A DNA stretch of 64,000 nucleotides from Candidatus Limosilactobacillus merdigallinarum (GCA_019114515.1 DXFH01000011.1:73631-137630); one strand, 5' to 3'; shown: positions 1 through 64,000, counted from the stretch's first letter. The notes: generated by a model from the sequence alone, not told the origin. A program made the numbers and translations.

Positions 1-623
1 TGATCACTGTCACTATCCGATGATGAACTTCCATGATTCGTGCCCATTGCACTTTGATCATCAATGTTAATTCCATCAGCCGATGATGCAGGTGCCTGTG
101 ATTGCTGAGTATTGTCATTGGTAAATGGCAAAGTACTTAAATCAACCTGGTTCCCCTGATTAAAGACCGGCTGTTGGTTATTAGCTGGCTGCTGAGGTGC
201 ACTATTAGGTGCAGCTTGTGGACCTTGGTTAAAGGCATTATTTTGCTGATAATTTTGGTTTTGATTATTGTAACCGCCTTGTGCACCGCCATTACGGCCG
301 TTTGCACGTGATTCCAATAAAGCAAAGTTATCAACGGTTACTTCGGTCACATAAACTCGCTGCCCTTGATTATTTTCATAATTCCGGGTAGACAAGCGAC
401 CATCGATGCCGACCAAAGAGCCCTTATGAGTGAAATTAGCAAAGTTTTCCGCGGACTTACGCCAAATTACACAGCTAATAAAGTCTGCGTCCCGATCACC
501 TTGTTGGTTACGAAACTGGCGATCAACTGCAACTGTAAAGCTACAAACAGCAACTCCGCTACCGGTATACCGCAACTCCGGATCCCTGGTTAAACGTCCA
601 GTAATAACTACACGATTTAACAT
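1..623 (-). CDS. ssb: Single-stranded DNA-binding protein; 3' end runs off the window start
   Basis: The minus-strand frame starts at ATG 623-621 with GAGGAG upstream. I checked every codon and it stays open to position 1. The translation begins [48 protein letters not shown], a canonical OB-fold SSB, followed by a Q/N/G-rich tail. It sits directly downstream of rpsF. It is absent from the ORF track because there is no stop inside the window. Confidence 0.9.
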
Positions 624-668
624 TGGATATCGCACTCCTCTCAGTAGAATGTCCGATCGTTACGCAGA

Positions 669-962
669 TTAACCACGCTTAACGATCATGTGACGCAGAA
701 TGTCGTCACTGAACTTGGACAGACGATCAAATTCGTTCAATGGCTGGTCACTGTCAGTAGTGATGTTTACCACGTGGTAAGTACCTTCAGTGTACTTAGC
801 GATTGGGTAAGCAAAACGACGGGTTGACCAATCCTTTGAATCAACAACCGTTGCACCATTGTCGCTCAGAATCTTGTCAAAGCGATCAACTAATTCGCTC
901 TTAGCAGATTCATCGATATCAGGACGAATGATGTAAGTAATTTCATATTTGCGTGTTTCCAT
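669..962 (-). CDS. rpsF: 30S ribosomal protein S6
   Basis: 97-aa [24 protein letters not shown]... with AAGGAGG upstream of the ATG. Conserved rpsF-ssb order. Confidence 0.95.
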
Positions 963-1204
963 GAATGTTACACCTCCTTATGGACTCAGGCCCTTTTCCT
1001 TAAAAGAGCAAGGAGAGTAGACGTCTCATACGTATACTCACAAAAATGAATGATAGCATAAAACAACATAAATCACAAGAATCTAATTTGATCTGGAATT
1101 GCGGTCTATCAATAAAGGACGCAAATTTTCGCCGTTTAAATTATTTTATTGCCCACTTTTCCGTATGGACCGTAACTAATTCACAAATTTATGACCAGCT
1201 TTAC

Positions 1205-1243
1205 AAAAAAGCGCGATCAAAATCATAAAAGATTTCTTTCGCA
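1205..1243 (-). terminator. Probable rho-independent terminator after gyrA
   Basis: Minus-strand hairpin GCGAAAGAAATC / GATTTTGATCGC: a 12-bp stem with two internal mismatches, followed by a TTTTTT run. It lies just past the gyrA stop. Confidence 0.45.
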
Positions 1244-1255
1244 CTTTTTTACCAA

Positions 1256-3766
1256 TTACTTGGTTTCATTGGTAGTGGATTCTTTTTGTGAATCTTCAGT
1301 TTCGACGTCTTCGTCATCCTCTATATCGTCTTCCTTAGCTACCTTAGCCATCGTTGCCACTTCAGAGCCATCAGTCAGTTTGATCAGGTGGACTCCAATG
1401 GTGGAACGACCAGTGGTAGATACGGTTTCAACTCCGAAACGAATAATGACACCCTTGGTCGTTACCAGCATGATGTCTTCATCACCCTTAACGGTGGTTA
1501 AGCCAACCAGTGGGCCATTCTTGCTGGTGACATTAACGGTCTTAATACCTTTACCGCCACGACCCTTGATTGGGTACTCAGCAGCTGGTGTCTGTTTACC
1601 ATAGCCCTTAGCAGAAATTACTAAGACTTTGTCATCTGGATCCAGCTTACCTGCGCCAATCAGGTAGTCACCTTCACGCAAGCGTGCACCACGAACACCG
1701 GCAGCTGCACGACCCATCGATCGCACATCACTGCTATTGAAGCTGACCGAGTATCCTTGATGAGTTCCTAAAATCAAGTTCTGGTCATGATCAATAATTT
1801 CAACTGCAATCAGTTCATCATTTTCGTGCAGGTTGATTGCCTTTAGACCGTTGCTACGAATATTTTGAAATTCGGTTACTGGAGTCCGCTTAACGGTTCC
1901 CTGTTTGGTAGCGAAGAAGAGGTCTTTATCTTCATCGTTGCTGTTGTAGGAAACGTTGATGACTGCGCTAATCTTCTCCTTAGGATCCAGGCTCAACAAA
2001 TTGATCACTGGGATTCCTTGCGCTGAACGTCCATATTCGGGGATCTCATAGCCCTTCATAGAGAAGACCTTGCCAGAGTTGGTAAAGAATAGCAGCATAT
2101 CATGCGTCGAGCTAGAAATGAGGTGTTCGATGAAGTCATCTTTGTGAACGCCCATTCCCTTAACGCCACGGCCACCACGGTTTTGTGCCTTAAATTCGTC
2201 AACTGGCAAGCGCTTGATGTAGCCGTTATGGGTCAAAGTAACAACAATGTCTTGCTCTTCGATGAGGTCTTCATCTTCGATATTGGTGATGTCACCGACC
2301 TGCAATTCCGTCCGCCGCTTGTCACCAAACTTCTTTTGGATTTCCTGGAGTTCGTCGTAAATGATCTGCTGGATCCGTTCACGATGAGCCAAGATATCCT
2401 TGTAGTCAGCAATAGCAGCCATCAGCTTCTTGTATTCGGCTTCGATCTTTTCACGTTCCAAACCAGTCAGACGAACCAGCCGCATGTCCAGAATGGCCTG
2501 TGCTTGTCGTTCAGAGAGGCCAAATTGATCCATCAATTGTGATTTGGCAACTTCACTGGTTTGAGATTGACGAATGATCTGGATAATCGCATCAATGTGA
2601 TCCAGGGCAATCCGCAAGCCTTCGACGATGTGTGCCCGTTGCTGAGCCTTCTTCAAATCGAATTCCGTCCGCCGACGAACAACGCTTTCCTGGTGCTGTA
2701 AGTAGTATTGCAGGATTTCTTTTAAGCTCAGAATCTTTGGTGCGCCGTTAACGATTGCCAACATATTGAAGTTGAAAGTCGTTTGCATCAAAGTCATCTT
2801 GTACAGGTTGTTTAAGATGACTTCAGCACTGGCATCACGCCGTACATCAATCACAATCCGCATCCCTTCACGGTCGGTTTCGTCGTTGATGTCGGTAATC
2901 CCATCAATTTCCTTATTCCGTGCCAATTCGGCGATCCGTTCGATCAGCTTTGCCTTATTAACCATATACGGAATTTCGTGAACAATGATCTGCTGGCGGC
3001 CAGTCTTAGTCTCTTCAATGTCCACCTTTGCGCGGACAATAATGGTACCCTTACCAGTCTCGTAAGCTTTGCGAATACCAGATTTACCAAGGACTACCCC
3101 ACCAGTAGGGAAGTCAGGTCCTGGTAAGACCTTCATCAAGTCTTCCGTCGTCGCATCAGGATTTTTCATCAATACGTGGATAGCGGAAATAACTTCACCA
3201 AGGTTGTGGGTTGGAATGTTCGTCGCCATCCCGACCGCAATCCCGGACGCCCCGTTAACTAATAAGTTCGGGAAACGTGCTGGTAAGACCGTGGGTTCCT
3301 TTTCGGTTCCGTCGTAATTATCCTGAAAGTCAACCGTGTCTTTGTTGATATCACGGAGCATTTCAACGGCAATCCGACTCATCCGCGCTTCGGTATAACG
3401 CATAGCGGCAGCTGAGTCACCATCGACTGAACCAAAGTTACCATGACCATCAACTAGCATGTAACGATAGCTGAAGTCCTGTGCCATCCGCACGAGGCCT
3501 TCATAAATTGAGGAGTCACCATGAGGGTGGAATTTCCCCATAACGTCCCCGACAATCCGGGCAGATTTCTTATAGGGCTTGTCCGGTGTTACCCCTAATT
3601 CATTCATCCCGTACAGGATCCGGCGCTGAACGGGCTTTAAGCCATCCCGTACATCGGGAAGGGCCCGGGAAACGATGACACTCATCGCATAGTCCAGGAA
3701 TGAATTACGCATCTGACTGGTTAATTTAACGTCAGTAATGCGATTTGAATTATCTGAATCAGCCAC
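1256..3766 (-). CDS. gyrA: DNA gyrase subunit A
   Basis: 836-aa ORF. The N-terminus [31 protein letters not shown] and the [10 protein letters not shown] motif are typical GyrA. Acidic C-terminal tail. Confidence 0.97.
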
Positions 3767-3788
3767 TGTGTTTTGCCTCCTCGTTTAA

Positions 3789-5756
3789 TTACAAGTCCAA
3801 GTTCTGGACAAAGGTTGCGTTCTTCTCGATGAATTCACGCCGTGGACCAACCTTAGTACCCATCAGCATTGGGAAAATCTTGTCAGCTGCGGCTGCATCA
3901 TCCAAGTTTACCCGTAACAAGTGTCGATGAGCTGGGTCCATGGTCGTCGTCCATAGTTGTTCAGCGTCCATTTCACCAAGCCCCTTGTACCGCTGAATAA
4001 CTGGTTTCGGACTCGGCTGCAAGGAATTAACGACCTGGTCCAATTCTTCATCGGACTGAATGTATTTCACAAACTTGCCTTGCCGTACTTGATATAGCGG
4101 TGGCTGAGCAATGTAAACATAGCCGTGTGTGATCATTGGCTTCATGAAGCGGTAGAACAAGGTTAATAGCAATGTCCGAATGTGAGCACCATCGACATCC
4201 GCATCCGTCATGATAATCAGCTTGTGGTAGTTTGCTTTAGTAATATCAAAGTCTTCGCCAAAGCCAGTTCCTAAAGCCGTAAACAATGACCGAATTTCAT
4301 CATTGGCCAAAACCCGGTTGAGGCTGGCTTTTTCAACGTTTAGAATCTTCCCCCGAATTGGCAGGATAGCTTGCGTTAAACGTGAACGGCCTTGCTTAGC
4401 AGAACCACCGGCAGAATCACCTTCGACAATGAACAATTCTGAAATATTCGGGTCTTTACTGGTGTTATCAGCTAACTTACCAGGCAGGTTGGAAATTTCC
4501 AAACCACTCTTTTTTCGGGTAACTTCACGTGCGCGTTTAGCAGCCACCCGGGCTTTCGAAGCCAGCATCCCTTTATCAACAATCTTGTGAGCCGTGTCCG
4601 GGTTCTCCATCATGAACCGGGTCATCGTTTCACTGAAGATCTTATCGGTAGCCGTCCGTGCATCGGAGTTAGACAGCTTCGTCTTCGTTTGCCCTTCGAA
4701 TTGCGGGTTCGGGTGCTTGATCGAGACAACCGCGGTTAAGCCTTCACGAACATCGTCACCAGACAAGCTGTTGTTGCCCTTTAACTGGCCGCTCTTCTTG
4801 CCATAATCGTTGATTACCCGGGTTAACGCAGTCTTAAAGCCGGTTTCGTGACTCCCGCCTTCGTAAGTATGAATGTTATTGGTAAAGGTCAACAACTCAC
4901 AGCGGTAACCGTTAGTGTATTGCAGAGAGACTTCTACGGTAATCCCGTTGTATTCCCCTTCCACATAGATCGGTGGATCAAACAAGGTTTCTTGTTCCCT
5001 GTTCAGGTATTCAACATAGTGACGAATACCGCCTTCATAGTGGAACTCTTGCCGGTTATCCTTGTCATTACGCTTATCTTCAATCGTGATCCGCAGACCC
5101 TTGTTTAAGAATGCCAGTTCACGAATCCGGTCTGTCAGGGTCTTGATATTAAAGACCGTCGTATCACGGAAAATTGTCGGATCTGGCTTAAAGTGAACGA
5201 TGGTCCCGTGTTCCGTCTCGGGCAAGCCTTCCTTGATGACTTTCATCTTGGTATGGACATGGCCACCACGGAAGTCCATGTAGTATTGCTTGCCTTGCCG
5301 GGTAACTTTAACGTCCAATTCAGTTGATAAGGCGTTGACAACGGAGGCACCAACCCCGTGCAAACCACCAGAAACCTTGTAGCCGCCGTTGCCGAACTTA
5401 CCGCCGGCGTGGAGGACAGTGAAGACCGTTTCCAAAGCAGGTTTGCCAGTTTCTTTTTGAATGTCTACTGGAATCCCACGACCATTATCGGTAACGGTAA
5501 TGCTATTATCCTTTTCAACGACCACATTGATTTCGTCACAAAAGCCAGCTAAGGCTTCGTCAATCCCGTTATCAACAATTTCCCAAACCAAGTGGTGCAA
5601 TCCTTGAGCGGTGGTGGAACCAATGTACATTCCGGGACGTTTCCGGACTGCTTCTAGTCCCTTTAGAACCTGAATTTGGCTGGCATTGTACTGGCTGCCA
5701 AGTTCAGCTTTCCGCTCTTCTCTTTGCTCCTCTTTGGTCTCTTCTTGCTTACTCAC
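3789..5756 (-). CDS. gyrB: DNA gyrase subunit B
   Basis: 655-aa ORF with [14 protein letters not shown], a GHKL ATPase region and the Toprim motif EGDSAGG. Confidence 0.97.
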
Positions 5757-6877
5757 TGTGCTTCCTCCTTATCCAATTTACCGTCATGGATCTTAAAAAT
5801 CGTCGGTTGCTTGATCAGCTTTTCTGCGACCCCGCTTAAGCTAGTGGTCGTTAAAAAGGTCTGGACCTTATCCTGAATTGCTGTTAGCAGATGGGTCTGC
5901 CGATCATCATCCAGTTCAGATAAAACATCATCTAACAGCAATAACGGGTATTCACCCGTCTGTTCCTTCATCAAGTCAATTTCCGCCAGTTTGACTGCCA
6001 GCGCGGTTGTCCGTTGCTGTCCTTGCGAACCATAGTGCTGGACGTTTTGTCCATTCACAATAAACTGCAAATCATCACGCTGTGGACCTGCCAGACTGGT
6101 GCCTAACTCGATTTCACGGTCGCTATTGGCCGTAAATAACGACCGCAGTTGACTTTTTAGGTCATCCTCGTTCGTTTCATCATCAATCTTTAATTGACTG
6201 ATGTACTTTAGTTGTAATTTTTCCTTCTGCACTGATATTTGTTCATGCAAGTCATCAGCCCATTTTTCCAGGCGACCAACCAGCTGATAACGAGCCAGGC
6301 TGACTTTGGCACCAACATCGGCTAGCTGGTCAGATAAAACGCCTAGCAAGACTAGATCATTTTGCTGGTGTCGTTTCAGCTGCCGTAAGTACTGGTTGCG
6401 CTGGCCTAAAATAGAGTGATACTGACTCACGTTATAGAGGTATTGAGCACTCATTTGCCCAAATTCCATATTCATGAAGCGCCGCCGTTCCTGAGGCGCA
6501 CCCTTCACCAGGGAAAGATCTTCAGGAGCAAATAGCACCACTTTCAAATTACCAACGTAAGATGACAAGCGACTCTGGTAAAGGTGATTAACTTTTACCC
6601 TCTTGCCACGAGCACTCAATTCTACCTCCAATGGCAACCGGTCGACTTCTCTTTGCACACGACCGCTTATGATTGCGGTCTTTTGTCCCCACTGGATCAA
6701 TTCACGATCCTTATTGGTCCGATGACTGCGGGTCAACGCAAGGACGTGAATGGCCTCTAGTAAATTCGTTTTTCCCTGAGCGTTTTCACCAATCAAAACA
6801 TTGACGCCCGGCTGGAAATGAACGTCTAAGTGATCATAATTACGAAAATGCCGCAGCTGCAGTTCTTGCAGAATCAT
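5753..6877 (-). CDS. recF: DNA replication/repair protein RecF
   Basis: 374-aa ORF with Walker [15 protein letters not shown] and the C-terminal [11 protein letters not shown]. Its stop overlaps the gyrB start by 4 nt. Confidence 0.95.
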
Positions 6878-6883
6878 AAATCA

Positions 6884-7120
6884 TCACTGCTCGCCTTGAA
6901 TAGTAACTGTTTCTACACCGACAATCTCGACTTTATCCCCAGGGTACAGCTTTTTACCGCGCCGCTGGTCTAATTCATCATTGATTTTGACATCGTGTTC
7001 CCTTAAAAACCACTTGGCTGCACCGCCGGTTGGAATGATTCCTTCTTCCTTCAGCAGTTGGCCAAGGGTGATGAAAGGACGATCAATTTTCACGATTCGC
7101 GAATTTTGCACGTATCTCAC
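6884..7120 (-). CDS. yaaA: S4-domain RNA-binding protein YaaA
   Basis: 78-aa ORF with ITLGQLLKEEGIIPTGGAAKWFL in the conserved position between dnaN and recF. The start may instead be the GTG 9 nt downstream (7111), which follows AGGTGA. Confidence 0.85.
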   Translation of the reverse strand: MRYVQNSRIVKIDRPFITLGQLLKEEGIIPTGGAAKWFLREHDVKINDELDQRRGKKLYPGDKVEIVGVETVTIQGEQ

Positions 7121-7265
7121 CTACTTTGCACCTTAATATTATAGCTTTTTTAGGGGGTAAAAACAACTTAAAGGGGCCTCATTGCCGTTTTGAGCGTTTC
7201 TAATGCTTTTGACCCATTTTTAACTAAAGTACATTAAAAACGATACTAGGCTGTATAACAGCAAA

Positions 7266-7306
7266 ATAAAAAAAGTGAAGCGACAGATAGTCGTTTCACT
7301 TTTTTT
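7266..7306 (-). terminator. Rho-independent terminator after dnaN (symmetric, flanked by A and T runs)
   Basis: Hairpin AGTGAAGCGAC-AGAT-AGTCGTTTCACT (7274-7300). A T-run follows on the dnaN-sense strand. Confidence 0.7.
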
Positions 7307-7328
7307 CTACCAGGTTTTGTTTTCTAAG

Positions 7329-8465
7329 TTAGAACGTCCGCACTGGGGTTATCAGCTGAATGAAATCATCTTTATCTTCCGTTGGGACCAGAGTAAACGG
7401 CCGCAATGCAGAAGTAAACGAAATCAAAATAGTTGATTGACCAAATGACTTCAAGGCATCACTCATGTAGTCAGGGTTAAAGGAAATTTCCAATTCAGCA
7501 CCCTTAACAGAGTCAGCCATCACATTTTCTTCCACGTTACCAACTTCAGCGGAGTCTCCGCTAATCTTAGCAGCTCCTTGATCGGGATCGATTGTCAACT
7601 TAACCACGTTATTGTGTCCTTGATGTGACAACAGTGATGCACGTTCAATCGTTGATAAGAACTTACCAGCATCAACTTCAATCGTCGTGTCCGCCGTATC
7701 GGGAATTAACCGGCTAGTCTCCGGATAGTTGCCTTCCAAGAGTCGCGAATAGAACAGGGTATTACCAAACTTAAAGAGGACTTGATTTTCGGCGATCTGT
7801 AGGTCAACGGGGTCTTTTTCATCGGAAATCAGTCGTGACAGTTCGGTCATGCTATCACCAGGAATAACCACGTCGTAACTAGCATCACCCGTATCAACCT
7901 TAACTTTACGCTGTGCCAGACGGTGACTATCCGTGGCCACTGCAGTTAACACACCATCAGCTAACAGAACGTGGATCCCCGTTAAAATCGGCCGACTTTC
8001 CTGCTTCGATACCGCAATCCGGGTCTGATCAATCACGTCGCGTAATAAATCGGCATCTACCTTAATCGTGGCATCACTTTCAATTTCTGGTAAGTGTGGG
8101 TAATTATTGGCATCTTGTCCGTTAATAATAAATTCCGCAGACCCTGATGTGATCTTAGTTTGAAATCCATCATGGACATTTACCGTTACTGTTTTTTCAG
8201 GCAGCTTTTTAACAATTTCGCTGAAGAATCGTGCAGGCAACACAATGGCACCTGGTTCATCAATCACTAATTCGTTACTGCTTTCTGCAGTAGTCATAGT
8301 TGATTGGATAGTGATATCCGCATTACTACCAGTAAGTGTAATTTCATTATCATAAACCACAATTTTAATCCCCGTCAGAATCGGAATAGTGGTCTTAGAA
8401 GAGATAGCACGTAACACATTGTTAATCTGATTGATAAAGACATTTTGATTAACGGAAAATTTCAT
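7329..8465 (-). CDS. dnaN: DNA polymerase III beta sliding clamp
   Basis: 378-aa ORF MKFSVNQNVFINQINNVLRAISSKTTIPILTGIKI..., typical DnaN, directly downstream of dnaA. Confidence 0.96.
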   Translation of the reverse strand: MKFSVNQNVFINQINNVLRAISSKTTIPILTGIKIVVYDNEITLTGSNADITIQSTMTTAESSNELVIDEPGAIVLPARFFSEIVKKLPEKTVTVNVHDGFQTKITSGSAEFIINGQDANNYPHLPEIESDATIKVDADLLRDVIDQTRIAVSKQESRPILTGIHVLLADGVLTAVATDSHRLAQRKVKVDTGDASYDVVIPGDSMTELSRLISDEKDPVDLQIAENQVLFKFGNTLFYSRLLEGNYPETSRLIPDTADTTIEVDAGKFLSTIERASLLSHQGHNNVVKLTIDPDQGAAKISGDSAEVGNVEENVMADSVKGAELEISFNPDYMSDALKSFGQSTILISFTSALRPFTLVPTEDKDDFIQLITPVRTF

Positions 8466-8480
8466 GATGACGACCCCTTT

Positions 8481-8628
8481 ATGTAATTTATTTTATTTAA
8501 TAATAAGACAGAAGTAGTAGTAGGGCTTGTGGAAAGTGTTGAAAAGTCAAAATTAATTGAGCAACACGAGGTTTTCCACATGTGGATAATTTGTGGATTG
8601 ATTGTGAATTAACAAAAAGTTATCCACA
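8481..8628. other. oriC sub-region between dnaA and dnaN: DnaA boxes, TAG-trio run and an AT-rich unwinding candidate
   Basis: Perfect TTATCCACA boxes at 8581-8589 (reverse) and 8620-8628. Degenerate boxes at 8528-8536, 8572-8580 and 8592-8600. TAGTAGTAG at 8515-8523 is separated from box 8528-8536 by GGCT. An AT-rich stretch lies at 8481-8510. Confidence 0.8.
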
Positions 8629-8632
8629 CTAG

Positions 8633-9958
8633 TTAAGGACGTAAATCCTTCTGTAATTTATCAACAGTTGCTTTTAATTGTGCATCTTGATCAAGTTGTT
8701 TTTCAATTTTATCAATTGCATGCAGGACGGTGGTATGATCTTTGCCACCAAATTCACGGCCGATGCGGGGCAGTGAATTGTCAGTTAATTCACGGGACAG
8801 GTACATAGCGATTTGTCGCGGTACCACAATATTCTTAACCCGTTTCTTACCAGTAATATCACTTTGGTTAATGTTGAAGTAGGCAGCAACTTTCTTTTGA
8901 ATTAAATCAATGTTTAATTCAGTCGTTGCATCTTCACCAATACCTTGTAAGGCTTCCTTAGCCATATTTAATGACATTGGCTGCTGGTGGAGCTGGGCAA
9001 AAACGCGGACTCGCATTAGTGCGCCTTCTAGTTCACGGACATTGGTATTAATTTTGCTAGCGATAAAATTGAAAACTTCATTAGGTACGTCTTCAATGTG
9101 TTCTTCATCGGCCTTGCGCCTCAAAATAGCAATTCGCGTTTCCAGATCGGGCGCGGTAATTTCAACCGTTAAGCCCCACACGAAACGGGAAACTAACCGC
9201 TCAGTTAAGTTAGGGATTTCTTTTGGATTTTGATCCGCAGTTAATACAATCTGCTTGTTGTTATCATGCAAGACATTGAAGGTGTTGAAAAATTCTAGCT
9301 GAGTTTCATTTTTCGAACTCAAAAACTGTACATCGTCGACTAAAAGGGCATCAAGGTTCCGGTATTCTGCCCGAAATTGCTCTGTGGTTCCCATCTTAAT
9401 GGAGTTGATGTAGTCATTTACAAAGTTTTCACTGGTAACGTATTTAATTTTGGCATTCGGATTACGCTGTAGCATAGCATTGGCGATCGCCTGCATTAGG
9501 TGGGTTTTGCCTAGTCCCACACCACCATAGATTAGTAGTGGGTTGTACAGTAAACCGGGTTGTTCGGATGCGCCATAAGCAGAAGCATAGGCAAACTGGT
9601 TACTACGACCTTCGACGAATGTCTCAAAGGTATATTCCGGATTTAATGGGGTAGTTTCCTTGAATGTCGGCTCAGGTTTTGGTGTTGTAGTAGGTTGATT
9701 AACCAGTAAGTCTTTAGTTAAGACGTAACGTGGCTTGATGTCTTGACCAGTTTCCTCATGCAGAATGTGTTCTAGCTGGACGGTTAGCCGTTTTTTCCAT
9801 AATTCAAGATGGTAATCGGAAGGCACGACCACCGTAATTTGGCCGTTTAAAAGAGAGTGTGCTTTTGCCGGAGCAACGAGATTTTCATAAGTCACTGGAG
9901 TCAGTGTCTGCTTAAACTCGTTCTGGACCGTCTCCCAAAGAGAATCGAGCTCAGTCAA
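8633..9958 (-). CDS. dnaA: Chromosomal replication initiator DnaA
   Basis: Walker A GGVGLGKTHL and C-terminal HTTVLHAIDKI. I place the start at TTG 9958, preceded by AGGAGGAACTATT and giving MTELDSLWETVQ. This replaces the ORF-track start at 10018, which has no RBS. Confidence 0.95.
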   Translation of the reverse strand: MTELDSLWETVQNEFKQTLTPVTYENLVAPAKAHSLLNGQITVVVPSDYHLELWKKRLTVQLEHILHEETGQDIKPRYVLTKDLLVNQPTTTPKPEPTFKETTPLNPEYTFETFVEGRSNQFAYASAYGASEQPGLLYNPLLIYGGVGLGKTHLMQAIANAMLQRNPNAKIKYVTSENFVNDYINSIKMGTTEQFRAEYRNLDALLVDDVQFLSSKNETQLEFFNTFNVLHDNNKQIVLTADQNPKEIPNLTERLVSRFVWGLTVEITAPDLETRIAILRRKADEEHIEDVPNEVFNFIASKINTNVRELEGALMRVRVFAQLHQQPMSLNMAKEALQGIGEDATTELNIDLIQKKVAAYFNINQSDITGKKRVKNIVVPRQIAMYLSRELTDNSLPRIGREFGGKDHTTVLHAIDKIEKQLDQDAQLKATVDKLQKDLRP

Positions 9959-10024
9959 AATAGTTCCTCCTAAATGTAATGTAATTATTAAAACCAATCG
10001 ATATTCTATCATTTGCATAAAAAG

Positions 10025-10327
10025 TTTTCCACAGGCCGAAAAAATATCATCCCCAATTTAAACAACGCTGTGTGGAAATTAACCACAAGCATGTTTATTT
10101 GTGGAAAATTGTGGGAAAATCAGCAACAATCCACAGCATTTTTGTGGATAATCACAGGTTGAAAACTTGATGTTCTAGTAATCCACAGGTTTGTCCACAA
10201 TGCTGTGGAAAACTTTAGACACAGACTTGTTGATTACTAAAAAGCAGTGGAAATCGCTGTGATTTAGCGGTCCCAAAATTAGCAAATAAAACAACGCTGT
10301 GGATTATTTGTGGAAAACTGTGGATAA
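10025..10327. other. oriC sub-region upstream of dnaA: dense DnaA-box cluster
   Basis: Perfect TGTGGATAA at 10143-10151 and 10319-10327. Boxes with 1-2 mismatches at 10025-10033, 10071-10079, 10100-10108, 10127-10135, 10179-10187, 10191-10199, 10204-10212, 10298-10306 and 10309-10317. Confidence 0.85.
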
Positions 10328-10468
10328 ATAAATATTTTCGTCTACATTTTGCGGTTTATTCCCGGCCTAACTTGTGCTATACTTTACCAGTATGTTTGTA
10401 GGGTTAGGCGGTTTTTTCCGCCAACTAAGATCATCATTAATTTATTGCCGGAGGAGGTGCAAGAGCTG

Positions 10469-10603
10469 ATGAAGCGTACATTTCAACCTAAGAAGCGTCA
10501 CCGTGCTCGTGTCCACGGTTTCCGTGCTCGGATGAGTACCAGCAACGGCCGTAAAGTACTGGCTCGTCGCCGTAAAAAGGGTCGCAAAGTATTATCTGCA
10601 TAA
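10469..10603 (+). CDS. rpmH: 50S ribosomal protein L34
   Basis: [44 protein letters not shown], 44 aa, with GGAGGAGG upstream. The ORF-track start at 10349 is an artefactual extension. Confidence 0.95.
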
Positions 10604-10608
10604 AGATG

Positions 10609-10636
10609 AGCCCCTGCATTGCAGTGGCTTTTTTCT
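10609..10636 (+). terminator. Rho-independent terminator after rpmH
   Basis: Hairpin GCCCCTGCA-T-TGCAGTGGC followed by TTTTTT. Confidence 0.7.
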
Positions 10637-10725
10637 CAGTAGGGGGCAGGGCATTCACCTGGCTGCAATGAATAATTGTAGTTTTGTCGTGTGTCCGCCT
10701 CTTTTTACGTTATTGGAGACAAGAT

Positions 10726-11067
10726 ATGAGAAAATCATTTCGCGTTAAAAAGGAAAGTGAATTTCAAAGGGTTTTTGAAACTCATAATTCCGTCGCCAAT
10801 CATAAATTTGTTATCTATCAGATGGAAAAGCCCGGACAGCCACATTTTCGGGTAGGCATTTCAGTTGGTAAGAAAATAGGGAATGCTTACCATCGTAACT
10901 GGCTGAAACGGCGGATTCGGCAGACACTGCTGGAAGTAAAGCCGCAATTAAAGCAAGATGTTGATTTCTTGGTAATTGCGCGTCCAGCAGCAGATATGAT
11001 GACAATGGCACAGACCAAGAAGCAGTTGGTTCATGCCTTGCAGCTGGCACACCTATTAGAAAAGTAG
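10726..11067 (+). CDS. rnpA: RNase P protein component
   Basis: [17 protein letters not shown]..., 113 aa, in the conserved position after rpmH. GGAGAC RBS before ATG 10726. Confidence 0.92.
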
Positions 11068-11080
11068 AGAGGATTACGGT

Positions 11081-11914
11081 TTGAAAAAGCATTTAAAAAA
11101 GATCCTCAGTTTAACCGGGATTTTAAGTTTGACTTTGTTCTTGGCCGCTTGTTCTAATGAGCCGATCACGAGCAATAGTACCGGTTTCTGGGATCACGAC
11201 ATCATCTATAATTGCTCACGGTTTATTATTTGGCTGTCTAATCATTTTGGTGGATATGGGATGGGGATCATCATCTTCACCATCATTATCCGGATTATTA
11301 TCTTACCAGTAATGTATTGGCAGACTAAGTCAACCATTGCAATGCAGGAATTACAGCCTGAATTAAAGAAGTTGCAGCAAAAGTATTCTTCACGTGACCG
11401 TGAAACAATGCAGAAGCTGCAAATGGAAACGCAGAAGCTGTACCGTGATGCAGGTGTTCACCCAATGGCTTCAATGCTGCCACTGCTGATCCAATTGCCA
11501 GTTATGTGGGCTTTGTACCAAGCTATTTGGCGCACCAACGTTTTGCGGCATGGGAGCTTTTTATGGCTGCAATTAGGTAAGACGGATCCTTACTATGTTT
11601 TGCCAATCCTAGCGGCGGTCTTCACCTTTATTAGTTCGTGGCTGGCGATGGCTGGAATGCCAGAACAAAGCAGCATGACTACCGTAATGACTTGGGGAAT
11701 GCCAATCATGATCTTCTTCATGTCCCTTGGCTTCCCGGCAGCGATTACCTTATACTGGGTAGTTACTAACGCCTTTCAAGTTGTCCAGACTCTGCTGATT
11801 CAAAACCCATTCAAGCTGCGGCGTGAACGGGAAGAAAGAAAGCGGGCAAAACGGCGTCGTCAGAACCGGCTTGAACATGCTCGGCGGAATGCCTTTAAGA
11901 GTAAGCGCAAGTAA
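11081..11914 (+). CDS. yidC: Membrane protein insertase YidC/OxaA (lipoprotein type)
   Basis: 277-aa ORF with the lipobox LTLFLAAC, multiple TM segments and a basic C-terminal tail (KRAKRRRQNR). TTG start. Confidence 0.92.
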   Translation: MKKHLKKILSLTGILSLTLFLAACSNEPITSNSTGFWDHDIIYNCSRFIIWLSNHFGGYGMGIIIFTIIIRIIILPVMYWQTKSTIAMQELQPELKKLQQKYSSRDRETMQKLQMETQKLYRDAGVHPMASMLPLLIQLPVMWALYQAIWRTNVLRHGSFLWLQLGKTDPYYVLPILAAVFTFISSWLAMAGMPEQSSMTTVMTWGMPIMIFFMSLGFPAAITLYWVVTNAFQVVQTLLIQNPFKLRREREERKRAKRRRQNRLEHARRNAFKSKRK

Positions 11915-11925
11915 ATAATTTAAAA

Positions 11926-11979
11926 AACGCAGAATGTATACTGCAGGTCGACTACCGAATGTACATTTTGCGTTTTTTT
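11926..11979 (+). terminator. Rho-independent terminator after yidC
   Basis: ACGCAGAATGTA ... TACATTTTGCGT stem followed by TTTTTTT. Confidence 0.65.
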
Positions 11980-12045
11980 GGTTGGTTGAAGATCGCTTCT
12001 ACAAAGGGTTAAACTGAAAGGCGAGATTTTGATGGAGGGACATCA

Positions 12046-12846
12046 ATGAAAAAAGTTTCAGGAACAACGATTGACGAGGCAGTCACCAATGCAGCCTCAC
12101 AATTAGGCATCACAAAGACGGAATTAAAGTATCGGGTGATTCAACAACCACGGCATGGCTTTTTGGGCATCGGAAAACGCAATGCAATCATCGAAGTTTC
12201 AACACCGGTAAACAAACAAGTAAACGAACACCACCGTCCTCAATCAGTTAAAGCAGTCATCCATAAGGCAAGCCATGAATCCAGTAAACATAGTAAAGAA
12301 CAGCCAACAACGCACCAAACCAAACTATTAGACGAAAAAGAAAAACTGGCGTTGCAGGCAAAGGAAAATCACGCACGTAATTTGCAACGGATGCAACGGG
12401 TAAGCAAAGGGCTGGTAAAGTATTTAACTGATAGCTTGGCGGCATTAGGGATAAAGGGCCAAGTTAAAGTTGAACAATTGCGGGTCCATGATCTAAAACT
12501 GGTAATTGATACAGATCATCCTAGTTGGGTGGTTGGCTTCCATGGTCGGCGCATCAACGCCTTAGAGTCATTGGGTGCAACTTATTTAAACTACCATGGG
12601 GTTAAGGATGCGCAGTTGATCTTAGATACCGGTAATTACCGTGAACGGCGGCGCAAAGCTCTGCAAAACTTAATGGCCGACAGTGTCACAGAAGTCATAG
12701 CAACTAATCAGGCAGTCTTCTTAGATCCGATGCCGGCGCGGGAGCGTAAAATGCTGCATAAATTGGCGGAGACGAGTTCAGCAGTGAAGACCTATTCACA
12801 CGGTAAGGAACCATTCCGCAGCGTCGTCATCGCTCCGCGTAACTAG
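12046..12846 (+). CDS. jag: Jag/KhpB-type RNA-binding protein (Jag_N, KH, R3H)
   Basis: 266-aa ORF with N-terminus TIDEAVTNAASQLGITKTELKYRVIQQPRHGFLGIG, in the conserved position after yidC. Confidence 0.9.
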   Translation: MKKVSGTTIDEAVTNAASQLGITKTELKYRVIQQPRHGFLGIGKRNAIIEVSTPVNKQVNEHHRPQSVKAVIHKASHESSKHSKEQPTTHQTKLLDEKEKLALQAKENHARNLQRMQRVSKGLVKYLTDSLAALGIKGQVKVEQLRVHDLKLVIDTDHPSWVVGFHGRRINALESLGATYLNYHGVKDAQLILDTGNYRERRRKALQNLMADSVTEVIATNQAVFLDPMPARERKMLHKLAETSSAVKTYSHGKEPFRSVVIAPRN

Positions 12847-12919
12847 GCGTGAAGATTTGACATTCATAAATTTGCTGATTACAATAACGATGAAAATTTA
12901 ATCTGACCTGTTAGAGTAG

Positions 12920-12977
12920 TGAAAGTGCTTTGACCATGGTCCGCTAATTTAGTGGACGTGGAAAGCACTTTTTTTAT
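12920..12977 (+). terminator. Structured terminator after jag
   Basis: Outer stem AAAGTGCTTT / AAAGCACTTT encloses an inner hairpin GTCCGCTA-ATT-TAGTGGAC. TTTTTTT follows. Confidence 0.6.
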
Positions 12978-12995
12978 TGAAAGGAGGAGCCGGAG

Positions 12996-14381
12996 TTGAA
13001 TAGTGAAGATGACACCATTACTGCCATCTCGACACCAGTTGGTGAGGGTGGTATTTCAATTATTCGGGTAAGCGGTGATGAGGCCATTCCGATCGTGAAG
13101 AAGATTTTTGCAGGAAAAGACCTAGCTAAGGTTGCCAGTCATACGATTAACTATGGCCACATTATCGACCCCAAGACACATGAAGAAGTTGATGAAGTCA
13201 TGGTATCCGTCATGCGGGCACCTAAGACTTACACCAGAGAGGATATCTGTGAAATTAACTGCCATGGTGGTTTACTAGCAACTAACCGAATTTTGCAGCT
13301 GACCATTGCCGCTGGTGCCCGGATGGCTGAGCCGGGAGAATATACCAAACGGGCATTCTTAAATGGCCGTTTAGACCTTTCACAAGCGGAAGCAGTCATG
13401 GATCTGATTCGGGCCAAAACTGACAAGTCGATGAAGGTTGCCCTGGGTCAACTCGATGGTGACCTATCACGATTAATTCACAAGCTGCGTCAAGAAATCC
13501 TAAATGTCTTAGCCCAAGTCGAAGTTAACATTGACTACCCGGAATATGATGGCGCGGAAACGATGACCAGCAAGATGATGCACGATCATGCCATTACTAT
13601 TCAGGAAAAGATTGAAAAACTACTGAAGACGGCACGGGAAGGCAAAATCCTGCGTGATGGGTTAGCAACGGCAATCATTGGCCGGCCGAACGTTGGTAAG
13701 TCCAGCCTATTGAATTCTTTGCTGCATGAAGATAAGGCGATCGTTACTAACGTTGCCGGGACAACTCGTGATGTCATTGAAGAGTACGTCAACGTCAATG
13801 GGGTGCCGCTTAAGCTGATTGATACTGCCGGTATTCGCCATACGGATGACAAAGTGGAAAAAATCGGGGTGGAACGGAGCAAAAAGGCAATTGAACAGGC
13901 GGATTTAATTCTGCTGTTGATTGATAGCTCACAGAAGTTGACCGATGAAGATCGCGAATTAATCAAGGAGACTAGTTCTGCACCCCGTATTGTTATTTAC
14001 AACAAGGCAGACCTTGAACCGCAAGTTGATTTAGATGAATTGCAATCTCTGGTGGGCGACAGCCGGATTATTAAGACATCAATGACTGCGCATACCGGGG
14101 TTGATCAATTAAGTCAGGCCATTGCAAAGCTCTTCTTTAATGAGGGCGTTGAAAGCAATCAGAATACGGTAATGGTGACGAATGCGCGCCATATTGGATT
14201 ACTTCGGCAAGCAGACAGTGCATTGGATGATGTATTAAAAGGACTGGCAGATGGCATGCCCGTTGACCTTGTCCAAATTGATCTGCGACGTGCCTGGGAC
14301 TTGCTTGGTCAGATTACCGGTGACAGTTATCAGGATGAATTAATTGACCAATTATTCAGTCAATTCTGCTTAGGAAAATAG
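12996..14381 (+). CDS. mnmE: tRNA modification GTPase MnmE
   Basis: 461-aa ORF with G-domain [18 protein letters not shown] and the C-terminal FCLGK motif. TTG start after GGAGGAG. Confidence 0.95.
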
Positions 14382-14391
14382 GAGACATAAA

Positions 14392-16317
14392 ATGCAAACA
14401 AGCACAGCAATTCAATATGATAGCGACAGTTACGATGTGATTGTCGTAGGGGCTGGCCATGCTGGCTGTGAAGCTGCACTGGCCGCAGCCCGCATGGGGA
14501 ATAAGACCCTGTTAGTAACGATTAGCCTCGAAATGGTAGCCTTTATGCCATGTAACCCGTCACTGGGGGGTCCAGCTAAAGGGGTCGTCGTCCGAGAAAT
14601 TGACGCCTTGGGTGGCGAAATGGGTCATAACATTGATAAGACCTACATTCAAATGCGGATGCTCAACACCAGCAAGGGCCCCGCTGTCCGGGCATTACGG
14701 GCACAAGCCGACAAACATGCCTATCACCGGCAAATGAAGTGGACGCTGGAAAAGGAGCCTAATTTAACCCTGCGGCAAGCAACGGTTGATGACTTAATCG
14801 TTGAAGATGGGGTTTGCCATGGTGTAATTACCAATACCGGTGCGCGTTACCGGGCGAAGACGGTTGTCCTGACAGTTGGTACCGCAGCACGAGGCAAGAT
14901 CATCATTGGTGAATTGCAATACGAATCCGGCCCCAATAACTCCAAGTCCGCCACTAAGTTATCCGAATGTCTGGAGCGCCTTGGCTTTGACCTGGAACGG
15001 TTTAAGACGGGGACGCCACCGCGGATCAATGGAAACACCATTAATTATGATGAGACGGAAGAACAGCCTGGTGATGAAACTCCGCACCACTTTAGTTTCG
15101 ATACTCCCGACAGCAAGTATCTGTCCGTTTCTGATCAGATCTCTTGCTGGCTGACTTATACCAACCTGCATACCCACGATATTATCCGGGAAAACTTGGA
15201 CCGTGCGCCAATGTTCTCTGGTGTGATTAAGGGAGTTGGCCCACGGTATTGCCCATCAATTGAAGATAAGATCGTCCGGTTTGCCGACAAAGACCGCCAC
15301 CAGCTCTTCTTGGAACCAGAAGGGCGCGACACCGACGAATACTATGTTGATGGCTTGTCTACTTCGATGCCGGAAGAGATTCAACAGCGGATGCTGCACT
15401 CCGTTAAGGGTCTAGAAAATGCATCCCTGATGCGGCCTGGATACGCCATTGAATACGATGTGGTTTCACCATATCAATTGCGGCCAACCCTGGAAACTAA
15501 GCGGGTAAAGAACCTGTACACGGCTGGTCAAACCAACGGGACGTCTGGTTATGAAGAGGCCGCGGGGCAAGGACTTATTGCCGGAATCAATGCTGGTCTG
15601 CGAGCATTAGGCAAGAAGCCATTTGTCCTGCAGCGTTCCGAAGCCTACATTGGGGTGATGATTGACGACCTCGTTACTAAGGGCACTAAGGAACCATACC
15701 GTCTGTTAACCAGTCGGGCAGAGTACCGTCTGTTGTTACGTCACGATAATGCTGACTTCCGTTTGATGGCTAAGGGCCATGAAATTGGTTTGGTAAGTGA
15801 CGAACGCTACCAAAAGATGCTGGATAAGAAGGCTGCAGTGAAGGCAGAAGTGGCCCGGCTGGAATCATTACGCTTGAAACCGGGTTCGCCAGCTGATGAC
15901 TTTATCCAGCGAAATGGCGATCATCCGCTGAAGGATTCCGTCACTGCCGCAACTTTACTAAAGCGGCCATACTTTGACTACCAGACATTGCTGAAATTTA
16001 TCCCGGCTCCAGAACACTCACTGGACCGGCAAGTAGCTGAACAAGTTGAAATTACTCTTAAGTACGAAGGTTACATCAAGAAGGAAGAAGTCCGGGTCAA
16101 CCGCTTGAAGCGGATGGAAGCCAAAAAGATTCCTGATGATATCGACTACTCTGCAATTGAAGGGTTAGCAACGGAAGGCCGACAAAAGCTGGACAAGATT
16201 CGACCAGAAACACTGGCCCAGGCTTCCCGGATCAGTGGGGTTAACCCAGCTGACTTGGCAATTCTGAGTGTCTACATTCAACAAGGCAAGATCGCTAAGC
16301 GCAGCGACCGGAAATAG
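14392..16317 (+). CDS. mnmG: tRNA uridine 5-carboxymethylaminomethyl modification enzyme MnmG (GidA)
   Basis: 641-aa ORF with FAD motif [21 protein letters not shown], directly after mnmE. Confidence 0.96.
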
Positions 16318-16402
16318 TTCCTTTTTTGCATAATATTAATAACAATCGACCGGCAAAGTGTACTATGATAAATAAGTAAACTTTTTGAATGTAGGTGTAG
16401 TC

Positions 16403-17008
16403 ATGAAAGCATTACGACAGATCATGAGCTGGATTGTACCGATTGTTATCGGCCTGGTTCTAGCATTAGTAATTAAGCAATTTGTCTTTCAGCCGGTACG
16501 GGTTGATGGACCATCAATGCAGCCAAACCTCGTAAATAACGAGCGTGTGTTAAGTATGAAGCGTTCCAAGATCCATCGAGGATCGGTAATTGTCTTCAAT
16601 GCGAACGGGGTGGATCCGCAAGTATCAGTCAAGACAGATTACGTTAAGCGGGTTATTGGTGTTCCTGGAGACACGGTCCAATCAAAGAACGGAAATATTT
16701 ACGTTAATGGTAAGAAGACAAACCAGGACTACATCAGTATGGATCAACGCAAGGCCGGTACTGGCAACTGGACTTTAAAGACCATTTCTAAACGGAATAA
16801 CTGGTTGAAAAACTCTGGTGCAACGAAGGTACCTGATGGCGAGTACTTTGTTTTAGGGGACAACCGGACCGTTTCAAACGACGGTCGTTATTGGGGATTT
16901 GTTCCTAAGGATAAGATTGACGGAGTTGTCAAAGTTGGCTTCTGGTCAAGCAACCAATCCAAGAAGAAGTACATTAACCAGCAATGGAAGAACTACTTTG
17001 CTAATTAA
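16403..17008 (+). CDS. lepB: Signal peptidase I
   Basis: N-terminal TM segment, catalytic-region SMQPNL and GDNRTVSNDGRYWGFV. I prefer ATG 16403 (AGGTG upstream) over the ORF-track start at 16385. Confidence 0.9.
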   Translation: MKALRQIMSWIVPIVIGLVLALVIKQFVFQPVRVDGPSMQPNLVNNERVLSMKRSKIHRGSVIVFNANGVDPQVSVKTDYVKRVIGVPGDTVQSKNGNIYVNGKKTNQDYISMDQRKAGTGNWTLKTISKRNNWLKNSGATKVPDGEYFVLGDNRTVSNDGRYWGFVPKDKIDGVVKVGFWSSNQSKKKYINQQWKNYFAN

Positions 17009-17020
17009 CTGTTAGTAATT

Positions 17021-17067
17021 AAAAAGATCGTTAGGATTCTGATAATGAATCTTAACGATCTTTTTTG
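17021..17067. terminator. Bidirectional terminator between convergent lepB and the ABC permease
   Basis: GATCGTTAGGAT ... ATCTTAACGATC stem, with an A-run on the left and a T-run on the right. Confidence 0.75.
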
Positions 17068-17112
17068 TCTGCAAGCAATAGGCGAATAATCAGCCTTTTA
17101 AAAAGCGTTTAA

Positions 17113-19617
17113 TTAATCAACGGATTGCAAAGCAGCCAGCATATCAACGCGTTTGATGCGCCGGTAAACAACCAGTGCCAATAAGAAGGTGATTACTGCC
17201 GGAATTAGGGCGGAGATGACAAAGTTATTGGCATACAGGTTAGGATCAAACATGGCATTGGTTGGCGGCAAGGTAGTGATAATGAAATGGTGAAGCCAGG
17301 CACCAATCAAGTAGCCAAGTAAGATACCCAGCACTGACAAAATGATTGTTTCGCGGTAGATATACATGGTGACTTCGCCGTCAAAGAAGCCGAGCACCTT
17401 GATAGTTGACAGCTCTCGCATCCGTTCAAGCACATTAATTGTTGTTAGGTTATAGATCACGACAATTGCTAGCAAAGTTGCCAGGCCAATTAAAATGACC
17501 ATTACTTGATTCATGCTATCCATGGTGTTTTGGATCATCAATTGGTTATTGACGTTCTGGTTAATCCCGAGTACGGCCCCGGTGTCCATGGCATCTTTTG
17601 AAAAGGACTGCAGCTTTTGCGGATTACTTAGAGTGACTAATTGTGCGTTGCTAGTAAAAGGTCGTTGAAAATAGTGACGGTATTCATGCTGGTTCATGAT
17701 GAGAAAGTGGCCCATGTACATTTCAGTGATGCCTGCCACTTTAAATGAGTGCCAATGTCCATTTTGATCTTTTAGGCGAATGTGTTGCCCCACTGTAGTG
17801 TTTGTGAGGTGGGCTAGCTTCTCAGAGATGATCACACCATGATTGGTTAATTTAAGCTGCTTTTTGCTTTGGCGATTTTGCAGCCGCATATACGCGTTAA
17901 AGTCATAGCTGTTTTGTGGCACGATCAAGTTCACGTTTTGCTGGGAACTGTTCAGTTGGCGATTTAATTGTGCCGAATAAACAGGCATATGACGCCGTAC
18001 TTCACCGGACGCTAGCAAATGCTTAAAGCGCTTGGATTGTTCTACAGAAGGCTGCTCTTTTTGTTGAACGATTAAATCGTAACGGATGATGTTGCCGTAT
18101 TGCTGCTGACTAATTCCTTTCAGTGAGTCACTAATGCCAAATCCCATTACTAAAAGTCCTGTACAACCAGCAACTCCAATGATGGTCATTAACATGCGGG
18201 ACTTATAGCGGAAAATGTTGCGGGCACAAATTTTATATTTGAAGCTGAGGCGGTTCCAAAGGGGCTTAACTTTTTCGAGCAAAATATGGGAGCCGCTCTT
18301 TGGTGCTTTAGGCAGCAATAGGCGTGCGGGCTTTTCCTGAAGGTCGTGAGCAAGCGTCCACAAGGCGGGGAGAGTGGTGCAGGCCAGTGCAATAATGGCA
18401 ACGATAATTAACCAGATCCCGTTGAACTGGGGTGTAAAACCAGTCAAGGTGGAATTGGCACCATAAGCATCGAAGATCATTTTTGGCAAGAAGCGGTAGC
18501 CAAAAATGGAACCGCAGAACACCCCAAGCAGGCTTGATAATAGACTGTATACGATAAACTTTAAACTGACATCGAAGTTAGAGTAACCAAGTGACCGTAA
18601 TGTACCAATGTTGGGCCGATCCTCTTCGACAAAGCGGGTCATGGTGGTTAAGCATACTAACGCGGCAACGAAAAACATGAAGATGGGGAAGATGTTGGCC
18701 AATATATCGATCCGCTCCATGTTCGAGTGGTAAATTTCGTAACCAGGATTTAGAGTTCGGTCATTAACGGTATAGGTGATCTTATTAGCATTAGTCGGCA
18801 GGTCTGCCTGTGATGCTGCACTCAATGAGGTCGGATTAGCCATTGCCTGTGCATGCAGTGCCTGTCTTAGGTTATTGCATTTGACATTACGATTTTGATT
18901 CAGTCGCTTTTGTAGGCTGTCTTTTTGTCGGTCAATGTAGTTTTGGTAGGCCGTGGAGTATGGATTTAAATTTTTGTTTTGCTTAAAAGACAGACGGGCA
19001 ATCATCCATTGCGGGCTGTTGAAGGCAGACTTTTTGACGACCGCGTAACCATTGAGCTGACCAGTTCCGATATTGGTGTGACCAAAATCATTACGGTCGA
19101 CATATTCGCTGGAACGGACAAAGCCGACAATTTGGTAGTGATTGTTTTTTAGACTATTGTATTGCTTTAGGGTAATCGTCTGTCCCAGGTGATAACGGTT
19201 AGCTAACAGGTAACTAACGGCAATTTGGTGGTTTGTCTGCGGCATGTTGCCTTTGACTAACTGGTATTTAGAAATAGCATCGGTTTGCGAAAAGATTCTT
19301 AATGCTGTTTGGGAGCCATTAATACTGCTGTCTTGAAAATAGCCAAAGTCGGCCTTTTTGAGTTCCTTGGTCTGCAAGATGGTCTGTCGATCGATTTGAT
19401 CGAGGCCATAGTTAGACGTTACCGTCATGTCAGCTAATTGCTGTTGCCGGTAAAAATTGGTGGCAGAAAATCTCATATCCGGGCCAGCCATCTTTAAACC
19501 AATGAAAGTAAAAGCACTGACTGCCATTAGCAAGAAAATAGAGATGAAGCGGCCAAGCGAATCCGGAATAGACTGGAAGGCGTTCTTCCATAAAATTCGT
19601 TTATTCATCTTATCCAC
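17113..19617 (-). CDS. ABC transporter permease with duplicated FtsX modules
   Basis: 834-aa ORF with two FtsX-like TM clusters, each following a large extracytoplasmic region. The start may be ATG 19608 (AGGTGG RBS) rather than GTG 19617. Confidence 0.85.
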   Translation of the reverse strand: MDKMNKRILWKNAFQSIPDSLGRFISIFLLMAVSAFTFIGLKMAGPDMRFSATNFYRQQQLADMTVTSNYGLDQIDRQTILQTKELKKADFGYFQDSSINGSQTALRIFSQTDAISKYQLVKGNMPQTNHQIAVSYLLANRYHLGQTITLKQYNSLKNNHYQIVGFVRSSEYVDRNDFGHTNIGTGQLNGYAVVKKSAFNSPQWMIARLSFKQNKNLNPYSTAYQNYIDRQKDSLQKRLNQNRNVKCNNLRQALHAQAMANPTSLSAASQADLPTNANKITYTVNDRTLNPGYEIYHSNMERIDILANIFPIFMFFVAALVCLTTMTRFVEEDRPNIGTLRSLGYSNFDVSLKFIVYSLLSSLLGVFCGSIFGYRFLPKMIFDAYGANSTLTGFTPQFNGIWLIIVAIIALACTTLPALWTLAHDLQEKPARLLLPKAPKSGSHILLEKVKPLWNRLSFKYKICARNIFRYKSRMLMTIIGVAGCTGLLVMGFGISDSLKGISQQQYGNIIRYDLIVQQKEQPSVEQSKRFKHLLASGEVRRHMPVYSAQLNRQLNSSQQNVNLIVPQNSYDFNAYMRLQNRQSKKQLKLTNHGVIISEKLAHLTNTTVGQHIRLKDQNGHWHSFKVAGITEMYMGHFLIMNQHEYRHYFQRPFTSNAQLVTLSNPQKLQSFSKDAMDTGAVLGINQNVNNQLMIQNTMDSMNQVMVILIGLATLLAIVVIYNLTTINVLERMRELSTIKVLGFFDGEVTMYIYRETIILSVLGILLGYLIGAWLHHFIITTLPPTNAMFDPNLYANNFVISALIPAVITFLLALVVYRRIKRVDMLAALQSVD

Positions 19618-20328
19618 CTACCATTCAATTGCGGCAATGGCCTGTGGATGATTATTATGTTTGATATCGGTGATTTGACCGTCGTGAATACGGATGACCT
19701 GGTTGCCAATGGGGGCGATAGCGGCATTATGGGTGACAATGATAACCGTCGATCCGCGTTTAGTACTCATATCTTGTAAAATTTGCAATACCTGTTTGCC
19801 GGTTTGGTAATCAAGCGCACCAGTGGGTTCATCACAGAGTAAAATTTGGGGATTCTTAGCCACAGCGCGGGCGATAGCAGCACGTTGCTGTTCACCGCCA
19901 GACAGTTGCGCAGGAAAATTGTCCATCCGCTCGCCTAAGCCAACTGCTTTGAGTGCTTCTTTAACATTTAATGCATCAGGAACGATTTCCGTGGCTAGTT
20001 CAACATTTTCCTTGGCGGTAAGGTTGGGGACAAGGTTATAAAATTGGAACACGAAACCGACATCGTTACGCTGGTAAGCCGTTAATTGCCGTGGAGTATA
20101 ATCGGCAATATTGTGCCCATTAATCACAACGGACCCGCTAGAACACGAGTCCATCCCTCCTAAAATATTAAGCAGCGTTGATTTGCCAGCACCTGATGAA
20201 CCGAGGATGACTACTAATTCACCTTTTTCAATTGTGAAATTAATGTCTTTATTGGCATAGATGATGGAGTCACCGTTAACGTATTTTTTACTGCAATTTT
20301 TGACTTCGATTAGTGCCACATTGACCAC
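19618..20328 (-). CDS. ABC transporter ATP-binding protein (MacB/LolD-like)
   Basis: Walker [13 protein letters not shown], signature [14 protein letters not shown] and Walker [13 protein letters not shown]. It abuts the permease gene. Confidence 0.93.
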
Positions 20329-20374
20329 CTCCTAAAAAAGCAAGTATGCATATCATAGTTAGTTATCCCAGACT

Positions 20375-21406
20375 TTAATGAAACAAAGCAGCTAATTGAT
20401 CAGACACTTTCCTGGGACCATGGATATAGCGAATGCCATGGGCCTTTAGAAAATTAAGATCATATTTATTGGCGGGGTAACGTTTCACTAATTGCAGCTT
20501 CATTGCTTGATTTAATCTCACCTGTTTACTGTGGTAATGATAAGGAATATTGACCTGGATAGCGCGACATTGAAAAATAACGGCTTTCACCGGGTTGGTC
20601 ACATAAATAAAGACTGGATCATTAACCCGAACCTTGGTTGATTGTTTCCACAACAATAAGTCGTTTGGATCTTTGAAGGCATGCATGATGTCATAGTATC
20701 GCGGATTATTCGGGATCAACCATGCATGCGGCCGACACAAAAATTGCCGGCTCTGGGTGACTAATTTCATGATCTGCTGATCAGGTTGCGTGTCATCAAG
20801 AATCACACAAAGCCAATTATCTTTGTTCATGTGGTAGGCAGGATAAATACTAGCCTGTTGTAAAAAGGAAGGGCGTTTGTGCGGATCAATCCGAAATTCC
20901 AAGATGTCGACTTTTTTGTCGGTCACGGATACGTGCTGGTCGAGTCGTGTGATGGGAATGTGCATCACTAATCCGTACCATTTTTGCGATACTGGTTCAC
21001 GAAAGATCGCATCATCAGGCATCCTTTTAAAGACAAATTCGGGATCATCGTTGAACTGCTGCTTAATAGCACTGGCAAGGCGGTTAGCTTGTGAACTATG
21101 AAAAGGCATAGCAATAAAGCAGTCGTGGGCGATGGTTTCTAGGAGTTGCTCATAGGCCGTTTTTACTTGTGAAGCATAGGGGCCTAAATGACTGGCACGC
21201 AAGGGAAGGTATTCGTCACCACTATTTAAGTCAATCAGTTGGCCGGTAACTTTTCCGGTTTAATCAATATCTAACTGTGCCAAGAATTGATCAGCGAAAA
21301 ATTGCTGCCGCCAAAGGTAGTGACCATTTTCTTTATGAAAACCGAATGATAATAATTTAGAATAATTCGGTCGTTGCTTTTGAAAAATGTTTTTTTCGAT
21401 GGTCAT
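20375..21406 (-). pseudogene. MmcQ/YjbR-family protein fused to an EVE/PUA-like C-terminal domain, interrupted by an in-frame TAA
   Basis: A reading frame from ATG 21406 (MTIEKNIFQKQRPNYSKLLSFGFHKENGHYLWRQQ...LDID) hits TAA at 21262-21260. It continues in the same frame into ORF 20375-21202. I verified the frame: 21406, 21262 and 21202 are all congruent mod 3. Confidence 0.7.
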
Positions 21407-21557
21407 GATTGATCCTTCCCGCTATAAATGTCTTTTTAATCATTTTACTATTTCATTAAGCAATTCGGGAAGCAATAAACTGACAAAGCTTATCAATCAC
21501 GCAACAGCAACAGATGATTTATAATGGAAATCGTAGTTTTAGAAAGAAGGGATTTTT

Positions 21558-22880
21558 GTGGCAGATAGAACAACATTAACGAATGACATGATTAAGCACT
21601 ACCACGATAATTTTGTTTCACGTGGAACGGCTAAGGTGATTGAACGGGCTGTCCGGAAAAATGGTATTAAGAAAACAAGTGAAGATCCTGAAGTAAGTCA
21701 GCGCCTGCACCGGGTATTTTCGGATGAAATTAAAACGGGCAATGTCACCAATCAAAAGCACAGTGGCCGCTGTTGGTCATTTGCAACATTGAATACTTTA
21801 CGGCATTCATTTGCCAGCAAGTATCACGTAAAGGATTTTGAATTGTCACAAAATTACCTGTTTTTCTGGGATCGGATTGAACGGGCTAACCACTTCTTCG
21901 ATGACATTATTGCAACTGCAGATCAGCCGTTAGACAGTCGTTTAGTGGACTTCTACCTGCGTTTTGCAGAAAATGATGGCGGTCAGTGGGCAAATGCCGC
22001 TTCCATCATTGAAAAATACGGGGTGGTTCCGCACTACGTAATGCCGGACACCTTTAACACCGAAGACACTACGGATGTTGCTGAAGTCATGACTTACATG
22101 ATGAAGAAGGACGCTTTAATCTTACGGAAATTGGTTAACGATCATGCTAATGAAAGCGACCTGCAGGCGACCCGTGACAAATTAATGAGCGATGTTTACC
22201 GCGTGGCTGCCTATGCCTTTGGCGAACCACCGGTTAAATTTGATTTGGAATACCGGGATGATGATCACAAATATCATCGTGATGCAGATATGACACCTCT
22301 TGATTTCTATCATAAATACTTTGATATTAACTTGCGTGACTATGTGGTGGTTACTAATGCCCCTGATCATGAAATGAACCAAAATTATGCTATGCCATGG
22401 CAAGATAACGTGAATGGCGGTATCCCGATCCAATTTGCTAATGTGGACTTTGATCAGCTTGAAAAAGCAGCATTAGCACAATTGAAGGCGGGTGAAACCA
22501 TCTGGGTTGGCAATGATATCCTCCAGCAGATGGATCGCAAACGTGGCTTAATGGACGCTCACCTTTTCCGTGAAGAAGCACTGCTGGGTGTGGACTTTAC
22601 AATGGATAAAGCAGAACGTTTGGCTACTCACCAAGGTGAATGCACCCATGCAATGACTTTGACCGGCGTTAACTTAGTTAATGGTCAGCCAAATCGGTGG
22701 AAGATTGAAAACTCCTGGGGTGACAAGAACGGCGATAAGGGCTACTTTGTCATGAGCGAAGATTGGTTCCGTGAATACACCTATGAAGCAGTGATTAACC
22801 GGCGCTACCTGCCAGAAGCAGTTAAGAAGGTTGCCGATCAGAAGCCGGTTGAACTGAAAGCTTGGGATTCTTTACAGTAA
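21558..22880 (+). CDS. pepC: Aminopeptidase C (bleomycin-hydrolase-like cysteine peptidase)
   Basis: 440-aa ORF with the active-site context NQKHSGRCWSFATLN and HAMTLTGV. GTG start. Confidence 0.93.
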   Translation: MADRTTLTNDMIKHYHDNFVSRGTAKVIERAVRKNGIKKTSEDPEVSQRLHRVFSDEIKTGNVTNQKHSGRCWSFATLNTLRHSFASKYHVKDFELSQNYLFFWDRIERANHFFDDIIATADQPLDSRLVDFYLRFAENDGGQWANAASIIEKYGVVPHYVMPDTFNTEDTTDVAEVMTYMMKKDALILRKLVNDHANESDLQATRDKLMSDVYRVAAYAFGEPPVKFDLEYRDDDHKYHRDADMTPLDFYHKYFDINLRDYVVVTNAPDHEMNQNYAMPWQDNVNGGIPIQFANVDFDQLEKAALAQLKAGETIWVGNDILQQMDRKRGLMDAHLFREEALLGVDFTMDKAERLATHQGECTHAMTLTGVNLVNGQPNRWKIENSWGDKNGDKGYFVMSEDWFREYTYEAVINRRYLPEAVKKVADQKPVELKAWDSLQ

Positions 22881-22941
22881 TTAAGACCAGCATTGAATGT
22901 GCTTGCTGGAATGTTTACAAACTGCAATTGATAATTTGTGG

Positions 22942-22970
22942 TTGACGAACAATTAACCAAGGTATATATT
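22942..22970 (+). promoter_or_regulatory. Sigma-A-type promoter of the ABC importer leader
   Basis: TTGACG (22942-22947), a 17-nt spacer, then TATATT (22965-22970). Confidence 0.6.
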
Positions 22971-23002
22971 TAACACAATCATTTATGCGAGGAGAAAAAA
23001 CT

Positions 23003-23047
23003 ATGACACAACAAATGCAAAACTTAAGAGGTTGGCAAAGCCGGTAG
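23003..23047 (+). CDS. Candidate 14-codon leader peptide (MTQQMQNLRGWQSR)
   Basis: ATG 23003 is preceded by GAGGAG at good spacing. TAG at 23045-23047 sits 2 nt before a perfect 8-bp hairpin. I cannot support it by conservation. Confidence 0.3.
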   Translation: MTQQMQNLRGWQSR

Positions 23048-23119
23048 AAGGTTGTACTCGCAACAGGTACAACCTGAAGATTCAGATTGTATCTGTGCCG
23101 GCCAATTTGTTGTGCAAAA

Positions 23120-23152
23120 GCCTGCACGGATCCACGTGCGGGCTTCTTTTTT
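23120..23152 (+). terminator. Leader terminator 1
   Basis: GCCTGCACG-GATCCA-CGTGCGGGC followed by TTCTTTTTT. Confidence 0.7.
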
Positions 23153-23158
23153 GAAAAA

Positions 23159-23193
23159 GCGGGAGCCCATGTAACGTGGACTCCCGTTTTTTT
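23159..23193 (+). terminator. Leader terminator 2
   Basis: CGGGAGCC...GGACTCCCG followed by TTTTTTT. It ends 18 nt before the substrate-binding protein start. Confidence 0.65.
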
Positions 23194-23211
23194 GAAAGGT
23201 GGTAATGGATT

Positions 23212-24201
23212 TTGAAACGTATGTACACACTCATCGCACTTCTCTGCGTCTTCTTAGGGTTTGCCTACTTTAAAGAGGGACAGGGATCGTTAAATAAAAG
23301 TAAACCACGAATTGGGGTGTTAACCCTGATGCACCATCCAGCCCTGGACCAAATCTACCGCGGTTATGTCCATGAATTAGCTAAGGAAGGCTACCATGAT
23401 GGTAAGAACATTACTATTGAATACGAAAATGCTAATGGTGACCAAAGTAATTTGAAGACGATGGCGTCGAAACTAGTTAATGACCGTTCGACCGTCTTGT
23501 TCGGTATTACCACTCCTGCAGCTCAAGCATTAGCGAACGCTGACAGTCATACACCATTGATCTTAGGTGCAGTTACCGATCCTAAAGGGGCGCGATTGGT
23601 TAAAGATAATCGGCACCCGGGTGGCAATATTACTGGTGTTTCTGATCAGGCGCCTGTTGCCGAGCAATTGCATTTGATCCAAGAATTCATGCCGCATCTA
23701 CACACACTGGGGGTTATTTATACCTCAAGTGATAGTTCAGCGGTTGCCGGTTACCACCAAATCAAGCAGCAGTGTAAACAAAAGGGGATCAAGCTAAAGG
23801 CTTATTCTATCGCCAATAGTAACGATTTAAACCAGGTTTCACAGCAGATGCTAAGTCAGGTCGATGCCGTGATTGTACCGACAGATAACACCATTGCTGG
23901 TGCCATGCAGACATTAATCAAGAATGCGAATGCTGCTCAAAAGCCGGTTTTTCCAGCATCCGATACGATGGTTAAGCAGGGCGGCGTGGCCACCTACAGT
24001 GTTAACCAGTACCAATTAGGTGTACGCAGTGCCAAGATGACGGTAGCGGTATTGAAGGGTAAAAAACCAGCTAATATGGCCATCGAATACGTTCGTCATG
24101 GTGAACCGGTATTGAACCTTAAGCAGGCGCAAAAATTACACCTGCAAGTACCAAAGCATTTCCAACAAGAAGCCGAAAAGGAAGGGGAGGTCTTCAAATG
24201 A
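23212..24201 (+). CDS. ABC transporter substrate-binding lipoprotein-like protein (ABC_sub_bind-type, substrate unknown)
   Basis: 329-aa ORF with an N-terminal hydrophobic signal and IGVLTLMHHPALDQIYRGYVHEL, typical of the uncharacterised-substrate SBP family. TTG start after AAGGTGG. Confidence 0.85.
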   Translation: MKRMYTLIALLCVFLGFAYFKEGQGSLNKSKPRIGVLTLMHHPALDQIYRGYVHELAKEGYHDGKNITIEYENANGDQSNLKTMASKLVNDRSTVLFGITTPAAQALANADSHTPLILGAVTDPKGARLVKDNRHPGGNITGVSDQAPVAEQLHLIQEFMPHLHTLGVIYTSSDSSAVAGYHQIKQQCKQKGIKLKAYSIANSNDLNQVSQQMLSQVDAVIVPTDNTIAGAMQTLIKNANAAQKPVFPASDTMVKQGGVATYSVNQYQLGVRSAKMTVAVLKGKKPANMAIEYVRHGEPVLNLKQAQKLHLQVPKHFQQEAEKEGEVFK

Positions 24202-25097
24202 ATTTAATCGTTTCCGCAATTGGTCAGGGTCTGTTATGGGCTTTATTGGGCCTCGCCTTATATTTAACTTTTAGAATTCTTGATTTCTGTGATATGACCG
24301 TTGAAGGCACTTTCCCGCTGGGGGCAGCTACTGCCGTTACTGCTATCAGTCATGGAATGAATCCGTATCTTGCGACCTTAATGGCTGTTATAACAGGGAT
24401 GGCTGCTGGTTTAGTTACTGGTCTCTTATACACGAAGGGCAAGATTCCTAGCCTATTAGCCGGGATTTTAACAATGACAGCGGCTTATTCGGTAAACCTC
24501 CGTATCATGGGCAAGTCCAACATTTCTTTACTTGGTCAACAAACTATCTTTAGCTCCCAATTCTTAAAGTCACTGCCCCAATACTTTGATAGTGTCTTTG
24601 TGGGGTTGATTGCAGTGGTCATCATTACTTTGCTACTGGTCTTTTTCTTAGATACTGATTATGGTCAAGCTTTTATCGTTACCGGCGATAATTTAACGAT
24701 GGCCCGATCTTTGGGAATAAAAACGGACACGATGATCATTGTGGGTTTGATGATTTCTAACGGAATGGTTGGTTTATGTGGCGCATTGATTGCCCAGAAC
24801 AACGGCTATGCAGACATTAACATGGGGATCGGCACAATTGTCATTGCGCTGGCATCCATCATTATTGGTGAAGTGGCATTTGGTGAATTAACACTGTCGC
24901 AACGGCTAATGGCTGTCAGTTTAGGGAGCATCATTTACCGCTTAATCCTGCTGGCAGTCTTGCAACTAGGATTCTCCGCCAACGACTTAAACTTGATTTC
25001 CTCAATCGTGCTGGCTCTAGCAATGATGGTGCCGCGACTGGACAGCTTGCTAAATGTTGCCCATCCGATCTTAAAGGGGGGTATAACTCATGACTAA
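24198..25097 (+). CDS. ABC transporter permease
   Basis: 299-aa polytopic membrane ORF. It overlaps the SBP stop by 4 nt. Confidence 0.88.
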   Translation: MNLIVSAIGQGLLWALLGLALYLTFRILDFCDMTVEGTFPLGAATAVTAISHGMNPYLATLMAVITGMAAGLVTGLLYTKGKIPSLLAGILTMTAAYSVNLRIMGKSNISLLGQQTIFSSQFLKSLPQYFDSVFVGLIAVVIITLLLVFFLDTDYGQAFIVTGDNLTMARSLGIKTDTMIIVGLMISNGMVGLCGALIAQNNGYADINMGIGTIVIALASIIIGEVAFGELTLSQRLMAVSLGSIIYRLILLAVLQLGFSANDLNLISSIVLALAMMVPRLDSLLNVAHPILKGGITHD

Positions 25098-25851
25098 ACC
25101 CATCTTAGAATTAAAGAACATTCAAACCATTGTCAACCGCCATACCAGCAACGAAACGAAGATTCTGCGCGGAATTAACCTAACTATTAATACGGGTGAC
25201 TTTATCACCGTGGTCGGGACAAACGGTGCCGGCAAATCCACATTGTTTAACGTCATTGCGGGTAATCTTCCGGCAGATGAAGGGCAGATCCTGCATAATG
25301 GAAAGGATATTACTCATGCAAGTGAAGAAGAACGAACTAAGTTTTTAGCGCGCGTTTTTCAAGATCCTAAATTAGGAACTGCTCCCCGAATGACGGTTGC
25401 AGAAAACATGCTTTTGGCAACCAAGCGTGGTGAGCACCGTCCGCTATTGCCACGTAAATTAAAGACGCAGATCCCCCAGTTTACGAAACTGGCTGCTACG
25501 ATGAATAATGGCTTGGAAAATCGGATGAATACGGCAACGGGTGCCCTGTCTGGCGGCCAGCGGCAGGCACTAAGCTTCCTCATGACCACCATCAAACGGC
25601 CAGACCTCTTATTACTGGATGAACATACAGCGGCTTTGGATCCACACACTAGTCGTAACCTGTTGCAGGCAACTGATCAACGCATTAAGGAAGATCATTT
25701 GACCGCATTGATGATTACCCACCATTTGGAAGATGCGCTGAAGTACGGTAACCGTCTGATTGCTTTAAAGGACGGGCAAATCATCGCCGACGTAAGTGGT
25801 CAAGAAAAAGATGCCTTGACGGTGCAGGATCTTTATCGTTATTTTGAATAA
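25090..25851 (+). CDS. ABC transporter ATP-binding protein
   Basis: Walker A GTNGAGKSTLFN, signature LSGGQRQALS and Walker B LLLLDEHTAALD. It overlaps the permease gene. Confidence 0.93.
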   Translation: MTKPILELKNIQTIVNRHTSNETKILRGINLTINTGDFITVVGTNGAGKSTLFNVIAGNLPADEGQILHNGKDITHASEEERTKFLARVFQDPKLGTAPRMTVAENMLLATKRGEHRPLLPRKLKTQIPQFTKLAATMNNGLENRMNTATGALSGGQRQALSFLMTTIKRPDLLLLDEHTAALDPHTSRNLLQATDQRIKEDHLTALMITHHLEDALKYGNRLIALKDGQIIADVSGQEKDALTVQDLYRYFE

Positions 25852-25884
25852 TATCTATTGCATACAAAAACAAAAATGGAGCTG

Positions 25885-25989
25885 TGACTTAAGTTTATTA
25901 CATAGATCACAAGTCAACAGCGCGGTACACAAATGGCCTCAAGTGTTCGGATTTTTTGAACACTTGAGGCCTATTTGTGCTTGCGGGGG
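25885..25989 (+). repeat. Copy 1 of a ~105-nt repeat containing a 14-bp bidirectional terminator hairpin
   Basis: Hairpin GGCCTCAAGTGTTC / GAACACTTGAGGCC at 25935-25971. The core 25921-25986 matches the reverse complement of 30168-30233 at 60 of 66 positions by my hand alignment. Confidence 0.8.
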
Positions 25990-26014
25990 CGTGACTATTT
26001 TCTTGATCGTTTTA

Positions 26015-27439
26015 TTACAGGTTAGGATCCATTTTGAAAGTCAGCTTAGATAATTCACAGCCTTCGGTCAGCAGCTTGAAGATCAATTCACGGGTCTTCT
26101 GGTTGCAGTGCTCGGCAATTTCGTGGTTAGCCTGAGTCAGTAAGTCAACAATGTCGTCACCGGATTTTTGGGTAACTTGGATGTCGACATCATGAATCTT
26201 ACGCCGCGTCCATGAATCCAATTCTTTTTGGTAATCTTCATCTTCTTCAATGAAGTCTTGGTAGTGGCCTTCGACAACTTCGGCCAGTGCTTGGTAGAGC
26301 CAGAATGCGTGATCCAGGTCCATCTTAGCAGGAACTTCATTGTAGGACTGGTCAGTATCATTAGCGTTGGCAAAGAATGGTACATATGGGGAGAAACTTG
26401 GTACCCCGAATTCAATCCATTGAACTGCTTGACTGCCAGTGTCATGTGGACGAACTTGCAGAATGTGCGACTGCGCAGTCCGTGAAAGAGAGATCGCACG
26501 GTAACGACGCTTGTCATCTTCACTGCCTTCACCTAGTGGGTCATACTTAGTTTCATTGTAGTGTGAACGCAGTACATATTCGATATCTTCCAAAGACAGT
26601 TTGCGTTCAGCTTTACGGATGAATGGCATGTCTTGTGATTCGGGCGTCTGTCCGGCACTAGCAATTGGGCTAAAGTAACGCTGAGCAAACCAAACACGAG
26701 GTGTGTTATAGTGGTGGTCTTTCTTAGTGTTAGTACCAAAGATGTGACGGAAGTTCCACTGGTCTTTGTCTGGATTCAGATCATGAGCAGTGACGAAATC
26801 CCGAATTCCTTCTGACCACATGTAATTATCAGGGTCGTTGAAGTCAATCTTTTCAATTGCAATTTGGTTGGCGGCAACGGCATAACAATCATCAGGAATC
26901 CGTACCGCTACCCACTGGTGACCGGTAGCGATTTCCATGTACCAGATTTCGTTTTGGTCAACGAACTGGACACCATTGCCTTCCGCAGAACCATAGGTAG
27001 CCACTAATTGGCCTAAGTACTGAACCCCTTCTTTAGCAGAATGGATGTATGGCAGAACCAAAGTGGTCATTGAATCTTCGGCCAGACCATTCTTAACAAA
27101 TGGGTCATAAGCTAATACACGTGAGTTAGCGTAAACACTTTCGGTAGCACTTTCACCAACATTAGCGGAATTAAAACCATCTTCTTCATTAGGACCAATG
27201 GTTTGGTCAACGTGTGGGGTGGAAGTGTAACGCATCCCCTTTTCTGGCAGTGGAACTGTCAGATGGTTATATGGTGAAACGTAGGTTTCGTGACGTCCGG
27301 AAACTGCTGGCTGAACAATGAAGCGCTTAGGTTCAATTGCCTTGACCCGGTCTTCGTTACGAGAAATATAATTTGATCCGTCAATAGAGGCCTTTTTGCC
27401 GACCATGATGGAAGTACAAGCAGAATTTCTGAAAGTCAT
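26015..27439 (-). CDS. pepD: Dipeptidase, peptidase family C69 (PepD/PepDA type)
   Basis: 474-aa ORF starting MTFRNSACTSIMVGKKASIDGS, the N-terminal nucleophile Cys context typical of C69 dipeptidases. Confidence 0.9.
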   Translation of the reverse strand: MTFRNSACTSIMVGKKASIDGSNYISRNEDRVKAIEPKRFIVQPAVSGRHETYVSPYNHLTVPLPEKGMRYTSTPHVDQTIGPNEEDGFNSANVGESATESVYANSRVLAYDPFVKNGLAEDSMTTLVLPYIHSAKEGVQYLGQLVATYGSAEGNGVQFVDQNEIWYMEIATGHQWVAVRIPDDCYAVAANQIAIEKIDFNDPDNYMWSEGIRDFVTAHDLNPDKDQWNFRHIFGTNTKKDHHYNTPRVWFAQRYFSPIASAGQTPESQDMPFIRKAERKLSLEDIEYVLRSHYNETKYDPLGEGSEDDKRRYRAISLSRTAQSHILQVRPHDTGSQAVQWIEFGVPSFSPYVPFFANANDTDQSYNEVPAKMDLDHAFWLYQALAEVVEGHYQDFIEEDEDYQKELDSWTRRKIHDVDIQVTQKSGDDIVDLLTQANHEIAEHCNQKTRELIFKLLTEGCELSKLTFKMDPNL

Positions 27440-27602
27440 ATTAACAACTCCTTCAATAATTGGGTAGCAGCTGACATTTACAACCTCTATTGTACAACAA
27501 TTGCTTGTTATAATAGCAAAAGCGACACAAATGCAATAATGTTGGCATTCTTAGGCAATTTTAACGGTAGAATAGTAAGAACGAAAAAAGGAAGCAGTTC
27601 AA

Positions 27603-28880
27603 ATGGCAGACAAGAAATTAGTAGTCGTCTCACTGGACGCAATGGGATTTGATGATATGAATGAGTGGATTGACCAAGCGCCACACTTGAAGGCGCTGCG
27701 TAATCGCGGCAGCTGGGTCAAGCATGTGCAGGGGATTTTTCCGACATTAACATATCCTTCGCACACCTCCATTATTACTGGACAATATCCAGCAATTCAT
27801 GGGATTGTTAATAATACTAAATTGCAACCGAATCGCTTGTCACCAGACTGGTATTGGTATCGTAAAGATGTCAAAGCAACACCGCTATTTGACGTTGCCC
27901 ATGATCATGGCATGACGACGGCTGCTTTTTATGGCCGGTAACTGCAAGCAGCAAGATTGATTACAACCTTGCGGAAATCTTTCCCAACCGAATTTGGACT
28001 GGTTTCTCTAAAGGCAAGTTCACCATGGCTCTTACTGAAAATGAATCACCGTTACGGGCACTTGCGTCACGGGATCAAACAGCCATGGCTGGATGACTTT
28101 ATTACAGCCTGTGCGGTGGACACGTTAAAGAACGAGCAACCAGACCTAACACTGATTCATTTGGTCGACATGGACAGCATGCGTCATCGTTATGGGGTTC
28201 GGTCGAAGCAAGCACAGGAGGCATGGCGGGGTCACGATAGTCGAGTGGCTAAATTAATCCAGGCTACTAAAGATGCCGGTACCTTTGAGCAGACTAACTT
28301 CGTCTTCTTAGGTGACCACTACCAAAAAAATGTGGACCATATGATTCACTTGAACATGCTGTTTGCTAAAGCTGGCTGGTTAAGTCCGATTGCAGAGAAG
28401 ACTACTTACCGTAATAATTGGCAGGTGACCGCCAAAACCTGTGATGGTGAAACCTATGTCTACACGAGAGACCACATTGACTTAGGTCATTTAAAGGCCA
28501 TGATTGCTGGAGTCAAGGGTGTTCAACACATTTACGATGGTGCGGATGCAGTTAAATTAGGTGCCGATCCTAAGTGTACATTCTTATTCGAAGCACAGCC
28601 GGGTTACTACTTTACCGATGAAGTTAACCGGCCAGCCGTGGTCGAAAAGGTTGATCCCGCTTCTTTAAGTACGCATGATCGTTATCATGGGGTACATGGC
28701 TACGGACCAACGCAGCCTGACTATTACACGACGGCAATGTTCTATGGCCCTGACATTAAAGAAGGCGGGCAGGTTGATTCAGCGCACTTAGTGGACGAAG
28801 GCCCTACCTTTGCTCGGCTATTGAACCTGCATTATCCGCAACCAACTGCTGGTGAAGTAATTGAAGATGTATTGAAATGA
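27603..28880 (+). pseudogene. Nucleotide pyrophosphatase/phosphodiesterase (alkaline-phosphatase superfamily), disrupted by two compensating frameshifts
   Basis: ORFs 27603-27941 and 27957-28880 are in the same frame. The segment from about 27932 to 28040 only reads sensibly in another frame (WPVTASSKIDYNLAEIFPNRIWTGFSKGKFTMALTE). The shifts lie at or near T-run 27926-27930 and probably A-run 28038-28041. Confidence 0.8.
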
Positions 28881-30123
28881 GGTCAAACGTTAAGTTCAGT
28901 AAACAACAATGGTCTTGGATTTTTTATGATTGGGCAAACTCTGGCTATGGGATTCTAGTAGTCACTGCTGTTTTACCGGTCTACTTTAAAACCGTTGCCA
29001 AAATGGCTGGCGTATCTGCAGCCGATTCAACGGCATACTGGGGTTATGCCAACAGTGTAGGCACCCTGATTGTGTCCTTATTAGCACCACTATTAGGAAC
29101 ATTAGCCGATTATCCGCATATGAAACGGCGCTGGCTCAATTGCTTTACCTGGACCGGCATCATATTAACGTTCGTTTTAGCCTTAGTACCGGCATTGTGG
29201 TGGCCGTGCCTATTAATTCTGTATGTCCTAACGAATATCGGTTTTTCCGGTGGTAACCTCTTTTATGACAGTTTCTTGACCGACGTGGCAACTAATGATG
29301 AAATGGATCGGGTATCCACCACTGGTTACTCCATGGGGTATATTGGCGGTGTATTAGCGTTTATGATCTTCCTGGTGGCAGAGCTTACGCACGGTTTCGG
29401 CGGAGTGTTGAGTTCCATAGGGATCGCTAAATTTAGCTTTGTTTTGTCATCGATTTGGTAGATCATATTCGGTTTACCACTGATGCTGCATGGGTAGCAG
29501 CGCTATAGCGTTTCAGCGACGCTGCGTCCGTTGCGGGATGGCTTTATTCGGTTAGGCAAAACCATTCAACACGTCGCCAAGTATCGACGCATCACGTGGT
29601 TCTTAGTTGCCTACTTCTTTTATATTGATGGGGTGGACACCATCTTTACAATGGCCACTTCTATTGGTAAAGATATGGGGATCAATACGACGAGCTTGAT
29701 GCTGGTGTTATTAGTTGTGCAACTGATTGCGGTACCATTTTACTGCTTTATGGCTGGTTGGCTGGTAAGATTAGTACCCGTCGTGCCTTACTGGTAGGGA
29801 TTATCATTTATCTGTTTATTTGCTTATATGCTTTCAAATTAAAGACCCAGTTTGATTTTTGGCTGTTGGCAATATTAATTGGCACGAGTCAAGGTGGTAT
29901 TCAAGCTTTAAGCCGGTCATATTTTGGCCGTTTAATTCCCAAAGATAACAGTAACGAATTTTTTGGCTTCTACAATATTTTAGGTAAGTTTTCGGCAATG
30001 ATCGGACCAGTCTTAGTCGGGGTGGTAACCCAGTTCACGGGCAAGTCAACGCTCGGTGCGGGATCACTTAGTATCCTGTTCGCCATTGGTTTGATTCTTT
30101 TCTGGCGAGTGTCGAAAGAATAG
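28877..30123 (+). pseudogene. UMF1/Atg22-type MFS transporter with two in-frame TAG stops and an 8-bp tandem duplication
   Basis: TAG at 29459-29461 and 29495-29497 are in frame with ORF 28877. TGGCTGGT is duplicated at 29751-29758 and 29759-29766, which moves the frame to that of ORF 29758-30123. Removing one copy restores FYCFMAGKISTRRALLVG. Confidence 0.85.
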
Positions 30124-30164
30124 GGAGCGAGACAGAAGTCGTTACGACTGTGTGCGTCTTCGAA

Positions 30165-30270
30165 CCTCCGCGAGCACAAATAGGCCTCAAGCGTTCGAAA
30201 AATCCGAATGCTTGAGGCCATTTTTGTACCGCGTTGTCAAATTTTGATCTATGCAGGATACCTTATGTCA
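30165..30270 (-). repeat. Copy 2 (inverted) of the ~105-nt terminator-containing repeat
   Basis: The reverse complement aligns with 25885-25989. One stem pair covaries between copies (T-A versus C-G). It ends 1 nt before the aldo/keto reductase stop. Confidence 0.8.
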
Positions 30271-30271
30271 A

Positions 30272-31138
30272 TTAATAGTCAATGTCATCAGGAATCCGGC
30301 ACTGCCCACCTAAATTGGTTAGTGCGCTAATTTTCTTCATATCTTCATCACTGATTTCAAAATCGAAAATCTCAGTGTTTTGCTTCATCCGCTCAGCGTG
30401 AACAGACTTTGGCAGTGGCAAGACACCCTGCTGTACAACCCAGCGTAAACTCAATTGAGCCGTGCTCTTGCCATACTTTTTAGCTAGTTCAACCATCGTT
30501 GGGTTAGTCAAAACAGAGGCTCCTTGACCTCCTAATGGTCCCCAAGCTTCAACCAGAACGTTGTGAGCTTGTAAGAATTTGATTTCATCAGCATGCGTCC
30601 AGCCGGGGTGGACTTCGATTTGGTCGACAGCTGGGGCAATCTTAGCGGTCTTCATTAATGCTTGGTAATGGTGAGGCATGAAGTTGGAAAGACCTAGGGC
30701 ACGGATTTTACCTTCATGGTAGGCATCTTCCATGGCTCGCCAGGTTTCAGCATTGATCTCGTCGGCTTGGTCACCAAACTGTTTACGGTTAGCAGGCCAG
30801 TGAATTAGGTAAAGGTCAAGGTAGTCCATCTGCAGGCGCTGTAAAGTAGCATCAAGTGCCTTTTTAGTGGATCCATAGCCCCGCTCAGTATTCCAAAGCT
30901 TACTGGTAACAAAAAGGCGGTGACGATCGATGCCGGAGTCTTTAATGCCTTTACCAACACCTTCTTCGTTACCATAAACAGCAGCAGTATCGATTAAACG
31001 ATAGCCGACGTTGATGGCATCTTCAACCGCTTTTTCGGCGACATCATTAGGGGTCCTAAATGTACCATAGCCCACGCAGGGGATGGTGACGCCATTGTTT
31101 AATTTAAGCAGTGAATTAATGTTTTTCAATTCAGCCAT
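30272..31138 (-). CDS. Aldo/keto reductase (2,5-diketogluconate-reductase-like)
   Basis: MAELKNINSLLKLNNGVTIPCVGYGTF...LIDTAAVYGNE...LYLIHWP. I prefer start ATG 31138 after AAGGAGGG. The ORF-track start at 31171 lacks an RBS. Confidence 0.92.
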   Translation of the reverse strand: MAELKNINSLLKLNNGVTIPCVGYGTFRTPNDVAEKAVEDAINVGYRLIDTAAVYGNEEGVGKGIKDSGIDRHRLFVTSKLWNTERGYGSTKKALDATLQRLQMDYLDLYLIHWPANRKQFGDQADEINAETWRAMEDAYHEGKIRALGLSNFMPHHYQALMKTAKIAPAVDQIEVHPGWTHADEIKFLQAHNVLVEAWGPLGGQGASVLTNPTMVELAKKYGKSTAQLSLRWVVQQGVLPLPKSVHAERMKQNTEIFDFEISDEDMKKISALTNLGGQCRIPDDIDY

Positions 31139-31320
31139 GATAACCCTCCTTAAAGAAGACCAGATAAACATTTACTTATTATTAGTAGCTGTCATCATAG
31201 TAACGAGTTTGATCATGATTAGCAAATTAATACCACAGTGCAAACGTTAAGCAATTTAATTATTTTTATGGGTGATGCGAAGATTAAGAATGACGAGCTT
31301 ATACCTGTCAGACGACAATA

Positions 31321-31355
31321 AAAAACGCTGGTGATTTTTATCATCACCAGCGTTT
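31321..31355 (-). terminator. Rho-independent terminator after thrS
   Basis: AAACGCTGGTGAT-loop-ATCACCAGCGTTT, with a T-run on the minus strand. Confidence 0.8.
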
Positions 31356-31428
31356 GATTTTAGCTGACAGGCTTTGTTAAATCGGCCGTAGACAGTTAAC
31401 ATATTAAATTGTTTCACGTGGAACAAAA

Positions 31429-33234
31429 TTAGTCATTGCGGGAGTAGGTAGCAATATCATGCAGAATTTCATCCATGAAGTCTTGCTTGCTCATGCTGTT
31501 TTGTTCCTGTTCACCATACTTACGAACGGAAACGGAGTTGTTAGCCATTTCGTCGTCACCAACAACCAGGGTGTATGGAACCTTTTGGGTTTGTGCTTCA
31601 CGAATCTTGTAGCCCATCTTTTCGTTACGGTGGTCAACAACAACCCGAATCTTAGCAGCCTTCATTTCCTTAGCTAATTGGTCAGCATATTCGCCATGCT
31701 TATCGTCGGAAACAGGGATAATGTGAACCTGTTCAGGAGCTAACCAGGTAGGGAAGGCACCCTTGTAGATTTCAGTCAGGTAAGCAACGAACCGTTCCAT
31801 GGTACCAACAACACCACGGTGGATCATAACTGGCATGTGTTCCTTGCCATCCTTACCCATGTAAGTCAAGCCGAAGCGGTCTGGCAGCATGAAGTCAAGT
31901 TGAATAGTGGACATGGTTTCATCATTGCCAAGGGCCGTCTTGGTTTGGATATCCAGTTTTGGACCATAGAAGGCAGCTTCACCTTCAGCTTCGTAGTAGT
32001 CCAGGTGCAGGTCGTCCATGGCAGCCTTCAGCAGTTTCTGTGACCGTTCCCACATCTCATCGTTAGCGTAGTACTTCTTCGTGTTCTTAGGGTCACGTAA
32101 GGAGAGACGGAAGCTGTAGTCAGTGATGTCAAAGTCTTTGTATACGCTCATGATCAGCTTCAGGATCTTAGCAAATTCAGTCCGAATCTGGTCTAAGGCA
32201 ACAAAGGTGTGACCGTCGTTTAAGGTCATTTCACGAACACGTTGCAGACCAGATAGGGCACCAGACTTTTCGTAACGGTGCATCATACCTAATTCAGCGA
32301 TCCGCAATGGCAGGTCACGGTAAGAACGAATGTGGTGCTTGTAAATTTGAATGTGGCTTGGGCAGTTCATTGGCCGCAATTCAAGCATTTCGCCATCACC
32401 CATGTCCATTGGTGGGAACATGTCGTCTCTGTAGTGTGCCCAGTGACCAGAAGTCTTGTATGCATCAACATTCATCAGAACTGGAGTGTAAACGTGTTGG
32501 TAACCATCGGCAACTTCACGGTCAATGATGTAACGTTCGATCGTCCGCCGAATAGTAGCACCCTTTGGCATCCAGTAAGGCAGGCCAGCACCAACCTTAG
32601 GGTCAACGAAGAAGAGATCTAGTTGGTTACCAATAACACGGTGGTCACGTTCACGGGCCTCTTGACGCTTCTTTAAATCTTCATCCAGGTCAGCTTTCTT
32701 GTAGAAAACAGTCCCATAGATCCGTTGCAGCATTGGGTTAGATGACATGCCTTTCCAGTAAGCACCGGCTACTGATAAAAGCTTGAAGTTCTTAACTGCA
32801 TCGGTGTAAACCAGGATTGGGGCCTTGGCAATTACCTTAACATCGCCCAGCTGGTACATCGCAACCTTGCCATCTTGAGCGTTTTCCTTCAGCAATTCGC
32901 TGGAGAACTGGTCGCTTTGAACATCCTTTAAAGCGTCATCTAAGGCAACTTCAACAAATTCAACCTTGCCGTCGTCCTTAGCCATCTTCTTCAAATCATC
33001 TTCCAATGCTGGTAATTCATCGGCAGATACTTGTTGATTATCTTTATCAGAATCAACCCAGAAGCGGCCATCTTCGGCAATAGCTTCACCGAAACGGATA
33101 CCATTGTATTTCTTTACCAGAGCAGCCTTTAGCATTAAAGCGGCAACCTGGCGTAATGCGTTCAGACTATCTTCTGAATCACGATCAATCTTCTTAACTT
33201 CACCATCTGGTGACATTACTGCAACTTGAGCCAT
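31429..33234 (-). CDS. thrS: Threonyl-tRNA synthetase, N-terminally reduced (no TGS domain, degenerate editing domain)
   Basis: 601-aa ORF. The class II core is intact ([46 protein letters not shown]), as is the anticodon-binding domain. The N-terminal ~195 aa contain no His and no Cys. Confidence 0.92.
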
Positions 33235-33239
33235 AAGAA

Positions 33240-33537
33240 TCTCTCCCTTGTAAAAAATAAAAACGTCCCTAGTACCGACTTAACGATACTAGGGACGTTG
33301 GTTAACAAACTCAGCGTGGTTCCACCCAAATTCAGGACTAGCGCATTTAGTCCTCTCTATGGTGTGGTAACGGGCACGACCCGCTCCTCCTTATTTCGGA
33401 GGAAAATAGTAAAGGTGGCACTCTGAAAATCCTTGCTAATGGCACTTCCATTAAAATGTGTCACTCTCTGGTAGTAGGAATGATCAGGCATATCCTTTAA
33501 TTACTTTGGATTATATCATCGTCGTTAACGGTGTCAA
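33240..33537 (-). promoter_or_regulatory. T-box riboswitch leader with promoter, upstream of thrS
   Basis: Read on the minus strand: TTGACA (33537-33532), a 16-nt spacer, TATAAT (33515-33510). Then an AGAGA element, the T-box sequence AATTTGGGTGGAACCACGC (33332-33314), and the terminator AACGTCCCTAGTA...TACTAGGGACGTT followed by a T-run (33300-33253). A Thr ACC at 33416-33414 is a candidate specifier codon; I did not fold Stem I. Confidence 0.85.
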
Positions 33538-33561
33538 GCATGAAGATTAAAAAATCCTAAT

Positions 33562-34242
33562 TTACTTTTTGGCTCCGCTACCATTAGCAGGAGCTTGTTG
33601 ACCACCACTAGGTGCACTAGGTTGTTGTGCTGGCTGTTGCTGCTGTTGATTCTGTGAATCGCTTTGGCCATTATTATTGCTTTGACCAGACTGATTACTG
33701 CTACCACCCTGGTTGTTATTATTTTGGCCTTGCGAACTATTACCGTTATTATCCGAACGGGAAGCTGGTATCTGGTAGGTGGCTTGGTTATCACTGTCAC
33801 CATAGTTATCATTGTCATCAGAGCTTGATGAGTGACTCCGCTTATGCTTCCGGGAGTGATGACTGCTTGATGAAGATGAGACCGACGTGTCTGTGCTGTC
33901 CGTATTAACGGGGTGCTGTTGTTTAACCGCAAAGACAATGATCATCACCACTAAAATGCCCAGGAGCGCAAACAGGATGGTCTTGTATAATTTGCCCCGA
34001 TGACGACCATTGAACAGACGGCTGAAGAAACCGCCATGGTGACTCTTCTGTGGACGGTCTACAATTTGACGACGGCGACTGTTCACAGTATTAGAGCTTT
34101 CATCATTGTTAATCGGTGTAGCTGGCTGACTAGCCCGCTTCCTGGATAGGAAGGAGCGTTTTTGACTTTTAGGGGAATCATATAATTCAACCCGGCTGAG
34201 TCTTTTTTTATCGTTTTTATCCTTGTTATCCAAATTAATCAC
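33562..34242 (-). CDS. Single-pass membrane protein with an S/N/Q/G-rich low-complexity C-terminal region (unknown function)
   Basis: 226-aa ORF: basic N-terminus, one TM segment (ILFALLGILVVMIIVFAV), then low-complexity sequence. The overlapping ORFs in other frames are composition artefacts. Confidence 0.6.
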   Translation of the reverse strand: MINLDNKDKNDKKRLSRVELYDSPKSQKRSFLSRKRASQPATPINNDESSNTVNSRRRQIVDRPQKSHHGGFFSRLFNGRHRGKLYKTILFALLGILVVMIIVFAVKQQHPVNTDSTDTSVSSSSSSHHSRKHKRSHSSSSDDNDNYGDSDNQATYQIPASRSDNNGNSSQGQNNNNQGGSSNQSGQSNNNGQSDSQNQQQQQPAQQPSAPSGGQQAPANGSGAKK

Positions 34243-34354
34243 CTCAACTAGGTAAGTTAAACATTATCCCGTGTATTATACCATTCTACTAAAAACATGC
34301 CCAAGGAAGCGACGATATTACGCGAGTTTAACATGAAATTAAGCTTCACTTTTT

Positions 34355-34394
34355 CAAGCAAAAGCCCCTAACGTTCGTGGAGAATGCTAGGGGC
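34355..34394 (-). terminator. Probable terminator after ahpC
   Basis: GCCCCTA / TAGGGGC stem (34364-34394), with TTTTGCTT on the minus strand. Confidence 0.55.
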
Positions 34395-34418
34395 GTAATT
34401 GTAATTATGGTGTCAAAA

Positions 34419-34982
34419 TTAAAGCTTGCCGACGAGGTCAGCGCCTGGCTTTAAGCTGTCTTCACCAGGGTGCCAGTTAACCGGGCAAACACGGTCGCCG
34501 TGTTCACGGACAAACTGTGCGGATTCCAAGGTACGCAGGATTTCTTCCGGGTTACGACCAATGCCCATATTGTTAATAGTTTCTGACTGAATCACACCAT
34601 CAGGGTCGATAACGAATGCACCCCGTAATGCCTGGCCAGCGTTTTCGTCTAAGACACCAAATATCCGTGCTAACTTGCCGGCTGGGTCTGCAAGCATTGG
34701 GTATTCAATTTTGCCAATCTTTGGAGAAGCAGCAGCCCATGCCTGGTGAACGAATTCCGTATCTTCGGAAACAGAATAGATCTCAGAATTGGCAGCTTTA
34801 AACTTGTCATGTAAAGATTGTAATGCTTCTAATTCAGTGGGACATACAAAAGAGAAGTCAGCAGGGTAGAAGAAAATGATGCTCCATTTTCCTAATAGGC
34901 TCTGCTTGGTAATATCCTTATATTCTCCTTGTTGGTAAGCAGTGACTTTAAAGTCATCGATAGTGTGACCGATTAAACTCAT
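34419..34982 (-). CDS. ahpC: Typical 2-Cys peroxiredoxin (AhpC family)
   Basis: 187-aa ORF with FFYPADFSFVCPTEL (peroxidatic Cys) and a C-terminal resolving Cys context (DRVCPVNW). Confidence 0.92.
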   Translation of the reverse strand: MSLIGHTIDDFKVTAYQQGEYKDITKQSLLGKWSIIFFYPADFSFVCPTELEALQSLHDKFKAANSEIYSVSEDTEFVHQAWAAASPKIGKIEYPMLADPAGKLARIFGVLDENAGQALRGAFVIDPDGVIQSETINNMGIGRNPEEILRTLESAQFVREHGDRVCPVNWHPGEDSLKPGADLVGKL

Positions 34983-35065
34983 AATTGCTCTCTCCTTTAT
35001 TTAGAACTATTCTTAACTATAACTGAAGCATAGCCGTTTTATCCCGTTTAGTCAATCGTTTCTCG

Positions 35066-35108
35066 ACATAAAAACCCTGGTATTCATTTTTGAAAGAATA
35101 CCAGGGTT
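35066..35108 (-). terminator. Rho-independent terminator after mntH
   Basis: AACCCTGGTATTC-loop-GAATACCAGGGTT, with TTTTTAT on the minus strand. Confidence 0.8.
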
Positions 35109-35128
35109 AAGGTCGTTGTTAAATTTAA

Positions 35129-36787
35129 TTATTTTTGATTTTCAGCTGCTTCTTCGGCTGCTTGAGCAGTTTCATCAACGCCACCCTTTTCCCAAGAGTG
35201 TTTATGATGTTCAGCAGCCATTCGGCGATCACCACGAATGATTTCGTAGCAAGTCCAGGCAAGCAGAACGAGGATAATGATGATACTCAGCCATGCTAAT
35301 AGGTCAGCAGTACCTTTACTCCATAAACCAAAGCCTTCGTAAGTAGAAGGCAGGTTGCATAGGTTCAAGAAGGTAAGACCAATAACGGAGATCCAGCCGC
35401 AAATCCGAACCCAAGTGGAGTTCTTAAATTCACCCATTTCAGCTTCACTGTTAGTCATTAAGAGCAGTGGCAGCATTGAGAATGGCAGGGCAAATGCCAG
35501 GAAAACTTGTGAGTTTTCCATCAACATGTTCAAAGCGGAGTGTTGTTGGATGACGTTTTCACGCGCAGTCATTGCAACACACATTAAAACCGGAACAACG
35601 GAAATCAGACGGGTAACTAAACGACGTGCCCATAGAGGCATCCGCATGTGGACGAAACCTTCCATGATTACTTGACCAGTTAAGGTACCAGTAATGGTGG
35701 AGTTTTGACCAGATGCCAATAAGGCAACAGCAAACAGCGTTGACAATACACCAGATTTGGCAACGGCAATTAATAATGGGTTACTCAGCATGGAAGTGTT
35801 GTTTAAAGCAGCATATAAACCGAAGAAGGATGAGTCCTTAACAGCACCATACTTAAATACGGCAACCCCCATGATTAACAGCAATGCGTTGACGAAGAAG
35901 GCCAACGTTAATTGAATGTTGGAGTCCCATGCCGTAAAGCGAACGGTTTGACGAATATCGTCAACCTTGCTGTGGTCCAGCTTACGAGTTTGTGAAATTG
36001 CGGAGTGCAGGTACAAGTTGTGTGGCATAACCGTCGCACCGATGATCCCTAAGGAACCACTCAAAGGTGAAATACCCCCAACAACTGGACTTTGGGCAAT
36101 GGCTTTTTTGGTGGGAATTAAGCCCAAGAAGACACTTCCCCAGTCTGGATGAGAAAGAGCAACTTGATAAGCAAAGACGAATAAGATGACACAAATTAAA
36201 GCAGCCACAATTGCTTCAATTTTGCGGAACCCAATCTTCGTCAGTAAAAGCAGTACCAGAACATCCAGTACAGTGATAAATACGGATGGAACCAACGGAA
36301 TATGGAACAATAAGTTCAAAGCGATTGCGGCACCAATAACTTCGGCAATATCAGTGGCCATGATTGCAAATTCAGTCATGATCCAAAGAATGATACCCAA
36401 CGCCTTCCCCGTACGCGCACGAATGGCCTGTGCTAAGTCCATTTGGCTTACGATCCCAAGTTTGGCAGCCATGTATTGCAATAACATCGCAATCAAACTT
36501 GAAATCAGGATGGTCGTCATTAAAGTGTATTGGAAGCTTTGACCACCGGTAATTGAAGTCGACCAATTACCTGGGTCCATATAACCAACGGCAACTAAGG
36601 CACCCGGTCCAGAATAGGCAAATAAAGTGCGCCAGAAGCCCTTTCCATGTGGAACATCGACAGTTCCGTTAATTTCCTCCAGAGACTTTCCGTTAGCATA
36701 TTGAATTAATCCATGCCCACGGTGTTGATTTTTTGTGTTGGCCACGCCAAATCCTCCCTTTCTGCGTGTCTTTTGAAGGTTTGCCAT
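35129..36787 (-). CDS. mntH: Nramp-family Mn2+/Fe2+ transporter MntH
   Basis: GFWRTLFAYSGPGALVAVGYMDPGNWSTSI and MPHNLYLHS motifs. The real start is more likely GTG 36745, preceded by AAGGGAGGA; ATG 36787 has no RBS. Confidence 0.93.
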   Translation of the reverse strand: MANLQKTRRKGGFGVANTKNQHRGHGLIQYANGKSLEEINGTVDVPHGKGFWRTLFAYSGPGALVAVGYMDPGNWSTSITGGQSFQYTLMTTILISSLIAMLLQYMAAKLGIVSQMDLAQAIRARTGKALGIILWIMTEFAIMATDIAEVIGAAIALNLLFHIPLVPSVFITVLDVLVLLLLTKIGFRKIEAIVAALICVILFVFAYQVALSHPDWGSVFLGLIPTKKAIAQSPVVGGISPLSGSLGIIGATVMPHNLYLHSAISQTRKLDHSKVDDIRQTVRFTAWDSNIQLTLAFFVNALLLIMGVAVFKYGAVKDSSFFGLYAALNNTSMLSNPLLIAVAKSGVLSTLFAVALLASGQNSTITGTLTGQVIMEGFVHMRMPLWARRLVTRLISVVPVLMCVAMTARENVIQQHSALNMLMENSQVFLAFALPFSMLPLLLMTNSEAEMGEFKNSTWVRICGWISVIGLTFLNLCNLPSTYEGFGLWSKGTADLLAWLSIIIILVLLAWTCYEIIRGDRRMAAEHHKHSWEKGGVDETAQAAEEAAENQK

Positions 36788-36815
36788 TAAATATTATCTT
36801 AACGGAAGACCATTG

Positions 36816-36834
36816 TTAGGTTAGCATAAAAAAT
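36816..36834. promoter_or_regulatory. Candidate DtxR/MntR-family operator upstream of mntH
   Basis: TTAGGTTAGCATAAAAAAT. The left half is identical to the TTAGGTTAG half of the classical DtxR/IdeR box; the right half is degenerate. Confidence 0.4.
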
Positions 36835-36969
36835 AACTCGTTTCAATAGAAATACCGAACTATCGGTATTTTTGGCGAGTCAATTTATTAAATTTAGCTC
36901 ATATTACGACTTTCATGGTGGGGCTTACATTGTTGTTGCAGCACATTATCTATTAAAAATGGTAAACGT

Positions 36970-36998
36970 TTGACATTTAATAAATTTATCCGTATACT
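36970..36998 (+). promoter_or_regulatory. Sigma-A-type promoter of the zinc-ADH gene
   Basis: TTGACA (36970-36975), a 17-nt spacer, then TATACT (36993-36998). Confidence 0.6.
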
Positions 36999-37042
36999 AT
37001 CCCTGAAAAATTAATGAATTAATTCACAAGGAAGGGAACAAC

Positions 37043-38053
37043 ATGCAAGCACTTGTACTAGAAGGAAAGAAAAAATTACAACTCGAAGATTATGATGTTC
37101 CAGCAATCAAGCCAGACGAAGTATTAGTTCACACCGCATATGCCGGTATTTGTGGGACTGACAAGGGCTTATATGCTGGTTTGCCCGGATCTGCTGAAGC
37201 CGTTCCACCGATTGTATTGGGTCACGAAAACTCCGGGGTGGTAGCAAAGGTTGGCTCAGCAGTTACTAATGTTAAGGAAGGCGATCGGGTAACGGTTGAC
37301 CCTAATATTTACTGTGGTCAATGCAAGTACTGCCGTACGCAACGCCCAGAACTGTGTGAACACCTGGATGCCGTTGGGGTAACTCGTAATGGTGGCTTTG
37401 AAGAATACTTCACGGCTCCTGCCAAGGTTGTTTACCCAATTCCGGATGACGTTTCACTGAAAGCGGCAGCCGTAGTAGAACCAATCTCCTGTGCTATGCA
37501 CGGGGTTGACCTGCTGACGACTCACCCTTACCAAAAGGCATTAGTACTTGGTGATGGTTTTGAAGGACAACTGTTTGCACAAATTCTGAAGGCACGTGGT
37601 ATTCACGAAGTTACGCTTGCCGGCCGGTCTGACGAAAAATTGGAAAATAACCGTAAGCATTTCGGCATCAACACGATTAACAACACGAAAGAGGAAATTC
37701 CGGACAGTGCTTTTGATATTGTGGTAGAAGCTGTTGGTCTGCCAGCTACCCAAGAACAGGCTCTGGCAGCAGCTGCTCGTGGTGGTCAAGTACTGATGTT
37801 TGGGGTTGGTAATCCTGATGATAAGTTCTCAGTCAACACTTACGACATCTTCCACAAACAGTTGACCATTCAAGGGGCCTTCATTAACCCTTACACCTTT
37901 AAAGATTCCATTGCTCTGCTTGCATCCGGCATGGTGAACCCACTGCCGCTGTTCTCCCATGAATTAGACTTAAATGGTGTAGAAGACTTTGTTAGTGGTA
38001 AATTAGGCAAAGTTTCTAAGGCAATTGTTAAAGTTGGCGGCGAAAACGCCTAG
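37043..38053 (+). CDS. Zinc-dependent medium-chain alcohol/polyol dehydrogenase (threonine/sorbitol-dehydrogenase-like)
   Basis: 336-aa ORF with GICGTD, GHENSGVV, the structural-zinc motif CGQCKYCRTQRPELC, and Rossmann VLGDGFEG. Substrate not assignable from sequence. Confidence 0.88.
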   Translation: MQALVLEGKKKLQLEDYDVPAIKPDEVLVHTAYAGICGTDKGLYAGLPGSAEAVPPIVLGHENSGVVAKVGSAVTNVKEGDRVTVDPNIYCGQCKYCRTQRPELCEHLDAVGVTRNGGFEEYFTAPAKVVYPIPDDVSLKAAAVVEPISCAMHGVDLLTTHPYQKALVLGDGFEGQLFAQILKARGIHEVTLAGRSDEKLENNRKHFGINTINNTKEEIPDSAFDIVVEAVGLPATQEQALAAAARGGQVLMFGVGNPDDKFSVNTYDIFHKQLTIQGAFINPYTFKDSIALLASGMVNPLPLFSHELDLNGVEDFVSGKLGKVSKAIVKVGGENA

Positions 38054-38245
38054 TGAAGTTGCCTTAACAAATAAAACTTCCGTTATTTAAATAAAATGCT
38101 AAAGCGATTAGCTGGTAATACTTGGAGATAAGTGTTATCAGCCTTTCTGGTTTATCGGGCGTGATTGTGCAGCCAAAAGGACTCCAATCATGCCCTTTTT
38201 GCGTAGGTAAACTATTGCAGTAAAGTTAAGAATAAATTTTAGTAA

Positions 38246-38305
38246 TTGACACAATGTCACTGACCCGCTACAATAACTGCATAAATTTGAAATGACGCGA
38301 TGTCA
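38246..38305 (+). promoter_or_regulatory. Promoter plus two TGACNCNATGTCA operator-like palindromes upstream of the TetR gene
   Basis: TTGACA (38246-38251), a 17-nt spacer, then TACAAT (38269-38274). TGACACAATGTCA at 38247-38259 overlaps the -35 element. TGACGCGATGTCA at 38293-38305 lies just before the RBS. Confidence 0.6.
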
Positions 38306-38319
38306 TCAGGAGGAATACA

Positions 38320-38847
38320 ATGCCATCAGCAACATTCAATCACCTGGCGTTAGAGAAACGTACGCGTATTCGCCGAGCATTGCTGCAGGAATTTAGCAAT
38401 TACTCGCTAGAGCAAGCACAAGTAGCACGCATTGTTAAAAATGCCGGGATTGCACGCGGAGCCTTTTACAAATACTTTGACAGCCTTACTTCTGCTTATG
38501 TATGGCTGCTAAACGATGTAATGAACAAGCTAAATATTCATTACTACTCGATTGACCAGCATAAAGCTGATGAGTTTGTGATGCGGGTGACCGAACTAAA
38601 TCAAGAGGTACAAGGAAGCGAGTATCGTGACCTATTAGTCCACCATTATCAGACCAATGCCGGCGTTTTACGAGAGTCTTTCATGACTAATCACCGTTGC
38701 AATGATTTAGATCACCTAACATCTAAAGAATGGGCAGTAATGATACTTTGTCATGAGGCCTTTCGTGAGCTGCTATTAAAAGAAACCGCTGATGACGACA
38801 TTGTTCAACGTCTTCGACAGTCTTTATTTGCAATTCTGGGGAGGTAA
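38320..38847 (+). CDS. TetR/AcrR-family transcriptional regulator
   Basis: 175-aa ORF with an N-terminal HTH (QVARIVKNAGIARGAFYKYF). Confidence 0.88.
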   Translation: MPSATFNHLALEKRTRIRRALLQEFSNYSLEQAQVARIVKNAGIARGAFYKYFDSLTSAYVWLLNDVMNKLNIHYYSIDQHKADEFVMRVTELNQEVQGSEYRDLLVHHYQTNAGVLRESFMTNHRCNDLDHLTSKEWAVMILCHEAFRELLLKETADDDIVQRLRQSLFAILGR

Positions 38848-38850
38848 ATC

Positions 38851-39909
38851 ATGTTTCTTGCTCTAAAGGAAATCAAACATGAAAAATTACGTTATAGCCT
38901 GGTTATCGGCATGGTCGTTCTTATTGCATACTTAATCGTCATGCTGCTGGGATTAATGCAAGGGTTAGGCAATGAAAATACTGCTGCAGTTGAGTCATGG
39001 GGTACTAAGCAGGTTATGTTGGATAAGAATGCCAATATTTCTATGAATCAATCACTGGTGACAAAGGATCAGTCTAAGAATTTAACCAAGCATGAAGCAC
39101 TGGTGGGGCAAGTGCCGATTGTGATGAAGGGGATAAAGCATGGTCAAAAGCAATCAATGCAGTACTTTGGCTTGAATCGTTCTCAATATTTATTAAAGGA
39201 CAAAGTTAAAATTGTGGAAGGCAGAAAGCCGCATAATGATCATGAACTGGTTTTGGATGAGTCCCTGAAAGAAAAAGAGTACCGACTAGGACAAGAAGTA
39301 AAACTTAATTCACTGACAACACATTATAAAATTGTCGGTTTTGCTAAGGATGCCAAATTTAATATTGCACCATTGGCAATTGGTAGTTTAGATACATGGC
39401 GTGAATTGAAAGGTACCGGACAACAGTTTTTGGCCAGCGGCATCTGGGCGGATCAAAAGGTGGGCTCTAATCGCCAAAAGGATTTAGCTCACTATGACGT
39501 CCAAACATTCATTAAAAAACTACCTGGCTATACTGCCCAGAATACGACCTTTGAATTCATGATTGGCTTTCTGCTGTTGATTTCATTGATTGTGATTGCA
39601 ATCTTCTTGTATATTCTGACAATGCAAAAGGAAGTTCAATATGCTGTTTTAAGGGCTCAAGGGATCCCTGCTGGGTTTATCGTCTGGTCGATCATTGCCC
39701 AGTCCATTATCTTGATGGTGACTGGTGTAGTTATTGCTAACTTGTTAGCACTAGGCACTTCCTTAGCAATGCCAGCTGCCGTGCCGTTCATGATTATGTG
39801 GCCGCAAACCATTTTGCTAGATTTGGCCCTATTAATTGTCGGGATTGCTGGATCGCTTTTGCCAGTAAGAATGATTTTGAAGATTGACCCTGTTGATGCA
39901 TTGCAATAG
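38851..39909 (+). CDS. ABC transporter permease (FtsX family, 4 TM)
   Basis: 352-aa ORF: one N-terminal TM segment, a ~200-aa extracytoplasmic domain, then three C-terminal TM segments ending ILKIDPVDALQ. Confidence 0.88.
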   Translation: MFLALKEIKHEKLRYSLVIGMVVLIAYLIVMLLGLMQGLGNENTAAVESWGTKQVMLDKNANISMNQSLVTKDQSKNLTKHEALVGQVPIVMKGIKHGQKQSMQYFGLNRSQYLLKDKVKIVEGRKPHNDHELVLDESLKEKEYRLGQEVKLNSLTTHYKIVGFAKDAKFNIAPLAIGSLDTWRELKGTGQQFLASGIWADQKVGSNRQKDLAHYDVQTFIKKLPGYTAQNTTFEFMIGFLLLISLIVIAIFLYILTMQKEVQYAVLRAQGIPAGFIVWSIIAQSIILMVTGVVIANLLALGTSLAMPAAVPFMIMWPQTILLDLALLIVGIAGSLLPVRMILKIDPVDALQ

Positions 39910-39917
39910 GAGGATCC

Positions 39918-40601
39918 GTGATGGAAGAAGCAACGATTAAATTAACGAATGTCAATAAGCATTATGGCCATGGCCGTGGATTAGTGTATGCACTGCAGGA
40001 TATTAATTTTAGTGCCCATCCTGGTGAACTTACATTAATTTTGGGCCCGTCCGGATCCGGCAAATCCACCTTCTTGACGATTGCTGGAGGTTTAAGAAAG
40101 CCGAGCAGCGGGCAGGTAATGTTGGCTGGCCAAGATATCAGTCATCTGAGTAACAAGAAACTAGACAAATTGCGCCTGAACCACGTTGGCTTTGTCCTGC
40201 AATCTTATAACTTATTGCCATATCTGAATGTGGATGAACAGTTTGAGCTGGTAAGAAGGGTTAGGCCTGATGGCAACTTATCAGTGAGCGAATTAACCAG
40301 GTTATTAGAAGAATTAGGCATAGGCGATTTACGCAGTCAGTATCCAGATCAATTATCCGGCGGTCAAAACCAAAGAGTAGCGATTGCCCGGGCACTCTAT
40401 ACCAACCCGGATATTGTGTTAGCTGATGAGCCAACTGCTGCTTTGGATAGTGCTCGGGTAGCGGTAGTTGGAAAAGAACTGCAACGCTTGGCACAGCAAA
40501 GGCATAAGACGGTTATCGTAGTGACTCATGATTTACGGTTGAAAGAACATGCTGACCGCATCTACCAAATTAATGATGGTAAATTAAGTCGCAAAAGGTA
40601 A
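39918..40601 (+). CDS. ABC transporter ATP-binding protein
   Basis: Walker A GPSGSGKSTFL, signature [14 protein letters not shown] and Walker B IVLADEPTAALD. The start may be ATG 39921. Confidence 0.93.
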   Translation: MMEEATIKLTNVNKHYGHGRGLVYALQDINFSAHPGELTLILGPSGSGKSTFLTIAGGLRKPSSGQVMLAGQDISHLSNKKLDKLRLNHVGFVLQSYNLLPYLNVDEQFELVRRVRPDGNLSVSELTRLLEELGIGDLRSQYPDQLSGGQNQRVAIARALYTNPDIVLADEPTAALDSARVAVVGKELQRLAQQRHKTVIVVTHDLRLKEHADRIYQINDGKLSRKR

Positions 40602-42616
40602 TGACAGCTTTTAGGCAGCAGAAAGCGAGTGAATTAATGGCCTACTTAGAATTACATGATATTCATAAATCTTATTTCCTGGGAAATAATGAGTTTCCCG
40701 TAATAAAGGGGATTAATCTGAACTTTGAACGGGGCGAATTTGTGTCCATATTAGGTGAATCAGGTGGCGGGAAATCAACTTTAATGAATATTGTGGGTGG
40801 CTTAGACCGTAAGTTTAAGGGACAAGTATATGTTGACGGTCAGCTGCTGGATCACCAAAAAGAGCAGCAGCTAGATGAGTATCGACGAGCAACGGTTGGA
40901 CATATTTATCAAGCCTACAACTTAATTGCTCATCTGACAGTCTTAGACAATGTAATGGTGCCCCTCGATATGACCAAGCTATCAGCAAGCGAAAAGCGTG
41001 CGCGTGCAGTTAAACTATTGCAGGACGTGGGTTTAAGCGATCAAATCAACAAGCATCCGAACCAGCTGTCTGGCGGACAAAAGCAACGGGTCGCAATTGC
41101 CCGGGCGTTAGCATCCGATCCACAAATTATCATTGCTGATGAGCCCACGGGTGCGTTGGATGCAAAAAACACTCAAGAGGTATTAGATCTACTAGATCAA
41201 ATTGCTAAGGACGGCAAATTAGTGATTGCGGTGACGCACTCAGCTGCCGTTGCTAATCATGGTACGCGAATTGTCCATTTGGAAAATGGTCAAATCAACA
41301 AGGATGAACGGTTAAAACCCGCTTATCCATTGCCAGATAATCCAACTCATATTGAAACGGTTAAAATGCCGGCTCGAGATAGCTACCGCCTGTCGTTTAA
41401 ACATTTAATGTATAACTTTGCTCGTAATTCATTGATTATGCTAGGAGTTGCAATTGGCTTATTTTCGGTGATGCTTTTTAGCGGATTAGGCAACGGCATC
41501 AACGGCTATATTGCTGATCAAGTTAATTCGATGGTTAACCCGCAGTGGATTGGGGTAATGAAAAACCCATCGGGCAGGAAGATGAATCAAGAGGAGTTAA
41601 TGGGCGCAATGCGCAATATGGCATCGAATACGCAAGCCTCCTTGATCAGTGATAGTCGACTTCACCGTTTGAAGAACGTTGAAGGGGTAAGTCAAGTTGC
41701 ACCGACTTACTACTTACCAACTTATCAGCTGTCTTATAAGAATAAGCAGCAGGCTGGAAGTGGCATTACCACTTGGTCGGCTGGTCAGCGTGCCAATAAC
41801 ATTAAAAATGGCCATATTCCGCATAAGGGTGAAATGGTACTGAGCAAGCAAGAAGCTGCTGCCCTAGTGGGGGCCAAGAACTATAAGCAGGCGGTTGGCA
41901 AACAAGTTAACATTCGCTTTAACTGGGTCAACAAGCAGGGACAGCCGGTCGCAATCAATAGTCAATATAAAGTCGTTGGCTTAGTTGACGGAACCGGGGC
42001 CAGTTCATACTTGAACTACCAATCTGTAAGGGAATCACTCAGAAATGCCAATGCAGAAACGAACGTTAATAACGTGTCCGTTAAGGTGAAAAGCTTAGCA
42101 GAGGTTGACCAGGTTGCTAGTCAAATTGAAAACATACGCGCCAACAATAATAAGCGTCTTTTTGGGGCCATTACCGTTGGCTCAATGCTGAAACGGATCA
42201 ATACATACGTCCGTCTTGCTTCTGATGTTTTAGCCGGCGTGGCTGGTATTTCCCTATTAGTTTCTGCGTTGATGATTATTGTGACGATGTACATGTCAGT
42301 TTCCGAACGTACCAAGGAAATCGGTATTCTACGTGCCTTGGGTGGACGCAAGAAGGATGTACGACGTCTATTTACCTCTGAGTCGATTTTAATTGGCTTA
42401 TTTGGGGCTGTCTTTGCATTGATCATCACTTTGATTGCAACGGCTGCTATTAATCATGGCTTCTACCCATTAATTAAATATCATATTATTCAGCTGACTA
42501 CTAGTAACGTCATCTTTGCATTTGCTGTAGCAATCGTCATTGCCTGGTTGGCGGCTTTGCTTCCTTCAAGAAGGGCGGCCAACTTGAATCCGATTGATGC
42601 ATTAGCGGCTGAATAA
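40601..42616 (+). CDS. MacB-type fused ABC ATPase-FtsX permease
   Basis: 671-aa ORF. The N-terminal NBD has [26 protein letters not shown] and [12 protein letters not shown]. An FtsX permease follows, ending [11 protein letters not shown]. An alternative start is ATG 40637. Confidence 0.9.
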
Positions 42617-42637
42617 AATAATCCTCATAAATGACAT

Positions 42638-42682
42638 AAGCTGTGATAGTTGCTTTTAAAGGTGATATCACAGCTTTTTTAT
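42638..42682 (+). terminator. Rho-independent terminator after the MacB-type gene
   Basis: AGCTGTGATA ... TATCACAGCT followed by TTTTTTATT. Confidence 0.75.
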
Positions 42683-42774
42683 TGCTAAAATGCCAGCTTA
42701 ATGGTAGAATTATGAGAAAAATTTAATTCTACTGTTATTTAAAGTATTAGTGCTATAGAAATGGGGAAGGAATT

Positions 42775-44214
42775 ATGAATCTTTGGAAACGAATATCGAT
42801 AAAAGAAGATCCAAAAACGTATGAAATTAAGGATGCCCATCTAGCACGAACATTGCGGGTGCGTGACTTCTTAGGATTAGGTGTTGGGACCATCGTTTCC
42901 GCGTCTATTTTTACCCTGCCTGGTGAAGTTGCTGCACGGCACGCCGGCCCAGCCGTAATGATTTCATTTGTCTTAGCTGCCATCGTAGCCGGTTTAGTTG
43001 CTTTTGCTTATGCCGAAATGGCGGCGGCCATGCCTTTTGCTGGTTCTGCCTATTCTTGGATCAACGTTATCTTCGGTGAATTTTTCGGTTGGATTGCTGG
43101 TTGGGCACTGTTAGCTGAATACTTTATCGCACTAGCCTTTGTCGGCTCCGGTTTATCGGCAAACTTTCGGGCTTTAATTGCTCAGTTTGGCTGGCAATTA
43201 CCGAATTCGCTCTCCAATACGTTCGGTACAAACGGTGGCGTTATGGATTTAGTTTCCGTCATCGTGATTGTTGCCGTAGCATTATTGATCTCACGTGGGG
43301 TTAGCAACGCAGCTATAGTGGAAAACCTCCTCGTGATCTTAAAGGTATTCGCTATCTTGTTATTTGTCGTTGTTGGTTTGTTTGCCGTTAAGAAAGCTAA
43401 CTTTATTCCTTTCGTTCCTAAGTACAGGATGACCTCATATGGTGCATTTGGTGGCTGGCAAGGAATTTACGCTGGCGTTTCAATGATTTTCCTGTCATAC
43501 ATTGGTTTTGACTCTATTGCCGCTAACTCTGCTGAAGCGGTCAAACCAGAAAAAACGATGCCCCGAGGAATTCTTGGCTCATTGGTCATTGCGGTGATCT
43601 TATTTGTACTGGTTAGCTTTGTGCTTATTGGGGTTATGCCTTACAAGCGTTACATTAATTCAGCGGAACCAGTGGGCTTCGCTTTACGGGCCATTGGTCA
43701 TCCTGGAGTTGCCATTGTGGTTCAGACCATTGCGGTTATTGGGATGTTTACGGCACTGATCGGGATGACTTTAGCCGGATCACGTTTGATTTACTCCTTC
43801 GGTCGTGACGGCATGCTACCAAAGTGGCTTGGTCAATTAGATGAGAAAAATCGGCCTAACCATGCTTTAGCTTTGTTAACCATTGTTGCGGTGGTGATTG
43901 TGGCATTCCTGCCATTTGCTTTTTTGTCACAATTAGTTTCAGCTGGCACGTTGATTTCCTTCATGTTCGTTTCGCTAGGTATTTATGCACTGCGTCAACG
44001 TGAAGGAAAGGATATTCCAGATCCTGATTTTAAGATGCCACTTTATCCCGTAATGCCGTTCTTAGGCTTTTTGGCTTCATTGATGGTCTTCCTTGGTTTA
44101 AGCAACGATGCAAAGACTTATGCGGGGATTTGGTTCCTGATCGGGTTGGTTATCTACTTTGTATATGGGATTAATCATTCGGCATTGAGTAAGCGGATGA
44201 GTAATAAAGAATAA
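42775..44214 (+). CDS. APC-superfamily amino acid permease
   Basis: 479-aa 12-TM ORF. The N-terminus LARTLRVRDFLGLGVGTIVSASIFTLPG is typical of YfnA/cationic amino-acid permease relatives. Confidence 0.9.
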   Translation: MNLWKRISIKEDPKTYEIKDAHLARTLRVRDFLGLGVGTIVSASIFTLPGEVAARHAGPAVMISFVLAAIVAGLVAFAYAEMAAAMPFAGSAYSWINVIFGEFFGWIAGWALLAEYFIALAFVGSGLSANFRALIAQFGWQLPNSLSNTFGTNGGVMDLVSVIVIVAVALLISRGVSNAAIVENLLVILKVFAILLFVVVGLFAVKKANFIPFVPKYRMTSYGAFGGWQGIYAGVSMIFLSYIGFDSIAANSAEAVKPEKTMPRGILGSLVIAVILFVLVSFVLIGVMPYKRYINSAEPVGFALRAIGHPGVAIVVQTIAVIGMFTALIGMTLAGSRLIYSFGRDGMLPKWLGQLDEKNRPNHALALLTIVAVVIVAFLPFAFLSQLVSAGTLISFMFVSLGIYALRQREGKDIPDPDFKMPLYPVMPFLGFLASLMVFLGLSNDAKTYAGIWFLIGLVIYFVYGINHSALSKRMSNKE

Positions 44215-44252
44215 ATATAATTAGATGATCTGAATTGATGGATTTAGAATCA

Positions 44253-44292
44253 GACGCTATGACTTGCTTAATGACAAGTTATAGCGTTTTTT
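44253..44292 (+). terminator. Rho-independent terminator after the amino acid permease
   Basis: ACGCTATGACTTG-loop-CAAGTTATAGCGT followed by TTTTTT. Confidence 0.8.
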
Positions 44293-44332
44293 AATCCCTT
44301 AAAACGCATAAAAATCTTTTATTTCATCAAAT

Positions 44333-44370
44333 AATGAGTTAATATTAATTAAAATGAATTAATATACAAA
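44333..44370 (+). promoter_or_regulatory. Two tandem ARG-box-like operators upstream of argR
   Basis: AATGAGTTAATATTAATT (44333-44350) and AATGAATTAATATACAAA (44353-44370). Both resemble the Bacillus ARG box CATGAATAAAAATKCAAK, with a 20-nt centre-to-centre spacing. Confidence 0.5.
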
Positions 44371-44376
44371 GAGGAA

Positions 44377-44847
44377 ATGTTTATGAACCATAAAGCGCGG
44401 CGTCAATTGATTTTGAAACTGGTTAACGAAAACCAGATTACGACCCAGGAACAATTGTTGGGCCTCTTAAAAGAACAAGGGGTAGTGGCCACTCAAGCCA
44501 CTGTGTCACGGGATATTCATGCATTAAATATTGTTAAGGCTAGTGATGGCCAGGGTGTAACATTTTATAAACAGTTGCAAGTGGATACCGCTGACCAGCA
44601 TCAGCGGTTATACGACGCTATTCATAACAGTGTCGTTTCGGCTACAGTAGTCCAGTTCATGAATGTAATAAAAACGACCCCCAATTCAAGTTATGCGACA
44701 GTTTTGGCAGGTTTATTGGATGACAGTGATTTGACTGATATTGTCGGCACCTTGGCCGGAAATGATACTTTGATTACCATTAGCAAAACGAATGAAAGTG
44801 CCAACGTTGTTAACCGGTTAATTAAGGACCACATGAACATTAGTTAA
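44377..44847 (+). CDS. argR: Arginine repressor family regulator
   Basis: KARRQLILKLVNENQITTQEQLLGLLKEQGVVATQATVSRDIHALNIVK, the winged-helix region of ArgR/AhrC. The start is probably the second ATG, at 44383. Confidence 0.9.
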   Translation: MFMNHKARRQLILKLVNENQITTQEQLLGLLKEQGVVATQATVSRDIHALNIVKASDGQGVTFYKQLQVDTADQHQRLYDAIHNSVVSATVVQFMNVIKTTPNSSYATVLAGLLDDSDLTDIVGTLAGNDTLITISKTNESANVVNRLIKDHMNIS

Positions 44848-44915
44848 AATAAACAGTTAAATAATTTTCGGTATGACTAAATTAGTGCCATTATAACTAA
44901 TGAAGGCGTTAGACA

Positions 44916-45155
44916 ATGGTCACAGTATATGTAGATTCAGATGTTGAAAAGCATCCAGAGTATTTTCACTGTTCTGATTTGAGTCGCGGTGAAGCAGAAG
45001 TTGAAAATATCGGCAGCCAGCCGGTGTTGAATTTTGCGTTTGCCGATCATGCGCACCCTAGCTTTTGGGTTAATTTAAAGACGCTGCACAATGGACAGCG
45101 GGTTAAGGTTGATGTGATTAACCAACAGGAACAGTTCCAGTTAGCAGTCAAGTAA
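44916..45155 (+). CDS. Hypothetical protein (79 aa)
   Basis: The ORF is bounded by a strong downstream terminator. I recognise no motif. Confidence 0.5.
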   Translation: MVTVYVDSDVEKHPEYFHCSDLSRGEAEVENIGSQPVLNFAFADHAHPSFWVNLKTLHNGQRVKVDVINQQEQFQLAVK

Positions 45156-45169
45156 GTTGGTTAATAGAC

Positions 45170-45201
45170 AAAAAGAGCTCCAAATTCTGGAGCTCTTTTT
45201 A
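45170..45201. terminator. Bidirectional terminator between convergent genes
   Basis: AAAAAGAGCTCCA-AATT-CTGGAGCTCTTTTT. Confidence 0.85.
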
Positions 45202-45211
45202 ATTATGCAAT

Positions 45212-45526
45212 TTATTGGCCGATTTTTTCGTTTTTAAGGCTGTTAACGGCGTCGGCAATTAAAGTCATTACGACAGGGTTATCAAGACGGTAAACGACCT
45301 GTTTTCCGTGTCTTACAGCGGAAACAAAATGCTTCTTGCGTAACAGCTTCAATTGATGTGAAACTGCAGATTGTTCCCAGTCTAAGCTCTGCGAAATTTG
45401 TGACACAGTCATTGAGTTTTGGATTAGTAAATAAAGGAGTTGTAGCCGTTTCGGATGTCCTAATATTTTGAACAAGTTGCTTACGGAGTTCAACTCATCC
45501 AGGTTAGAAAGCTGGTATTGAATCAT
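45212..45526 (-). CDS. ArsR/SmtB-family HTH regulator
   Basis: 104-aa ORF with HPKRLQLLYLLIQNSMTVSQISQSLDWEQSAVSHQLKLLR. Confidence 0.88.
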   Translation of the reverse strand: MIQYQLSNLDELNSVSNLFKILGHPKRLQLLYLLIQNSMTVSQISQSLDWEQSAVSHQLKLLRKKHFVSAVRHGKQVVYRLDNPVVMTLIADAVNSLKNEKIGQ

Positions 45527-45661
45527 GCCTACACACCTTCTTGAATAGTAACTAATTAAATTATAAGCTTCCCATTTCGCATTTCAAAGGGCAATCAGCA
45601 TTAAAAAATAAACTGTTGCCTGTCTATCCATTGTGTGTGCATTTTGATCGATTTTGAAATT

Positions 45662-45699
45662 AAAAAACCGCTAGTATTCCATCATTGCTAGCGGTTTTA
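45662..45699 (-). terminator. Rho-independent terminator after the LysM hydrolase gene
   Basis: AAACCGCTAG-loop-CTAGCGGTTT, with TTTTAATTT on the minus strand. Confidence 0.75.
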
Positions 45700-45719
45700 A
45701 TTATGATACAAGTAATTAT

Positions 45720-47828
45720 TTACAGTGATAAATTCTGACCAACGTAAATGGTGTATGGACTTTGCAAACCGTTTTTGGCTGCTAGGCTAGTCCAATCTAA
45801 GCCATAACGGGCAGCAATGCCAGATAAGGTATCACCACTTTGAACCGTGTAACCGCCTTGACTAGTGGACTGGCTGCTGTAGTTGGCAGCACTGCCACCT
45901 AAGCGGATGGTTTGGCCAACGTAAATTTCATTCGGATTACTGATACCGTTTAATTGGGCTAATACTTCATAACTAGTGCCGTAACGAGCAGCGATGCCAG
46001 ATAAAGTATCGCCGCTTTGCACCGTGTAAGAACCGGCTGCACGGCTCACAGTTTGATTAGGAGTGGAACTAGCGCCACTAACCTTAATGACCTGACCCAC
46101 GTAAATGTCGTTCGGATTACTAATGCCATTAAGCTGAGCCAGTGTCTCATAAGACGTACCGAATTGATCTGCAATGCCAGACAGGGTATCACCACTCTTA
46201 ACCGTGTAAGAGCCAGCGGCTGGTTGACTATTATTGCTGTAGTTCACGTGGCTGCCACCATTCAAACGCAATACTTGACCAACAAAAATTTGGTTAGGGT
46301 TGCTGATGTCGTTCAAGCTAGCAATGGTTTGGTAATTGGTACCAAAGCGCTGAGCAATGCCAGATAGGGTGTCGCCACTTTGAACCGTGTATGAATCTGC
46401 ACTAGCAGAAGGGCTTGATTGTGGCTGACTAGCATTATTGTTGCTGCTTAACTGCAGTACTTGGCCAACATAAATCAGGCTCGGATTGCTCAGGTGGTTG
46501 ATTTGTGCTAATGCTTCCCAACTCGTTCCATGACTGTCGGCAATGCCAGACAGGGTATCACCGCTTTGAACGGTGTATGTACCACTTGCGTTGTTAGTGT
46601 TTTGCGCAGGAGTGTTGTTAGCCGGCTGCGAAGGCTGACTGTTGTTACTGGTTTCAGTACGAACGAGCAGACGCTGACCAACGTAAATTAAGTTAGGATT
46701 GTTCAAGCCGTTCATGTTAGCTAATGTGGCAACGCTGGTGTTGAACTCGTTAGCGATGCCGGATAAGGTGTCGCCGCTTTGAACCGTGTAGTAGTTGGAT
46801 GAATTACTGTTTACGGAACCGCCATTGCCATTATTTTGATCCGGCAAGATAGCGGTAGAACCTGATAGCGCAACGTGGTCCAGCTGGGTCAGGTTGTAGG
46901 TTTGAATCAGGTTGTTTAAAGAGTAGGCGTAGCTTGGATCAGTAGCATAACCATCAATGTGTAACTTGTAGGTAACGTCAGAATAGTTAGTGTCACCTAA
47001 AAGGTTGTGGTAACGGCTGTTGCTGTACAAGAAGTTTCCGTGGTCTTCAACCGATGCGGAGTTGTTCGGGTAAGCACGGAAATAAGCATTAACATAAACA
47101 CTACGACCGCCATACACTTCGCGAGTAGGCATATTAACTGATTGACCATTGTATGATCCCTTAATGCCGAACAGGTTATGAGCTTGTGTTGATAGGCTAG
47201 AGCCTCCCCAACCGCTTTCCAAAATGGCTTGGGCAACGGTAACGGATGGTAAAACTCCATACTTGTGCCAGCCGTTGATGGCTCCAGGAGCAACACTTTC
47301 GATGAATTGCTGGCAACGTGCATTGTTGCTAAAATGCAGCGAGTTTAGGTCAACTTGGTTCGTTGTAGCAGGAGTAGCAGCAAAACTAACAACGGCTTGT
47401 TTCCGGGCCAGCGTAGTAACTTTACTTTGGTTGGCTAAGTTTAGCGTCTGTGTACTGGTGGAAGCAGATGTAGCAGCGTTGCTTGTCGATGAGGCTGCAC
47501 TATTATTGCTGTTAGCAGCGCTGGCACTGGCTTGACTATCGCTGGTAAAGGAAACGGTTGCGACTGTTGCCTGTGAACTATTTGCGACGCTGGCACTATT
47601 GTTAGTGCTGCTGGTCGTTGGCTTCAAGACAGTTGGCTGATCACTGTCAGAATTATCGTTTTGTGCCCCTACTTTTTGCTGATTGCTTTGTTGATTAGCG
47701 GCGTCAGCGTGAGCAGTTGTCATGCCAGCGGTGAAAAGGGTGAGTGCGCAAAGACTAGCAAACATCCACTTGCGACCGCTCTTGTACATTTTGTAATGAA
47801 TGGTTGAATCTGATGGATTATTCAACAT
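45720..47828 (-). CDS. Secreted peptidoglycan hydrolase: KxYKxGKxW signal, Ser/Ala/Asn-rich linker, GH73 glucosaminidase domain, six LysM repeats
   Basis: 702-aa [19 protein letters not shown] signal, GH73 core [26 protein letters not shown], and six [13 protein letters not shown] LysM units. Confidence 0.92.
45723..46805 (-). repeat. Six in-frame LysM-coding repeats (~180-210 nt period)
   Basis: A recurring plus-strand block GCCAGAYARGGTRTCRCCRCTYTKAACCGTGTA lies near 45821, 45996, 46176, 46361, 46546 and 46756. Confidence 0.85.
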
Positions 47829-48159
47829 TGTACAGGACTCCTTTTAAGTAATTACTTGATCAATGCTTGAAATATTTTTAATGATCTTAATAAATTCATA
47901 AGATCTTAAACAATTTTAAACTATCATTATTTATTAATTGGTGCAAAGAATTTTATCAAAATTTGGGTATTTTTTTGGATCTTATTAATAGGGTGAAAAG
48001 AAGACAGGATGCGTCATCAAATTAGCTTTTCAGACTTAAAAAATTACCAAAGCAATCGCGACCACCGTAGTTAGTCAGCATTTGGTCATTTCTTTGATAA
48101 AATCAACAAACCGTGATGTCGCTAATTTGAAAGCGCATCAAAAAAGTTCTAAAAATTTT

Positions 48160-48198
48160 TGATAAACGTTTGACAATTTATCGTTTCAATGATAAATT
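48160..48198 (+). promoter_or_regulatory. Promoter with overlapping LacI-type palindrome upstream of the MFS-scrP operon
   Basis: TTGACA (48170-48175), a 17-nt spacer, then TAAATT (48193-48198). The 16-bp imperfect palindrome TGATAAACGTTTGACA at 48160-48175 overlaps the -35 element. Confidence 0.5.
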
Positions 48199-48265
48199 TT
48201 TATGCGATTGAAGGCGCTGCCGTCAGTCCGCAGAATCTGTTTCTAAGTTATTTGAGGTTTTAGTT

Positions 48266-49489
48266 ATGCAGAATAAGAATTCAATGATTACGAAACTGGC
48301 TTTCTTATCAGTTTCATTCATGTTAACGAGTGCTTATGCGGTTCAGAGTGCTTTGCCTCAATTGAAGGCATCACTTGCAATAACGCAGACGCAATCGGAA
48401 TACATGGCTACGACGCCATCATTTGCCGTAATGATCTTTGTAGTTTTATCACCATTTCTCCAACGCTGGTTTCATATTTCGGATAAGAAAATGATCATGG
48501 CAGGGGTCACGATCGTAGGTGTAATGGGACTGGTACCGTTCTTCCCAATTCACAGCTACCTAATCATTTTAGGGTCACGCTTGTTATTGGGTGCCGGTTT
48601 TGGTTTGTACAACTCTCAAGCCATTTCCATGATCTCGGTCTGGTACGACGGTGCTACCAGGGCACAAATGCTTGGCTGGCGTGCTGCCGCTGAACAAATT
48701 GGTCAAGCAACCACCTTATTCATCGCTGGTTTGTTGCTGAGCGTCGCTGGTTGGCATGCATCGTTCTTAGTTTACCTGTTATCCTTTGTCGCTTTGATCT
48801 TCTTTGGCATTCGGGTGCCAGATGATTCCAAGAGCCCCGCTGCTGAAAAAGAAGTGTCTGAAGACGTCGATAACATGGTAGAAGACGTCGAAGAAGACCC
48901 GATTAAGAAGACCAGCCCAGTGGTGTACCTCTTGGTATTGTTCGCTTTCCTATTAGTTGTTGATTATGTAGGGATGGAAAACCGTTTCCCAGGGTTAGCC
49001 GTCACCATTAAGGGTGCTAATTACACCGGTTCATCTAATTTCTTATCACTGATGTTAATTGGGGCAACGCTAGGTGGTCTTTTCTACGGTTCCATCCAAA
49101 AGCGTCTGGGCTTCGGTACTGTTTATCTGGGACTAGGGTTGATGGCTCTGTCTAACTTCTTGTTTTACTTTGCCGGCAACCAATTCTGGTTATTAGTGGT
49201 CGGTCTGCTGTTGATTGGTTTTCCACTTCAATTGGTCTCACCATTGATCTTTAACCTGTTACCGGGATTAGCACCGGAAAAACGGCAGCCATTAGTTACT
49301 TCAATGGTCCTGATTGGTTTTAACTTCGGTGCATTCTTCTCACCAACGATTGCTGAATGGACCAACCATTTGATGCACGCACCAATGAGTGGTTACGGAC
49401 TGGCAGCACCATTTTTAGTTTATGGGATTGGCCTGTTAGCAATTGCGCTGATTATTTTTGTTGCTCGTCGTGCTCATCACGTAGAATAA
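48266..49489 (+). CDS. MFS transporter (substrate unknown; co-oriented with sucrose phosphorylase)
   Basis: 407-aa polytopic ORF with a central hydrophilic loop. It ends 30 nt before scrP. Confidence 0.85.
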   Translation: MQNKNSMITKLAFLSVSFMLTSAYAVQSALPQLKASLAITQTQSEYMATTPSFAVMIFVVLSPFLQRWFHISDKKMIMAGVTIVGVMGLVPFFPIHSYLIILGSRLLLGAGFGLYNSQAISMISVWYDGATRAQMLGWRAAAEQIGQATTLFIAGLLLSVAGWHASFLVYLLSFVALIFFGIRVPDDSKSPAAEKEVSEDVDNMVEDVEEDPIKKTSPVVYLLVLFAFLLVVDYVGMENRFPGLAVTIKGANYTGSSNFLSLMLIGATLGGLFYGSIQKRLGFGTVYLGLGLMALSNFLFYFAGNQFWLLVVGLLLIGFPLQLVSPLIFNLLPGLAPEKRQPLVTSMVLIGFNFGAFFSPTIAEWTNHLMHAPMSGYGLAAPFLVYGIGLLAIALIIFVARRAHHVE

Positions 49490-49519
49490 CTTAACCAAAC
49501 ATATAGGAGGAAAACGATT

Positions 49520-50977
49520 ATGCCTATTCAAAACAAAGCAATGTTGATTACCTACTCTGATTCAATGGGTAAGAACATCAAGGAGACTCATGAAGTATTA
49601 AACAAGTACATTGGCGACGCAATTGGCGGTGTCCACCTGCTGCCATTCTTCCCATCAACCGGTGACCGTGGTTTTGCCCCATACCGCTACGACGTGGTTG
49701 ATTCACAATTTGGTGATTGGTCCGATGTTGAATCATTAGGGGAGGACTACTACCTGATGTTTGACTTCATGATCAACCACATTTCCAAGAAGTCAGTTAT
49801 GTACCAAGACTTCCAAAAGAACCACGATGCTTCTAAGTACAGTGACTTCTTCATCCGTTGGGAAAAGTTTTGGGAAAAGGCTGGTAAGGGTCGGCCAACG
49901 CAAAAGGACATTGATATGATCTACAAGCGTAAAGACAAGGCCCCAGAACAAGAAATTGACTTTGCTGATGGTACGAAGGAACACTTATGGAACACGTTCG
50001 GTGACCAGCAAATCGACATTAATGTTAAGTCCAAGGTAGCTAACGAATTCTTTAAGCAGACACTGATCGACATGGTCAAGCACGGGGCCGACATGATTCG
50101 TCTGGACGCCTTCGCATATGCCGTTAAGAAGGTCGACACAAATGACTTCTTCGTTGAACCAGAAATTTGGGACCTCTTAAACAAGATCCAAGATATTTTG
50201 AAGCCATATGATGCTGTGATCTTGCCAGAAATCCACGAGCACTACACGATTCCACAAAAGATTTCTCAGCATGGCTTCTTTATCTACGACTTCACTTTAC
50301 CAATGACGACCCTGTACACGCTGTACTCCGGCAAGACTAACCGCTTAGCTCACTGGCTAAAGATTTCTCCAATGAAGCAGTTCACTACTTTAGATACCCA
50401 TGACGGAATTGGGGTTGTGGACGCTAAGGATATTCTGACTGACGACGAAATCAAGTACGCATCTAACGAATTGTACAAGGTAGGTGCTAACGTTAAGCGG
50501 AAGTACTCTAGTGCTGAATACCACAACTTAGACATCTACCAGATCAACTCCACTTACTACTCTGCTCTGGGTGACAACGACAAGTCCTACTTGCTGGCGC
50601 GGGCATTCCAAATCTTTGCCCCTGGTATTCCAATGGTTTACTACGTTGGTCTGCTGGCTGGCTCCAACGATCTGGAACTATTGGAAAAGACTAAGGAAGG
50701 CCGTAACATTAACCGTCACTACTACACTAAAGAAGAAGTAGCCAAGGAAGTTCAACGTCCAGTAGTTGCTAACTTGTTAAAGCTGTTGTCATGGCGTAAT
50801 CAATTTGCTGCCTTTGATCTGGATGGAACTATCGATGTGCAGACACCAAGCGACACAACGATTACGATCACTCGTACTGATAAGGACGGCAAGATTAAGG
50901 CGGTCTTAGAAGCAGATGCTGCCAATAAGACCTTCAAGATCACTGCTAATGGCGAAGTAGTGATGGAGCAAAAGTAA
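49520..50977 (+). CDS. scrP: Sucrose phosphorylase (GH13)
   Basis: 485-aa [20 protein letters not shown]...[32 protein letters not shown]...IRLDAFAY...LDTHDGIGV, the hallmark sucrose phosphorylase blocks. Confidence 0.93.
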
Positions 50978-51034
50978 GTTTAATCAGCGTTACAAAGAAT
51001 GTGATAGAAACTTGCTAGCACATTTCTGCAAGCA

Positions 51035-51082
51035 GTAAAAGGTCTCCAACGTTCATTCGAATGATGGGGACCTTTACTTTTA
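51035..51082 (+). terminator. Probable terminator after scrP
   Basis: AAAGGTCTCCA ... TGGGGACCTTT stem followed by a weak T-run (ACTTTT). Confidence 0.5.
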
Positions 51083-51212
51083 CCGTTACGACCACTTTTT
51101 GGTCATTTAAAAGATATTATGACACAGTACATGCTTTTTTAGCTTAAAGTAACTATTGCAATTCACACGGGTGGATTATAATAAGAACAATTCACAAATG
51201 AGGTTTGTATAG

Positions 51213-52160
51213 ATGGTAGTAAAACTAAAAGACGTTGCTGACTTGGCAGGCGTATCCGTTACGACTGTTTCCCGTGTTATTAACAACTATGGGTCGCTCA
51301 GCGAACGCACGATTAAAAAAGTCCACGAAGCGATGCGAAAACTGAATTATCAGCCAAATGCGCTGGCTCGGGCAATGCAAGGCAAGCCATCAAAGTTTAT
51401 CGGCTTGATTTTTCCCAACATTACCAATCCTTTTTTTGCCGAACTGATCAACAGCTTGGAGTATAAACTGTTTAAGCAGGGCTATAAGACTATCATCGCT
51501 TCGTCAGCACAAAATGAAGAAATTGAGCATGATTATCTAGGAATGCTCATGGCTAACCAAGTAGATGGGATTATTTCTGGATCACACAATTTAGGTATCA
51601 GAGAATACCAGCAGTTGACCTCGCCCATTGTTTCTTTTGACCGCTACTTGGCAGATAACATCCCAATTGTGGCTGCTGACTCATATCATGGTGGACAGCT
51701 CTCGGCACAGTTTGTAGTGAAGAAGGGTGCACGCAAGATTGCCGTAATGATTGATGAAGATACTTCCGTTTCCCCAACGCTGAATCGTGTGCAAGGAGCA
51801 ATCGATTACCTTAGTAAAGCACATATTCCTTACACGCCATTAGATTTAAAACACACTAATTTTGATGAAGTATTTCCCGGGGAATATGATGGGGTGATTG
51901 CAACCAATGATCTCCAAGCACTGATGATTCGCAACGTTGGTGTATTACATGGCAAGAAGATCAACGAAGATTTTGTGGTCACCGGTTATGATGGCTCACA
52001 GTTGATTTTAAAGGCAGAACCGAGTTTGCCAACGGTGGTACAGCCGATCGATGCGATTGCGGATGAATTGATCGCCACCTTGATGGCCAAGATTAAGGAT
52101 CCACATGCAAATATTAAACCACAACCATTGAAGGTCACTTTCCATGATCCTGAAGTATAA
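51213..52160 (+). CDS. LacI-family transcriptional regulator (sucrose-operon-repressor-like)
   Basis: 315-aa ORF. N-terminal HTH KLKDVADLAGVSVTTVSRVINN followed by a periplasmic-binding-protein fold. Confidence 0.9.
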   Translation: MVVKLKDVADLAGVSVTTVSRVINNYGSLSERTIKKVHEAMRKLNYQPNALARAMQGKPSKFIGLIFPNITNPFFAELINSLEYKLFKQGYKTIIASSAQNEEIEHDYLGMLMANQVDGIISGSHNLGIREYQQLTSPIVSFDRYLADNIPIVAADSYHGGQLSAQFVVKKGARKIAVMIDEDTSVSPTLNRVQGAIDYLSKAHIPYTPLDLKHTNFDEVFPGEYDGVIATNDLQALMIRNVGVLHGKKINEDFVVTGYDGSQLILKAEPSLPTVVQPIDAIADELIATLMAKIKDPHANIKPQPLKVTFHDPEV

Positions 52161-52195
52161 AAAAACTCCTAGCATTTTGCTAGGAGCTTTTTTTA
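52160..52195. terminator. Bidirectional terminator
   Basis: AAAAAA-CTCCTAGCA-TTT-TGCTAGGAG-C-TTTTTTT. Confidence 0.85.
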
Positions 52196-52211
52196 TAGCA
52201 GCTGTTAATTA

Positions 52212-52400
52212 TTAACCTTGGGCCTTCATGAAACGCCGCAGCAAGCCTTCTTCTTCACTAGTAGCAGTGCTGGCCTGAGACTTAATGTCGTGTACCCGTT
52301 CTACGGATAATTGGCTGCCAAATGCAACCTCATTGTCGGTTAAATCATGGTCCTTTTCAAAATTAATGATGTCCATTGAAAGGTTGTTACCTTCGTCCAT
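52212..52400 (-). CDS. Small acidic hypothetical protein (62 aa)
   Basis: ATG 52400 is preceded by AAGGAGGA. The ORF-track start at 52442 has no RBS. I recognise no motif. Confidence 0.5.
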   Translation of the reverse strand: MDEGNNLSMDIINFEKDHDLTDNEVAFGSQLSVERVHDIKSQASTATSEEEGLLRRFMKAQG

Positions 52401-52560
52401 GAAAACATCCTCCTTCACAGTTATTATGCAAAAAACACTCACTTACCATTATACCTATTAACTGCTAAAAGGCGAATGAAAAGTCAAAAGCTTACCCAGG
52501 CCAGTGTGTTACAATTAGTATTATTGGTTATTAACCGTTAAGGGATAGGAGAAGATTAGT

Positions 52561-53181
52561 ATGAACTGGAATTGGCTAGGCTGGCTGCTATGGATTGGCG
52601 GCATTGTCTTCTTAATCTGGGTTATTCATTATATTCGTGTTAAGCAATTAATGCTGATCGCAAAGGAAAAACGCCGCTTTGATGGTGGTTTATTTACCCG
52701 CTATGTTATCTTAATGGTCATTGCCATTGCTTGGCTGGGCACGATGAGCTACTTTTCATGGTTCCGCACGGTGGCTGTTGATGATAGTAGTCAGGTCAGT
52801 GTTCATACGACTTACCATCCACTGGTACTTGGCAGTGGCAATAACGATTATTACTACGTCAAGGCTAACCGCAGTCAGGGTGGCAAGCGGGCAGTGGTAT
52901 CGTACACGTACTGGACAAAAGATTCGCGTAACACTACTAATTCCAAGTATGGCACTGTAGCCGTTAGCGACAATTATCTGAGTTCAGCAGCCGGTGCTTA
53001 CCCATGGAACAAGAAGGAATTAGCCCGATTAGATTCCCGCAGTGGTCATGCGTTTGCGGCGGTAATGACTATTCGTTATCGGAATACGCCAATCAATGGC
53101 TTAGGGATCCGTGTGGGCCGAATGGCTGACCAACACACACTAATCCGGGTACCAGCTGCTAATATGATTCATATGAAGTAA
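52561..53181 (+). CDS. Membrane protein of unknown function (two N-terminal TM helices, Lactobacillales-type)
   Basis: 206-aa ORF with a W-rich N-terminal TM pair and a soluble C-terminal domain. GGAGAAG RBS. Confidence 0.65.
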   Translation: MNWNWLGWLLWIGGIVFLIWVIHYIRVKQLMLIAKEKRRFDGGLFTRYVILMVIAIAWLGTMSYFSWFRTVAVDDSSQVSVHTTYHPLVLGSGNNDYYYVKANRSQGGKRAVVSYTYWTKDSRNTTNSKYGTVAVSDNYLSSAAGAYPWNKKELARLDSRSGHAFAAVMTIRYRNTPINGLGIRVGRMADQHTLIRVPAANMIHMK

Positions 53182-53286
53182 GCTAAACAAAAAGCAATGA
53201 AATCAATGCTTTAGCATGATATAATTAGTTTGTATGCGGCTGTTTTGACGAACAGAAGCAAGTCTCGTAACGAAGGAGTAAGTAAA

Positions 53287-53844
53287 ATGATTCAAACTAT
53301 TGATTTGAAGAAAGGTATGGTCTTCAAGCGCGGCGAAAAGCTGCTCCGGGTATTGCAGATCAACCACCACAAACCGGGTAAGGGTAACACTCTGATGCAG
53401 ATGGATATCCAAGACATTCGTTCTGGTTCAATCGTCCACACCACGATGCGCCCTTCCGAAAAGGTTGAACAGGTTGACGTTGACAAGCGTAACGCTCAAT
53501 ACCTTTACGATGAAGGCGACAGCTCCGTATTTATGGACCTGGAAAACTACAACCAGTACAGCTTAGATCACAGCCAGATCACCGAAGAACGGAAGTACCT
53601 GGTTGAAAACATGAACGTAACTCTGGAATTTGTTAACGGTGAAATTGTTGGTATCGAATTACCAGCTACTGTTACTCTTGAAGTTACGGACACGCAACCA
53701 GAAATTAAAGGTGCAACGATCGATGGCGGTGGCAAGCCAGCCACTACGAACACTGGTTTAGTTGTTAACGTACCAGCCTTCATTAAGAACGGCGACAAGA
53801 TCATTGTTAACACCGCTGATGGTGCCTACAAGTCACGTGCTTAA
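53287..53844 (+). CDS. efp: Elongation factor P
   Basis: MIQTIDLKKGMVFKRGEKLLRVLQINHHKPGKGNTLMQMDIQDIRSG, 185 aa, starting at ATG 53287 after AAGGAG. The ORF-track start at 53230 is an extension. Confidence 0.94.
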   Translation: MIQTIDLKKGMVFKRGEKLLRVLQINHHKPGKGNTLMQMDIQDIRSGSIVHTTMRPSEKVEQVDVDKRNAQYLYDEGDSSVFMDLENYNQYSLDHSQITEERKYLVENMNVTLEFVNGEIVGIELPATVTLEVTDTQPEIKGATIDGGGKPATTNTGLVVNVPAFIKNGDKIIVNTADGAYKSRA

Positions 53845-53859
53845 TGATTAAATCAATTC

Positions 53860-53896
53860 AAAAAAGCTGCTAGCCAACGCTAGCAGCTTTTTTTAT
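53860..53896. terminator. Bidirectional terminator between efp and the convergent gene
   Basis: AAAAAAGCTGCTAGC-CAAC-GCTAGCAGCTTTTTTT. Confidence 0.85.
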
Positions 53897-53898
53897 AG

Positions 53899-54531
53899 CT
53901 ACATATCATATGTGCCCATGTCGTTAGCAATGATAACCCGACCACCATATTGATGACCATTGGCAGTTGTCAGGCCCTTCTTGTTATACGCAAAGGTGAC
54001 GGTGGTGGCGGCCTTAACCGCAACGCCCATCACTTCACCAGTGTCGGTGTTTAAGCCAGATGGCATATCCACTGCAACGACTGGTGCGTCAGCTTGGTTA
54101 ATTTCGTTAATCACATCTTGGTAGTGCCCCTTAACTGGCCGGTTAATACCAATTCCAAAGATTGCATCAACGATCAAGGATGCATTTTTTAGCACACTTA
54201 AATCCGTAGTTGCGGGAATTTTGTAGTAATCACAAATGTGTTCCTGCGTTTTATGTTCAGTCGATGCATGCTCAGGATTGCCCACATTGACAATGGTAAC
54301 TGGCAAGCCGGCAATTTTTAACAAACGTGCAACTGCTAAGCCATCGCCGCCATTATTGCCACTACCGGCAACAACCATGACATGGTCTTGATTTAGCGGA
54401 AAAGCAGTTAGGATTTCATCACGCACAGCTAATGCTGCTCGTTCCATCAATACTAGTGAAGGAATGCCAATGGTGTTAATAGTATGGCTATCAAGCTGCT
54501 TCATTTCTGTAGCGTTTACAATCTTTTCCAA
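53899..54531 (-). CDS. NAD(P)H-hydrate epimerase (YjeF N-terminal domain type)
   Basis: 210-aa ORF with LMERAALAV and VVAGSGNNGGDGLAVARLL motifs. Confidence 0.88.
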   Translation of the reverse strand: MEKIVNATEMKQLDSHTINTIGIPSLVLMERAALAVRDEILTAFPLNQDHVMVVAGSGNNGGDGLAVARLLKIAGLPVTIVNVGNPEHASTEHKTQEHICDYYKIPATTDLSVLKNASLIVDAIFGIGINRPVKGHYQDVINEINQADAPVVAVDMPSGLNTDTGEVMGVAVKAATTVTFAYNKKGLTTANGHQYGGRVIIANDMGTYDM

Positions 54532-54659
54532 GAAAAGTGCCTCCTAAATGTTTTTGTTTTCATCATACCACGAGAGTTTGTTAAAAACTGAGCGTCTATT
54601 CGTGACAGTCCCCACGTAATCAAGTAAACTAAGGGTGAAAAAATAACGGGGGTGATCAG

Positions 54660-55049
54660 ATGAGTTTTGCAGAATATTTACCATACTTTAAGAAGATGAT
54701 TAACCGGCAAATCACTTGGACGACACGACGCCCTGAGGATGGTCTCATTCGGGCTGGCTATCCACTCTATGACCAGCAAATGTTGCAGTTTGCGCATGAA
54801 TATAAAATGAGTTCAAATTTTGACCGTCATTATCGGCGCACTTTGCGGATGCATGGGATTAAGCCAAAATTGAATCATGCGACCGTCGGTGATGTGATCT
54901 TAGCTAATAATCCGATGGTTACAAAGGCAATGATTTCTCTGATCATCGATGAAGAAGATATGGAGCAGGGTCTGTGGGCCCAAGCAATGCAAGATGGTTA
55001 TTTCTACCGTTTGTTAAAGAGCTTAGCTTCATCAATGGTGGCGGCGTAA
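54660..55049 (+). CDS. Hypothetical protein (129 aa)
   Basis: The ORF has a GGGGGTG RBS region. No motif I can name with confidence. Confidence 0.55.
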   Translation: MSFAEYLPYFKKMINRQITWTTRRPEDGLIRAGYPLYDQQMLQFAHEYKMSSNFDRHYRRTLRMHGIKPKLNHATVGDVILANNPMVTKAMISLIIDEEDMEQGLWAQAMQDGYFYRLLKSLASSMVAA

Positions 55050-55052
55050 ATA

Positions 55053-55391
55053 ATGAGTAAGAAGAACCAATATAAAGTTTTAAAATTCTATGGCTTACCG
55101 GTAGAAAACGATCCTTCTGGCAATTGGGAATTACGTGGCGATGCTGATGGTCAAAGCAAGATCCACACTTGGCGTATTGGCAAGCATACCAAGGGCAAAT
55201 ATACCGGTCCCGGGCAACTGCTATTAACGGAAAATAATTTGACGGTAATGATTGTGGCAGCCGAGCCAATGGCTTTCAAAGATCGACACCAAGAAACGCC
55301 ATGTCAACGGCTCTTAACTGCCCAGGCGAGGCCTGAGTTATTGAAGCAGGGGCAAACAATTTGGCAACAAAAAAACGAAGCTAATCATTAA
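55053..55391 (+). CDS. Hypothetical protein (112 aa)
   Basis: It starts 3 nt after the preceding stop, so it is probably co-translated. I recognise no motif. Confidence 0.5.
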   Translation: MSKKNQYKVLKFYGLPVENDPSGNWELRGDADGQSKIHTWRIGKHTKGKYTGPGQLLLTENNLTVMIVAAEPMAFKDRHQETPCQRLLTAQARPELLKQGQTIWQQKNEANH

Positions 55392-55546
55392 TTGCTTCGT
55401 TGATAACAATGAAATTGATGGTAATTCTTGCTGAAGATAAGCATAGTAGGATTGCTGTTTGCAATAATTGATAATGATTACTGGTCACTAGCGTTTTCCA
55501 GCTTGAAAATGCAAGTGGCCATTGTTGTATTAATCATGAACCGGAT

Positions 55547-55918
55547 TTATTTTAAGTCCTTGCTTAGTTGCTCTTGCAGGATAACGGCTTGGTTATGGTC
55601 AGGATCTTTCGCCCCGTATAAGAGAATAACATTGCCATTTGTTGACTGTTCTTTTATGGTTGTGAGCAACTGCTGATAAGCATCGTTATCTTGTAATTCT
55701 TTTAAATAGCGTTGCTTAAATTCAGGAAACTTGTCGGCATCGTGATTAAACCATTTGCGCAGCTCAGTACTTGGGCCCACTTCTTTGAGCCACAGGTCTA
55801 GGTGGGCATTAACCTTAGAGATTCCCCGTGGCCATAGACGGTCAACTAAGATACGGTAGCCATCAAGATCGGCGGGTTTGGTGTAAATTCGTTCGAGTTT
55901 AATTGCCAAAATGAACAT
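55547..55918 (-). CDS. DUF488-family protein (YeaO-like)
   Basis: 123-aa ORF with RILVDRLWPRGISK and WLKEVGPSTELRKWFNHD, the characteristic DUF488 blocks. Confidence 0.8.
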   Translation of the reverse strand: MFILAIKLERIYTKPADLDGYRILVDRLWPRGISKVNAHLDLWLKEVGPSTELRKWFNHDADKFPEFKQRYLKELQDNDAYQQLLTTIKEQSTNGNVILLYGAKDPDHNQAVILQEQLSKDLK

Positions 55919-55966
55919 CTCCTTTGTGTGTTAGGTCTATCATAGAATTATTGAGGAGGGAAGCAA

Positions 55967-56611
55967 GTGTTAACAACATATCAACAATTTTTTACGGGCC
56001 GACCGACGAAAGAAATTGCCAAAGATCTTCTGGGACGGCTATTGATTTACGACGGACCAGAAGGAAAAGTCGGGGGCTGGATCGTTGAAACCGAAGCGTA
56101 TTTAGGTGAAAAAGATACTGCTTCCCATGCCTATGGCGGCCGGCGTACTGGATATTCTGAGTCTTTGTATGGACAGCCAGGTGATTTATATATCTATCAA
56201 ATACGGTCACACTATTGCGTCGATATCGTCGTACAAAATAAAGATGAACCACAGGGAATTCTGTTACGAGCAATTGAACCAGCGCTGAACATTCCCCTAA
56301 TGAAACAGCATCGTCATCAAACTGGGGTCACGATCAGCAATGGACCAGGTAAATTGATGATGGCATTAGGTGTGCAATCGCGCCAGTTGGATGGGCAATC
56401 AATGGAAACTGCTCCGTTTCGTATCGATATAGAAAAGCGGCGAGAACCCGCAGAAATTGGTGTGAGTGCCCGGATTGGCGTGAATACAAAGCATAAAGAT
56501 GGTCGCGCGTTGAATCGTTTTTACGTTGCACATAATCCCTATGTATCCGGGATGCACAAGCGCAACAGTGATTTAGAAGCTCACGGATGGAGGGAAGACA
56601 ATGGCGCTTAG
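55967..56611 (+). CDS. DNA-3-methyladenine glycosylase (AAG/MPG family)
   Basis: 214-aa ORF with LLGRLLIY, GWIVETEAYLGEKDTASHAYGGRRT, LYIYQIRSHYCVDIV and NGPGKL. GTG start after GGAGGGAAG. Confidence 0.9.
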   Translation: MLTTYQQFFTGRPTKEIAKDLLGRLLIYDGPEGKVGGWIVETEAYLGEKDTASHAYGGRRTGYSESLYGQPGDLYIYQIRSHYCVDIVVQNKDEPQGILLRAIEPALNIPLMKQHRHQTGVTISNGPGKLMMALGVQSRQLDGQSMETAPFRIDIEKRREPAEIGVSARIGVNTKHKDGRALNRFYVAHNPYVSGMHKRNSDLEAHGWREDNGA

Positions 56612-57764
56612 TTATCAAGCAATGCTGAAGGCTGTGCAGGCGGTTGTAGCAGCTGGTAACGTTCCAAATATTGTTGGTACAGCAGGCATTGGCAAGTCGG
56701 CACTGGTCAGCGACGTCGCACAGCAAATGCATGCTCGGCTGTTTACCACCGTTGTAAGCTTAGCGGAAAAGGGCGACCTCTCGATTCCTGTGCCCCCGCT
56801 GCGTGATGAGGCGTTTGTCAAGACAAGCCGGTATGGCACCTTGGCCAACGTGCAGTTTGGTTATTCCGAAACTTTGGTAGAAATTGTTAAAAATGCGGAA
56901 GCCCATCCCGACCAAGCGATAATTTGGTTTTTGGATGAGTTTAATCGTGGTACTTCTGCTGTACAAAGTGAACTGATGAACGTTGTTTTACAGCGACAGG
57001 TCAACAGTTTGCACCTTCCTGCGCAAGTGCACATTATTATTGCCGAAAATCCAGACAGCAGCATGGAAGGCTTTGGCGAGAGTAACTACGCGGTAACGCC
57101 TGCTGATGCGGCGATCAAGGACCGTACCGTACGACTGGTGATGCAGGCATCGTTAACAGATTGGTTGACCTGGGCCAAAGAAGACGATGGTCAAGGCCAC
57201 CAGCGCATAGCACCTTTAGTAATCAAGTATTTAGAAGATCATCCAGATCAATTAAATAGAGTCGCAGTGGACTTAGGGCCGACGCCGCGTGCTTGGCAAC
57301 GGGTGTCACAAAATCTGCGGCAGCTACAAAAATTATCGACTGCTGACCAGCGACGATTAATGCCGGACGTTTTTAGTGGTGATCTGGGTATTGAAACGGG
57401 GACCGACTTTGCGACGTTTGTTTTGCAAGGAGCGCAATTAAACGACGATGACCTACAAAAGCAGTCTATTGAAAAGATAAGTTCAGCGCTACAAGAATTA
57501 AGCGAGGGTGAACGCTTAGCACAATTGCAGAAGATGGTAACCGTAACGGGTTCGCAAATATTTACCGATGCGAATGTGATTAGTAAATTGCCGTCCTTAA
57601 TCGACTTACTAAGTCCTGATGGTCAGTATGCACTAGGGCAGACGATCGGCAAGATTGCTCGTGAACATCCGGATGAATTCCGCCAGTTTTATCAGATGGC
57701 AGCAGATGACTTTGATGCAGAAAAACTATACCGGCAATTGAGTCAGATTGCCGTGCAGGAGTAA
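56601..57764 (+). CDS. AAA+ ATPase (AAA_5 / MoxR-CbbQ-like) with a ~190-aa helical C-terminal extension
   Basis: Walker A GTAGIGKSA, Walker B IIWFLDEFNRG and sensor-like IIIAENP. The ATG overlaps the glycosylase gene by 11 nt, and the GGAGGG RBS lies inside that gene. Confidence 0.85.
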   Translation: MALSYQAMLKAVQAVVAAGNVPNIVGTAGIGKSALVSDVAQQMHARLFTTVVSLAEKGDLSIPVPPLRDEAFVKTSRYGTLANVQFGYSETLVEIVKNAEAHPDQAIIWFLDEFNRGTSAVQSELMNVVLQRQVNSLHLPAQVHIIIAENPDSSMEGFGESNYAVTPADAAIKDRTVRLVMQASLTDWLTWAKEDDGQGHQRIAPLVIKYLEDHPDQLNRVAVDLGPTPRAWQRVSQNLRQLQKLSTADQRRLMPDVFSGDLGIETGTDFATFVLQGAQLNDDDLQKQSIEKISSALQELSEGERLAQLQKMVTVTGSQIFTDANVISKLPSLIDLLSPDGQYALGQTIGKIAREHPDEFRQFYQMAADDFDAEKLYRQLSQIAVQE

Positions 57765-57768
57765 ATTC

Positions 57769-59052
57769 ATGGCGGAAACGGAATTAACCAATGCGCTGCA
57801 AAACTTGGCATATTCACCGTCGGCCGATATGGCTAAACAAGTAATTGCATACACGGTGAGTAAAATTCTTGCTAAGCAGCGTTTGCTAGGGGAAATATTA
57901 ATGCGAATTCCTCGCCAAATGGTAGCGGCTAGTGATGCAGTGGCGGCGCTAGTCTGGCAGCAGGACCAATTAACGTTGACCATTGACTTTCAGCAATTAG
58001 GTAGCTTGCGTGCAGACGAGATTGAAAGCCTGCTAATGCATGAAGCCTATCACGTGTTATGGCAGCATCCACTGCGCTATGACCAAGCGAACCATCAAGA
58101 GTTAACGAGGGTGGCATGCGATGTAACAGTGAACCAATACTTGGATGAACCGCCACAAGGGACGATGACATTATCACAGCTAGAACGCGTAACGCACGCG
58201 CATTTTCAAGAAGGACAGTCATCGAGCTACTATCGTCGTCAATTGTTATCACTGCCGATTAAGAAACAAAAGCAGGTATCACAGTACTTGCAGTCTAGTG
58301 ATGATCCACAAAGACAAGCTGCCCATGCCAAACTGCATGGAACGCTAGAAACACATGCTTGTTGGCAAATGCATGGTGAAGCAAATCAGCTGCTGCGTAT
58401 GGCACAGCTTAAGAAGGTGGTGCAAGGCAGTTTAGAGATATTGACACAGCAGCAACGAGGCTTGTTACCCGAAAGGATTCGGCGGGCTTTAGGGCCAACA
58501 CAAGAACAGGTACAGCTGCCAATTAATGCGGCTATTCGGCGGATGCTGGGGGCGGTACCGAACGGTAAACAGGACTCACGTGCCCGGTTCAATCGACAGC
58601 AGCCTCTACGACTAGAGTTGCCTGGCCAGATTACGAAGTATATTAGTCGTTTGTATGTATTTGTTGATCAATCCGGATCGATGCCCGACAAAATGGTTAA
58701 AGAACTACTAGACCTCTGTCAACATTTGGTGACGCAGTTAGACACAGAAGTAGAGGTGGTGGCTTTTGATGCTGCCATTGAAGGAAAAGCGCAACCGTTA
58801 AAGAGTGCGGCCGATCATCTCGAGAATCGTCGACAAGGAGGCGGCGGTACCAGCTATCAACCAGTTTTTGACTACTTAAGTGCAGAAAAACTGGCAAGAA
58901 ATACGCCTGTTTTGATTTTGACGGATGGCTGGGGCGATGAGCAAATTAACAACCATGGTTTCCATAATGTGTTATGGCTGCTCACAACGGATTCACCGCT
59001 TTCCGTAAAAAACATCCCCACAAACGTCATGCATCTAAGGAGGGTAAAATGA
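57769..59052 (+). CDS. Zincin-like HExxH metallopeptidase domain fused to a VWA domain (DUF2201-like architecture)
   Basis: LLMHEAYHVLWQH (HExxH). C-terminal VWA with MIDAS-like VFVDQSGSM, GGGTSY and ILTDGWGD. Start ATG 57769 after AGGAG; the ORF-track start at 57748 overlaps the upstream gene. Confidence 0.8.
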   Translation: MAETELTNALQNLAYSPSADMAKQVIAYTVSKILAKQRLLGEILMRIPRQMVAASDAVAALVWQQDQLTLTIDFQQLGSLRADEIESLLMHEAYHVLWQHPLRYDQANHQELTRVACDVTVNQYLDEPPQGTMTLSQLERVTHAHFQEGQSSSYYRRQLLSLPIKKQKQVSQYLQSSDDPQRQAAHAKLHGTLETHACWQMHGEANQLLRMAQLKKVVQGSLEILTQQQRGLLPERIRRALGPTQEQVQLPINAAIRRMLGAVPNGKQDSRARFNRQQPLRLELPGQITKYISRLYVFVDQSGSMPDKMVKELLDLCQHLVTQLDTEVEVVAFDAAIEGKAQPLKSAADHLENRRQGGGGTSYQPVFDYLSAEKLARNTPVLILTDGWGDEQINNHGFHNVLWLLTTDSPLSVKNIPTNVMHLRRVK

Positions 59053-59348
59053 GTAAGGTACCATTATTAGGACCGCAATATTTAATTGAGGCATTGACTC
59101 ACAGTCAGGAATATCAGCTCGCTTGCCAATTATTATGGCTCAATTGGAATGAAGATCCCAACACACTTTATCGTCACCATGTAGAGCCGACTGACGTGCG
59201 GTTTGCCCGTGCTTTGCAGGCTAGTCAACTAGTACGCGGGCGACTAGATTTAGGAAACTATCGTGATGTTAGTCAACTGCTGGCTCACCATGGTCGCTGG
59301 TTTTCCAGCAATGGTCGGGATGAATTGCTGGCACCTTTTTTAGGTTAG
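59049..59348 (+). CDS. Small Trp-rich hypothetical protein (99 aa), last gene of the AAA+/VWA operon
   Basis: ATG 59049 overlaps the TGA 59050-59052 of the VWA gene (ATGA) and follows AGGAGGG. MSKVPLLGPQYLIEALTHSQEYQLACQLLWLNWNEDPN... Confidence 0.65.
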   Translation: MSKVPLLGPQYLIEALTHSQEYQLACQLLWLNWNEDPNTLYRHHVEPTDVRFARALQASQLVRGRLDLGNYRDVSQLLAHHGRWFSSNGRDELLAPFLG

Positions 59349-59364
59349 TGTTTCACGTGAAACA
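59349..59364. promoter_or_regulatory. Perfect 16-bp palindrome TGTTTCACGTGAAACA immediately after a stop codon
   Basis: It directly abuts TAG 59346-59348, has no T-run, and lies ~100 nt upstream of pepO. It is an operator or RNA-hairpin candidate. Confidence 0.35.
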
Positions 59365-59462
59365 TTAACCTAAGGATTAGCAACATCCTGGTGTAAAATT
59401 TAAGTATTAATAATAGGACAAATGTCGGTAACCCTGCAGTAAGTAATTCGAGGAGAAATGAT

Positions 59463-61358
59463 ATGGCAATTAACGAACAAGAAATTCATGATGACCTTTA
59501 TGAAGCTGTCAATGGTGAGTGGTTAAAGACGGCCAAGATTCCGGATGATAAACCAGCCACCGGTGGCTTTAACGATCTGGTTGATGACATTGACAAATTG
59601 TTAATGAATGATTTGGATGACATGGTTAAGTCACAACCTGATGATGCCCGCATGCAAGAAGCCGTTAAACTGTATCAGTTAGCTAAAGACTTTGATCGGC
59701 GGGAAAAGGAAGGCGCTCAACCGCTGATGGACCGCTTGCAAACAATTCAACAGCTGCAATCATATGCTGATTACAGTAAGCAATGGTCACAATTGATCTT
59801 AGATGGTTTTGCCTCACCAGTATCTTTTGACATTGATGCGGACATGAAGAATGCCCGGGTATACGCTTTATTTGCCGGTGCTCCAGGGTTAATCCTGCCA
59901 GATAAGAGCTACTATGAACCAAAGAATGAACAAGGCCCGCAATTGCTGGAACTCTGGTCACAATTGACGACACAACTGCTGGTTAAAGTTGGCTTCGCTG
60001 CGGATAAAGCTGCTGCCATGGTGAAGGCGACGGTCGCCTTTGATGCCCTGTTAGTACCGCATGTTAAGAGTGCCGAAGAATCTGCAGATTACAGCAAGAT
60101 GTACAATCCTGAAAGTTTTAAGCAATTTGCTGAGCATACCGACCAGCTGGATCTCAGCGAAGTAGTGAAGGGCTTGATTAAGCAGAGCCCAGAAAAGATC
60201 ATTGTAACCGAGCCAAAATACATACAGGCATTGGATGGTATTTTAAAGGATCACTTCGACCTCTTTAAGAATTGGCTGTTAGTCAACGAGGTGAATAACT
60301 GTTCTAGCTTGCTGACCGATGAAATTCGGATCCTGGGCGGTCAATATGGTCGTGCTTTGTCGGGTAGCAAGAAGGCAGTTAACCACCGTAAATTTGCTTT
60401 CTACCTGACGCGGGGCATGTTTAGCCAAGTCATTGGTGACTATTACGGCAAGAAGTACTTTGGCCCGCAAGCCAAGGCCGACGTTGAACACATGGTGCAC
60501 CAGATGGTTAAAATTTACGAGCACCGGTTGTATAACAATGACTGGCTGTCTAAAGCAACGCGTGATCAGGCCATCGTGAAGCTGCAACATCTTGGCATTC
60601 AGGTTGGTTACCCTGACCGCATTCCAGACTTGTACAACCACTTGCACACGGATCCTAAGCATACGCTGCTAGCTAACGTATGTGCAATGGATCGGGTTGC
60701 TGCTGAAGAAACATTTAGTCGCTTTGGCAAGCAAGTTGACCGGACGCGGTGGGAAATGAGTGCCGCGACAGTAAATGCTTATTACCACCCGTTCAAGAAC
60801 ATCATTGTTTTCCCTGCCGCTATTTTGCAGGCACCATTCTACAGTTTGAAACAAAGCAGCAGTGAAAACTATGGTGGGATTGGAGCAGTTATTGCTCATG
60901 AAATTTCCCATGCCTTTGATAACAATGGGGCGTTGTTTGATGAATATGGGAATCTCAACAATTGGTGGACTGATGAAGACCGCAAGCACTTTAAGCGGCT
61001 TTCCCAGAAGATGATCACCGAATTTGATGGACTACCATTTGCGGGTCAAAAGGTAAATGGCAAGCTCACCGTTTCGGAAAATATTGCGGATGCTGGTGGT
61101 CTATCATGTGCACTTGAGGCAGCTCAAGGTGAAGAGGACTATTCAGGTCGTGAATTCTTTATTAACTGGGCACGCATTTGGCGGATGAAGGCGACTACTC
61201 AGTACATGCAATTACTGTTGTCCATTGATGTTCATGCACCAAATAAGCTGCGGGCGAACGTGCAGGTGCAAAATCTGGATGAATTCTTCAAGACCTTTGA
61301 TATTCATGAAGGCGATGGTATGTGGAAGGCTCCAGCAGACCGGGTTAATATTTGGTAA
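59463..61358 (+). CDS. pepO: Neutral endopeptidase PepO (M13 family)
   Basis: 631-aa ORF with HEISHAFD (HExxH) and ENIADAGG. No signal peptide, as is typical for lactic acid bacteria PepO. Confidence 0.93.
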   Translation: MAINEQEIHDDLYEAVNGEWLKTAKIPDDKPATGGFNDLVDDIDKLLMNDLDDMVKSQPDDARMQEAVKLYQLAKDFDRREKEGAQPLMDRLQTIQQLQSYADYSKQWSQLILDGFASPVSFDIDADMKNARVYALFAGAPGLILPDKSYYEPKNEQGPQLLELWSQLTTQLLVKVGFAADKAAAMVKATVAFDALLVPHVKSAEESADYSKMYNPESFKQFAEHTDQLDLSEVVKGLIKQSPEKIIVTEPKYIQALDGILKDHFDLFKNWLLVNEVNNCSSLLTDEIRILGGQYGRALSGSKKAVNHRKFAFYLTRGMFSQVIGDYYGKKYFGPQAKADVEHMVHQMVKIYEHRLYNNDWLSKATRDQAIVKLQHLGIQVGYPDRIPDLYNHLHTDPKHTLLANVCAMDRVAAEETFSRFGKQVDRTRWEMSAATVNAYYHPFKNIIVFPAAILQAPFYSLKQSSSENYGGIGAVIAHEISHAFDNNGALFDEYGNLNNWWTDEDRKHFKRLSQKMITEFDGLPFAGQKVNGKLTVSENIADAGGLSCALEAAQGEEDYSGREFFINWARIWRMKATTQYMQLLLSIDVHAPNKLRANVQVQNLDEFFKTFDIHEGDGMWKAPADRVNIW

Positions 61359-61363
61359 TTATC

Positions 61364-61879
61364 ATGAATAAAATCAAAATTATTCAAGGAGATATCACCA
61401 CATTAAAGGTTGATGCGATCGTCAATGCTGCTAATACTACGCTTCGTGGTGGCGGTGGCGTGGATGGTGCGATTCACCGCGCGGCAGGTCCGGAATTGGA
61501 TGTTGCCTGTGCCCGTTTTCATGGTTGCAATACGGGTGAAGCCCGCATTACGCCAGGCTTTCGTTTACCGGCGCGTTATATTATCCATACCCCTGGTCCC
61601 TTCTGGCAAGGCGGCCATCATGGTGAGGCGCAATTGTTGCACAATAGTTATTACAATAGCTTGGCGCTGGCTGCACAGCAGCATTGTGAAACGGTTGCTT
61701 TTCCGTCAATCAGCACCGGGGTGTATGCATATCCGTTAGACCAAGCCGCTGAAGTAGCGTTAACTACGATTGCCGACTTTTTAAAGAATAATCAGGTGGT
61801 GCAAACTGTCTTTATGGTTTGTTTTGATCCACGGACATTAACAGCCTACCAACAAGCGTATCAAGAACTTAATCGCTAA
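61364..61879 (+). CDS. Macro-domain protein (O-acetyl-ADP-ribose deacetylase / YmdB-like)
   Basis: MNKIKIIQGDITTLKVDAIVNAANTTLRGGGGVDGAIHRAAG...AFPSISTGVY. Start ATG 61364, 5 nt after the pepO stop. Confidence 0.88.
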   Translation: MNKIKIIQGDITTLKVDAIVNAANTTLRGGGGVDGAIHRAAGPELDVACARFHGCNTGEARITPGFRLPARYIIHTPGPFWQGGHHGEAQLLHNSYYNSLALAAQQHCETVAFPSISTGVYAYPLDQAAEVALTTIADFLKNNQVVQTVFMVCFDPRTLTAYQQAYQELNR

Positions 61880-61906
61880 GATGATCGATGGAAAGAAGCG
61901 AGCAAT

Positions 61907-63511
61907 ATGGATAACCATCCAGGTTTAAAGCTACGTTTAGCTTATACGAGCGTCACGAGTCACCAAGCAACTTTAGTATGGTCACGACCAGCACAGCCCG
62001 TTGATCATTTTGAATTGCAGTGGGGTGATCAACAGACGGTACACTTGGCAAATAGTCGCTACTATTGTGAAATGACAAAGCTGACGCCAGCAACCAACTA
62101 TGTAGCAACTTTAACCACTTTCTTCTTTGATGGGACGAAGACACAATCGTCATTGTCAGTGGTCACGCCAGCGGCCGGTAAAGTAATCGATGTCAGTGAA
62201 CCGCCATACTGTGCCATAGATAGTGACATGGTACAGACGGCCAACCTGCAGGCGGCAATTGATGACTGTCCGGCAGGTGGCACGGTAGCTATCCCGGAAG
62301 GACTGCGTGTGATCAGCGGCGCAATTGATCTTCACTCACATATGACCTTGCAGGTTGATGGTGAACTAATCGGGAGTACTGATCCGTTTGACTACATTGT
62401 TGACCAATTAAAGGATCGTGATCAGGGAATCAACCAGGATGATCTAGTTTGGACTCGGTACGAGGGCTGGGAGATGCAATGCTTCCGTTCGTTAATTAAC
62501 GTGGGTCATTTAAACTGCCAAGAACGCTCGCAGGTTACTTGTACCGATGTCAAAATCGTAGGCCATGGAGTAATTCGTGGCGGTGGCAATGAACTCGGCA
62601 ATGCCATGGAGAGTTACTTTGCAGATACGAAGTGTTATCCGCAATACCTATCAGATAATATTCCGGGCCGTCGTGTTCGGGGACGACTGGTCAATGTGAT
62701 TCAAACCGATGGCATTTGTCTACGTGATGTTAAGCTACAGAATCCACCTTGCTGGACGCTTCATTTGATCTATTCACAACATATTACTGTTGATAGCGTT
62801 CAGATTAATTCGGTCGGGATTGATAATGGCGATGGCATTGATCCGGATTCATGCAGCCACATGCTGATTTTTGGGGCAAGCTTTGATACCGGCGATGACT
62901 GCATTGCAATTAAATCGGGCAAGAATCCTGAAGGTAACCAGATTAATATTCCAACGACGGACATTGAAATCTTTAACTTGCAGATGCTACGCGGCCATGG
63001 CATGGCAGTTGGTACCGAAGAATCCGGTGGTGTCCAGCATGTCTTAGTTCATGATTGTATTATTCACGACACTGATTTTGGTATCGAATTGAAGGCCAGC
63101 AATGATCGCGGTGGTGAGGTAGTCGATTTTAACGTCGACCATTGCCAAATTGACAGTTTTTTCGCACACAGCGTTAACTATAATGCGGATGGCGAACCAG
63201 CCATACAGCTGCCGGTCTTTACACAATTACGGATCACGAATACTCGTATTACCGGCAATACCCACCAGCAAGATGTAATGGGTAATTCAATTGATGCTTT
63301 TGGTAAAGCGATTGAAGTGATCGGCTTTCAAAATGAAAAAGAAACCAGCTTAGTCGCTGGCCTGGTAGTACGCAACGTGATTTTAGATCATGCCAGTGAT
63401 TCTTGCTACTTCAATCACTGTCAGGGCGTCAGCTTAGCCGGCGTAAGCAGTCGTCAGGGAAGACTCAACTTGCAAATTGGGCCAGATGTGAGTCAATTGC
63501 AGATTAATTAA
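61907..63511 (+). CDS. Glycoside hydrolase family 28 (exo-polygalacturonase-like) with an N-terminal FN3-like domain and no signal peptide
   Basis: GH28 blocks NGDGIDPDSC, GDDCIAIKSG, GHGMAVGTE and IELKA. The N-terminus ATLVWSRP...YVATLTTF is FN3-like. Confidence 0.85.
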   Translation: MDNHPGLKLRLAYTSVTSHQATLVWSRPAQPVDHFELQWGDQQTVHLANSRYYCEMTKLTPATNYVATLTTFFFDGTKTQSSLSVVTPAAGKVIDVSEPPYCAIDSDMVQTANLQAAIDDCPAGGTVAIPEGLRVISGAIDLHSHMTLQVDGELIGSTDPFDYIVDQLKDRDQGINQDDLVWTRYEGWEMQCFRSLINVGHLNCQERSQVTCTDVKIVGHGVIRGGGNELGNAMESYFADTKCYPQYLSDNIPGRRVRGRLVNVIQTDGICLRDVKLQNPPCWTLHLIYSQHITVDSVQINSVGIDNGDGIDPDSCSHMLIFGASFDTGDDCIAIKSGKNPEGNQINIPTTDIEIFNLQMLRGHGMAVGTEESGGVQHVLVHDCIIHDTDFGIELKASNDRGGEVVDFNVDHCQIDSFFAHSVNYNADGEPAIQLPVFTQLRITNTRITGNTHQQDVMGNSIDAFGKAIEVIGFQNEKETSLVAGLVVRNVILDHASDSCYFNHCQGVSLAGVSSRQGRLNLQIGPDVSQLQIN

Positions 63512-63512
63512 A

Positions 63513-63553
63513 GAAAGCCCTAATGCACGGATAAATCGTGCATTAGGGCTTTC
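63513..63553. terminator. Hairpin between convergent genes (probable bidirectional terminator)
   Basis: AGAAAGCCCTAATGCACG-loop-CGTGCATTAGGGCTTTCT. The flanking T-runs are weak. Confidence 0.6.
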
Positions 63554-63557
63554 TACG

Positions 63558-63974
63558 TTACTGTGACAGACTATTACCGTATTTATTAAGCTTAACTAGC
63601 AAATATTTTAGTGGAATGTAGTACTTATTTTGAGCGAATGTCTGTCCTTCCTTATTGTTCAGATTTTCTTCGATCAGCATTACAACATCATCATTGGAGA
63701 AGAATTTATGATGGAAGGTGTTTGCTTTGCGCAGGGATTGTTGCATATTAACTTGAATATGCGCAGCATTTTGGTAAATTTTATGGCTAATAAAATGTTT
63801 TAGGGCAACTTTGTCATACTTTTCAAAACCATCTGGTAATGCTGCATCAGTTATGATCGAAAATTCATTGCCAATTACTTGATCATTATGTTTAAACCAA
63901 ACATTGAACGATCCGTACCTTTTAGTATTACCAAAGACTTTTTTGGAATAGGCAGTTCCGTCGTTGCATTTCAT
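63558..63974 (-). CDS. Hypothetical protein in an AT-rich segment; the frame stays open upstream to the window edge
   Basis: 138 aa from the first ATG. The in-frame codons from 63975 to 64000 contain no stop (..TVDSNDIA-MKCNDG..), so the gene may start beyond the window. Confidence 0.5.
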   Translation of the reverse strand: MKCNDGTAYSKKVFGNTKRYGSFNVWFKHNDQVIGNEFSIITDAALPDGFEKYDKVALKHFISHKIYQNAAHIQVNMQQSLRKANTFHHKFFSNDDVVMLIEENLNNKEGQTFAQNKYYIPLKYLLVKLNKYGNSLSQ

Positions 63975-64000
63975 TGCGATATCGTTCGAATCAACTGTAA

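What the first reader, a model, noticed from the sequence alone, without database searches (positions are those of the whole stretch)
55967..59348. Translationally coupled operon: 3-methyladenine glycosylase, AAA+ ATPase, HExxH-metallopeptidase/VWA fusion and a 99-aa protein
Seen in the sequence:
- Four co-directional ORFs have essentially no intergenic space. The AAA+ ATG 56601 lies 11 nt inside the glycosylase gene, behind a GGAGGG RBS.
- The next ATG (57769) follows the AAA+ stop by 4 nt.
- The last ORF starts with an ATGA overlap at 59049-59052.
- The ATPase has GTAGIGKS and WFLDEFNR Walker motifs.
- Its partner combines HEAYH with a MIDAS-type VWA domain (DQSGS, GGGTSY, LTDGWGD).
- The fourth protein is Trp-rich and has no motif I recognise.

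Established knowledge: MoxR/CbbQ-type AAA+ proteins work with VWA partners (RavA-ViaA, CbbQ-CbbO, NorQ-NorD). vWA-MoxR modules have also been proposed from comparative genomics as conflict systems. As far as I recall, the metallopeptidase-VWA fusion family (DUF2201_N plus DUF2201) has no experimentally defined role.

Inference, which is speculative: hard-wired coupling to an AAG-family base-excision glycosylase points to a DNA-lesion-linked function. One possibility is ATP-driven proteolytic clearance of DNA-protein crosslinks formed at abasic sites, analogous to Wss1/SPRTN with Cdc48. Another is sensing of modified or alkylated foreign DNA.
Basis: partly seen in the sequence, partly recalled or inferred. 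Interest (0 to 1): 0.72.

Follow-up and report, generated by a model that had tools for sequence, protein, structure and literature searches.

The report
AAA+/zincin-VWA/small-protein trio behind mpg
The four tightly packed genes are real, but the conserved unit is a three-gene ATPase/adaptor/small-protein module of unknown client found across lactobacilli. The DNA-repair glycosylase in front of it is a neighbour in one lineage only, so a DNA-damage role is not supported.

Summary
**Observation: confirmed.** All coordinates, overlaps, ribosome-binding sites and motifs are as described. Pfam gives Pur_DNA_glyco, a weak AAA/AAA_5 hit, and DUF2201_N+DUF2201. The 99-aa protein matches nothing.

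**Interpretation: partly supported.**
- In 90 of 90 Lactobacillaceae loci the AAA+ gene, the zincin-VWA gene and a homologous ~98-aa gene are adjacent, with median gaps of -1 and 0 nt.
- mpg lies upstream in 53 of 90 loci. All 53 share one synteny block (Limosilactobacillus plus one Paucilactobacillus).
- mpg is absent from eight loci that keep that block, from every other genus sampled, and from 0 of 80 wider-family metagenome loci.
- The catalytic Glu of HExxH is replaced in 36 of 91 orthologues, including 14 of the 53 mpg-linked ones. It is kept in 100 of 112 wider-family representatives. The three His residues and the MIDAS motif stay conserved. Proteolysis is therefore not the conserved activity.
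- The AAA+/zincin-VWA pair is a very large uncharacterised family (25,181 representative clusters). Distant phage homologues have already been noted in the literature.

**Best reading:** a MoxR-type AAA+/VWA remodelling module with a clade-specific small third subunit, co-transcribed with mpg through a single ancestral gene-order event.

**Verdict:** new variant of a known kind; moderate-to-low interest.

The parts
55919..55966 (+). 48-nt intergenic region between the divergent DUF488 gene and mpg. It must hold or lie just downstream of the operon promoter. It contains the mpg ribosome-binding site, GGAGGG.
   Evidence: Read directly from the sequence. The consensus scan found no confident sigma-70 site here, so the promoter is not located.
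55967..56611 (+). mpg: AAG-family 3-methyladenine/alkylpurine DNA glycosylase, 214 aa. It is a lineage-specific first gene of the transcription unit and not part of the conserved module.
   Evidence: Pfam Pur_DNA_glyco, E 1e-50. TIGR00567 scores 139 bits against a cut-off of 116. The ETEAY catalytic motif is conserved in 53 orthologues. mpg is upstream of the trio in 53 of 90 loci, all within one synteny block.
56601..57764 (+). AAA+ ATPase of AAA_5/MoxR type, 387 aa. It has an N-terminal ATPase domain and a ~190-aa C-terminal helical region.
   Evidence: AAA and AAA_5 hits are borderline in the window protein. AAA_5 hits 18 of 18 orthologues. Invariant residues are G31/K32, D112/E113, N150, R175 and R230/R234. 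hhalign to E. coli RavA gives E 2.6e-4 and probability 42%. phrog_1297 ATPase matches at 3e-37. It is adjacent to the VWA gene in 90 of 90 Lactobacillaceae loci and in nearly all wider-family loci.
56676..56699 (+). Walker A motif, GTAGIGKS (residues 26-33).
   Evidence: Sequence. Conserved as GxAGIGKS in the orthologues.
57769..59052 (+). Zincin-like domain (residues ~1-175) fused through a linker carrying RFNRxQP to a VWA/MIDAS domain (residues ~290-427); 427 aa.
   Evidence: Pfam DUF2201_N 29.2 bits, DUF2201 38.2 bits and VWA_CoxE 26.5 bits. The AF2 model has mean pLDDT 78, about 90 over the N-terminal domain. Fold matches are integrin I domains and the NorD VWA domain in NorQD complexes. 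phrog_1314 matches over the full length at 2e-38.
58039..58068 (+). HEAYHVLWQH: the HExxHxxxxH metal site (H91, E92, H95, H100).
   Evidence: The three His residues are nearly invariant. Glu is kept in 55 of 91 Lactobacillaceae orthologues against 100 of 112 wider-family representatives.
58666..58680 (+). MIDAS motif DQSGS (D300, S302, S304). It is completed by T361 (GGGT) and D386 (TDG).
   Evidence: Invariant in alignment A1. DxSxS is present in 29 of 30 and 110 of 112 representatives.
59049..59348 (+). Small third subunit, 99 aa, predicted to have five helices. Specific to the Lactobacillaceae clade; no known fold or family.
   Evidence: A homologue follows the VWA gene directly in 90 of 90 loci. 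Conserved residues are L7, A25, L29, W33, D49, A53, L56, Y71 and L93. AF2 pLDDT 81. No PDB or BFVD match. No Pfam, NCBIfam, PADLOC or PHROG hit. Absent downstream of wider-family pairs.
59341..59372 (+). 14-bp perfect hairpin with a 4-nt loop (palindrome core TTTCACGTGAAA), overlapping the stop codon of the small ORF. It is the likely 3' end of the transcription unit, or an operator in front of pepO.
   Evidence: RNA fold of -26.9 kcal/mol, z = -5.1, with 0 of 200 shuffles folding as well. There is no U-tract, so the terminator scan did not call it.

Best explanation
The conserved unit is a three-gene module, not a four-gene one.

**Components**
1. An AAA_5/MoxR-type AAA+ ATPase with all catalytic motifs intact.
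2. An adaptor whose C-terminal VWA domain has a complete MIDAS site. Its N-terminal zincin-like domain keeps a His3 metal site.
3. A ~98-aa helical protein found only in the Lactobacillaceae clade.

**Inferred mechanism**
This rests on analogy with characterised MoxR-VWA pairs (NorQ-NorD, RavA-ViaA, CbbQ-CbbO).
- The ATPase forms a hexamer that docks the VWA protein.
- It uses ATP hydrolysis to pull or twist the VWA protein.
- The MIDAS site and the zincin-like domain hold a protein client.
- The small protein is a fixed partner: a clade-specific adaptor, a regulator, or the client itself. Its conserved D49 is a candidate MIDAS ligand.

**Peptidase activity**
Peptide-bond cleavage is possible in this window's protein, where HEAYH is intact. 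It is not the conserved activity of the clade.

**The link to mpg**
In Limosilactobacillus the module sits directly downstream of the housekeeping glycosylase gene mpg and is co-transcribed, and probably translationally coupled, with it. This arrangement arose once and has been lost several times. It therefore reflects shared transcription, not an obligatory shared function.

**Shown:** gene order, conservation, motif states, fold class and phyletic pattern.
**Inferred:** hexamer formation, docking, the nature of the client and the role of the small protein.
For: - The trio is adjacent in 90 of 90 Lactobacillaceae loci, with median gaps of -1 and 0 nt.
- It sits in at least five unrelated chromosomal contexts outside Limosilactobacillus. 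Examples are between ffh and rpsP in Secundilactobacillus and next to PBP2 and thiamine genes in Leuconostoc.
- mpg is upstream only within one synteny block (53 of 90 loci). It is missing from 8 loci that keep that block, with no remnant, and from 0 of 80 wider-family loci.
- The AAA+ catalytic residues are invariant. AAA_5 hits 18 of 18 orthologues. There is RavA similarity across Walker A and B and the MoxR-type motif.
- The MIDAS site is invariant.
- The VWA fold matches integrin I domains and NorD in NorQD complexes.
- In NorQD a finger from the VWA domain enters the ATPase pore (PMC13036017).
- Glu of HExxH is lost in 36 of 91 orthologues while the three His residues are kept. The wider family keeps Glu in 100 of 112 representatives.
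- The neighbours are housekeeping genes. There is no PADLOC hit and no close viral relative.
Against: - No client has been identified, and no recurring neighbour outside the trio points to one.
- MoxR membership is weak by sequence. AAA_5 scores 21.4 bits against a cut-off of 22, the hhalign probability is 42%, and no solved relative was found.
- No structure of the ATPase was predicted.
- The mpg-AAA+ junction is extremely tight (median 3 nt) and has been stable across about 45 Limosilactobacillus species. This is more than loose neighbourhood and could reflect a real lineage-specific functional tie.
- The role of the small protein is pure inference.
Confidence: 0.55

Rival explanations
1. 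The four genes form a DNA-lesion-linked system. After Mpg creates abasic sites, the AAA+/zincin-VWA machine removes DNA-protein crosslinks by ATP-driven proteolysis, as SPRTN/Wss1 does with Cdc48. A softer version has it extract stalled Mpg from DNA without proteolysis.
For: - The mpg-AAA+ coupling is tight and stable across Limosilactobacillus (median 3 nt, n=53).
- mpg looks like an active enzyme: the ETEAY motif is conserved.
- The window protein keeps HExxH.
- Wider-family members give sub-threshold SprT-like hits around the active-site helix, 8 of 21 with a best E of 1e-5.
- Distant phage homologues occur in the PBS1/AR9 phage group. That this group has uracil-containing DNA is from my own recollection, not a tool result.
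Against: - The mpg linkage has a single origin. It is absent in 37 of 90 Lactobacillaceae loci and in 0 of 80 wider-family loci.
- 14 of the 53 mpg-linked operons encode a Glu-less and presumably inactive peptidase.
- No DNA-binding domain was detected in any of the three proteins.
- The window protein has no SprT-like hit at E <= 0.1.
- The phage homologues also occur in many N4-like and other phages, so they point to no particular DNA chemistry.
Confidence: 0.1
2. A metal-cofactor insertion chaperone like NorQD, CoxDE or CobST. The retained His3 site, often without the catalytic Glu, holds a metal ion. ATP-driven remodelling through the VWA adaptor delivers that ion to an unidentified client enzyme.
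For: - The His3 site is nearly invariant while Glu is dispensable.
- The VWA_CoxE hit is at threshold: 26.5 bits against 26.4.
- The fold matches NorD in NorQD complexes.
- Several characterised MoxR-VWA pairs insert metals (PMC13036017; PMC7159879).
Against: - No candidate metalloenzyme is a conserved neighbour in any genus.
- The wider family keeps the catalytic Glu in 89% of representatives, which suggests a true peptidase ancestrally.
- There is no evidence of which metal, if any, is bound.
Confidence: 0.17
3. An anti-phage or conflict system of the vWA-MoxR type, sensing foreign or modified DNA.
For: - vWA-MoxR modules have been proposed as conflict systems (PMC7159879).
- The pair has many phage homologues.
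- There is a weak partial hit to bpMoxR.
Against: - No PADLOC hit.
- There is no VMAP or other effector component.
- The bpMoxR hit is 18 bits against a cut-off of 27 and covers only the P-loop region.
- The genes sit at a fixed syntenic position in essentially every Limosilactobacillus species sampled, including four L. reuteri genomes, among housekeeping genes.
- Identity tracks taxonomy.
Confidence: 0.06
4. A domesticated phage module or prophage remnant acting in virion assembly, as proposed for the jumbo-phage homologues.
For: - phrog_1297 and phrog_1314 hit at about 1e-37.
- AR9 g028/g029 show the same gene order.
- Iyer et al. 2021 proposed a virion-assembly chaperone role for the phage version (PMC7824862).
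Against: - No phage genes flank the trio in any of the 90 loci.
- The best viral-contig relatives are only 22-34% identical.
- The cellular family is very large, at 25,181 representatives.
- In AR9 the pair follows an annotated early promoter, which fits poorly with late virion assembly.
Confidence: 0.03

Closest known systems
Phage MoxR AAA+ / vWA pair with an N-terminal metallopeptidase on the vWA protein (Iyer et al. 2021, Viruses 13:63; for example Bacillus phage AR9 g028/g029)
   Same: The two-gene order and domain architecture are the same. The full-length profile match is phrog_1314 at 2e-38, and the ATPase matches phrog_1297 at 3e-37.
   Different: - Only 21-29% identity.
- The cellular Lactobacillaceae version adds a conserved ~98-aa third gene that is absent from AR9.
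- The Lactobacillaceae version has often lost the catalytic Glu.
- The phage role in virion assembly is itself only a proposal.
NorQ-NorD (also CbbQ-CbbO and CoxD-CoxE): MoxR AAA+ plus VWA metal-insertion or activase chaperones
   Same: An AAA+ gene sits next to a VWA gene with an intact MIDAS site. The VWA fold matches NorD in NorQD cryo-EM structures. VWA_CoxE hits at threshold.
   Different: - No client operon (nor, cbb or cox genes) is nearby.
- The adaptor carries a zincin-like domain in place of the NorD N-terminal domain.
- The ATPase is too divergent for any PDB sequence match.
RavA-ViaA (E. coli MoxR-VWA pair)
   Same: Adjacent, overlapping ATPase and VWA genes. The ATPase aligns to RavA from Walker A to the post-Walker-B motif.
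   Different: - The hhalign probability is only 42%.
- There is no LARA domain.
- ViaA has no zincin domain, and there is no small third gene.
vWA-MoxR ternary conflict systems (Kaur et al. 2020, eLife 9:e52696)
   Same: A MoxR-like ATPase plus a vWA protein plus a third protein. Some carry peptidase domains that are often catalytically inactive.
   Different: - No VMAP, beta-propeller or FtsH third component.
- bpMoxR is below threshold.
- The trio is core-genome and vertically inherited, whereas the conflict systems are sporadic.
SPRTN/Wss1 with Cdc48/p97 (repair of DNA-protein crosslinks)
   Same: A minimal zincin with an HExxH...H site working alongside an AAA+ ATPase. Wider-family members show weak SprT-like similarity around the active-site helix.
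   Different: - The window protein has no SprT-like hit.
- The catalytic Glu is not conserved in the clade.
- No DNA-binding or ubiquitin/SUMO-binding elements are present.
- The ATPase is MoxR-like and not Cdc48-like.

Membership tests
AAG/Mpg alkylpurine DNA glycosylase (Pur_DNA_glyco) | Profile match above the curated threshold | tested here: met
   PF02245 scores 172 bits against a cut-off of 27. TIGR00567 scores 139.4 against 116.35. The NCBIfam equivalog models are all below their cut-offs.
AAG/Mpg alkylpurine DNA glycosylase (Pur_DNA_glyco) | Catalytic Glu in the ETEAY motif (equivalent to human AAG E125; recalled from established knowledge) | tested here: met
   IVETEAYLGE is present and conserved in at least 95% of 54 sequences.
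MoxR-type AAA+ (AAA_5/AAA_3) | Walker A, Walker B, sensor 1 Asn, Arg finger and sensor 2 Arg | tested here: met
   G31/K32, D112/E113, N150, R175 and R230/R234 are invariant in 18 sequences that include phage AR9. Assigning these residues to the named roles is by position and is an inference.
MoxR-type AAA+ (AAA_5/AAA_3) | Profile match above the curated threshold | tested here: not met
   The window protein scores 21.4 bits on AAA_5 against a cut-off of 22, 14 bits on AAA_3 and 18.4 on bpMoxR against 27. However, AAA_5 hits 18 of 18 orthologues at E <= 0.01, with a best E of 3e-7.
MoxR-type AAA+ (AAA_5/AAA_3) | Detectable homology to a characterised MoxR protein | tested here: inconclusive
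   hhalign to E. coli RavA gives E 2.6e-4 and probability 42% over 96 columns. A profile search of the PDB finds only P-loop matches.
MoxR-type AAA+ (AAA_5/AAA_3) | Adjacent gene encoding a VWA/MIDAS partner | tested here: met
   90 of 90 Lactobacillaceae loci and nearly all wider-family loci with upstream DNA.
MoxR-type AAA+ (AAA_5/AAA_3) | Hexameric ring with helix-2 insert and pre-sensor-1 hairpin | not tested
DUF2201 zincin-VWA fusion family | DUF2201_N and DUF2201 both above threshold in one polypeptide | tested here: met
   29.2 bits against 23.2, and 38.2 against 26.4.
DUF2201 zincin-VWA fusion family | HExxHxxxxH site and complete MIDAS (DxSxS, T, D) | tested here: met
   HEAYHVLWQH, DQSGS, GGGT and TDG are present. 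In the orthologues Glu is often lost.
vWA-MoxR ternary conflict systems | VMAP, beta-propeller or FtsH third component with effector domains, and a sporadic phyletic pattern | tested here: not met
   The third protein has no known domain. There is no PADLOC hit. The locus is fixed and syntenic.
SprT/SPRTN/Wss1 DNA-protein crosslink proteases | SprT-like or WLM profile match and a conserved catalytic Glu | tested here: not met
   The window protein has no hit at E <= 0.1. Relatives give sub-threshold hits of 14-18 bits against a cut-off of 25.6. Glu is lost in 36 of 91 orthologues.
SprT/SPRTN/Wss1 DNA-protein crosslink proteases | DNA-dependent protease activity | not testable with these tools
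   This needs biochemistry.

The most novel reading that the evidence does not exclude
In Limosilactobacillus the trio has been recruited to base-excision repair. The AAA+/VWA machine, guided by the small protein, would use ATP to pull product-bound or crosslinked Mpg, or other proteins trapped at abasic sites, off DNA. Proteolysis by the zincin domain would be an optional extra in species that keep HExxH, such as this one. This extraction-first version survives the loss of the catalytic Glu. It would explain why the mpg-AAA+ junction has stayed within a few nucleotides across a whole genus.
Probability: 0.08. Interest if true: 0.75.

Novelty: new variant of a known kind. Interest (0 to 1): 0.35.

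Why it matters
- The AAA+/zincin-VWA pair is one of the larger protein-pair families with no experimental function. It has 25,181 representative clusters and is common in gut Firmicutes and in phages.
- The Lactobacillaceae version offers tractable organisms, such as L. reuteri, L. fermentum and L. plantarum relatives.
- It has a fixed third subunit that could serve as bait to find the client.
- It also provides a natural experiment: species with and without the catalytic Glu, and with and without mpg upstream. This could separate proteolytic from non-proteolytic roles.
- For the finding as written, the main value is negative. The attractive DNA-repair story rests on a single gene-order event.

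Tried and rejected
1. Sequence search of the PDB with the ATPase, alone and as a profile, gave only P-loop matches.
2. Fold searches with the small protein against the PDB and BFVD found nothing with E < 1.
3. NCBIfam and PADLOC found nothing for the three downstream proteins.
4. The word-indexed homologue search for the small protein gave only 4 and then 12 hits, so its alignment for AF2 was shallow.
5. The first metagenome scan, with a 41-sequence alignment, failed for lack of a conserved stretch. A narrower alignment worked.
6. I searched for mpg remnants in loci that lack it and found none.
7. A relaxed HMM search for the small protein downstream of wider-family pairs found nothing credible.
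8. I looked for a sigma-70 promoter in the 48-nt region upstream of mpg and found none convincing (and reading the sequence by eye).
9. The whole-protein fold search of the zincin-VWA model returned only VWA matches.
10. I considered a link to translation, because the trio lies near efp here and between ffh and rpsP in Secundilactobacillus. I rejected it because each is a single-lineage context.
11. I considered a link to thiamine, from the Leuconostoc neighbours, and rejected it for the same reason.

Full report
**1.

The ORF list and the sequence show four co-directional genes:
- mpg: GTG 55967..56611.
- AAA+ ATPase: ATG 56601..57764. It overlaps mpg by 11 nt, with GGAGGG 6 nt upstream of the ATG.
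- Zincin-VWA protein: ATG 57769..59052. It starts 4 nt after the preceding stop, with AGGAG upstream.
- 99-aa ORF: ATG 59049..59348, with an ATGA overlap.

All quoted motifs are present. Pfam assigns Pur_DNA_glyco (E 1e-50), borderline AAA/AAA_5, and DUF2201_N plus DUF2201 above threshold. It assigns nothing to the small protein. NCBIfam supports the glycosylase only.

The consensus scan gives no internal promoter or terminator signal above chance. A strong hairpin at 59341-59372 (-26.9 kcal/mol, z = -5.1) closes the cluster. The description 'Trp-rich' is overstated: there are three Trp, and one is conserved.

**2. The conserved unit is three genes**

I collected neighbourhoods of homologues of the zincin-VWA protein by exact look-up and by a scan of species-representative genomes (164 relatives, 80 loci kept, all Lactobacillaceae).
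- In 90 of 90 loci the AAA+ gene directly precedes the zincin-VWA gene.
- An iterated HMM finds a homologue of the 99-aa protein directly after it in 90 of 90 loci.
- Median gaps are -1 and 0 nt.
- The ATPase is the best-conserved member: median 53% identity to the window protein, with 103 positions at 95% conservation or more. The zincin-VWA protein has a median of 35%.

**3. mpg is a lineage-specific neighbour**

mpg lies upstream in 53 of 90 loci. In every case it is inside one synteny block: DUF7671, then DUF488 on the opposite strand, mpg, the trio, PepO and Macro. This block is shared by Limosilactobacillus and one Paucilactobacillus.
- Within the block the mpg-AAA+ gap is tight (median 3 nt), but it is 87 nt in P. 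kaifaensis.
- Eight loci keep the block and lack mpg: L029, L032, L040, L051, L048, L054, L058 and L064. None has a remnant.
- In Lactiplantibacillus, Furfurilactobacillus, Secundilactobacillus, Leuconostoc and relatives the trio sits in unrelated places without mpg.
- A metagenome scan of the wider family gave 80 loci. The same ATPase family is upstream of the VWA gene in nearly all loci with enough sequence. mpg is there in 0 of 80, and the small protein in 0 of 80. The neighbours are housekeeping genes.

The mpg association therefore counts as one evolutionary event.

**4. The peptidase is often inactive in this clade**

The catalytic Glu of HExxH is kept in 55 of 91 Lactobacillaceae orthologues. 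In 36 it is replaced by V, Q, L, A, N or I. These include L. fermentum (HLALH), the coleohominis group (HQALH) and Lactiplantibacillus (HVALH). Fourteen of the 53 mpg-linked operons lack it.

The three His residues (HxxxHxxxxH) and the MIDAS residues stay nearly invariant. Among representatives outside the clade, Glu is kept in 100 of 112.

So the clade has repeatedly given up catalysis while keeping the metal site and the MIDAS site. This argues against a conserved proteolytic function such as crosslink clearance. The window's own protein does keep HEAYH.

**5. Fold and family**

- The AF2 model of the zincin-VWA protein has mean pLDDT 78, about 90 over residues 1-170. It shows a three-stranded sheet followed by the HExxH helix.
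- Fold search returns integrin I domains and the NorD VWA domain in NorQD complexes.
- Wider-family members give sub-threshold hits to SprT-like (8 of 21), Peptidase_M48 and DUF5700 around the HExxH helix. This is consistent with a minimal zincin but does not establish SprT membership.
- The small protein models as five helices (pLDDT 81) and has no structural neighbour in the PDB or BFVD.
- The ATPase has invariant Walker A and B motifs. It also has invariant putative sensor 1, Arg-finger and sensor 2 residues.
- AAA_5 hits 18 of 18 ATPase orthologues.
- The ATPase shows weak RavA similarity across the MoxR-type DE(F)NR...QSELMN..QRQV stretch.
- The ATPase has no solved sequence relative.

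**6. Wider setting**

- A profile search finds 25,181 representative clusters of the zincin-VWA family, 3,770 of them at E <= 1e-30.
- Both large proteins match phage families: phrog_1297 at 3e-37 and phrog_1314 at 2e-38.
- Distant homologous pairs occur in PBS1/AR9, Staphylococcus jumbo phages and N4-like phages. In AR9 the pair follows an annotated early promoter.
- Iyer et al. 2021 described this phage pair and proposed a virion-assembly chaperone role.
- No close relative of the Lactobacillaceae clade is present in IMG/VR. The best matches are 22-34% identical.
- PADLOC has no match.
- I found no functional study of DUF2201. There is one proteomic detection in L. pentosus.

**7. How it most likely works**

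By analogy with characterised MoxR-VWA pairs, the ATPase hexamer docks the VWA protein and remodels it with ATP. In NorQD, a VWA finger enters the pore and the ATPase twists a linker (PMC13036017). The MIDAS site and the zincin-like domain would engage a protein client. The small protein is a clade-specific fixed partner: an adaptor, a regulator or the client. Its conserved D49 is a candidate MIDAS ligand.

These steps are inferred. What is shown is the conservation, the motif states and the fold class. Co-transcription with mpg in Limosilactobacillus is real. It is best read as the trio having been placed behind a housekeeping gene once.

**8. Rivals**

- The DNA-lesion hypothesis keeps some probability, about 0.1. 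The junction is unusually tight and stable, and an extraction-only version tolerates loss of the Glu.
- A metal-insertion chaperone reading, about 0.17, fits the retained His3 site but has no client.
- The conflict-system and prophage-remnant readings are disfavoured by the core-genome, syntenic, housekeeping context.

**9. Verdict**

- Observation: confirmed.
- Interpretation: partly supported. The domain calls are right; the DNA-damage inference is not supported.
- Novelty: a new variant of a known, computationally described kind. The new points are the conserved third subunit and the frequent pseudo-peptidase state.
- Interest: 0.35.

Noticed in passing
window 59341-59372: A perfect 14-bp hairpin with a palindromic core (TGTTTCAC|GTGAAACA) overlaps the stop codon of the small ORF. 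It lies about 90 nt upstream of pepO and has no U-tract. It could be a terminator, an RNA-stabilising element or a palindromic operator for pepO.
   Followed up: partly
L005:7488-7991 and L010:7462-7890: In Leuconostoc palmae and Leuconostocaceae ESL0723 a fourth ORF (167 and 142 aa, no Pfam hit) overlaps the end of the small gene. It may be an extra component in that family.
   Followed up: no
metagenome loci, e.g. L129:1112-2050, L100, L106, L123: About 12 wider-family loci carry an unrelated ~270-290-aa ORF that overlaps or abuts the stop of the VWA gene. Phage AR9 has a 226-aa ORF (g030) in the same position. Different clades may have different third components.
   Followed up: partly
L091 (Bacillus phage AR9 21869-24586): The phage AAA+/zincin-VWA pair directly follows an annotated early promoter. 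This fits poorly with the published suggestion of a late, virion-assembly role.
   Followed up: no
L008 (Secundilactobacillus odoratitofui): The trio is inserted between ffh and rpsP, inside the otherwise highly conserved ftsY-ylxM-ffh-rpsP-khpA-rimM-trmD-rplS cluster.
   Followed up: no
window 55053-55391 (DUF7671-like, 112 aa) and 55547-55918 (DUF488, minus strand): These two uncharacterised genes travel with the trio in the Limosilactobacillus/Paucilactobacillus synteny block. In L029, L032 and L040 the DUF7671 gene abuts the AAA+ gene directly, with both DUF488 and mpg absent.
   Followed up: partly
zincin-VWA residues 272-286 (window about 58582-58626): A basic linker motif, RFNRxQPxRxxLPG, lies just before the first VWA strand. 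It is among the most conserved stretches of the whole family (RxNRRQP in wider-family members). Its role is unknown; it may be the contact with the ATPase.
   Followed up: no
L012:3824-4981: The AAA+ gene is split into two ORFs in one metagenome-assembled genome. This is either a frameshift or an assembly error.
   Followed up: no
whole window: The closest named relative is Limosilactobacillus secaliphilus (small protein 88% identical). The zincin-VWA protein has 98%-identical copies only in unnamed sequencing-run assemblies. The window probably comes from an unnamed or sparsely sampled Limosilactobacillus.
   Followed up: partly
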